In this document: positions 1-32,000 of the stretch, one piece after another
Numbering within the stretch: position 1 is the first letter of the stretch
Layout of the letters: each line of letters starts with the position of its first letter
Source of the DNA: Acaryochloris thomasi RCC1774
GTDB lineage: Bacteria > Cyanobacteriota > Cyanobacteriia > Thermosynechococcales > Thermosynechococcaceae
Assembly (NCBI RefSeq): GCF_003231495.1
Contig: NZ_PQWO01000027.1
Span: forward strand, 19,854-51,853
DNA: 32,000 nt
Direction: 5' to 3'
Notes under the pieces: generated by a model
What the model saw: only the letters and a program-made list of their open reading frames with translations
What the model was told of the DNA's origin: nothing
Databases searched by the model: none
Position numbers and translations under genes: made by a program

Positions 1-10
1 CACATAATCC

Positions 11-2263
11 TTACGAATACTCAAGCTCCCTTAGGGCTTGATTCACCTCTTGTAGGTCAAAGGCTTTCGGGTCAAACTCGCTCCCAACCCATTCTTTCCG
101 TTCCCTGTGATCACTATGTCGGGGATTTTTCAGCACCTTCAACAAATGGGCATACCCCCAGTCCCCGCCACAGTCTTCCGGTGGACAAGCCTGCTTTCCG
201 GCCAGACACACTGGATAGGTTTTCTCAGGCTCACTTGCTAGCCTTTTTTCTACCTCGATTTCGTGCTGCCACATATCACCAAGGTTGTATAGGTAGGAGA
301 ATGAAAACAACTCATTCCCAATTAACTCCGCTAAGGTAAGAGTCTCATCCTCCTCGTCCTCATTGACCGAGAACTTGTGAAGATGGTAGCCCTCCCACCC
401 CATCGCAGCTTGTACCACTGGATGAAGTTGGGCCAGCGTCATGACCTCTGACACTTGAAGCCGCCGCCAGACCTTAGGCTGGACTCCCAAAAGCGTAATT
501 TTCAATTGATAGACGCTGGTTACATGGACTGCATCTAAAGAATCTTCTACAGCCGTAATTTTTGGACAGTCTAGCGGTTCCTCAGTAGAGGCCAGCTCCA
601 GTACTTGATCCACCATCTCCCACTCACAATTCACTTTGCAATTATCCAGCTCTGCGATCATCTCCATCCGCCAGAACATATCACCAATAATTTGCGATAT
701 TTCATCCTTCTCGTGATAGGTCAGAGTTAGCAAGTACTCATTACCCCGAGGTTTCGTCTTCTGGCCTTGAACATCGCTGAACACCTGCCGCTCAATCTCC
801 TTGCGGACCTTCGATTTTTTACGGCCTTCGACCCAGAGCTTGAAGCGCACCTGGGCCTGATGCTCAACGGCGGTGTCCCCATACCTTAAAGGCATCTGTA
901 GCTTAAGCCCAGACTCCAGATCAACTAGTGCAGTCTCAGGAGAATTAACCTCTTCCCTCTCCTGAGACTGTATATCTGGCGATTGTCCTTCTTCAGCAAC
1001 CTTCACACCAAACATTTCCGGCATACCGTAGGCCAGCTCAAGCATTTGCTCCAGCGCCTCAATGTTCTCCTGCCAAAGCTCTGCGAAAGTAATGTCCCCA
1101 TCATCAAACTCCACTTGGCCCAACGGTTCCTTTCCTGTCAACTGCACCAATCCCCCCAGCAGCTTCCGCTGCTTCCTATCTAAAGACTTTGCATACACCA
1201 ACTCCTTAGACTCTTCAATGGAGCGGTAATACGCCTCCACCGCAGCTTCCTGCTCCGCCCCCATCGTGTAGCGCCGAAACGATCTCTCGTCCGTGTGCCC
1301 CGTCAACCGCATCGCATGGGCCGGGTCCATGCCCTTCCGCAGCATCTCAGAAGCCCCCGTGTGCCGCAGCCGGTGGGGATGAATATCAGGAACCCCCGAG
1401 ATCTCCCCAATCGCCTCCACCATCTGATAGACCCCCTGGTAGGACAATCGCTGGCCGCCCCACCCGCGATGCTGAGAGAGAAACAGAGGAAAGTCAGGCT
1501 GCAGCTCCTCTCCCTGGTCTCGCCGCCAGTCTAAATACTCCGCTACCGCCTTCTGGCCCGCAGGGCTGAGGGGCACCAAGCGAGGCTGTTTATTCTTCGA
1601 TATCGGAATCGAGATCAGACGCCCATCAAACGATCCGACATTGGTGGCCACCACCTCTCCGGATCGCATCCCACTGGCCAGCAAGTGCAGCAATGCCAGA
1701 TCTCTCACTTGAGTACGCCCCCGCTGGACCACCGCCGCCCACACCTTCTCCATATTCTCAGCCGAGATATCCTGTGGCATCGGCACCGGCAACCGCTCGA
1801 ATTTGACCCCCTCAGTCGGGTTCTCCGGGCACAGCTCAGGATGAAACGTATTCAACCACCGAAAGAACGACTTGAGGGCCGTCAAAGCCGCATTGACGCT
1901 GCTCTTCGAGAGCGTTTTCCCCGGCTTAACCTCATGCTCCATCAAATAGGCTTTGTACTGCCCCAACTGCCGGAGCTTCAGCTCAGACCAAGCAGAGTGG
2001 GTCCAGCCCAAAAAACGCTTCAATTCACGCTCATAGAGCTTCCGAGAGTTGGCTGCTAGATTGCTCGCTCTCAGAAACTCCTGCACCACCGGCCAGCGGA
2101 TATCAGCAGGGGTCTCAATTTGCCGGGGCCGTCCCTGCCGTTGCCTCGATTCGGGCCTCTCCTCCGCCACCGGGATGGCCACCACCATTACTGGGGGAAT
2201 TGACTTCGGAGCGATCGCCATCTCGTTACCTCGCGGACCTTCTATAATAGTGGCATATTTCAA
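11..2263 (-). CDS. Tyrosine recombinase (phage-integrase family) fused to a C-terminal pRiA4b ORF-3-like (PF07929 / MM3350-like) domain
   Basis: 750-aa ORF. The N-terminal half carries integrase hallmarks: SGMRSGE, HPHRLRHTGAS and GHTDERSFRRYT, giving the R..HxxR..H..Y pattern. The last ~190 aa match the pRiA4b ORF-3 family signature: YQLKITLLGVQPKVWRRLQV, LAQLHPVVQAAMGWEGYHLHKF, CLAGKQACPPEDCGGDWGY and FDPKAFDL. The track start at 2263 is TTG; an in-frame ATG at 2221 is an alternative start. Confidence 0.8.
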   Translation of the reverse strand: MKYATIIEGPRGNEMAIAPKSIPPVMVVAIPVAEERPESRQRQGRPRQIETPADIRWPVVQEFLRASNLAANSRKLYERELKRFLGWTHSAWSELKLRQLGQYKAYLMEHEVKPGKTLSKSSVNAALTALKSFFRWLNTFHPELCPENPTEGVKFERLPVPMPQDISAENMEKVWAAVVQRGRTQVRDLALLHLLASGMRSGEVVATNVGSFDGRLISIPISKNKQPRLVPLSPAGQKAVAEYLDWRRDQGEELQPDFPLFLSQHRGWGGQRLSYQGVYQMVEAIGEISGVPDIHPHRLRHTGASEMLRKGMDPAHAMRLTGHTDERSFRRYTMGAEQEAAVEAYYRSIEESKELVYAKSLDRKQRKLLGGLVQLTGKEPLGQVEFDDGDITFAELWQENIEALEQMLELAYGMPEMFGVKVAEEGQSPDIQSQEREEVNSPETALVDLESGLKLQMPLRYGDTAVEHQAQVRFKLWVEGRKKSKVRKEIERQVFSDVQGQKTKPRGNEYLLTLTYHEKDEISQIIGDMFWRMEMIAELDNCKVNCEWEMVDQVLELASTEEPLDCPKITAVEDSLDAVHVTSVYQLKITLLGVQPKVWRRLQVSEVMTLAQLHPVVQAAMGWEGYHLHKFSVNEDEEDETLTLAELIGNELFSFSYLYNLGDMWQHEIEVEKRLASEPEKTYPVCLAGKQACPPEDCGGDWGYAHLLKVLKNPRHSDHRERKEWVGSEFDPKAFDLQEVNQALRELEYS

Positions 2264-2289
2264 TAATAAATATTGGGCTAATATCTTAG

Positions 2290-2307
2290 CTATGACTAAA
2301 CTATGAC
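2290..2307. repeat. Direct repeat CTATGAC x2 with 11-bp period in the recombinase/hicA divergent intergenic region
   Basis: CTATGAC occurs at 2290-2296 and again at 2301-2307, read directly from the sequence. A second tandem repeat, AATCTAA x2, lies at about 2333-2346. Confidence 0.6.
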
Positions 2308-2364
2308 GAATAAGAGATGGTAAGATGATCTGAGAATCTAAAATCTAAGCAGCGAGAGGATTCG

Positions 2365-2580
2365 ATGCCCAAGAAGATTCGAGAGATCAAGGCTATGCTC
2401 AAGGAGGCTGGCTTCATTGTCCGGTCGGGAAAAGGGTCACACAATAACTGGAAGCATCCCCGGTTGCCCCAGGTGATCACGGTGGCTCGTAAGGATGGAG
2501 CCGATGCCCCCCGCTATCTGGAACGAAAGGTTTCTCAAGCCCTGCAGCAGTTGAAGGAGTTACCCGATGACGCAGACTAA
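2365..2580 (+). CDS. hicA: HicA-family type II toxin (mRNA interferase)
   Basis: 71 aa. IKAMLKEAGFIVRSGKGSHNNWKHP fits the HicA/YcfA pattern (GSH..W.HP). It overlaps the downstream hicB by 14 nt. Confidence 0.85.
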   Translation: MPKKIREIKAMLKEAGFIVRSGKGSHNNWKHPRLPQVITVARKDGADAPRYLERKVSQALQQLKELPDDAD

Positions 2581-2788
2581 GTATCGAATGATCATTGAAT
2601 GGTCAGATGAGGATTCTTGCTTTGTGGTGTCTCTGCCGGACTTTGAGCGGGTGACGCAGCCGGTGACGGATGGCACCACCTATGAAGCGGCAGCTCGGCA
2701 AGGGCAAGAAGCGATTGAGTCCTTAGTGGATTTCTATGAAGCTGAGGGGTGGACTTTGCCCGTCCCGCAGACGTTGCAGGTGGCCTAG
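2567..2788 (+). CDS. hicB: HicB-family antitoxin, N-terminal (UPF0150-like) domain only
   Basis: 73 aa. YRMIIEWSDEDSCFVVSLPDF...TDGTTYEAAARQGQEAIESLVDFYEAEGWTLPVP is typical of the HicB N-domain. No C-terminal RHH/HTH DNA-binding domain is visible. Confidence 0.8.
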   Translation: MTQTKYRMIIEWSDEDSCFVVSLPDFERVTQPVTDGTTYEAAARQGQEAIESLVDFYEAEGWTLPVPQTLQVA

Positions 2789-2792
2789 GACA

Positions 2793-3275
2793 ATGGCTCG
2801 GCCCCTGGCAGAGAAATGTCGGCGGTGTGCCAAGCTGTCGGTGACTGAAGCGAAGGAGAAGGACTGCTGGGCAGGGCAAGTCTGTCATGTTCGTCGTCAT
2901 GGGTACCGGAATCGCGATCGCTACAACAAGCAGAAGAAAAAGCAGTATGCCATTGCAACCGGCAAGATCATTCCAGAGATCACGGTGGCTGTACCTGCGA
3001 CTCCGGCTGCGATTCTGCATCTGTATCGAGTGAGGGTGGATGCACCCCTCCATGCGATCGCCGCTGAACTGTGGATCGGGCAACAGCAGGTTGCGAAAGT
3101 TGAACCTGTGCATTGCCTGGGGTGGACAGGAATGCAAGTGAAACAGTATTCGCGGGAGGTACTGAAAGGCTTTTCAGGTCAGCTTGAGGATGTTGTGCTG
3201 GACCGCTTTGAAACAACGGTGGAGTTGAATCCAAACCAGTGCCCGATCCGTCCATGTCCTCTCCACCCTGAGTAA
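2793..3275 (+). CDS. Hypothetical protein with an N-terminal Cys cluster (CxxC-x12-Cx5C) and a basic stretch
   Basis: The ATG at 2793 lies 4 nt after the hicB stop; the track ORF 2736..3275 overlaps hicB, so I prefer the ATG. Sequence begins MARPLAEKCRRCAKLSVTEAKEKDCWAGQVCH, followed by RRHGYRNRDRYNKQKKKQY. I recognise no family. Confidence 0.55.
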   Translation: MARPLAEKCRRCAKLSVTEAKEKDCWAGQVCHVRRHGYRNRDRYNKQKKKQYAIATGKIIPEITVAVPATPAAILHLYRVRVDAPLHAIAAELWIGQQQVAKVEPVHCLGWTGMQVKQYSREVLKGFSGQLEDVVLDRFETTVELNPNQCPIRPCPLHPE

Positions 3276-3280
3276 TATTA

Positions 3281-3922
3281 ATGAGTGTTATTCAGCTAGA
3301 ACTCGATCTTTGGCAGCAGCTTGCCGTAGCTGAGGAATACCCTGAGCAGACTAACGTTGAGCAGTTGTGCTTAGGGTTAGATCTGATGCTGACTCAGGTG
3401 TCTCCTAAGCGGCAGTTAGAGATGGCTGGGGAAGCCTTTCTACAGATTGCTGAAGTCTTCAATCGTCGAGCGGATATGCTGCTCAATGATTGGAAGCAGG
3501 CTCACAGTGAGGAGGGGCCGGTGCTGGACTTGGGAGAGCTAGAGGTGCTGGTCCGTCAGTCGATGGTGTTTGATCTCGATGAATTGTTCGCTGAGCCTGA
3601 GCTTGTCACTAGGCGCACTTTCCCAAAAGAGGAAGGGGACTCTGTGGTTGCGATCGTGGAGAAAGAGGTGTTGCTTCAGGAGCTGGAGTTGCAGCAGCCG
3701 GAAGAGGTATTTGCTGTGATTGAGGAGGAAAACGTGGCGGCTTGGGTGGATGCGATCGCACAACGATTGCGGGCCAGGGGAGGTAGTGACTCTGCGATCG
3801 CACTGCAGCAGCACCTAGAGTTGTCTTGGGGACGGTTATGGCTGGGACTGCTGCTTGGTGGGTTCGAGTTGGAGAGCGATCGCTTTTACAGTCGGGAAAT
3901 TGAAGTGAGCTGTGTACGTTGA
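3281..3922 (+). CDS. ScpA-like kleisin (short, acidic)
   Basis: 213 aa, starting 5 nt after the upstream stop. The N-terminus LELDLW...(38 aa)...LEMAGEAFLQIAEVFNRRADMLL has the same spacing as B. subtilis ScpA GPLDLL...LDIASEYLVMAATLLSIKSRMLL. The C-terminus AIAQRL..IALQQHL..RLWLGLLLGGFELESDRFYSREIEV resembles the ScpA C-terminal winged helix (..VVTFLAILEL...IIEQE.NFSDIYI; cyanobacterial ..FWALLLLS...VEL.QEEFY.DL.I). Confidence 0.5.
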   Translation: MSVIQLELDLWQQLAVAEEYPEQTNVEQLCLGLDLMLTQVSPKRQLEMAGEAFLQIAEVFNRRADMLLNDWKQAHSEEGPVLDLGELEVLVRQSMVFDLDELFAEPELVTRRTFPKEEGDSVVAIVEKEVLLQELELQQPEEVFAVIEEENVAAWVDAIAQRLRARGGSDSAIALQQHLELSWGRLWLGLLLGGFELESDRFYSREIEVSCVR

Positions 3923-4299
3923 CAAATCTCAAAAAAATCGAAGCATTGCTCAATCCTCTGGATACATCATCTACCGAGTGCGATGGTATGACTCGCTTAT
4001 GCCATACTGTTCTCTCCAGAGAGTCGATAGAACACAGTGTTTACATCGGTTCATGTCGGGTAGAAAGCCAGGAAATTCCGCTTCACTTCTGGATAGAGCT
4101 GCTGGGGGAACACAAGGGGTACATCGTTGATTATCGTTTAGGGATGTGGATGCGCGATGTTGTGATTCAGGTTCCTCACGGGATATTCAAGGCCGACACA
4201 TTCCGTCACGTCAGTTACCAGGGTGAGGCAATCGACATTCCCTATTTGCCAGAGCCACTCTTTCAGATTTTGTCGATGAGCGCTCCGCTTATCCAGTGA
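3919..4299 (+). CDS. Hypothetical protein with a transglutaminase/papain-like Cys-His-Asp spacing
   Basis: 126 aa. The TTG start overlaps the upstream stop (TTGA). ECDGMTRLCHTVL..(35 aa C to H)..PLHFWIELLGEHKGYIVDYR resembles the transglutaminase-core pattern G.C...(~35-45)...H.W.E...(~15)...D. Confidence 0.4.
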   Translation: MTNLKKIEALLNPLDTSSTECDGMTRLCHTVLSRESIEHSVYIGSCRVESQEIPLHFWIELLGEHKGYIVDYRLGMWMRDVVIQVPHGIFKADTFRHVSYQGEAIDIPYLPEPLFQILSMSAPLIQ

Positions 4300-4300
4300 T

Positions 4301-4486
4301 GTGGGAGGAGATGCGATCGCACAAAGGCTAGCAGCCACCGAGAATGGTAGTGACTCTCTCGTCGCATTGCAGAAGCACCTAAAGCTATCCTGGGGGCGGC
4401 TGTGGTTGGGGCTATTGCTAGGGGGCTTTGTGTTGGAGTCGGATGGTGAGCACTTTTATGGTGGTGGGATCACTATCCGTTTCTGA
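4301..4486 (+). CDS. Second, diverged copy of the kleisin C-terminal winged-helix segment, either stand-alone or separated from the 126-aa ORF by a frameshift
   Basis: 61 aa. DAIAQRL...GSDSLVALQKHLKLSWGRLWLGLLLGGFVLESDGEHFYGGGITI parallels residues ~155-210 of the 3281..3922 product. Most conserved codons differ synonymously between the two copies. The only start in this frame is GTG at 4301, 1 nt after the upstream TGA, with no obvious SD. Confidence 0.4.
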   Translation: MGGDAIAQRLAATENGSDSLVALQKHLKLSWGRLWLGLLLGGFVLESDGEHFYGGGITIRF

Positions 4487-5032
4487 ATATCGCTGAAGTT
4501 GAGAGGGAAAGTTCAATACAACCAGACGCAGTAGGAGATGATCGCGTGTAGGAATCGATTGTCGTTTGTTGGCAATGCTCATCACCTAAACCTGGCATAG
4601 GCATGGTTAGGGTGCCATACCGAATTCCTTGAACAGTTCGGCACTGTATCAGATGCATTGCTTAGATGATCGCTTCAGCCACCCTGGCCAACATTGCAGA
4701 TCAACAAAACTGGAAACCCGTAATCAGTTGAGGGTTCTCATCTTTCTAAATACCTGCCCGCCTTTCTCATACTTTACAAGGCCACGATTTAGCATCTATA
4801 TTTCAGCCTAAAGCATACTAAGCAGGCAACACAGGTAGGGCAAATCACCACGAAATGACTTCAGCTTAATAAATATATCACTAAGAAATGTAACAGAAAG
4901 TTGCCTTAGTTAAGAATTTATGCAGATCCCTGATCCCGGTGCTAGCTTAGATGCTGATACCTAGTCAAAATCAATGTTCGCATCAAGGAGGCACCTACCT
5001 ATGCTCTACATCTATCTAGTCTGAGGCTATCT

Positions 5033-5058
5033 CATTCAAGTATGGCCATACTTGAATG
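5033..5058. repeat. Perfect 26-bp palindrome CATTCAAGTATGGCCATACTTGAATG
   Basis: Read directly; the sequence is its own reverse complement. GTCTGAG occurs on both sides (about 5020-5026 and 5059-5065). It lies in an ~860-bp ORF-poor gap (4487-5344). Confidence 0.85.
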
Positions 5059-5344
5059 GTCTGAGCAGTCTTTCTGGTTTAGCCCTTCTTCACTTTTGTT
5101 GGGAGTTTTCCTCAAGCTCATCTCAAGTCAATTGCCCATTGTCTCTTAGCCGTAACGTCCCATGCGTAATCCTGGGCGTATATGTACTAAAGACGATCTG
5201 AGTCCAAGATTTTTTTAATTTAAGTTTTTTAATCCTGATAGACCTGTTGTTTTCCGTCTGATGGGAGTGTGTGCTGTTGCCTATGTTGATTCTATGGCAG
5301 GGATGACAGCTTGATAATCCATTGGACTTTGTGGGAGGAGAAGC

Positions 5345-6139
5345 ATGAAACTGATTGGAAAAACAGCTCTGGTGACGGGCGCTTCCCGTGGGATTGGTCG
5401 GGAGATTGCCCTGGAGTTAGCCCGTGAAGGAATTGCTCGCCTAGTCTTGGTCGCCCGTGATCGGCAGCGATTAGCAGCGGTGGCTGAGGAAATTAAACAG
5501 ATGGGCGTAGAGGCCATCTTGGTCCCTTTGGATTTAACGCAGATCGGGGAGGTCCGAATTGCGATGGCTCGCGTTTGGCAGCATCAAGGCCCCATTCATC
5601 TATTGATTAATTGCGCTGGAGTGGCCCATCAACTGCCTTTTTTGCAAGCCCGTCTTCCCGACGTTCAGGAAGAGATTGCCCTCAATCTAATGGGCACTTA
5701 TACGGTGACTCATTTAATTGCTCGTCGGATGGCCCGGAAGCGGGAAGGACGAATCGTCAATGTGTCGAGCTTGATGGGTAAGGTGGCTGCACCGACAATG
5801 GCGACCTATTCAGCGACTAAGTTTGCTCTTGTGGGCTTTACCCATGCACTTCGGGGAGAACTAGCTCCCTACAACATCCGGGTCTCGGCTCTGTTACCGT
5901 CTTTGACTGAAACGGATATGGTGCGGAACCTAGAACGGTTCCGATGGGTGGTGCCAACGTCTCCCCAGAAGGTGGCTCAGGTTTTGGTTGCCAGTCTGGA
6001 AAAAGAGTCGGCTGAAATCCTGGTGGGATGGCAGAGTCATTTGGCCGTGTGGTGCAACCGAATCGCACCGGGCATCCTGGAGCAAGTGCTAAGGATGACG
6101 GCCCCCAAGACTCGGTTTGCTCCTGCTCTACGACTATAG
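5345..6139 (+). CDS. Short-chain dehydrogenase/reductase (SDR) family oxidoreductase
   Basis: 264 aa. It has the TGASRGIG cofactor motif, NCAG, and the YSATK catalytic Tyr-x3-Lys. The SD-like GGGAGGAG lies upstream of the ATG. Confidence 0.9.
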   Translation: MKLIGKTALVTGASRGIGREIALELAREGIARLVLVARDRQRLAAVAEEIKQMGVEAILVPLDLTQIGEVRIAMARVWQHQGPIHLLINCAGVAHQLPFLQARLPDVQEEIALNLMGTYTVTHLIARRMARKREGRIVNVSSLMGKVAAPTMATYSATKFALVGFTHALRGELAPYNIRVSALLPSLTETDMVRNLERFRWVVPTSPQKVAQVLVASLEKESAEILVGWQSHLAVWCNRIAPGILEQVLRMTAPKTRFAPALRL

Positions 6140-6493
6140 TCACCTCGGCTCTTACCTTGGTTGGTTGTTGGACAATTGGGTCAGAAGGAGGTCTGAATGC
6201 TCAATACAAAGAGTTTCAATCCAAGACTTGAGCGACTCGCTCATGGGCCAAATCGTCCATCTCTAGGAGTATGGCTCGGATGAAGGACAGTATCTGCCAT
6301 CATCAACACCACATCATCCAGGTCAATGATGGTACGACACTGTCCTTATCTTGAATTAGCTTTAGTGAGGATAACTTACTAATTAGTAGATAAGACTACA
6401 AAATCTAACAAATTTAATCTATATTGCTATTTTTTAATTGCATTCTTAAATGTTTGCGTTATATTAAGGACTCATTCACAAAGCAACAGACCT

Positions 6494-7261
6494 ATGATTG
6501 CTAACCTATCAATTCCAATGGAATCTAAACGTCAGGGTGGCGATCAACTCGTCAGCAAGGTTGTGACCACTGCCATTTCTGCGTTGCTGAGGCAAACAGA
6601 GTTATTAGAGGTCAACGTCAGGGCTGAGCCAGTGGCAAAGCTGCTTCAGGGCAGCGTCGATGGCTTTGACTGTGTGGGGCAGGGACTGCTGATGCACAGC
6701 GGCCTTCAAGTTGACCAGATGGAGTTTCATCTACAGGCGCTCTCCATTGACTTTGGTGCTCTTTTTCGAGGGCAAGTCCAACTTCGACAGCCGACGCAGG
6801 CTTCCATGCGGATTGCGCTAACCGAGGATAACTTAACGGAATCCTTCAATACACCCTTTCTCAAGGAGAAGCTCCAGCAGCTCTCATGGGAGGGACAGTC
6901 TCTGATGTTTGAGAGGACTCGGATTAGTGTTAACGAAGATCAGTCGCTGCGGATGCAAAGCTGGGTTCGCCAAGGTGAGGCTGAACAACTGTTTGAAATT
7001 GATATTACGGCTCGGGTTGAGGTTGAAAACCGACGCAAACTGAAATTTGTAGAGGTGACCTACGGTGGTGATCCGACGGCTGTAGCGTTAGGTCAAATGC
7101 TGACTGAACATGTAAATCAGTTACTGGATTTAGATCAGTTTGCCTTGGACGGGATGCAGCTTCGTGTAGATCAGCTACGGCTACGTAACAAGCAGCTCAC
7201 GCTATATGGTGTTGCCCTTATCGAGAAGTTTCCACAGCGAAATAGAGGGTGGCAACCATAG
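6494..7261 (+). CDS. DUF2993 (LmeA-like) family protein
   Basis: 255 aa. The pattern LVSKVV...LEVNVRAEP..KLLQGSVDGFDCVGQGL...GLQVDQMEF...IDFGALFRGQVQLRQP..ASMRIALTEDNL resembles cyanobacterial DUF2993 proteins as I remember them. Confidence 0.5.
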   Translation: MIANLSIPMESKRQGGDQLVSKVVTTAISALLRQTELLEVNVRAEPVAKLLQGSVDGFDCVGQGLLMHSGLQVDQMEFHLQALSIDFGALFRGQVQLRQPTQASMRIALTEDNLTESFNTPFLKEKLQQLSWEGQSLMFERTRISVNEDQSLRMQSWVRQGEAEQLFEIDITARVEVENRRKLKFVEVTYGGDPTAVALGQMLTEHVNQLLDLDQFALDGMQLRVDQLRLRNKQLTLYGVALIEKFPQRNRGWQP

Positions 7262-7289
7262 AGAGTCTTTCACGCTCTATGTCGCTCTC

Positions 7290-7979
7290 TCAGGAGTTTA
7301 CCTTAAGTGGCTCAGTCATAGCTCCATTAGGACTTTGTATAACTTTGTATGCGGCTGATCCATCATGGCCGGATATAACGTGTTTCAACTGACCGTCAAC
7401 GAAATGGGCTGCAGCACCATCATCAATGGCGATGCCAGGGGAGATATCTCCATTCCTAACGAGTTTTTCGAAGGTTGGTTTACGCTCCGCTTCCAATGAA
7501 TAGTGGGGACAGCAACTGCCTGAAATGAAGTTGAGGCACTTTAATGGCATTAGTGTTCCAGCTCTGGCATCTGTTAGAGCAGACTCAAACCAGCATACGG
7601 CTCCCGCGCTGACGCCTGCTAAAATAGTGCCATTTCTTGCTGCCTCTTTAAGCAATGGAGGCAAGTTCCAGGCTTCCCAAATGGCTAAAAGGCTTAGAGT
7701 ATTGCCACCGCCAACATAAATAGCATCCTGTTGCATAACCCAATCAGCTAGGTCGGGAGTACGGCGAAAGAATGTGAGGTGAGCTGGTAGACAGTTTAGT
7801 TGAGAAAAGCGTGCATAGAACTTCTGTCGATAACTTTCGGCATCTCCACTGGCGGTTCCCAAAAAGCCAATCTTCGGTTTACTAGTTGGGCACTGCTCCA
7901 GGATATAGGTATCGAGTCTCGGCTCGGAACCTTCTGAAAAGCCCCCGCCGCCAATGGCAATGATTTGACCTTGAATCAT
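7290..7979 (-). CDS. Peptidase S51 / type 1 glutamine amidotransferase-like (peptidase E family)
   Basis: 229 aa. It has IIAIGGGGFS at the N-terminus, IYVGGGNT, and the GVSAGA nucleophile-elbow motif. Confidence 0.8.
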   Translation of the reverse strand: MIQGQIIAIGGGGFSEGSEPRLDTYILEQCPTSKPKIGFLGTASGDAESYRQKFYARFSQLNCLPAHLTFFRRTPDLADWVMQQDAIYVGGGNTLSLLAIWEAWNLPPLLKEAARNGTILAGVSAGAVCWFESALTDARAGTLMPLKCLNFISGSCCPHYSLEAERKPTFEKLVRNGDISPGIAIDDGAAAHFVDGQLKHVISGHDGSAAYKVIQSPNGAMTEPLKVNS

Positions 7980-8719
7980 AATTTAGGACTCAATTTTTTG
8001 ATTGTAGGCCATAAATGAACCAAACTGTGATTTTGAATACCATAGAGGTGAACAAAGTTTTACCCAAGGTTTTTATACTACTAAGTAATTTCAAGCAAAA
8101 GAGCAGAACTTTTAACCTACAATTCAGTAATTTGATGGGTTAACTGGATGTGATGCTTTTCTCATTTACATGCACTATAAAAATGAAGTCTTAGCATAGA
8201 AGTATTTTTGGCGATTTCCATTAATGTCTTCTTATATAAGAATTCAACTATCCATTGAACGTTGAAATGACTAAACTTGGTAGTTGAATTAAGCACTTGT
8301 ATAGAGAATGGCGCGATATCGCAGATTGGGTGGTCTATGGCCGCTACCTGGAAAACCTGAAACTCTCTTTGGATAAAGGGTATAGGCTATTGCTAAAAAG
8401 TGTGGTCTCGATTGAATAATCCCTAAAAAAGTAATACATGTTACACTTAGAGCACGCATAAGTTCCAACAGAAGTTCAGCTAGGATCTGAGCTTTTCGCT
8501 TCAATACACACATTACTTTCGCTAACCAAAGAATTTACTAGATTGTGCAGTCTTGACTGCGTGACTTCTCGGAAATCATACGAAGACTAAATTTCAGGCA
8601 GCGCAGTGCCTGTGAGTTTATTTCGAGAAAAATGTAAATCAACTCTAAATCGTATCGAGGCTTAGCAAGCTCAACAAGTCTCTTGAGAATTTAAAAGACA
8701 ATTGTAAAGGTTTAATTGC

Positions 8720-9841
8720 ATGCCATTCGTTAAAGAAACGGCTTTAGTTTATTGCGAGAATCAGTTTGGCTTAGTAGACGGGAAAACGGCTTCAGGGTTA
8801 GTTCGGCACTCTGACACGTATACCATCGTTGGCGTTATTGATAGTACTTTGGCGGGAAGAGACGCTGGGGAAGAGTTAGGCGATCGCGAAAACGGCATTC
8901 CTATTTTTGCCAACTTAGATGAAGCTTTGGGCCAGCTACGAGACGTTCCGAACTGCTATATCTATGGGAAAGCCCCCTTAGATGCCTGTATCTCAATGGT
9001 GGAAAGGTTCTTGATTTTTGAAGCGATGTCCAAGGGCATGAATATCATCAACGGTTTGCACCAGTTTTTCTCTGAAGATCCTGAGTTTGTTCGTATGGCT
9101 GAGCAACACGGTATTCAAATTAAAGATATTAGAAAACCACCTCAGCTTCAAGATCTGCACGTCTTCACTGGTCAAATCTTTAGAGTCAATGTGCCTGTGA
9201 TTGCTGTCCTCGGTACAGATTGCGCCTGCGGGAAAATGACCACTGCAGTGGAGCTGAATCAAGCCTTAAACAGGCTAGGAATAAAGTCTGTTATGGTGGC
9301 GACCGGGCAAACAGGTTTGATGCAGGGGGCAAAATATGGGGCCTCCATTGATGCGCTCGTATCTCAATTTGTGATTGGTGAAATAGAAAATGCTGTGGTG
9401 CAGACGTTTGATCATGAAGACCCCGATATTATTCTCGTGGAAGGTCAAAGTGCCGTCGGTCATCCTGCTTTTATGAGTTCCGTCGGTATTTTGAAGGGCT
9501 GTATGCCCGATGGTGTGATTCTCCAGCATCCACCAGCCCGAAAGTTTCGGTGCGATTTTCCCCACCTAGCGATGCCCACCCTAGAGAGTGAAATTCAACT
9601 GATCGAATCGATCTCTCAATCTCAGGTGCTCGCCATCACGATCAGCCATGAAAACATGAACGAGATAGAAACTCAGAGCGTGATTGCAGAGTATGAAAAC
9701 CACTTTCGATTACCCACGACAGATGTGCTCAATGATGGGTGTCAAAAACTGATTCAGGCTTTAGGCCAGCATTTTCCACAACTGAATCAAAAAATTAAGC
9801 TGGAGGGGTTAGAAAAGGTTTTGCAGTTGGCAATGGGGTAA
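8720..9841 (+). CDS. DUF1611 domain protein (DgcN-like family)
   Basis: 373 aa. The N-terminus GKTASGLVRHSDTYTIVGVIDSTLAGRDAGE and the P-loop-like VLGTDCACGKMTTAVEL are typical of DUF1611. Confidence 0.8.
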   Translation: MPFVKETALVYCENQFGLVDGKTASGLVRHSDTYTIVGVIDSTLAGRDAGEELGDRENGIPIFANLDEALGQLRDVPNCYIYGKAPLDACISMVERFLIFEAMSKGMNIINGLHQFFSEDPEFVRMAEQHGIQIKDIRKPPQLQDLHVFTGQIFRVNVPVIAVLGTDCACGKMTTAVELNQALNRLGIKSVMVATGQTGLMQGAKYGASIDALVSQFVIGEIENAVVQTFDHEDPDIILVEGQSAVGHPAFMSSVGILKGCMPDGVILQHPPARKFRCDFPHLAMPTLESEIQLIESISQSQVLAITISHENMNEIETQSVIAEYENHFRLPTTDVLNDGCQKLIQALGQHFPQLNQKIKLEGLEKVLQLAMG

Positions 9842-9850
9842 GTATTTGGA

Positions 9851-10930
9851 TTGAGAGAGATGCCAGCCTTTTTGCCAAGGATAGAAATCTCCTTACCGAA
9901 GATACAGCATAATGCTCAGATCTTATCGGAGCTGTATGGGCAGAAAGGTATTTCTTTAATGGGTGTCACTAAAGCAACATTAGGGGAGCCTGCGATCGCA
10001 TCTGCCATGCTGCGAGGTGGCGTCCAGTTTATTGCTGACTCGCGCATTGAAAACATTCTCAGAATGAAGCAGGCGGGAATCATTGCTCAGTTCGTGTTGC
10101 TGCGTACAGCGCTCAGCCAAGCCAAATCGGTGATTGAGAGTGTGAACGTCAGTCTAAACACAGAACTGAAAACGATTCAGGCCCTGTCTCACTATGCGAA
10201 GGAACAAAATAAAACCCATCAAATCATCCTGATGGTGGAGTTAGGCGATTTGCGGGAAGGTATCCTTCCGGGAGATTTGTCTCTCTTCGTGCAAGAAGTC
10301 TTGGGCCTACCCAACATTGAAATCATGGGCATTGGCTGCAATTTGGCTTGTTATGGTGGCATCAAGCCAGACACACAAAATATGGACGAGCTATCTGAAT
10401 TAGTGACTGCAATTGAAGCAAAATTTCAGATAGGCTTCACGGTTATTTCGGGCGGCAACTCGGCTAACTATGAATGGTGTAAATCGACCCAGAAGGCAGG
10501 AAGAATCAACAATCTCCGCATTGGGGAATCTATTCTTCTCGGTTGTGAAACAGTCAGCGGCAAGGGGATTCCAGCATTATATCGTAATGCCTTCAAGCTG
10601 ATTGCGGAAGTGATTGAGGCCAAGGTAAAACCTTCTTTACCCTTTGGTGTGATCTGTCAGGATGCCTTTGGGAATATTCCAGTTATTATGGATCAGGGAA
10701 TTCAAGCAAGAGCCATTATTGCTTTGGGAAGACAGGATGTTCTGATATCTGGATTAAGTGCTGATAGCGATGTAGAGATACTCGGCTCTAGCAGCGATCA
10801 CATCGTCCTCAATAGCAAGGGTTGCGATCTGGAAATTGGCAGCGAAGTTGAATTTAGTCTAGATTACGGTGGGGTTCTATCGGCAATGACATCACCCCAT
10901 ATTCAGAAAAAGATTATTGAATCTTTTTGA
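9851..10930 (+). CDS. Alanine/ornithine racemase-family PLP-dependent enzyme (YhfX/Orr-like)
   Basis: 359 aa. LMGVTKATLGEP contains the PLP-lysine context. The overall layout is an alanine-racemase N-terminal barrel plus a C-terminal beta domain. The track start at 9851 is TTG; the in-frame ATG at 9860 is an alternative. Confidence 0.75.
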   Translation: MREMPAFLPRIEISLPKIQHNAQILSELYGQKGISLMGVTKATLGEPAIASAMLRGGVQFIADSRIENILRMKQAGIIAQFVLLRTALSQAKSVIESVNVSLNTELKTIQALSHYAKEQNKTHQIILMVELGDLREGILPGDLSLFVQEVLGLPNIEIMGIGCNLACYGGIKPDTQNMDELSELVTAIEAKFQIGFTVISGGNSANYEWCKSTQKAGRINNLRIGESILLGCETVSGKGIPALYRNAFKLIAEVIEAKVKPSLPFGVICQDAFGNIPVIMDQGIQARAIIALGRQDVLISGLSADSDVEILGSSSDHIVLNSKGCDLEIGSEVEFSLDYGGVLSAMTSPHIQKKIIESF

Positions 10931-11085
10931 ACATTTCCCAGGATTCTTTTCTCGATGTCATTTCACCTGTCTGTTAAGGAGCCGGTATGGGTAGGGATTT
11001 AAAGCTTGTCCAGCTTAGATTGAGAGCAGACAGTCTCCTGTGACAAAGTCCCAAACAATCAACAAATATTATTGAGGTTCAATAG

Positions 11086-11271
11086 ATGAGAGCTAATTCT
11101 AGTATTGGGAAATACAGCCACAAGAAGTTTTCGCCACCTGCAACCCGTAGCATTGATAAAACTTGCCAGCAGTGGAAACAAAAAAATGCTGAAGCTCGTG
11201 TCGCAGAGGCACAGATACGAATTCTGGAAAAGCAGCAAGCCCAAAGAAATGAAGGAGGCAAGAATAAATAG
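11086..11271 (+). CDS. Small Lys/Gln/Glu-rich hypothetical protein, paralog of 16687..16863
   Basis: 61 aa. From the Trp onward, the pattern W.Q.NA..R..EA..RI..KQ is shared with the 58-aa ORF at 16687..16863. GAGG lies ~10 nt upstream of the ATG. Confidence 0.35.
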   Translation: MRANSSIGKYSHKKFSPPATRSIDKTCQQWKQKNAEARVAEAQIRILEKQQAQRNEGGKNK

Positions 11272-11513
11272 TAGCAAAATACGTCTAAGGCAAATTCTTG
11301 CATACAATATTTGAAAATTGTGATACCTATCGTCTATTAATAAGAGTTATGTTCATATGGTTTTGGCAAGAATTATTTAGCTATACTAGAAGCGGGGAAA
11401 GAGTAATTCTTCTTCTGGTATATAAACGCTATTTGAGTTATTTCTCTAAAAGCTCAATATTTTTATTTATTGGTAGTTGATGACCGGTGTGTTGAAAGCT
11501 CTAGCTTTTATTA

Positions 11514-12071
11514 ATGAATTTACTAAATCATTCTGAGAATCAAGATGTGAACGCTCAAGAAATGTTACGCCTGTATAGTGAAGGAAAACGAGATTTTAGC
11601 CACGTAAGTCTTGTTAAAGTATGTCTGACAAATGCCAATCTAATTGGTGCACACTTGACTGGAGCACACTTGGTTGAAGCAAATCTACAAGGGTCAAACC
11701 TCACCAAAGCGCATCTGGCTCAAGCCAAGATGAATCAGTCCAAGCTTTCCGATACAGAAATGATCAACGCATGCTTGATTGATGCAGAAATGATTGATTC
11801 TGACCTGAGTGGAGCAGATTTGAGGCAAGCTGATCTCAGTGGAGCAGACTTGAGTGGTGCTAATTTAGGAGGAGCAGACTTGAGAGGAAGCATCTTGCGG
11901 GATGTAAATTTAAGTGGTGCAGACTTGAGAGGAGCCGATCTGACAGGGGTTAGTTTAAGCAAAACTAATCTCAGGGGTGCAGACTTAAAGGGAGCCTATA
12001 TAGATGAGTCAGAATTTCAAGAAGTAGAACGAAGGGAATTAGGTAACTCCAACTTGTCTATATCCGTATAG
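11514..12071 (+). CDS. Pentapeptide-repeat protein
   Basis: 185 aa with continuous A(D/N)LxG-type pentads, for example ADLSGADLSGANLGGADLRGS. Confidence 0.9.
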   Translation: MNLLNHSENQDVNAQEMLRLYSEGKRDFSHVSLVKVCLTNANLIGAHLTGAHLVEANLQGSNLTKAHLAQAKMNQSKLSDTEMINACLIDAEMIDSDLSGADLRQADLSGADLSGANLGGADLRGSILRDVNLSGADLRGADLTGVSLSKTNLRGADLKGAYIDESEFQEVERRELGNSNLSISV

Positions 12072-12238
12072 ATACCAAAGAGCCTAATGTCTATCTTAAT
12101 AGAAAAAATCTCATTTATGCTAATCCTGCCGATGCAATTTTAGTCGGTACAAATCTGACAGACACCAAAATCAAAAAAACAAACTTAGTGAATATCCGCT
12201 GGAATGATGTCGACTTGAATGATGTTTCTCTAAGTTAG
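12047..12238 (+). pseudogene. Out-of-frame pentapeptide-like tail downstream of the pentapeptide gene (possible frameshift remnant)
   Basis: The frame is open from 12047 to the TAG at 12236-12238. It encodes ..NLIYANPADAILVGTNLTDTKIKKTNLVNIRWNDVDLNDVSLS with no in-frame start codon. Confidence 0.3.
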
Positions 12239-12428
12239 GCTTGTCGAACATTCTAAACGTCTAAATCTTATTGATATTGGTTGGGTGAGCAAAGATTTTC
12301 TAGGGCAATGGCTAATTGTCTTCTATCTCTGTATGCCGGCTATCCAATTTGGATAACCTGACAAAAATATAGTGTACTGAGCATCAATATGGACGAAGAC
12401 AGCAATATATCTAAGAAGAGGTGACTAT

Positions 12429-13259
12429 TTGAATGATATTAGTTTAGAGGGATCGCATCCTCGTTGGGATGTGATTGCGTTCACAGTAGCTCTTCATCTA
12501 GGAGTATTATTGGCATTTATTCCCGCTAATTTTAGTTGGCCAGCCGTTGGTATGGCCATAACCCTACATTGCCTGATCATAGGTTTGGGTATTTCTGTTG
12601 GTTTTCATCGGCTAGCAACCCATCGCAGTTTACAGGTTCCAAAGCTGTTGGAGTATTTCTTGATTTTTTGTGGCACTTTGGCTGGTCAGGGCGGCGTCAA
12701 AGGTTGGGTGGGCTATCATCGGATGCACCATTTGTATACCGATAGTTCAGGAGATCCGCATGACTCAACTGAAGGATTTTGGTGGAGCCATATTAGCTGG
12801 GTGATGCATCAAGTTCCGATGAGAACAGAACTCTCCCGTTTCACAAAAGACATTTCGGATGATTCGTTTTATCAGTTTTGTCACAAGCATTATATTGTTC
12901 TGCAAGTCGTGCTAGCTGCTCTACTGTACGGACTAGGTGGAATGCCTTTTGTCGTGTGGGGAATCTTTGTTCGTTTGTTTGTCGGATTCCACGGTACTTT
13001 CTTTGTCAATAGTGCTTGTCATAAGTTTGGCTATCGCACCCATGGATTAGATGATCGCTCCACGAACTGTTGGTGGGTCGCGCTACTGACTTTTGGTGAA
13101 GGATGGCATAACAATCATCATGCCTTTCAATCTTCAGCACGGTTTGGGTGGCGCTGGTGGGAGATCGATATGGCTTGGCAAACAATTCGACTATTAGAAC
13201 GATTGAATTTAGCAAGCCACGTTAGGACTACACGAATGTCCCTAACGGGAGAGACATGA
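12429..13259 (+). CDS. desC: Membrane fatty-acid desaturase, Delta9 (acyl-lipid/acyl-CoA) type
   Basis: 276 aa. It has three His boxes (HRLATHR, HRMHH, HNNHH) and hydrophobic spans. The start is TTG with GAAGAGG upstream. Confidence 0.85.
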   Translation: MNDISLEGSHPRWDVIAFTVALHLGVLLAFIPANFSWPAVGMAITLHCLIIGLGISVGFHRLATHRSLQVPKLLEYFLIFCGTLAGQGGVKGWVGYHRMHHLYTDSSGDPHDSTEGFWWSHISWVMHQVPMRTELSRFTKDISDDSFYQFCHKHYIVLQVVLAALLYGLGGMPFVVWGIFVRLFVGFHGTFFVNSACHKFGYRTHGLDDRSTNCWWVALLTFGEGWHNNHHAFQSSARFGWRWWEIDMAWQTIRLLERLNLASHVRTTRMSLTGET

Positions 13260-13333
13260 CCATTAGTAAGCCTGGGGAGTGTCAAATAACCTTAAACGAC
13301 TATTGATTTAGATGTTTATTATGGGGTTCCTTT

Positions 13334-13468
13334 ATGGAGTCTGAGCAGAGACAAGAGATTACTAATCTATGGGCGTTGAACCTCTCTCCCCAACAAATTG
13401 CCAAAAAATTAAGTTTGCCGCTTGAGGAGGTTAGAGAGCTTATTTGGCAGCAATCGCATAAGAAGTAA
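13334..13468 (+). CDS. Small (44 aa) putative helix-turn-helix protein
   Basis: This ORF is not in the track because it is under 60 aa. It reads MESEQRQEITNLWALNLSPQQIAKKLSLPLEEVRELIWQQSHKK. The LSPQQIAKKLSLPLEEV segment resembles a sigma-region-4/LuxR-type HTH. Confidence 0.35.
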   Translation: MESEQRQEITNLWALNLSPQQIAKKLSLPLEEVRELIWQQSHKK

Positions 13469-13785
13469 TCCCCACTCTACTGACAATACGTCAGAAAGTT
13501 GTTATACAGCTAATTGTTCTCAATTAAGAGTTGCAAATATCGGAGTCGATAGGTCGTTTTGGAACCTGAGATGTAGCAGATACATCGGAGTAACAGCAAT
13601 TTAGTTCCTGGCGACCAAAACTAGGAACAACCCGAGTAAGATTTATGCCTGCCTGACCGCTCAATATAAGAACCTTTGAGAACGTTTAACAGCCCCTAAG
13701 TAGTCATGGATTGATGCTGATTATGGGAAAGATCTCGAAGCACTAACAATTACTCTCCTCCCCCCCAAAAAAAAGGATATGCATC

Positions 13786-16260
13786 ATGTTTGAGTGCTTT
13801 ACAGAGAAAGCCATCAAGGTAATTATGCTTGCCCAAGAGGAATCCCATCGTCTTAAACAAATGTTTGTCGGTACAGAGCTAATTCTATTGGGTCTTATTG
13901 GCGAGGAAACTGGAATCGCGGCAACAGTCCTAAAGTCTCTGGGAGCAAATCTGCCTAAAGCGCGGCTCGACGTTGAAAAATCGGTGGGGAAAGGCTCAAG
14001 CCCTGTAAAGGCTGAGATTACATTTACCCCGCGAAGCAAACGGGTGCTGGAATCTGCTCTGGAAGAATCTCGACAGTTGGGGCATAGCTACGTGGGTACT
14101 GAACACTTATTGTTGGCGCTGATCAAGGATGAGCAAGGTGTTGCGGCACAAGTTCTTTTGAACCTAGAGATTGACGTTATCGACATTCGGACTCGAGTGA
14201 TGCAAAGACTCTCTGAGCCAACAGCGGTTCCCTCTGGCAATCGCCCAACGGTTCAGAGAAACTATAACTTCCCCAAGAGATCGACACTCGACGAGTTCGG
14301 TACCAACTTGACCCAACTTGCTGTAGAGGGAAGCCTTGATCCAGTCGTGGGGCGTCAAACTGAAGTGCAGCGAATGATCCAAATTCTCAATCGCCGTACG
14401 AAGAACAATCCCATCTTGATTGGCGAACCTGGCGTGGGAAAAACAGCCTTAGCAGAGGGACTGGCCCAACGGATTGTGAATCATGATGTTCCTGACGCTA
14501 TCGAGGGGAAATGCGTTTTTACACTCAATGTTGGCTCGTTATTAGCGGGTACGAAGTATCGAGGTGAATTTGAGGAACGCCTGAAGGCCATTGTGGAGGA
14601 AGTCCGCAGCAGTGGAAATATCATATTGGTGATTGATGAGATTCATACCCTCGTTGGCTCCGGGGCGGCAGAGGGTGGGCTTGATGCAGCCAATATCCTC
14701 AAGCCATCTTTGGCACGGGGTGAACTTCAGTGTATCGGTGCAACCACACTGGATGACTATCGTCAGTACATTGAACGAGATTCTGCTCTAGAGAGACGGT
14801 TTCAGCCTGTCATGGTCAATGAATCCAGCGTTGAAGAGACAATTGAAATACTGAAGGGTTTACGCAGTTGCTATGAGCAACATCATCAACTTGAAATTTC
14901 TGACCTGGCTTTAGAAGCAGCCGCTAAACTCTCTGATCGCTACATTTGCGATCGCTTCTTGCCAGATAAAGCGATCGATCTGATTGATGAGGCCGGCTCC
15001 AAGATCCGTATCAGCTCTTCTAAAGCAGCCTCTACTGACAAAAAGCTCAGCAAAGAACTGCGCCAAATTCTCAAGGAAAAAGGGAACGCAACTCAAAAAC
15101 AGGATTACTCACTCGCTAGAGAGCTACGCATCCGCGAAGTTGAAATTCAGAACAAGCTTCAGGGGGATAGCCAAACGCTGTTCTCCAATCCTGCCGATCT
15201 CATTCTTCCGATCGTTAATGAAGAAGATATTGCCAGTATCGTCGCCTCTTGGACAGGCGTTCCAGTCAATAAGCTCACAGAATCTGAGTCTGAAAATCTT
15301 TTGCAGTTAGAAGATATCCTGCATCAGCGGATTATTGGTCAGGAGGAAGCTGTTAAAGCCGTTTCTCGCGCCATGCGCCGAGTCCGCACAGGGCTTAAAG
15401 ATCCGAACCGCCCCATCGCTAGCTTTATCTTTTCAGGTCCTACAGGGGTCGGGAAGACGGAACTGGCTAAAGCTCTAGCTTCTTCCTACTTCGGATCTGA
15501 GGCGGCTATGATTCGACTGGATATGTCTGAATATATGGAAAGTCACACGGTTGCCAAGCTGGTTGGTTCTCCCCCTGGCTATATCGGCTTCGACGAGGGA
15601 GGGCAACTCACAGAAGCCGTTCGCCGCCAGCCATACACCGTAGTACTATTTGACGAAATTGAAAAAGCCCACCCAGATGTATTTAATCTACTGCTGCAGG
15701 TCTTAGAAGATGGTCGTCTCACCGATGCCAAAGGCCGGACTGTAGATTTCAAAAACACCCTCTTGATCATGACCTCTAACGTTGGCTCGAAGGTGATTCA
15801 AAAAGGGGGAAGTGGTTTAGGCTTTGAGTTCTCTGATGATTTAGCCGGTGCTCAATACAGCCGCATTGTCTCAGTTGTGAATGAAGAACTCAAACAGTTT
15901 TTTCGTCCTGAGTTCCTCAACCGTCTGGATGAAATCATTGTCTTCCAGCAGCTTAACAAAACTGAGGTTAGGCAGATTGCTGATATTCTGCTGCACGAAG
16001 TGTTTGCTCGAGTAGCAGAGCGCAGGATTGCGGTAGAGGTCACTGATCTATTTAAGGAGCGACTGGTAGAAACAGGCTATGACCCTGAAATGGGAGCGCG
16101 TCCACTGCGTCGAGCGATCACCAGACTCTTAGAAGATTGTCTGGCAGAAGAAATCCTGACCGGGCGGGTTAAGACAGGCGATGCGGTTATCGTAGATGTT
16201 AATGGGGCGGGGCAAACGCAGGTTCTAATCAAACAAGTAGAGAGAAGTGGTTGCAAGTAA
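13786..16260 (+). CDS. clpC: ATP-dependent Clp protease ATP-binding subunit ClpC (divergent paralog)
   Basis: 824 aa. It has the Clp N-domain repeats ([19 protein letters not shown]...), two AAA+ modules (GEPGVGKTA / ILVIDEIH and GPTGVGKTE / [11 protein letters not shown]), a UVR-like linker and a GLGF ClpP-docking loop. Confidence 0.95.
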
Positions 16261-16344
16261 GGGAGATATTTTAGAAGCAAGTTCGAAAAGCGTTAATAGT
16301 CCATCCGAGCGATTACCCATTCAATTTAGGTCAGCCGCAGCGAA

Positions 16345-16521
16345 ATGATGAAAAATACCGTTAATGAAGGGCGTTCAAAACATCAGGGATTCAAGGAGAC
16401 AAAGCCCAGCTCCACTAAGGTCTTAGATCTGGATCAGGTGGGGCAAGATTGGAATGACTACCGTGCGATGCAGAGGCAGATTATTGCCGAAGAAAGAAAG
16501 CAAAATGCTGAGAAAGCTTAA
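16345..16521 (+). CDS. Small (58 aa) charged hypothetical protein
   Basis: This ORF is not in the track. It reads MMKNTVNEGRSKHQGFKETKPSSTKVLDLDQVGQDWNDYRAMQRQIIAEERKQNAEKA. It is only loosely similar to the two W.Q.NA..R..EA..RI ORFs. Confidence 0.25.
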   Translation: MMKNTVNEGRSKHQGFKETKPSSTKVLDLDQVGQDWNDYRAMQRQIIAEERKQNAEKA

Positions 16522-16686
16522 ATGCTGGGTTGGCTAATTGTGGGGATGATAATAGCCTTCTGACAAGATCCTTTGAAAGCAGCTTATCAGAGGAGAAAAA
16601 GACTGAGTTCTTGACTCCGAAGCTATTTCAGCAGATCAGTAGCGGTGCATCTGTAGCAAGATTGTGTTCATTTTTAAAGAAATGCT

Positions 16687-16863
16687 ATGAAAACGAAATC
16701 TAATATTTCGAGTACAGGATTTATTTCAAAAAAACCGGCTAAATTGGAAGAGAATCGCAAAACGTGGGAACAAAGAAACGCAACGGTTAGAGCTGACGAA
16801 GCAAACAAACGAATTGCCCTGAAGAAGCAGAAGAAAGAAGAGGAAAATAACTATCTAGAGTGA
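16687..16863 (+). CDS. Small (58 aa) Lys/Glu-rich hypothetical protein, paralog of 11086..11271
   Basis: This ORF is not in the track. It reads MKTKSNISSTGFISKKPAKLEENRKTWEQRNATVRADEANKRIALKKQKKEEENNYLE and shares KT..W.Q.NA..R..EA..RI..KQ with the 11086 ORF. Confidence 0.35.
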   Translation: MKTKSNISSTGFISKKPAKLEENRKTWEQRNATVRADEANKRIALKKQKKEEENNYLE

Positions 16864-16921
16864 GGGTTACGACAACGGTTCTGCGAAAGCGTAATTAGAT
16901 AACAGCTATCTGATATTTATG

Positions 16922-17003
16922 TGTAGAACTTCAGACTTAATTTGATACTTAGAGAAAACTTCACCTTAATGAAGGAGTGTCAGATTAAGTCTGAAGTTCT
17001 ACA
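16922..17003. repeat. 82-bp hairpin element with perfect 20-bp terminal inverted repeats
   Basis: TGTAGAACTTCAGACTTAAT (16922-16941) is the exact reverse complement of ATTAAGTCTGAAGTTCTACA (16984-17003). As RNA, pairing extends inward with G-U pairs to about 16950/16975. A third copy of the arm (16 of 18 nt) lies at 17167-17184. Confidence 0.8.
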
Positions 17004-17163
17004 GATGAGACTTTATCGGCAGGCTCCTATTAGGTCACTACTCCAAAGGCATACAAGCCTAAAGTGCATTGCTCCTGGCAATCGACAAATCGGTCACAAG
17101 GCACGGAGCTGGTCAGAGCATGGGTCAGATTGTTCAGAAACAATGCCCCTTTATCTTCGCAAT

Positions 17164-17186
17164 CATCAGATCAAGTCTGATGTTTT
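17164..17186 (+). terminator. Candidate plus-strand intrinsic terminator (7-bp stem followed by TTTT)
   Basis: CATCAGA-tcaag-TCTGATG followed by TTTT. No annotated plus-strand gene ends here. Confidence 0.35.
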
Positions 17187-17202
17187 AAACCTTAGCTGCT
17201 AA

Positions 17203-17469
17203 CTACCATTTGGAACCGTCACGAGATCCCTTGGGCTTCGCTTTATTCACCTTAAGTTCGCGTCCCATCCATTCAGCGCCGTCAAGGGCTGCAATGGCTA
17301 CGTCTTCTTCGGCATCGGTGCTCATATCAACAAAGGCAAAACCTCTGGGTCGGTTCGTTTCGCGATCCTTGAGAACATTAGCCTTTTTGACCGTTCCATA
17401 TTCGGCAAATGCACCGGTTAAGCCTGGTTCGGTGACATCGTAGGATAAATTGCCGACGTAAATTGACAT
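17203..17469 (-). CDS. RRM-type RNA-binding protein (cyanobacterial Rbp family, no Gly-rich tail)
   Basis: 88 aa. It has RNP2 (IYVGNL) and RNP1 (RGFAFVDM) motifs. Confidence 0.9.
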   Translation of the reverse strand: MSIYVGNLSYDVTEPGLTGAFAEYGTVKKANVLKDRETNRPRGFAFVDMSTDAEEDVAIAALDGAEWMGRELKVNKAKPKGSRDGSKW

Positions 17470-17731
17470 AAATTTTTGTCCAGAAAATTAAAGTGAAGTT
17501 GCATGACCTTGGGATGCCTATGCCCTCGCATCCTAACGGGTTTGCCAGTGAGCGGACCAAAAGCTTCTTAAATCAGGACAATCAATGAGGACTAACTTGA
17601 AAGTCTCGAATTTCCTGTAACAAATTCATCGCTGCTAGTTGCTTACTCACAACTGGTTGCGGGTTTCAAAGACGGAGAGAATCTATCTAAAAGTCCCTGT
17701 CCGTATAGACTTTCACTGATCCAATCTAAAA

Positions 17732-17770
17732 TTGCTCCTGTCCATTTGATTTGATGTCCGATAGGAGCAA
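17732..17770 (+). promoter_or_regulatory. SD-sequestering hairpin upstream of the transposase start
   Basis: TTGCTCCTGTC (17732-17742) pairs with GATAGGAGCAA (17760-17770) over 11 bp, including one G-U pair. The stem contains the AGGAG immediately upstream of the ATG at 17773. Confidence 0.45.
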
Positions 17771-17772
17771 GA

Positions 17773-18633
17773 ATGCCTCAACCCCAACGGTGGAATGAGA
17801 TTCCCACGCAATTGACCACAGAGCAGTTTGAAACATTTGTCTTGCCCTATCTGCCCACAGGTCGTCGGGGACCGCAGCCGAAGCTCTCCTTGCACACGAT
17901 TTTCAACTATATTCTGAAGCTGCTCTATCTGGGGTGTCAATGGAAGGAACTACCCATCGAAAAAGACAAAGATGGGATGCCAGAGATTCACTATTCAAAC
18001 ATCTATCGGGCCTTTCGACGATTTGAAACTCACGGCTGCTTCGATGATATTTTTGCTGGCTCTGTTGGTGTGCTGAACAAGAAAGGTCATCTCGATACCA
18101 GTGTCATTCATGGCGATGGCACAACAACCGCAGCCAAGAAGGGTGGCGATAATCTGGGGTTCAGCGGGCATAAACATATGAAGGGCGACAAAGTGGTGGC
18201 CTTCTGTGACCGCAACTGCAATGTCATTTCTCCCTTTGTCGCTGCCCCTGGCAATCGCAACGAATCCCCTCTGTTTTTGGAAGCGCTGCCCCTGGTGATG
18301 GGTATTGCTCGGCAGGTCGGTCTCGACCTCAAAAAGACGATTGTCAGTCTGGATGGGGCTTACGACAGCCGTTCCAACCGGAAAGCGATTTTCAATCGGG
18401 GCATGATCCCGAATATCAATGAAAACCCAAGGGGCAGAAAGACTCCAAAACGAGGTCGCAAACGATTCTTCATACCGGCTCTATTCCAAGAACGGTTTTT
18501 CACTATCGAACGAGTGTTTGGCTGGGAGGACAAATTCAAGCGCTTGTTGCTCCGCTTTGAGAGGATCAGTCAGTTACACTACGCCTTGAAGAGTCTGGCC
18601 TATACGATGATCAACCTCCGACATTTCTGCTAA
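17773..18633 (+). CDS. DDE transposase, IS4/IS5 family (DUF4096-like N-terminus plus DDE_Tnp_1)
   Basis: 286 aa. It has LSLHTIFNYILKLLYLGCQWKELP, then HGDGTTTAAKKGG, SLDGAYDS and FTIERVFGWEDKFKRLLLRFE, which supply the D, D and E residues. Confidence 0.9.
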   Translation: MPQPQRWNEIPTQLTTEQFETFVLPYLPTGRRGPQPKLSLHTIFNYILKLLYLGCQWKELPIEKDKDGMPEIHYSNIYRAFRRFETHGCFDDIFAGSVGVLNKKGHLDTSVIHGDGTTTAAKKGGDNLGFSGHKHMKGDKVVAFCDRNCNVISPFVAAPGNRNESPLFLEALPLVMGIARQVGLDLKKTIVSLDGAYDSRSNRKAIFNRGMIPNINENPRGRKTPKRGRKRFFIPALFQERFFTIERVFGWEDKFKRLLLRFERISQLHYALKSLAYTMINLRHFC

Positions 18634-18771
18634 GGCTAATCATCCCATTTTGGTGCTTGTTCAGGTCTCAAAGTAGGGGCCGAGTTTACCATGCTTGAAA
18701 AAAGTAAATGTCAGCTAAATCAGTCAAGCAAAGAGTCTAGATGAGTCGTACTGCTTGGTAGTGTACTCAAT

Positions 18772-19044
18772 GTGAACAGCTCGGCCAATATTCAAGGGCA
18801 ACAGAATAGGAAACCCGCAACCAGTTGCGTGAGAGCTGTCGCGGCCAAGCTTGATGTTGCTCACTCAACGTTTGCTCGTGTGGTCTCTGGCCGAAGCTCA
18901 GTAACGCCCGACATGGCGATCCGACTGTCTAAGGTGTTGGGAGGGTCACCAGAGAGCTGGCTGCAGATGCAAGTCAACCATGATTTGTGGGTGGCGCGTC
19001 AGCAGGAGCCTCACGATGAGCTGGTGGCTTTTGAGTTTGCTTAG
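18772..19044 (+). CDS. higA: HigA-family antitoxin (XRE-type HTH)
   Basis: 90 aa with a GTG start. AAKLDVAHSTFARVVSGRSSVTPDMAIRLSKVLGGSPESWLQMQVNHDLW matches the HigA/VapI HTH pattern. No HigB-like ORF is adjacent. Confidence 0.7.
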   Translation: MNSSANIQGQQNRKPATSCVRAVAAKLDVAHSTFARVVSGRSSVTPDMAIRLSKVLGGSPESWLQMQVNHDLWVARQQEPHDELVAFEFA

Positions 19045-19098
19045 ATATTGCAATTGTATTAAAACGGTATGCTTCGATATCAACTTTGAGGTGAGATC

Positions 19099-19314
19099 TT
19101 GAATCCTGAAATTAAATGTCATTTGACGTTCCAGTATCATCCAGAACTTAATGAAGAGTTTAGCTTTGCTGATATGCGAACGGCTGAAGAAATTGCAATA
19201 GCTATTAACGGTCTAGAGGAACGAATTCAGCATTCTATGTCTTCTATAGATTGCACTTCCATGCACCAAAAAGCTCTCGTCAAAGATGGGATTTTGATTG
19301 TACAGTGTCGCTAG
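19099..19314 (+). CDS. Hypothetical small protein
   Basis: 71 aa with a TTG start. I recognise no family. Its stop overlaps the stop of the convergent RNB gene within CTAG (19311-19314). Confidence 0.3.
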   Translation: MNPEIKCHLTFQYHPELNEEFSFADMRTAEEIAIAINGLEERIQHSMSSIDCTSMHQKALVKDGILIVQCR

Positions 19315-21179
19315 AATTGTCCGTTGCTCCTGAGTACTTCCAACACTCCCATCGCCGCCCTCTGCTTACTCAGCTTCTTCTTCCCCTCGATCGCAACCCC
19401 CTCAACCCGTTCCTCGAAGAATTCCATACAGCATATACATCGATACCCCTCCTCGACTTCCTCGAACTCAAAGGTAGGTAACTCCCAGTCCATGAGCTGA
19501 CAGATCTCAACCAATCGCCCCACATGATTCTGCCCATCAACCGGAGGCTTCTCTAGCAACGATCGCAACTTCTCCTCCTTCAAATCAACCACCGGCTCCA
19601 CTTCATCAACCACCACCGGCAGCTCCGGTACAATCCGCGCATCCACCCCCACCAGCTCCCCGTGAACAAAGGCAGAGAGCCATAACCAATAAGCTCGATG
19701 CCGCGCCACTTGTTTACGCTGATCGCAACCCGCTGTCGCCGTCGTCTGCAGTTCCCCATCGATGTATACTTCAGCCCAGGCCAAAAATCTGCCATCCTGC
19801 GATAACTCTGTACATTTCAGAGCATCCCAAGAATCCTCCTGAATAACAGCGATAGACAACACGCTGGCCGCATCCCGCACCTTCTCTTCCAGATGTTTTA
19901 ACACCATTTCCTGCAGCTCCCAATCGTTTCCTTGTATCAGCAGCAGATAGTAGTCCAGCACCACAAGCCGATTCTGCTCCAACCGAGATCGCACCTCCTC
20001 CGCCAGGGCCACCGATAGCTCACCCTCAGCATGTTTGATCCACCGCGAAAACTCTTTCTCAGGCAGCTCGTTAACGCTATCTTCCGATTCCAGCTTTTCC
20101 AGCAGTCCTTGCTTAGCCTTGGTCTTAAAATAGGTGCTTGTTCGCCGCTCCTCTTCTAGAACAGCTTCATTGATGTGACGCCCCAGTTCTTCCAGATCTT
20201 TCTTTGTATAGGGCGACTCTGCCCCATGCAGCAATGCCTTAATAATCCGGTGGTTGATCAGGTCGGCTATCCGGCGAATAGGCGAGGTGAAGTGCCCATA
20301 GGCCGGAAGATTCAATGCAAAGTGCCCAATGAGCGCGGGGCCATACTCTGCTCTATTCATCCAGCCTTGCAGCCGCCGTCGAATGGCTGTGGCCGACCCC
20401 AGCACCAGAAGTGCCTGCAGCATCTCGTCCTGGTCCGGTGCGATCGCTTTTGCGGTGTGATTTCGATAGAGTGCCGGTTGATCGCGGTCGGCTAGCCACT
20501 GGGCAGCAGCAGTATTGGCCGCAATCATGAACTCTTCTATAACGCGATGGCTATGGTACTTTGCATTGGGATTATCAGATAGATTGCCCTCTTCATTGAT
20601 GTATATGTTTTTACCGAAAGCTGATGCTCCAATAGCCCCTGTCGCCATCCGCTGCTGGTTCAGCTTGGCGGCCCACTCCTGGCAGAGCTTTAGCGTATTG
20701 TGCCAGCGGAGTTTGGGACTTGCAATGGCGTAGTCGGCTTCAGCGTAGGCAAAGCGTTTGGCGCTACTCAGGCAGGACTCGAAAATCTTGCAGTTGCTGA
20801 CTGAGCCGTCATTGGCTAACTCTAGTTCGAATGTAAGTGTGGCTCTCGGTTGGCCTTCCTGTAGGCTCAGTGTTGCCTCACTCAAAATCCTCGGCAGCAT
20901 GGGGCTGTTGCCCTGCCGGTGGTAGCGGGTTTGGGTGGTTGCGATCGCGCTGTAGTCAAGGGGGGAGTAGAGGGGGATGTGTTCGGATACATCGCTGATG
21001 TGGACTTGGATGGTTGCGCCTGTGTCGGTTTCTTCGCACCAGATTGCATCATCGAGGTCGAGGGAGGTGGGGCCGTCGATGGTGATGCCTTGGACTTCCG
21101 GGCGGGTGCGATCGGGCTGTAGAGTTGCGATCGTCTTGGCTTGAGTGATGGCTTCTGTTGAGAAACGCTGTTCAATCAC
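19311..21179 (-). CDS. RNB-domain (RNase II/R family) exoribonuclease with two C-terminal dsRBD-like modules and no CSD/S1 domains
   Basis: 622 aa. The RNB motifs GITIDGPTSLDLDDAIW and IGHFALNLPAYGHFTSPIRRIADLINHR begin about 30 aa from the N-terminus. Two C-terminal segments fit the dsRBD pattern: ASVLSIAVIQ...RFLAWAEVYIDGELQTTATAGCDQRKQVARHRAYWLWL and HVGRLVEICQLMDWELPTFEFEE...YRCICCMEFFEERVEGVAIEGKKKLSKQRAAMGVLEVL. Confidence 0.8.
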   Translation of the reverse strand: MIEQRFSTEAITQAKTIATLQPDRTRPEVQGITIDGPTSLDLDDAIWCEETDTGATIQVHISDVSEHIPLYSPLDYSAIATTQTRYHRQGNSPMLPRILSEATLSLQEGQPRATLTFELELANDGSVSNCKIFESCLSSAKRFAYAEADYAIASPKLRWHNTLKLCQEWAAKLNQQRMATGAIGASAFGKNIYINEEGNLSDNPNAKYHSHRVIEEFMIAANTAAAQWLADRDQPALYRNHTAKAIAPDQDEMLQALLVLGSATAIRRRLQGWMNRAEYGPALIGHFALNLPAYGHFTSPIRRIADLINHRIIKALLHGAESPYTKKDLEELGRHINEAVLEEERRTSTYFKTKAKQGLLEKLESEDSVNELPEKEFSRWIKHAEGELSVALAEEVRSRLEQNRLVVLDYYLLLIQGNDWELQEMVLKHLEEKVRDAASVLSIAVIQEDSWDALKCTELSQDGRFLAWAEVYIDGELQTTATAGCDQRKQVARHRAYWLWLSAFVHGELVGVDARIVPELPVVVDEVEPVVDLKEEKLRSLLEKPPVDGQNHVGRLVEICQLMDWELPTFEFEEVEEGYRCICCMEFFEERVEGVAIEGKKKLSKQRAAMGVLEVLRSNGQF

Positions 21180-21369
21180 GGCTTGCTAGCCTCCTATCTA
21201 TGAAGCTGCAAAGATTTCTAACACTATCGGTAAATCTGCACAAATTAGATGAATATCTACCAACAGGGAATTATTGATTCTATCTTTGGATAGGAAACAC
21301 AAGGCAAGAACTGAGCTAACTTACTATCAACACTCTTCTGAACTCCGCACACTCTCATCGAGCAGACGC

Positions 21370-21576
21370 ATGTCTTCCTCTGTTCAGGCCAAGCTAATCG
21401 AATATCTGAGACAGGAATTGACGATACCCAGTGAGTCTATCAACCTCGCGCTACGTCAGCAACCTGAACCATCGAGCCATCTGCACATCATCCTGTGGCA
21501 ATACGGTCTGATCACCCTAGAGCAGCTCAACGCCATCTTTGACTGGCTAGAGAATTCTACCCCAAGGCTCACTTGA
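21370..21576 (+). CDS. DUF2949-like small cyanobacterial protein
   Basis: I prefer the ATG at 21370 within track ORF 21274..21576. KLIEYLRQELTIPSESINLALRQ...LHIILWQYGLITLEQLNAIFDWLE resembles DUF2949 as I remember it. Confidence 0.5.
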   Translation: MSSSVQAKLIEYLRQELTIPSESINLALRQQPEPSSHLHIILWQYGLITLEQLNAIFDWLENSTPRLT

Positions 21577-21652
21577 GCAGGCCATTATGGCGCTTCAACA
21601 TGCCTGCGAATCAATGACATACTGAGTAGATTGCAAGAAATAGGCTATCCCA

Positions 21653-21931
21653 GTGAGACGCGGTGACATTGTTCGCTTGACGAACACCTATTCTCTCAAT
21701 CCTCAGTTAGCAGAGTATACCCACGGAATCATCGCTGCCAGAGTTAAACTTGATGCTCAGCCTCTTTCCAAGAAATCCTCAGATGTCGTTGTCAAAGAGC
21801 TAGTCGTTTATCTCTACTGTCCCAAATCATCTCGAATCTGCCTGGATGAATCTGGAATTCCTGCATTGTTTAGTTTTGCCGTGGATGAAGTAGAGCTATA
21901 TCAAGCTATAAAGCATAATAATTGGCACTAA
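21653..21931 (+). CDS. Hypothetical protein
   Basis: 92 aa with a GTG start, co-directional with its neighbours. I recognise no motif. Confidence 0.35.
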   Translation: MRRGDIVRLTNTYSLNPQLAEYTHGIIAARVKLDAQPLSKKSSDVVVKELVVYLYCPKSSRICLDESGIPALFSFAVDEVELYQAIKHNNWH

Positions 21932-21959
21932 CTTAAACAACAGAGCAACCTGGAGTTGT

Positions 21960-22814
21960 GTGAAAACTGATTCGATTTTCTATACGATTTTCAAAACTGA
22001 CCCCGGAATTTTATTCGAGCTTCTAGGTCAGCCATCGACTTTAGCCACAGGATACGAGTTCCGTTCCGTTGAAATCAAGCAGCTTGCCTTCAGGATAGAT
22101 GGCCTCTTCCTACCGAGACTAGATGCACCAGACCAGACCGTTATCTTCCTAGAAAACCAGTTTCAGCCAGATCCAGAGTTTTACCATCGATTTTTTGGCG
22201 AAATCATTACCTACCTCAAGCAGTACCCCAGCACAGCCGATTGGCAGGCGGTGGTTATCTTCCCAGAGCGAAAGATTGAGCCGGATGATGCTCATCTGTA
22301 CCGAGCGCTCCTCAACAGTGATCAGGTCTACCGTCTTTACCTTGAAGACCTTGCCGATGTCACGACTGACTCAATTGGGATTGGCTTGATGCAATTAATT
22401 ATTGCCGATTCAGTGGAAGCTGCCTCTAAAGCACGATCATTGCTATCGAGAGCAAAAGCTCAGGGGCGGACAGATCCTCAAATGCCTGCGATAATGGAGC
22501 TGATAGAGACTATTGTGATCTACAAATTCCCTCAATTAGAACGAGCGGAGATAGAGCGTATGTTGGGCTTAAGCGATCTCAAAGAAACAAAGGTCTACCA
22601 AGAAGCCGTGCAGGAAGGTCAACAAAAAGGACGCCTCGAAGAAAGCCAGTCCCTCGTCCTGCGTCAGCTCACTCGCCGCCTTGGTGAGATTCCACCAGAG
22701 TTGCGATCTCAAATAGAAGGGTTGTCGCTGGAGCAAACCGAGGCATTGGGTGAGGCGCTGCTGGACTTTACGGAACAGGGGGACTTGGTGGAATGGCTGG
22801 AAGGCAATCGGTAG
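21960..22814 (+). CDS. Rpn/YhgA-like PD-(D/E)XK recombination-promoting nuclease (cyanobacterial DUF2887-type N-terminus, DUF4351 C-terminus)
   Basis: 284 aa. The N-terminus reads MKTDSIFYTIFKTDPGILFELL, followed by RIDGLF and IFLENQFQ (the D...ExQ core). The C-terminus reads LVLRQLTRRLGEIPPELRSQIEGLSLEQTEALGEALLDFTEQGDLVEWL. Confidence 0.75.
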   Translation: MKTDSIFYTIFKTDPGILFELLGQPSTLATGYEFRSVEIKQLAFRIDGLFLPRLDAPDQTVIFLENQFQPDPEFYHRFFGEIITYLKQYPSTADWQAVVIFPERKIEPDDAHLYRALLNSDQVYRLYLEDLADVTTDSIGIGLMQLIIADSVEAASKARSLLSRAKAQGRTDPQMPAIMELIETIVIYKFPQLERAEIERMLGLSDLKETKVYQEAVQEGQQKGRLEESQSLVLRQLTRRLGEIPPELRSQIEGLSLEQTEALGEALLDFTEQGDLVEWLEGNR

Positions 22815-22984
22815 GCTTCGGGTTGAGATGCTTGAATGCCATTCTGAAACCACTGCACCCTAAAGCCCACCCCAGCAGAGCAGCAGCAACCTCCGCTTCC
22901 CTACAGAAAACGATAGTCCTTCCCGCGCTGCGATAGTTCTGCGTTAGTCTGGCGGGTGGTCTCTGGTAGTCTGGGTTTGTCGTT

Positions 22985-24247
22985 TTATACTTTGGCTTTT
23001 GTCGTATCCCGTGTTGCTCTCTTTCTCGGTGTTTTTGCCTTGGCTTTGGTAGATGTTTTCGCTTTAGATGCCGCTGGCTTTCGCCCTCTCTTTGGCTTTT
23101 GGGCTGCGTTGGGAGTATCAGTGGGAGCTGGAGTGCTTTCTGCTATTGCTTCAACCACAAGGTCCGGTTGGAGTTTCGGAGCTTTAGATTTTCGCCCTGG
23201 ACTTTTAGGCTTTGCCTCTTTGGCAGCGGGAACGACTTGATAGCTCAATGGTGCAGATGCTTTCTGCCACTTGTTGGTTTTAACGCCCCGGTGTAATGCA
23301 GTTGTCATCCTTCTGCGTTCAACTTTGAGATCTTCACTGCTGAGGTCGCCGTAGAGCCACTGAATGATCGCGTCCCGGTGAACCGCTTTCCCTTCCCGTT
23401 GTTCTAAGACAGAAACAATCGCTTCATTCTTTTTCATTTCTTGGTAGGGAGGCTGTAGCTCAAGAACGCTGTTAGCCTTTGCAGTTGCTGTCTCTCGCTT
23501 TGCCTTGGGTGCTTTTGCCTTTGCCCTATTCTTAGTCGTTGCCCCTGGCTTTTGGTTGGAGACTTTCGACTTTGCAACCGTCTTTGCTGCTGTTGTGCGG
23601 GGGGCGGGTGATACTTTCTGACTGCCTTGCTTTTTACGTTTGTTTGTTGCCCCTTTGATCTGGTAGCTAGAAGGTTTTCTTCCCTTCTGCCATAACTTAT
23701 TCTTCTCTCCCTGGTACAAGAGCGTTTTCAGCCGCTTCGACTCAGCTCTATGGTCTACTGCGCTCAAGGTGCCAAAGAGTTCTTGGGTCAGGGCATCAGC
23801 TGTGACCGCTTGACCCTGGTGAGCTAGCAACACTGTGGTGATTGCCTCCAGTCGCGTCAGCTCTTGATAAGCAGGCAGCATTGTCCGTGGGCTACTTCGA
23901 CCGCTTTTTGCTGGGGTTGGTTCGGGTGCGGCTGTTGTCTCCAAGGTTTCACTTGGGGGTGCAGCGGTTTCTGGATCGCTTTGGGTCGGAGCTAGGTCTA
24001 AGCTATCAGTGGGAGCATTAGCTTGAGGACTCAAGAATAGCCCAGGGGAGGGCGTTTCAATACGTTCTTGTAGAGGTGCCACACCATGAGTCGGGACAAG
24101 CTGATTGAGCAGCAATGCATCAACGTGTTCAAGTTGCTCTCTGAGGTTGGCGACCTTCGCATCGGCTTCGGATAACTCTTGTTCAAAGTGAGACTTGAGG
24201 GTGATGAGGTAGTCGATAGGAGAGGAATCTGGAGTGGCTGAGGACAT
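22985..24247 (-). CDS. Lys/Ala/Pro-rich DNA-binding-like protein with two internal HARE-HTH-like repeats and a histone-H1-like tail
   Basis: 420 aa. Two homologous ~75-aa modules are present: LPAYQELTRLEAITTVLLAHQGQAVTADALTQELFG...KNKLWQKGRKPSSYQI and QPPYQEMKKNEAIVSVLEQREGKAVHRDAIIQWLYG...KTNKWQKASAPLSYQV. They are separated and followed by AKxK/PKxK-rich low-complexity sequence. Confidence 0.55.
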   Translation of the reverse strand: MSSATPDSSPIDYLITLKSHFEQELSEADAKVANLREQLEHVDALLLNQLVPTHGVAPLQERIETPSPGLFLSPQANAPTDSLDLAPTQSDPETAAPPSETLETTAAPEPTPAKSGRSSPRTMLPAYQELTRLEAITTVLLAHQGQAVTADALTQELFGTLSAVDHRAESKRLKTLLYQGEKNKLWQKGRKPSSYQIKGATNKRKKQGSQKVSPAPRTTAAKTVAKSKVSNQKPGATTKNRAKAKAPKAKRETATAKANSVLELQPPYQEMKKNEAIVSVLEQREGKAVHRDAIIQWLYGDLSSEDLKVERRRMTTALHRGVKTNKWQKASAPLSYQVVPAAKEAKPKSPGRKSKAPKLQPDLVVEAIAESTPAPTDTPNAAQKPKRGRKPAASKAKTSTKAKAKTPRKRATRDTTKAKV

Positions 24248-24586
24248 TCTGATCTGATTTCATTGATGATTACGTTTCTCTATCTTATGGCCAGATGTAG
24301 TTGGAGGTTCGCTCTAAGAAATGCAGTTGCTCAATATGCGAGAGATTGGCATTGTTCACAATGAGAATATGGCTCAATTGAGATTGTAGTCCGATAGCTT
24401 AAAGTCACTGTCAGACAGTAGTTGTAGGGGGTGTATCGTCACAAGAGTGTTACCCAGGTCTCCGAGTCGATGAGCTATGCCCTGTCCTGGAATGTTCAGC
24501 CTGAGTCGGCGGAACACTTTTTTCCCTGTATTGTCTAAACTTCCAGTAGAGGAATACGATACTGCATATCTGAGGATAACGAAATT

Positions 24587-24859
24587 GTGGAGAACTTATT
24601 GCCTTTTCGTCAATATCCCAACAATCAGATCTTGTTTTTGATGCCGCGCTCCTTTGAAGAAACGAGACAGGCCATTGAATCTCTGAAGTCTGGCGTCGTT
24701 CTATTGCTCAACTTGAAAAGATTTGAAACCCAGTCAGCTCAGAGAATAGCTGATTACACTGCTGGTAGCGCCTGCGCCATTTCAGCCCATCATATTGAGA
24801 TCAGTAAGGACTTGTTCCTACTTGCACCCGAGCATTGCAAAATTACAACCCAGATCTAA
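24587..24859 (+). CDS. SepF-like (DUF552) core-domain-only protein
   Basis: 90 aa with a GTG start. ILFLMPRSFEETRQAIESLKSGVVLLLNLKRFETQSAQRIADYTAGSACAISAHHIEISKDLFLLAP aligns by eye with the B. subtilis SepF C-domain ([62 protein letters not shown]). It has no N-terminal membrane helix or linker. Confidence 0.65.
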   Translation: MENLLPFRQYPNNQILFLMPRSFEETRQAIESLKSGVVLLLNLKRFETQSAQRIADYTAGSACAISAHHIEISKDLFLLAPEHCKITTQI

Positions 24860-24902
24860 CTTACTGCGATTGCCAATTGCATCACTGACTATTTGCCATA
24901 TA

Positions 24903-25025
24903 GGGGAAGTGTACTCAGAGTTGCGATCGCAGATAAAGGAGTTGTCTCTCAAGCAGACGGAAGAGTTGGGAGAGGCGCTGTTTTCGGAACAGGGTGATCT
25001 GTGGGAGTGGTTGGAGAGGAGTTAA
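24903..25025 (+). pseudogene. Orphan DUF4351 C-terminal remnant of a second Rpn-like gene
   Basis: GEVYSELRSQIKELSLKQTEELGEALFSEQGDLWEWLERS parallels the last ~45 aa of the 21960..22814 product, and the DNA is also similar. The upstream part of the same frame has no Rpn similarity. Confidence 0.6.
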
Positions 25026-26269
25026 CGTCGCAACTGCTTGCTCACCATCTTGCGGGAAAAGCTAATGTTCACCGATGCCTGCTCTGACCAATCCTGTACC
25101 AATCGGTAAAACAAGTTGCGATCGCCCGACTGCAGTACAGCCACTTGATCAGCGGTCTCAATCGTATAGGGATATCCACCCCCGATAATGACCTCGCCCC
25201 GGACATAGTTGAGGATGCGCTCAAAATGCCCCTCATCATAAATCCAGCGTGGGAACTCCAGACGCACGGGCGCATTGCCGTTGGTCTTCATATACAGGAA
25301 GGCAATCGCATCTGCCTGTTCTTCATATAGGCTCAAAATGCCCTGACTTCTGGCATCGCCTGTGCGATCGCAGATAAAGACTGGGGTGCGATCGCCCCAG
25401 TTCATCTCATTGCCCAGGAGCTGAGCATCGTTGAGGAGTGTTGTTTCTGGTAATACCTCCAGACATCTAAGCATCTGCACGATGTCGCAGGCTTGGGAGG
25501 TATCAATGTAGCCGACCACTGGGACTTTGTACTTCTCACTGGCTCTAAGTAGCGCGACTATTTGTTTGGCGTAGAAGAGCTTGCATTCAAAGTCGGAAGC
25601 TTCGGCAAAAGTGGCGACCAGTGAGCCATCAAAGAAAACTAGGCAATCATCACAGCTAGGATGACTCTCCATGAATTCAATGATGCGCTCTACTTCCATC
25701 TGAAAGCGCCGCATACTCACCTGACGATTGAGGGTGCGCTCGTTCTCTAGATCGAGTTGAGCGGGCGTCATCAGAGCCAAGCGATTGTCCTTTTGATATT
25801 CGCCTGTTTCTGAATGAGGGTTTGCAAACCAACCGATTTGCACCAAGGCGATAGGAGGAGAAACGTCTTTGCTAGGAAAGATTTGAGAGCCATCGACGGC
25901 AAAGGTGGTCACTCCTGTGAGGACATCTCGGACCCATTGCAAACTCCGTTCTCTGTTGGCCCACTTTAGCTTGGAGCGAATTAACCAGTTCTTTGACTCA
26001 CTAGGCGGTAGAGGTTCGAGGGGACGCGCACCAGGATGCTCGTAGTCTGTCAGGAGATTTGTTATGTCTGTATCGGTTTGGGCTGAGACCTTCTTGAGGG
26101 CACGGCGGTAGTCTCTGTAGATCTCGGAGGCGTTGCTAGAAAAGTCTGTAAATTCGGCTTGAGATTGTCCCAAAGCCTGCAGTAGTTCAGAGGGCTTGAG
26201 CGGCATGGCTGCGGTTTCCCTGGGAGTTGCTCCTGCTGGAAGTATTGCAGGTACCAGCTTTAATGGCAA
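25022..26269 (-). CDS. NurA-domain-like nuclease
   Basis: 415 aa. FAVDGSQIFP, VFFDGSLV, GYIDTS and GGGYPYTIETADQVAVL resemble NurA motifs (DGS, DGSL, YPY..AD..A). The track start at 26269 is TTG; the in-frame ATG at 26206 is more likely. No HerA-like ATPase is adjacent. Confidence 0.5.
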   Translation of the reverse strand: MPLKLVPAILPAGATPRETAAMPLKPSELLQALGQSQAEFTDFSSNASEIYRDYRRALKKVSAQTDTDITNLLTDYEHPGARPLEPLPPSESKNWLIRSKLKWANRERSLQWVRDVLTGVTTFAVDGSQIFPSKDVSPPIALVQIGWFANPHSETGEYQKDNRLALMTPAQLDLENERTLNRQVSMRRFQMEVERIIEFMESHPSCDDCLVFFDGSLVATFAEASDFECKLFYAKQIVALLRASEKYKVPVVGYIDTSQACDIVQMLRCLEVLPETTLLNDAQLLGNEMNWGDRTPVFICDRTGDARSQGILSLYEEQADAIAFLYMKTNGNAPVRLEFPRWIYDEGHFERILNYVRGEVIIGGGYPYTIETADQVAVLQSGDRNLFYRLVQDWSEQASVNISFSRKMVSKQLRR

Positions 26270-26388
26270 CTAGGGCGAATTGGGTTGCGATGGCCCCTGG
26301 CCTGCCTTCGGCAATCGCTTTGGATTGTCTTATTGCTTGTTGGGTGAAGCGAGGATAAAGTCTGACCAGCTACTTGTCCGACCTATTT

Positions 26389-26790
26389 CTAACAATCTTG
26401 CAAAACAATTGGCTCACTCACTAATCTGACTGTTCCATCCCCATTGGATTTCCAACCAGTGAAAGGCTTGAATTCTTCTAGCTCACCTGTAACTGGGTCT
26501 CTGATCATTGGTGGTTTGCCTGGGTTGTTCTTTCGGAAAGCGCGCATGTGTTTTTGAATCGGTGTGTCACCTGGGCAGGCACCCTCTTCGATTTCATTCC
26601 GTATTTCAGGTGTTTTGAAGATTCTGGAGTTGTTAACCTTTGGAGGATTTTCAGGAAATTGGACGCCGTTTTGAAGCGTTTCACGCTCTTGTGGAGTTAG
26701 TTGAGCGTTTGCGACAAGAGGAAGCACCAAGTTTAAGGAGATCATTCCTAAACAAGCTATTCTGTCGATTTTCATGAGCACCAATCGCAT
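26389..26790 (-). CDS. Secreted hypothetical protein (signal peptide)
   Basis: 133 aa. The hydrophobic N-terminus ends ..LPLVANAQ. ATGs at 26790 and 26775 are both possible starts. Confidence 0.45.
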   Translation of the reverse strand: MRLVLMKIDRIACLGMISLNLVLPLVANAQLTPQERETLQNGVQFPENPPKVNNSRIFKTPEIRNEIEEGACPGDTPIQKHMRAFRKNNPGKPPMIRDPVTGELEEFKPFTGWKSNGDGTVRLVSEPIVLQDC

Positions 26791-26861
26791 CTACAAGCAT
26801 AGGCTACCGCTCTTTTTCTCTCCCCACAAGCTTCGATAAAGGTCGTCTTAGGATCCCTAGG

Positions 26862-26899
26862 CTTTACACTTCGCAACACGATCTTTACACGACTTTACT
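26862..26899. repeat. Iteron-like direct repeats CTTTACAC / CTTTACAC / CTTTACT
   Basis: Copies start at 26862, 26883 and 26893, giving spacings of 21 and 10 bp. They lie ~400 bp upstream of the Rep-like ORF. Confidence 0.4.
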
Positions 26900-27083
26900 A
26901 AAAACCCCTGTTTTGCCCCCAATTTTGGATGATCAGGTCGGTCTCCCTATACTTCATTGGAGGGGTGCGTCTGGCTATGGATCCTGTGATCTTTTGTTTC
27001 AAACCCTTTGCCAATGGGGGCTAGAGGCGTACACTTAATCGGTAATTGAGCAAATCTATCTGGAGGAACCAAGAACGGTCTTT

Positions 27084-27118
27084 AAAACCTAAAAAACCCG
27101 AGGGTGGAATCTCAGGTT
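27084..27118 (-). terminator. Minus-strand intrinsic terminator
   Basis: On the minus strand the sequence reads AACCUGAG-auuccacc-CUCGGGUU followed by UUUUAGGUUUUAAA. The stem is 8 bp including one G-U pair. No annotated minus-strand gene lies upstream of it. Confidence 0.5.
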
Positions 27119-27272
27119 CTTAGGAAATTTATTTAGCGGAGTCGCGGGAACTAACTAAAGCTTGATCGGCAGGTGTTAGAAACCCCATTGGTTGTTCGCT
27201 CATTTTAAGCTGCCTACACGTAAAAGTGCAACTCAGCTTTAATTTGTCTTAACGAACGACTCTCAATCGACC

Positions 27273-27297
27273 TCGCTCCCATCACCGATAGGAGCAA
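27273..27297 (+). promoter_or_regulatory. SD-containing hairpin upstream of the Rep-like ORF
   Basis: TCGCTCCCATC-acc-GATAGGAGCAA forms 9 of 11 pairs. The 17-mer CCGATAGGAGCAAGAAT (27285-27301) is identical to 17758-17774 upstream of the transposase. Confidence 0.4.
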
Positions 27298-27301
27298 GAA
27301 T

Positions 27302-28345
27302 ATGAAAGCCTTTGCCCGCGTCACCGATGTGCATGACGCGATCTTACTTACGTTGACCCCCTGTGCCGGTCAGCTCTACCGCTGGCTGCTGCGGAAGATA
27401 CCTGCAGGAAAGCCCCAGGAGCTAGAGCTAGGAGACTTCGCCCAATGGTCTAGCGGCCACCGTCGTCGCCCGTACTGCATCCGACATATTCAGAGAGCAG
27501 TGCAGGAACTACTGAGCGTTGGCCTGATAGATGTCGTTAAGCAATACAGCACTCGTATCTTTAAGCTCATCTGCTTTCACCCAGAGGCTGCAGAGATAGC
27601 ACCTGTAGAGCAGCAGTTAACGCTGGAAAAGCAACTCAGCGCCAGTGACAAAAAAGTACAGGTTCTGGATCAAAAAGTCCCAGCCGTGACAAAAATGTCC
27701 AAAATAGAGCACTCAAATGCTTATGCTGCCGTACCCTCTTATAGAGAAGAAAAGAGAACAGCAGATACACCCACCTCACTCCACCCTGTTTCATGGAGTG
27801 ACAAGGAAGGTATGGCTAACTCTCCCCTAAGCCCCAATATGCAAAATCCAACACCCCAAAAACCTGGAACAGATTCCCCAACAGATCCCAATTCTCAGAA
27901 CGTGCCGCTAAACTCCGAACAAAGAATAATAGGCCCAGAGCTAAAGGCTGAGGTCGAAGAAGTGATCGCACAACCGCTTAACCAAAACATCCGCAGGACA
28001 GTAGTATCTGCTACCGTCGATGTCGTTCGTGATGCCCTGGCTGTCGTGCGCCAGCAAAAGCAGGCGGGGAAGGTGAAACGGCCTGCTGGGATGCTGGTCA
28101 AAGCCATTCAGCAGAAGTGGAATCCTAACCCGGTCGAGGAGTCTGGGAGTCTGGTGCCTGATGGTTTTAATGAATGGTTTGAGCTGGCTAGGGAGAAAGG
28201 GATTGTGTCAGCCTCGATGTTTATGGATGGGCAGATGTGCGTCTGTACGAATCCTGAGGTAGGCGACTGGCAACCCTGGACTGAGCTGGCGTTTGCGTTC
28301 ACCATCCGACAGCTTAAACGACTGGGGGCTGTACCACTGGTGTAG
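27302..28345 (+). CDS. Hypothetical protein, winged-helix Rep-like (putative replication initiator or DNA-binding protein)
   Basis: 347 aa. The N-terminus LTLTPCAGQLYRWLLRKIPAGKPQELELGDFAQW...RPYCIRHIQRAVQELLSVGLIDVVKQY looks like a winged-helix (wHTH) domain. This is followed by a Pro/Ser/Asn-rich linker and a C-terminal GKVKRPAGMLVKAIQQKWNP motif. The assignment is an inference only. Confidence 0.35.
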   Translation: MKAFARVTDVHDAILLTLTPCAGQLYRWLLRKIPAGKPQELELGDFAQWSSGHRRRPYCIRHIQRAVQELLSVGLIDVVKQYSTRIFKLICFHPEAAEIAPVEQQLTLEKQLSASDKKVQVLDQKVPAVTKMSKIEHSNAYAAVPSYREEKRTADTPTSLHPVSWSDKEGMANSPLSPNMQNPTPQKPGTDSPTDPNSQNVPLNSEQRIIGPELKAEVEEVIAQPLNQNIRRTVVSATVDVVRDALAVVRQQKQAGKVKRPAGMLVKAIQQKWNPNPVEESGSLVPDGFNEWFELAREKGIVSASMFMDGQMCVCTNPEVGDWQPWTELAFAFTIRQLKRLGAVPLV

Positions 28346-28380
28346 CTTAGAGCTAGAGTTGATGCTCGATTCTTTGGTTT

Positions 28381-29730
28381 ATGATTGAAAAAATTAATTC
28401 CCATGACAGCTCCACTATTCCAGAGGGAGTTAGCGGTTTAACTGCTATCCGGCAACTCGTTGATTTTTGTCGGAATCCTATTGATTACTCCGTTTGGTCT
28501 GCAAATGAGTATGGAGATGCTGCTCGAATTAAAATTGCTTCAACTCAAATCTATCTACTAAATCATCCTGATTTTATTGCCGAAGTCCTAAATCAGAAAA
28601 ATAAGTGCTTCATTAAAGACGTTAGTTATCGAATGTTAGCCAGATTGCTGGGGGATAGCTTATTGCTCAGTGACGGTGAGCAGTGGAAAAGACACAGACG
28701 GATGATGCAACCTGCGTTTACTCAAGAGAGGATTGCTGAATATGCTGCGACTGTAATTGAAGAGACAAACCAACTTCTGAGCAATTGGAAGATTGGAGGG
28801 AAATTTAATCTCCATCAAGTTGTCAGCCAGCTAACGATCAAAATAATTACTAATGTGCTCTTCGGGAGTAGCCTAAGCGCGGCTTCTGTGAGTATTGGCA
28901 AAGCTTTAGATGCGATTATTTTGCAGTACTACCATCAAGCACAGACAGGTTTTTTAGTACCGTCTTGGTTTCCTACGCCTAGCAACCGTAAAGCTTCCTC
29001 TGCTATTAAGTATCTAAATGAAATTGTTGAAAATACTATCAATCAACGCTACCAATCCAGCCATGATGATCTATTCTCGGTTCTTCTAGGGACACAGGAT
29101 GGTGACAGTCCGTTCTCTGTCGGTGAACTGCGTGGTGAGGTGATGACGCTATTGCTAGCAGGACATGAAACAACAGCTAGTGCATTGGCTTGGGCACTAA
29201 TGTTGCTCGCTCAGCACCCAAAAATAGCAAATAAATTGAGAGCAGAAGCCCAAGCCGCTTTTGGTCAATGCCTACCCAATATCAATGACCTTGAAAAGTT
29301 GCCCTATACTCAGATGGTTCTCAAAGAATCAATGCGGCTTTATCCTCCTGCTTGGGCTTTGAGTCGTGAAGTAGCAGAAGATTGTCAGATTGGCCCCTAT
29401 TTCCTGACAAAAGGTACAACGGTCTATTTCAGTCAGTGGGTTGTACATCGCGACAAGCGGTTTTTTGACAACCCAGGACAGTTTCGACCGGAGCGATGGA
29501 ATGAGCGCTTCGAAAAGCATCTGCCTCCTGGGGCCTATTTCCCCTTTGGGGCAGGGCCAAGAGTATGTATCGGACAGGCTTTTTCAATGATGGAGGCGAC
29601 TCTGATTCTAGCTATGATTTCGCAAAAATTTAGTTTGGGATTGGTTCCTAATCAATCTATTGAGTTACTCCCTTCCATTACCCTGCGGCCAAAAAATGGC
29701 ATCAATATGTTTGTTGATGCATCATTCTAG
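28381..29730 (+). CDS. Cytochrome P450
   Basis: 449 aa. It has the I-helix AGHETT, the ExxR motif (ESMRLYPP) and the heme-Cys loop FGAGPRVCIGQAF. Confidence 0.9.
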   Translation: MIEKINSHDSSTIPEGVSGLTAIRQLVDFCRNPIDYSVWSANEYGDAARIKIASTQIYLLNHPDFIAEVLNQKNKCFIKDVSYRMLARLLGDSLLLSDGEQWKRHRRMMQPAFTQERIAEYAATVIEETNQLLSNWKIGGKFNLHQVVSQLTIKIITNVLFGSSLSAASVSIGKALDAIILQYYHQAQTGFLVPSWFPTPSNRKASSAIKYLNEIVENTINQRYQSSHDDLFSVLLGTQDGDSPFSVGELRGEVMTLLLAGHETTASALAWALMLLAQHPKIANKLRAEAQAAFGQCLPNINDLEKLPYTQMVLKESMRLYPPAWALSREVAEDCQIGPYFLTKGTTVYFSQWVVHRDKRFFDNPGQFRPERWNERFEKHLPPGAYFPFGAGPRVCIGQAFSMMEATLILAMISQKFSLGLVPNQSIELLPSITLRPKNGINMFVDASF

Positions 29731-30056
29731 GTCTGCTGCCTTCAATAACATGAAAAACTATACCAATCTGACCTGATCTTGGACACTATCTTTACTTAAA
29801 TTCTTGAACCACGAGGCTTTCAAGCTAATCCTTCTCTAAAATGAGCTTGAATTGGCGTACCTAATTTAGTTCGTTGAAATTGAGTAATCTCATCAGGTTA
29901 TGTATACAGCAATACAAAACCTGTTGAAACTTGTTCGTAGAGGACTTGAGAAATATCGCAAAACTTTAGACAGCTAATATATTCTCTTTATGTCTGAAAA
30001 TCACTGTATATTAAGTCAATATACACATTATATAACTGTTTCCTTAACTTGTAAGA

Positions 30057-31130
30057 GTGGTAATGGAGAGGTTAATGAACAATAGAAATGAATATACTCT
30101 GTATTCTCCAAGGTATTCATTGAGTGAAAGAGCAAAGCAAACATCATCAATATTAAGAGCGAGTTCAGTTGTTGCTTATCATTTGTTAAGAGGCTCCAAG
30201 GAAAAGTTTGCTGCATCAGTTGAAATAACGGACAAATGCAATGCAGGATGTAGTTTCTGTTATGTATATCCATCTGAATGGGATCAAAATGAAAGGCTTG
30301 GAGGATACCTCCAATTATCTCCTAGTGAGCACAAACTTAAGGAGAAAAATGTCTATGAAACTTTAAGAAGGCTAAAGAGTAGAGGCGTCGTTCATGTAAC
30401 ATTAGTTGGTGGAGAGACTGCGCTTGCACCTAAGGCTATTCGTCTAGCATCAAAATTATTCCCTGTCGTTTGGGTAGTAACAAATGGAGTAGTGAAGCTT
30501 CCAAGATTGCCTAACTCAGTCACTGTCTTTGTTAGTATCGATGGCCCTCCAGATTATCATAATAAATCTAGAGATCCCAAAGGATTTTACAAAAACTATT
30601 CCTACAATAATCTACAGGGAATGAGTGCAAATATTGTCCGTAATATTAATGAATCTGAAAGAGGAGCATATGTTCATATTACCCTCTCAAAGCCAGTTAT
30701 TAAAAAGTTTTCTGATACTGTTGATTGGTTGGTAAAGGATGTTAGGAAATTACGTGGAATCATAGTATCAGGCACAGCAACTAAAGATTTTGAGGATCCT
30801 TGCACTTTTTCCATTGAGGATCGCAAGGATTTGAAGAAATTAATTGAAAGTGCTGCAGAGAAATATGGATGGAAATTATTTCCATTTAACCAGCCGAAAG
30901 TTAATGAACGCCTTTTTGATGAAAAGTATATTATAAGTAATTCATCGAGTTGCTCTGTTGCGCAGCGAGTAGAGAGCCTTAACTATGATGGTAGTAATGT
31001 CGGTAAATGTGTATTGAGAGATGATACTTTATGTGAAACATGTGTCTGCAATATTTCCGGTTTAGCGCAGGCTATTAATCTGGTTGATATAAGAACAATA
31101 TCGGGAGTTTTGCGTGCGACTTATGGCTAG
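30057..31130 (+). CDS. Radical SAM protein with a C-terminal SPASM/twitch-like Cys cluster
   Basis: 357 aa. It has CNAGCSFCY (CxxxCxxC), the LVGGETAL GGE-like motif, and C-terminal CSVAQRVESLNYDGSNVGKC followed by CETCVC. Possible starts are GTG 30057, ATG 30063 and ATG 30075. Confidence 0.85.
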   Translation: MVMERLMNNRNEYTLYSPRYSLSERAKQTSSILRASSVVAYHLLRGSKEKFAASVEITDKCNAGCSFCYVYPSEWDQNERLGGYLQLSPSEHKLKEKNVYETLRRLKSRGVVHVTLVGGETALAPKAIRLASKLFPVVWVVTNGVVKLPRLPNSVTVFVSIDGPPDYHNKSRDPKGFYKNYSYNNLQGMSANIVRNINESERGAYVHITLSKPVIKKFSDTVDWLVKDVRKLRGIIVSGTATKDFEDPCTFSIEDRKDLKKLIESAAEKYGWKLFPFNQPKVNERLFDEKYIISNSSSCSVAQRVESLNYDGSNVGKCVLRDDTLCETCVCNISGLAQAINLVDIRTISGVLRATYG

Positions 31131-31920
31131 CTATAGAAATGAGTCTTTGCGGATATACCGTAGAATTTTCTGTCTTTTGACTTTCCATATTTCTACTCTA
31201 ATTATTTCTCCAGCTTCGGCCCAGATTGTTCCTGATTCTACGCTTGGAAATAATTCGTCGATCGTGCAGAAACGTCAGAATACTAATGGGAATTCATCTT
31301 CTCTTATCACGGGTGGAAGTAGAAGTGGCTCAAATCTTCTACATAGTTTTAATGAATTTAATGTTGGGGAGGGGCAGTCTGTATTTTTTGATAACCCGTC
31401 AGCGATAAACACAATTATTTCTAGAGTGACAGGAAATAATACAACACGAATTTTAGGCTTGTTGGGTGTACGGGGGACAGCTAGACTATTTTTGCTAAAT
31501 TCTAATGGTATTTTCTTTGGTTCCAATGCAGCAATTAGTTTGAACAATTCTTTTTTAGTTAGTACAGCTAATAGAATTGGATTTCTGGATGATTCATCTT
31601 TATTTACAAGACCACCCTTAAATAGTACTGAAGTATTAAGTCGTAGTCGTCCTTCTAGACTTATCTTTGACTCTAGAACGGGACCTATTAGGGTTAAGGG
31701 CTTAGGCAATAATCTTTCTGATCTTGCCGTAATGCCTATTGATAATCCTATTATCTTTCCTTTTGGGCTTTCGGTATCTCCAGATAGTACTATTGCTTTG
31801 ATTGGAGGTAACGTAGAGTTTGATAGTGGTGTCCTGAGGTCATTTGGTGGAAATATTGAGATTGGAGGTGTTCGGGGTCATGCCGACATACGCCTAATTT
31901 TTCTCACAGGATCCCTGTAA
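31123..31920 (+). CDS. Filamentous-hemagglutinin N-terminal (TPS/haemagg_act) domain protein, unusually short
   Basis: A signal peptide (..ISPASAQ) is followed by IVPDSTLGNNSSIV...ITGGSRSGSNLLHSFNEFNV..GQSVFFDNP..INTIISRVTG...LFLLNSNGIFFG. The ATG at 31123 overlaps the radical SAM stop (ATGGCTAG). The ORF stops at 31920, about 265 aa. Confidence 0.8.
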   Translation: MASYRNESLRIYRRIFCLLTFHISTLIISPASAQIVPDSTLGNNSSIVQKRQNTNGNSSSLITGGSRSGSNLLHSFNEFNVGEGQSVFFDNPSAINTIISRVTGNNTTRILGLLGVRGTARLFLLNSNGIFFGSNAAISLNNSFLVSTANRIGFLDDSSLFTRPPLNSTEVLSRSRPSRLIFDSRTGPIRVKGLGNNLSDLAVMPIDNPIIFPFGLSVSPDSTIALIGGNVEFDSGVLRSFGGNIEIGGVRGHADIRLIFLTGSL

Positions 31921-32000
31921 GCCTTCTATCGCAATGCATTAACGATTTTAAATCTACTCTACACATCAGAGACCTTAGCTTTCGGACTTACGTACCACTC

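Follow-up and report, generated by a model that had tools for sequence, protein, structure and literature searches.

Does a compact cluster of small genes from Acaryochloris thomasi RCC1774 encode a plasmid-borne kleisin, or do its conserved members serve another purpose? The stretch of DNA analysed here, referred to as the window, comprises 32,000 nt (contig NZ_PQWO01000027.1, positions 19,854 to 51,853 of the forward strand). The original prediction described a HicAB toxin-antitoxin pair heading a six-ORF operon, with an orphan ScpA-like kleisin inside it and a recombinase next to it, in a mobile-element or plasmid setting. Both the setting and the adjoining recombinase are real, and the link to the recombinase is the strongest signal of the whole locus. 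The upkeep of large cyanobacterial plasmids (100-500 kb), whose first Rep proteins were reported only recently (PMC10899382), is poorly understood. The locus bears on it through a three-gene backbone module, which we define here on about 70-80 complete plasmids: a recombinase of the Xer type, a basic protein rich in Cys and His, and an acidic protein with a winged helix, the putative adaptor. The two proteins beside the recombinase, a pairing seen on most large cyanobacterial plasmids, probably have a plasmid-maintenance function, and are not a demonstrable SMC-kleisin system.

A cluster of six ORFs and its two-gene core

Six closely packed ORFs follow one another on the plus strand at 2365-4486, and every junction originally described was reproduced exactly. 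The frames of hicA (2365-2580) and hicB (2567-2788) overlap by 14 nt; 4 nt separate the hicB stop from the ATG of ORF3 at 2793, and another 5 nt lie between the end of ORF3 at 3275 and the start of ORF4 at 3281. The end of ORF4 at 3922 overlaps the TTG start of ORF5 at 3919 in a TTGA sequence, and a single nucleotide separates the end of ORF5 at 4299 from the GTG start of ORF6 at 4301.

The six ORFs do not, however, form a conserved unit, as had been proposed. Across 13 compared loci, ORF3 and ORF4 co-occur in 12 and a tyrosine recombinase is found in nine, against three each for HicAB and ORF5. The core kept across relatives is thus ORF3 (2793-3275) and ORF4 (3281-3922). The two genes abut in 12 of the 13 loci and in 31 of the 40 plasmid matches listed, as cross-tabulated from the coordinates of tblastn matches; in one metagenomic polypeptide (P0281), ORF3 and an ORF4-like protein are joined.

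ORF3 (2793-3275, plus strand) represents a basic, conserved family and is the obligate partner of ORF4, as judged from alignment, AlphaFold modelling and tblastn. Its mechanical ORF begins at 2736; since 35 homologues begin at the methionine of a MAR... sequence, we set the start at the corresponding ATG, 2793. The Cys-rich, basic character originally noted for this ORF is borne out by its pI of 9.35 and by eight conserved Cys/His residues. The AlphaFold model (pLDDT 88) runs from an N-terminal segment with the pattern CxxC...C...C through a long, basic helix to an alpha/beta domain, in which H87, H107 and C150 are invariant and C155 is near-invariant. No match to ORF3, a family with 63 homologues, was found in Pfam, NCBIfam, PADLOC, PDB or BFVD. 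Binding of zinc and of nucleic acid is presumed from its residues.

ORF4 (3281-3922, plus strand) is an acidic protein of 213 aa (pI 4.27), with 105 homologues and 769 clusters at 50% identity. Its AlphaFold model opens with a three-helix N-terminal domain (residues 1-76), continues through an acidic, disordered linker in which a GP...VRQSM..D motif is conserved, and closes with a winged helix (150-213), the third helix of which is the hydrophobic motif WLGLLLGGF. Conservation of the motif is limited to the protein level. As the protein is acidic and the third helix hydrophobic, the modelled winged helix is more likely to bind protein than DNA. For neither ORF3 nor ORF4 did we find a curated family, a solved relative or a fold match that would point to a biochemical activity, and the literature searched yielded no paper describing the pair.

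A recombinase on plasmid backbones

Divergent from the hicA-headed cluster, the minus strand carries at 11-2263 the gene of an Xer-like tyrosine recombinase, whose real start is probably the ATG at 2221. The recombinase part, of ~370 aa, is fused at its C-terminus to a PRiA4_ORF3 domain; such a PRiA4-fused recombinase is also present on A. marina pREB2. Pfam recognizes Phage_integrase (PF00589, 1.5e-22), PRiA4_ORF3 (4e-58) and a SAM-like N-terminal domain (PF13495, PF02899). By NCBIfam the protein is XerC/XerD-like; its scores lie under both equivalog cut-offs, so it is neither XerC nor XerD in the strict sense. Residues R187, R200, H297, R300, H323 and Y332 are invariant in the alignment, including a catalytic-type C-terminal HxxR and tyrosine. 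The protein is 50% identical to integrases of Nostocales plasmids encoded directly upstream of ORF3-ORF4.

Between the recombinase start and hicA, a repeat search found an imperfect inverted repeat at 2244-2284, with 17-nt arms (71% complementary) and a 7-nt spacer. Judged by its sequence, it is an unproven candidate for the recombinase's core site or for an operator. It is not conserved in A. marina pREB3 or Acaryochloris CCMEE 5410, and, as the sole candidate, it leaves the module with no conserved recombination site found. Next to it on the plus strand, ahead of hicA, lies a block containing two repeats of the TGACTAA type (2290-2327), which is kept in the matching intergenic regions of pREB3 and CCMEE 5410. 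This block is the likely promoter/operator of the transcription unit running from hicA to ORF4; a consensus sigma-70 scan called no promoter there.

A tblastn search of complete cyanobacterial plasmids placed ORF3 on 79, ORF4 on 72 and the recombinase family on 71 of them, in the same genera. The plasmids bearing the pair span Nostocales, Acaryochloridales, Pseudanabaenales, Pleurocapsales, Leptolyngbya and Chroococcidiopsis; among them are eight from A. marina MBIC11017. Of the 60 recombinase matches listed, 34 lie at most 1 kb from an ORF3-ORF4 pair by coordinate cross-tabulation. In Nostocales the order is recombinase-ORF3-ORF4 in all matches listed, an operon with few-nucleotide gaps or overlaps. 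Both modules of A. marina pREB2 consist of the recombinase, a NACHT gene, ORF3 and ORF4. The module adjoins parAB or parM on Nostoc pCC7120alpha, in Anabaena cylindrica, in Pseudanabaena ABRG5-3 and on a metagenomic plasmid. Its other neighbours include NACHT NTPases, an HNH endonuclease and a DUF4007 gene, and the flanking toxin-antitoxin types vary between modules (HicAB, VapBC, YhaV, PIN/Phd, MNT/HEPN, RES).

We tentatively favour a reading, to which we give somewhat less than an even chance, in which ORF3 and ORF4 assist, as an accessory pair, a recombinase or stability module of the plasmid backbone, with multimer resolution as the most likely task. The accessory role is inferred from gene linkage. 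As befits multimer resolution, the recombinase belongs to the plasmid backbone, occurs about once per replicon and lies near partition genes. The core would be the Xer-like tyrosine recombinase with two co-translated partners, the window holding its Acaryochloris version. ORF3 would bind DNA at or near the recombinase's site, and ORF4 would act as an acidic adaptor that links ORF3 to the recombinase or joins two ORF3-DNA complexes. The two proteins would jointly assemble or control the synapse, such that plasmid multimers are resolved or recombination is confined to the correct sites.

The linkage is not absolute. No recombinase is present within 6-8 kb in four of the 13 loci, and some plasmids of Acaryochloris and Pseudanabaena have their best recombinase match over 10 kb from the pair. 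Between pREB3 and the window, the adjoining recombinases are only 27% identical, against about 63% for ORF3 and about 48% for ORF4: the partnership is thus not strictly co-evolving.

Known systems offer partial parallels to this recombinase-linked module. In the par locus of RK2/RP4, the multimer-resolution operon parCBA is divergent from the toxin-antitoxin pair parDE; its resolvase ParA is a serine recombinase and ParB is a nuclease. The window shares with it a divergent layout on a plasmid backbone, with a recombinase, two small accessory proteins and an adjoining toxin-antitoxin pair, HicAB being placed as an add-on as parDE is beside parCBA. It differs in its Xer-like tyrosine recombinase, in the absence of detectable similarity of ORF3 and ORF4 to ParB or ParC, and in a toxin-antitoxin pair of the HicAB type that shares the transcription unit of ORF3-ORF4.

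At cer, ArgR and PepA serve Xer in the way proposed here for ORF3 and ORF4, and ParB and ParC possibly do likewise beside the resolvase in RK2 parCBA. The resemblance to Xer at cer/psi (ArgR/ArcA, PepA) lies in the XerC/XerD-type tyrosine recombinase and in the proposed role of ORF3 and ORF4 as architectural factors for resolution selectivity. There, however, recombinases and accessory proteins are host-encoded, the latter moonlighting, whereas here all three are plasmid-encoded and clustered, and ORF3 and ORF4 are unrelated to ArgR and PepA in sequence and fold. The yeast 2-micron plasmid combines the Flp recombinase, which amplifies copy number via inverted repeats, with the partition proteins Rep1 and Rep2, which recruit host cohesin. 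It likewise pairs a plasmid tyrosine recombinase with two small plasmid-specific maintenance proteins, and provides a precedent in concept for plasmid proteins that engage the SMC complex of their host. It is nonetheless eukaryotic and has no homology to the window's module, which gives no sign of SMC recruitment.

A position beside par genes and a single copy per replicon would suit replication or partition just as well. ORF3-ORF4 could be a replicon-specific pair for replication initiation, copy control or partition adaptation, with the recombinase merely a neighbouring multimer resolvase of the same backbone island; we regard this as unlikely. Most matched plasmids carry one diverged copy, and each large co-resident plasmid of A. 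marina has its own, as would be expected for determinants of incompatibility. The pair adjoins an AAA ATPase gene as well as parAB or parM, and some loci have no recombinase nearby, such as L004, where it is divergent from parAB. On the other hand, some plasmids carry two or three modules, and the tight recombinase-ORF3-ORF4 operon of all the listed Nostocales argues for a common function. Both proteins are also small and have no helicase, primase or Rep-type domains, and the acidic ORF4 has a "recognition" helix that is hydrophobic. CyRepA and CyRepX, the Rep proteins demonstrated so far in cyanobacteria, contain DEXDc domains of the helicase type or are structurally similar to them (PMC10899382); such domains are absent from ORF3 and ORF4.

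Whichever role applies, the orthologues at 66,197-67,335 on pCC7120alpha of Nostoc PCC 7120 offer a genetically tractable target. The module is relevant to plasmid stability, to the coexistence of nine plasmids in one Acaryochloris cell and to the construction of stable cyanobacterial vectors.

ORF4 and the kleisin question

The original prediction saw in ORF4 the SMC-binding ends of ScpA and called it a kleisin. The AlphaFold model is laid out like a kleisin, but no test lends ScpA statistical support. ORF4 is comparable in size to ScpA (PF02616; 213 against about 250 aa) and, like it, is predicted to have a helical N-terminal domain (three helices, the third of them long), an acidic, flexible middle part bearing a partner-binding motif, and, at the C-terminus, a winged helix in which the third helix is hydrophobic. 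It nevertheless has no FEGPLDLLL-type N-terminal motif, is plasmid-borne and is confined to cyanobacteria.

Searches of Pfam, NCBIfam and PADLOC gave no match for ORF4. Neither it nor 45 relatives match ScpA, JetA or MksF at E <= 1 (Pfam SMC_ScpA PF02616, NCBIfam ScpA, PADLOC JetA/MksF models), and a profile search against PDB sequences returned no match. Aligned by hhalign with eight genuine ScpA proteins, ORF4 scores 15.3 (E 0.23), which is the level of block-shuffled controls (15.5 +/- 2.7) and of an unrelated family (15.9). Foldseek gives no match to the ORF4 model at E <= 1e-3. Its top PDB match is the condensin kleisin Brn1 (7qen_C), at E 0.076, and the top 21 include ScpA-C (5h66_C) and Scc1-C (6qpq); ScpA-C, a weak match with E > 1e-3, superposes with a target-normalised TM of 0.66 over 69 columns (rmsd 2.8). 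MarR, Z-alpha and viral winged helices match as well as the kleisin ones, or better. In statistical terms, profile and structure searches thus find essentially no kleisin similarity, and what remains of the idea is a kleisin-like domain layout in the predicted model.

The genomic setting was described as free of an SMC, ScpB/KITE or Jet/Mks partner, and this holds: scanned window ORFs of at least 100 aa, three of which have no Pfam match at all, give none for SMC, ScpB, MukE, JetB or Jet/Mks. Nor does an smc, scpB or KITE gene adjoin the pair in the 15 pair-containing neighbourhoods inspected, and ORF4 has no jetBCD or mksBEG neighbours. Its partner is the Cys/His-rich alpha/beta protein ORF3, whose AlphaFold model is not a tandem winged-helix KITE.

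That ORF4 is a genuine kleisin that has diverged very far, or a protein that mimics one, recruiting or blocking host Smc-ScpAB or Wadjet/Mks for plasmid segregation or counter-defence, is in our estimate quite improbable. The N-terminal domain would sit on the SMC neck, the winged helix on the head cap and the linker on ORF3, in replacement of ScpB. Besides the modelled layout and the Foldseek ranking, the frequent proximity of parAB speaks for it, as does the UniRef entry of one Pseudanabaena homologue, named "Segregation/condensation protein A"; the profile, hhalign and neighbourhood results all speak against. Should the kleisin-like shape stem from true kinship or from mimicry, it would have consequences for SMC biology and for how plasmids evade Wadjet.

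A slightly more elaborate form is a little less probable still: ORF4 as an extremely divergent plasmid kleisin that, with ORF3, would tether large cyanobacterial plasmids to an SMC-type complex or to their own recombinase, with the peptidase of the overlapping ORF5 cleaving or processing ORF4 in Acaryochloris in a separase-like manner. If so, it would be the first kleisin to work without a dedicated SMC gene, and plasmids would segregate, or counter Wadjet, by a principle that is new. Least probable of all is a toxin-antitoxin-like or anti-phage/anti-plasmid defence module in an island of defence and addiction genes beside an integrase: many toxin-antitoxin pairs and the NACHT, HNH and DUF4007 genes lie nearby, and the pair is a translationally coupled two-gene operon of one basic and one acidic partner, but PADLOC gives no match, no toxin-like catalytic fold is detected, no phage record matches ORF3 or ORF4, and an occurrence of about once per large plasmid in many orders, beside par, is backbone-like and not patchy.

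HicAB, ORF5 and ORF6

The hicA-hicB pair is confirmed for hicA and probable for hicB. HicA (2365-2580, plus strand; 71 aa, with a GSH motif) matches Pfam HicA_toxin PF07927 at 43.7 bits (cut-off 27, E 3.1e-11) and phrog_353 at 4.6e-11. HicB (2567-2788, plus strand) is a short form of 73 aa, matching phrog_497 at 5e-8 and PF15919 at 1.7e-4, the latter with 22.1 bits, under the gathering score of 27. The syntenic pREB3 gene of equal length, clustered with it by BLASTP, is annotated as a HicB family antitoxin. The PF15919 match covers profile positions 1-62 of 123, only the N-terminal, HicA-binding half, and the C-terminal RHH/HTH DNA-binding domain is absent.

With its overlapping frames and GSH motif, the pair resembles standard type II hicA-hicB systems. 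It departs from them in the short HicB, in the unrelated genes that start 4 nt after hicB and in that related modules have toxin-antitoxin pairs of other types in its place. Relative to the ORF3-ORF4 core, HicAB is an addition specific to Acaryochloris; at the head of the transcription unit, it would provide independent post-segregational killing.

ORF5 (3919-4299, plus strand) encodes 126 aa from its TTG start, preferred over the 103-aa RefSeq call because the N-terminus of its homologues is conserved. The Cys-His-Asp triad first noticed in it (ECDGMT...H56...D71) stands: C21, H56 and D71 are invariant in 18 sequences, with the order and spacing right for transglutaminase/papain-like folds. 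The link to that superfamily is faint, Transglut_core3 being matched at E 0.04 in two of the 18 members, and PDB sequences give nothing significant (best E 0.024, leucine-rich-repeat proteins). ORF5 is a candidate transglutaminase/papain-like cysteine peptidase. Located downstream of ORF4 only in the window and in two other loci (L007, L012), it is lineage-restricted accessory cargo, and would have that place in the recombinase-linked module as well.

ORF6 (4301-4486, plus strand) was described as an extra copy of the kleisin-type winged helix, and a copy of the C-terminal winged helix of ORF4 it proves to be: nucleotides 4310-4438 are 74% identical to 3749-3874 of ORF4, in direct orientation. 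This 61-codon remnant is probably a pseudogene fragment, and could be what remained after recombination within the 3' portion of a gene of the ORF4 family. Similar fragments occur downstream in other loci, two in L012 and one in L003, the last with 91% identity over 317 nt.

The gene cluster and its conserved pair

Six plus-strand ORFs lie in close succession, divergent from a minus-strand gene (11-2263) that encodes a tyrosine recombinase joined to a PRiA4_ORF3 domain. On a coordinate check, all six and every junction between them were exactly as originally described: hicA (2365-2580) and hicB (2567-2788) overlap by 14 nt; ORF3 (2793-3275) follows after a gap of 4 nt and ORF4 (3281-3922) after one of 5 nt; ORF5 (3919-4299) shares a TTGA overlap with ORF4, and ORF6 (4301-4486) comes 1 nt further on. 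The starts of ORF3 and ORF5, the latter a TTG, are backed by conserved N-termini of homologues, on which a mechanical ORF3 start at 2736 was set aside for 2793. The ORF4 product matches C1752_08966 of Acaryochloris thomasi RCC1774, encoded on a 51.9-kb contig, with 100% identity; look-ups of the A. thomasi paralogues P0004 and P0005 gave no result.

The cluster is indeed headed by HicAB. HicA gives a clear Pfam match (3e-11), and HicB is a short form matching only the N-terminal half of a HicB-like profile. This 73-aa form, also present on A. marina plasmids, lacks a DNA-binding domain. Another protein, with ORF3 as a candidate, may be required for autoregulation at the conserved block 2290-2327, a likely promoter. 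A promoter and terminator scan returned no more sites than shuffled sequences.

The first reading of these genes was of one six-ORF system. We compared, all against all, 13 loci that each contain an ORF4 relative: ORF3 is directly upstream of that relative in 12 of them, and the single exception is broken by IS elements. HicAB and ORF5, in contrast, each occur in only three loci, all from Acaryochloris for HicAB and all close relatives for ORF5. A tyrosine recombinase is present in nine loci and ParA/ParB in four. Elsewhere, ORF3 is preceded by MNT/HEPN with a 187-aa gene, by a RES toxin, by PIN/Phd, by VapBC or YhaV, by a 112-aa gene or by the recombinase. Since the upstream gene sets vary while ORF3-ORF4 stays constant, the HicAB-headed operon is a local grouping, and it is ORF3-ORF4 that forms the conserved system.

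The ORF4 family gave 105 matches in a word-indexed search and comprises 769 clusters at 50% identity, nearly all 205-260 aa long; its named matches are all cyanobacterial. ORF3 has 63 matches of about 160-190 aa. A metagenomic protein of 466 aa (P0281) joins an ORF3-like region, whose alpha/beta domain is duplicated and whose Cys-rich N-terminal segment is truncated, to a complete ORF4-like region in one polypeptide, Rosetta-stone evidence which argues that ORF3 and ORF4 work together. A single-protein search for related loci found only two close MAG contigs and nothing among viral contigs.

Other genes of the window include an IS4/IS5-type transposase (DUF4096 and DDE_Tnp_1; 17773-18633, plus strand), a DUF2887/DUF4351 protein (21960-22814) and, near the window end, an ORF with a TPS (two-partner secretion) domain (31114-31920, plus strand). 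On the minus strand, a NurA-domain nuclease gene (25022-26269) adjoins a 420-aa gene without Pfam match (22985-24247), possibly its HerA-like partner.

Plasmid distribution and the partner recombinase

A tblastn search of 72,556 plasmids located ORF4 on 72 of them and ORF3 on 79; these are all cyanobacterial, from Nostoc (24), Acaryochloris (18-20), Leptolyngbya, Pseudanabaena, Calothrix, Chroococcidiopsis, Stanieria and others. Most of the matched plasmids have one copy per record, and A. marina MBIC11017 carries the ORF3-ORF4 pair on eight plasmids (pREB1 to pREB8). By coordinate cross-tabulation, 31 of the 40 listed ORF4 matches directly adjoin an ORF3 match. Among 50,697 phage records and in IMG/VR, neither gene was found.

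Queried with its catalytic part, the window's recombinase matches 71 plasmids, with a genus profile nearly that of ORF3/ORF4; cross-tabulated, 34 of its 60 listed matches lie at most 1 kb from ORF3 or ORF4. The order recombinase-ORF3-ORF4, hereafter the module, holds in all listed Nostocales plasmids, with gaps of a few nt or overlaps. On pCC7120alpha of Nostoc sp. PCC 7120, for example, the module spans 65,165-67,335, with the recombinase at 65,165-66,193, the ORF3 orthologue at 66,197-66,664 and the ORF4 orthologue at 66,661-67,335. The module has parM and/or parAB as well as an AAA ATPase for neighbours in Nostoc, Anabaena and Pseudanabaena, and on a metagenomic plasmid the ORF3-ORF4 pair is divergent from parAB. 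A. marina pREB2 has two modules (L026 and L027). Each includes toxin-antitoxin pairs and a NACHT NTPase gene, which sits between the recombinase and ORF3-ORF4. One pREB2 recombinase (L027 1386-3350, minus strand) shares the fusion of the window's enzyme, whose C-terminal domain is pRiA4b ORF-3-like; partner recombinases of Nostocales, Stanieria and Pseudanabaena are without it.

In four loci we found no recombinase within 6-8 kb. The recombinase adjoining the pREB3 pair is 27% identical to that of the window, against about 63% for ORF3 and about 48% for ORF4. From these comparisons, the partner is a recombinase of this general type rather than a strictly co-evolving one. Inverted repeats near the recombinase genes, considered as recombination sites, are not conserved between modules.

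Further genes accompany the module. On a Pseudanabaena plasmid, the pair is flanked by a DUF4007 gene and by large genes without annotation, of 1250 aa and 704 aa. In Nostocales (L013 4605-5405, L017 3511-4308), a conserved 124-aa hypothetical gene and an HNH endonuclease gene are directly upstream of recombinase-ORF3-ORF4, and a gene for an AAA ATPase (about 520 aa) is close by; all three may be part of one backbone island with the module.

We tentatively favour a plasmid maintenance module around the tyrosine recombinase, to which the linkage of the genes, the ORF3-ORF4 fusion, the location in the plasmid backbone and the occurrence once per replicon all point. In it, ORF3/ORF4 would control recombination at specific sites. 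The linkage is a matter of observation, and we infer all mechanistic steps: ORF3 would bind DNA, ORF4 would bridge ORF3 and the recombinase via its two folded ends and linker motif, and the resulting complex would exert the control, with multimer resolution as its most plausible outcome. The charge and metal-site features of ORF3 and ORF4 fit such a maintenance module. Plasmid RK2 has a parCBA operon with a divergent parDE toxin-antitoxin pair, and Xer-cer recombination works with ArgR and PepA; by analogy, these two systems may be the closest known to the module. A replication or partition function of ORF3-ORF4, specific to each replicon, is unlikely; the Rep proteins recently described for large cyanobacterial plasmids are helicase-like and unrelated to either protein (PMC10899382).

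The pair is undescribed in the literature searched by accession and topic, and ORF3 and ORF4 have neither a curated family nor a solved structure. On the favoured reading, ORF3-ORF4 would be a new, widespread form of plasmid stability and recombination module, with a small chance of the module being something more unusual.

Structural models and the kleisin question

The AlphaFold model of ORF4 (mean pLDDT 79, over 90 within the two domains) opens with three helices at the N-terminus (3-19, 26-37 and 42-76). These are followed by an acidic linker of low confidence (77-150), with a conserved GP...VRQSM..D motif, and by a C-terminal winged helix (150-213), whose third helix is the almost invariant WLGLLLGGF. 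A DNA site hidden in this stretch was ruled out, since its codons change freely at synonymous sites and what is conserved is the protein sequence. This and a pI of 4.27 speak for a winged helix that binds protein rather than DNA.

The layout of the model resembles what a kleisin would look like, and ORF4 had been proposed as an orphan ScpA-like kleisin. Foldseek ranks the condensin kleisin Brn1 first among the PDB matches of ORF4 (E 0.076), with the C-terminal domains of ScpA and Scc1 also in the top 21. However, no PDB match reaches E <= 1e-3, and MarR-type, Z-alpha and viral winged helices score equally. ScpA, JetA and MksF profiles have no match at E <= 1 in ORF4 and 45 relatives, and a profile search of PDB sequences with ORF4 gave nothing significant. 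Compared by hhalign with an alignment of eight genuine ScpA sequences (fished with a B. subtilis ScpA query), the ORF4 alignment scores 15.3, against 15.5 +/- 2.7 for block-shuffled ScpA and 15.9 for an unrelated family; sequence homology to ScpA was thus rejected. No SMC or KITE gene is beside the pair in any locus examined. In line with the first reading, the scanned ORFs of at least 100 aa in the window gave no Pfam match to an SMC, ScpB or Wadjet-type partner; three of them have no Pfam match of any kind. Because all statistical tests fail and the loci hold no SMC or KITE gene, ORF4 is not assigned to the ScpA family. That it is a true kleisin or a kleisin mimic is quite improbable; it may work like a kleisin-type adaptor.

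ORF3, predicted as a CxxC-bearing basic protein, is one: its model (pLDDT 88) comprises an N-terminal CxxC...C...C segment, a long basic helix and a beta-beta-beta-alpha-beta domain, in which H87, H107 and C150 are invariant and C155 nearly so. Foldseek against PDB and BFVD gave weak RNase-H-like and RT-connection matches, none at E <= 1e-3. Profile searches of PDB sequences with ORF3 and ORF5 returned nothing significant, the leucine-rich-repeat matches of ORF5 being due to a "PxGxF" motif. Scans of all six ORFs with Pfam, NCBIfam, PADLOC and PHROGs found nothing beyond HicA and HicB, and we give hardly any credence to ORF3-ORF4 as a toxin-antitoxin or defence pair. Among all members of the ORF4, ORF3 and ORF5 alignments, the only recurrent families are faint: DUF7808 (5 of 35 for ORF3) and Transglut_core3 (2 of 18 for ORF5). 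The transglutaminase/papain-like fold proposed for ORF5 stands in part: its invariant ECDGMT, H56 and D71 fit the triad, but profile support is limited to that faint Transglut_core3 signal.

ORF6 and the 3' end of ORF4

ORF6 is, as expected, an extra copy of the C-terminal winged-helix part of ORF4: the copy at 4310-4438 is 74% identical to ORF4 nucleotides 3749-3874. Such 3' fragments of the ORF4 family recur in direct orientation downstream of the full copy, with cargo between. In L003 (8322-8638 against 12046-12350) the cargo spans 3.4 kb and includes a CcbP gene; in L012 (8434-8541 and 8575-8730), as in the window, it is ORF5. Split or short ORF4-family proteins also occur (P0010, P0049 and P0060). 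These recurrences suggest that the ORF4 3' region is a hotspot of insertion or recombination, or that plasmids recombine between paralogous modules. Both copies of the duplication in the window begin exactly at a GCGATCGC (HIP1) palindrome (3748-3760 and 4309-4321), and both ORF4 and ORF3 contain additional HIP1 sites. In the ORF4 homologue of L012 (7317-7985), a low-coverage long-read contig ("4x"), a poly-G tract coincides with a frame change just before WLGLLLGGF, probably a sequencing error rather than biology.
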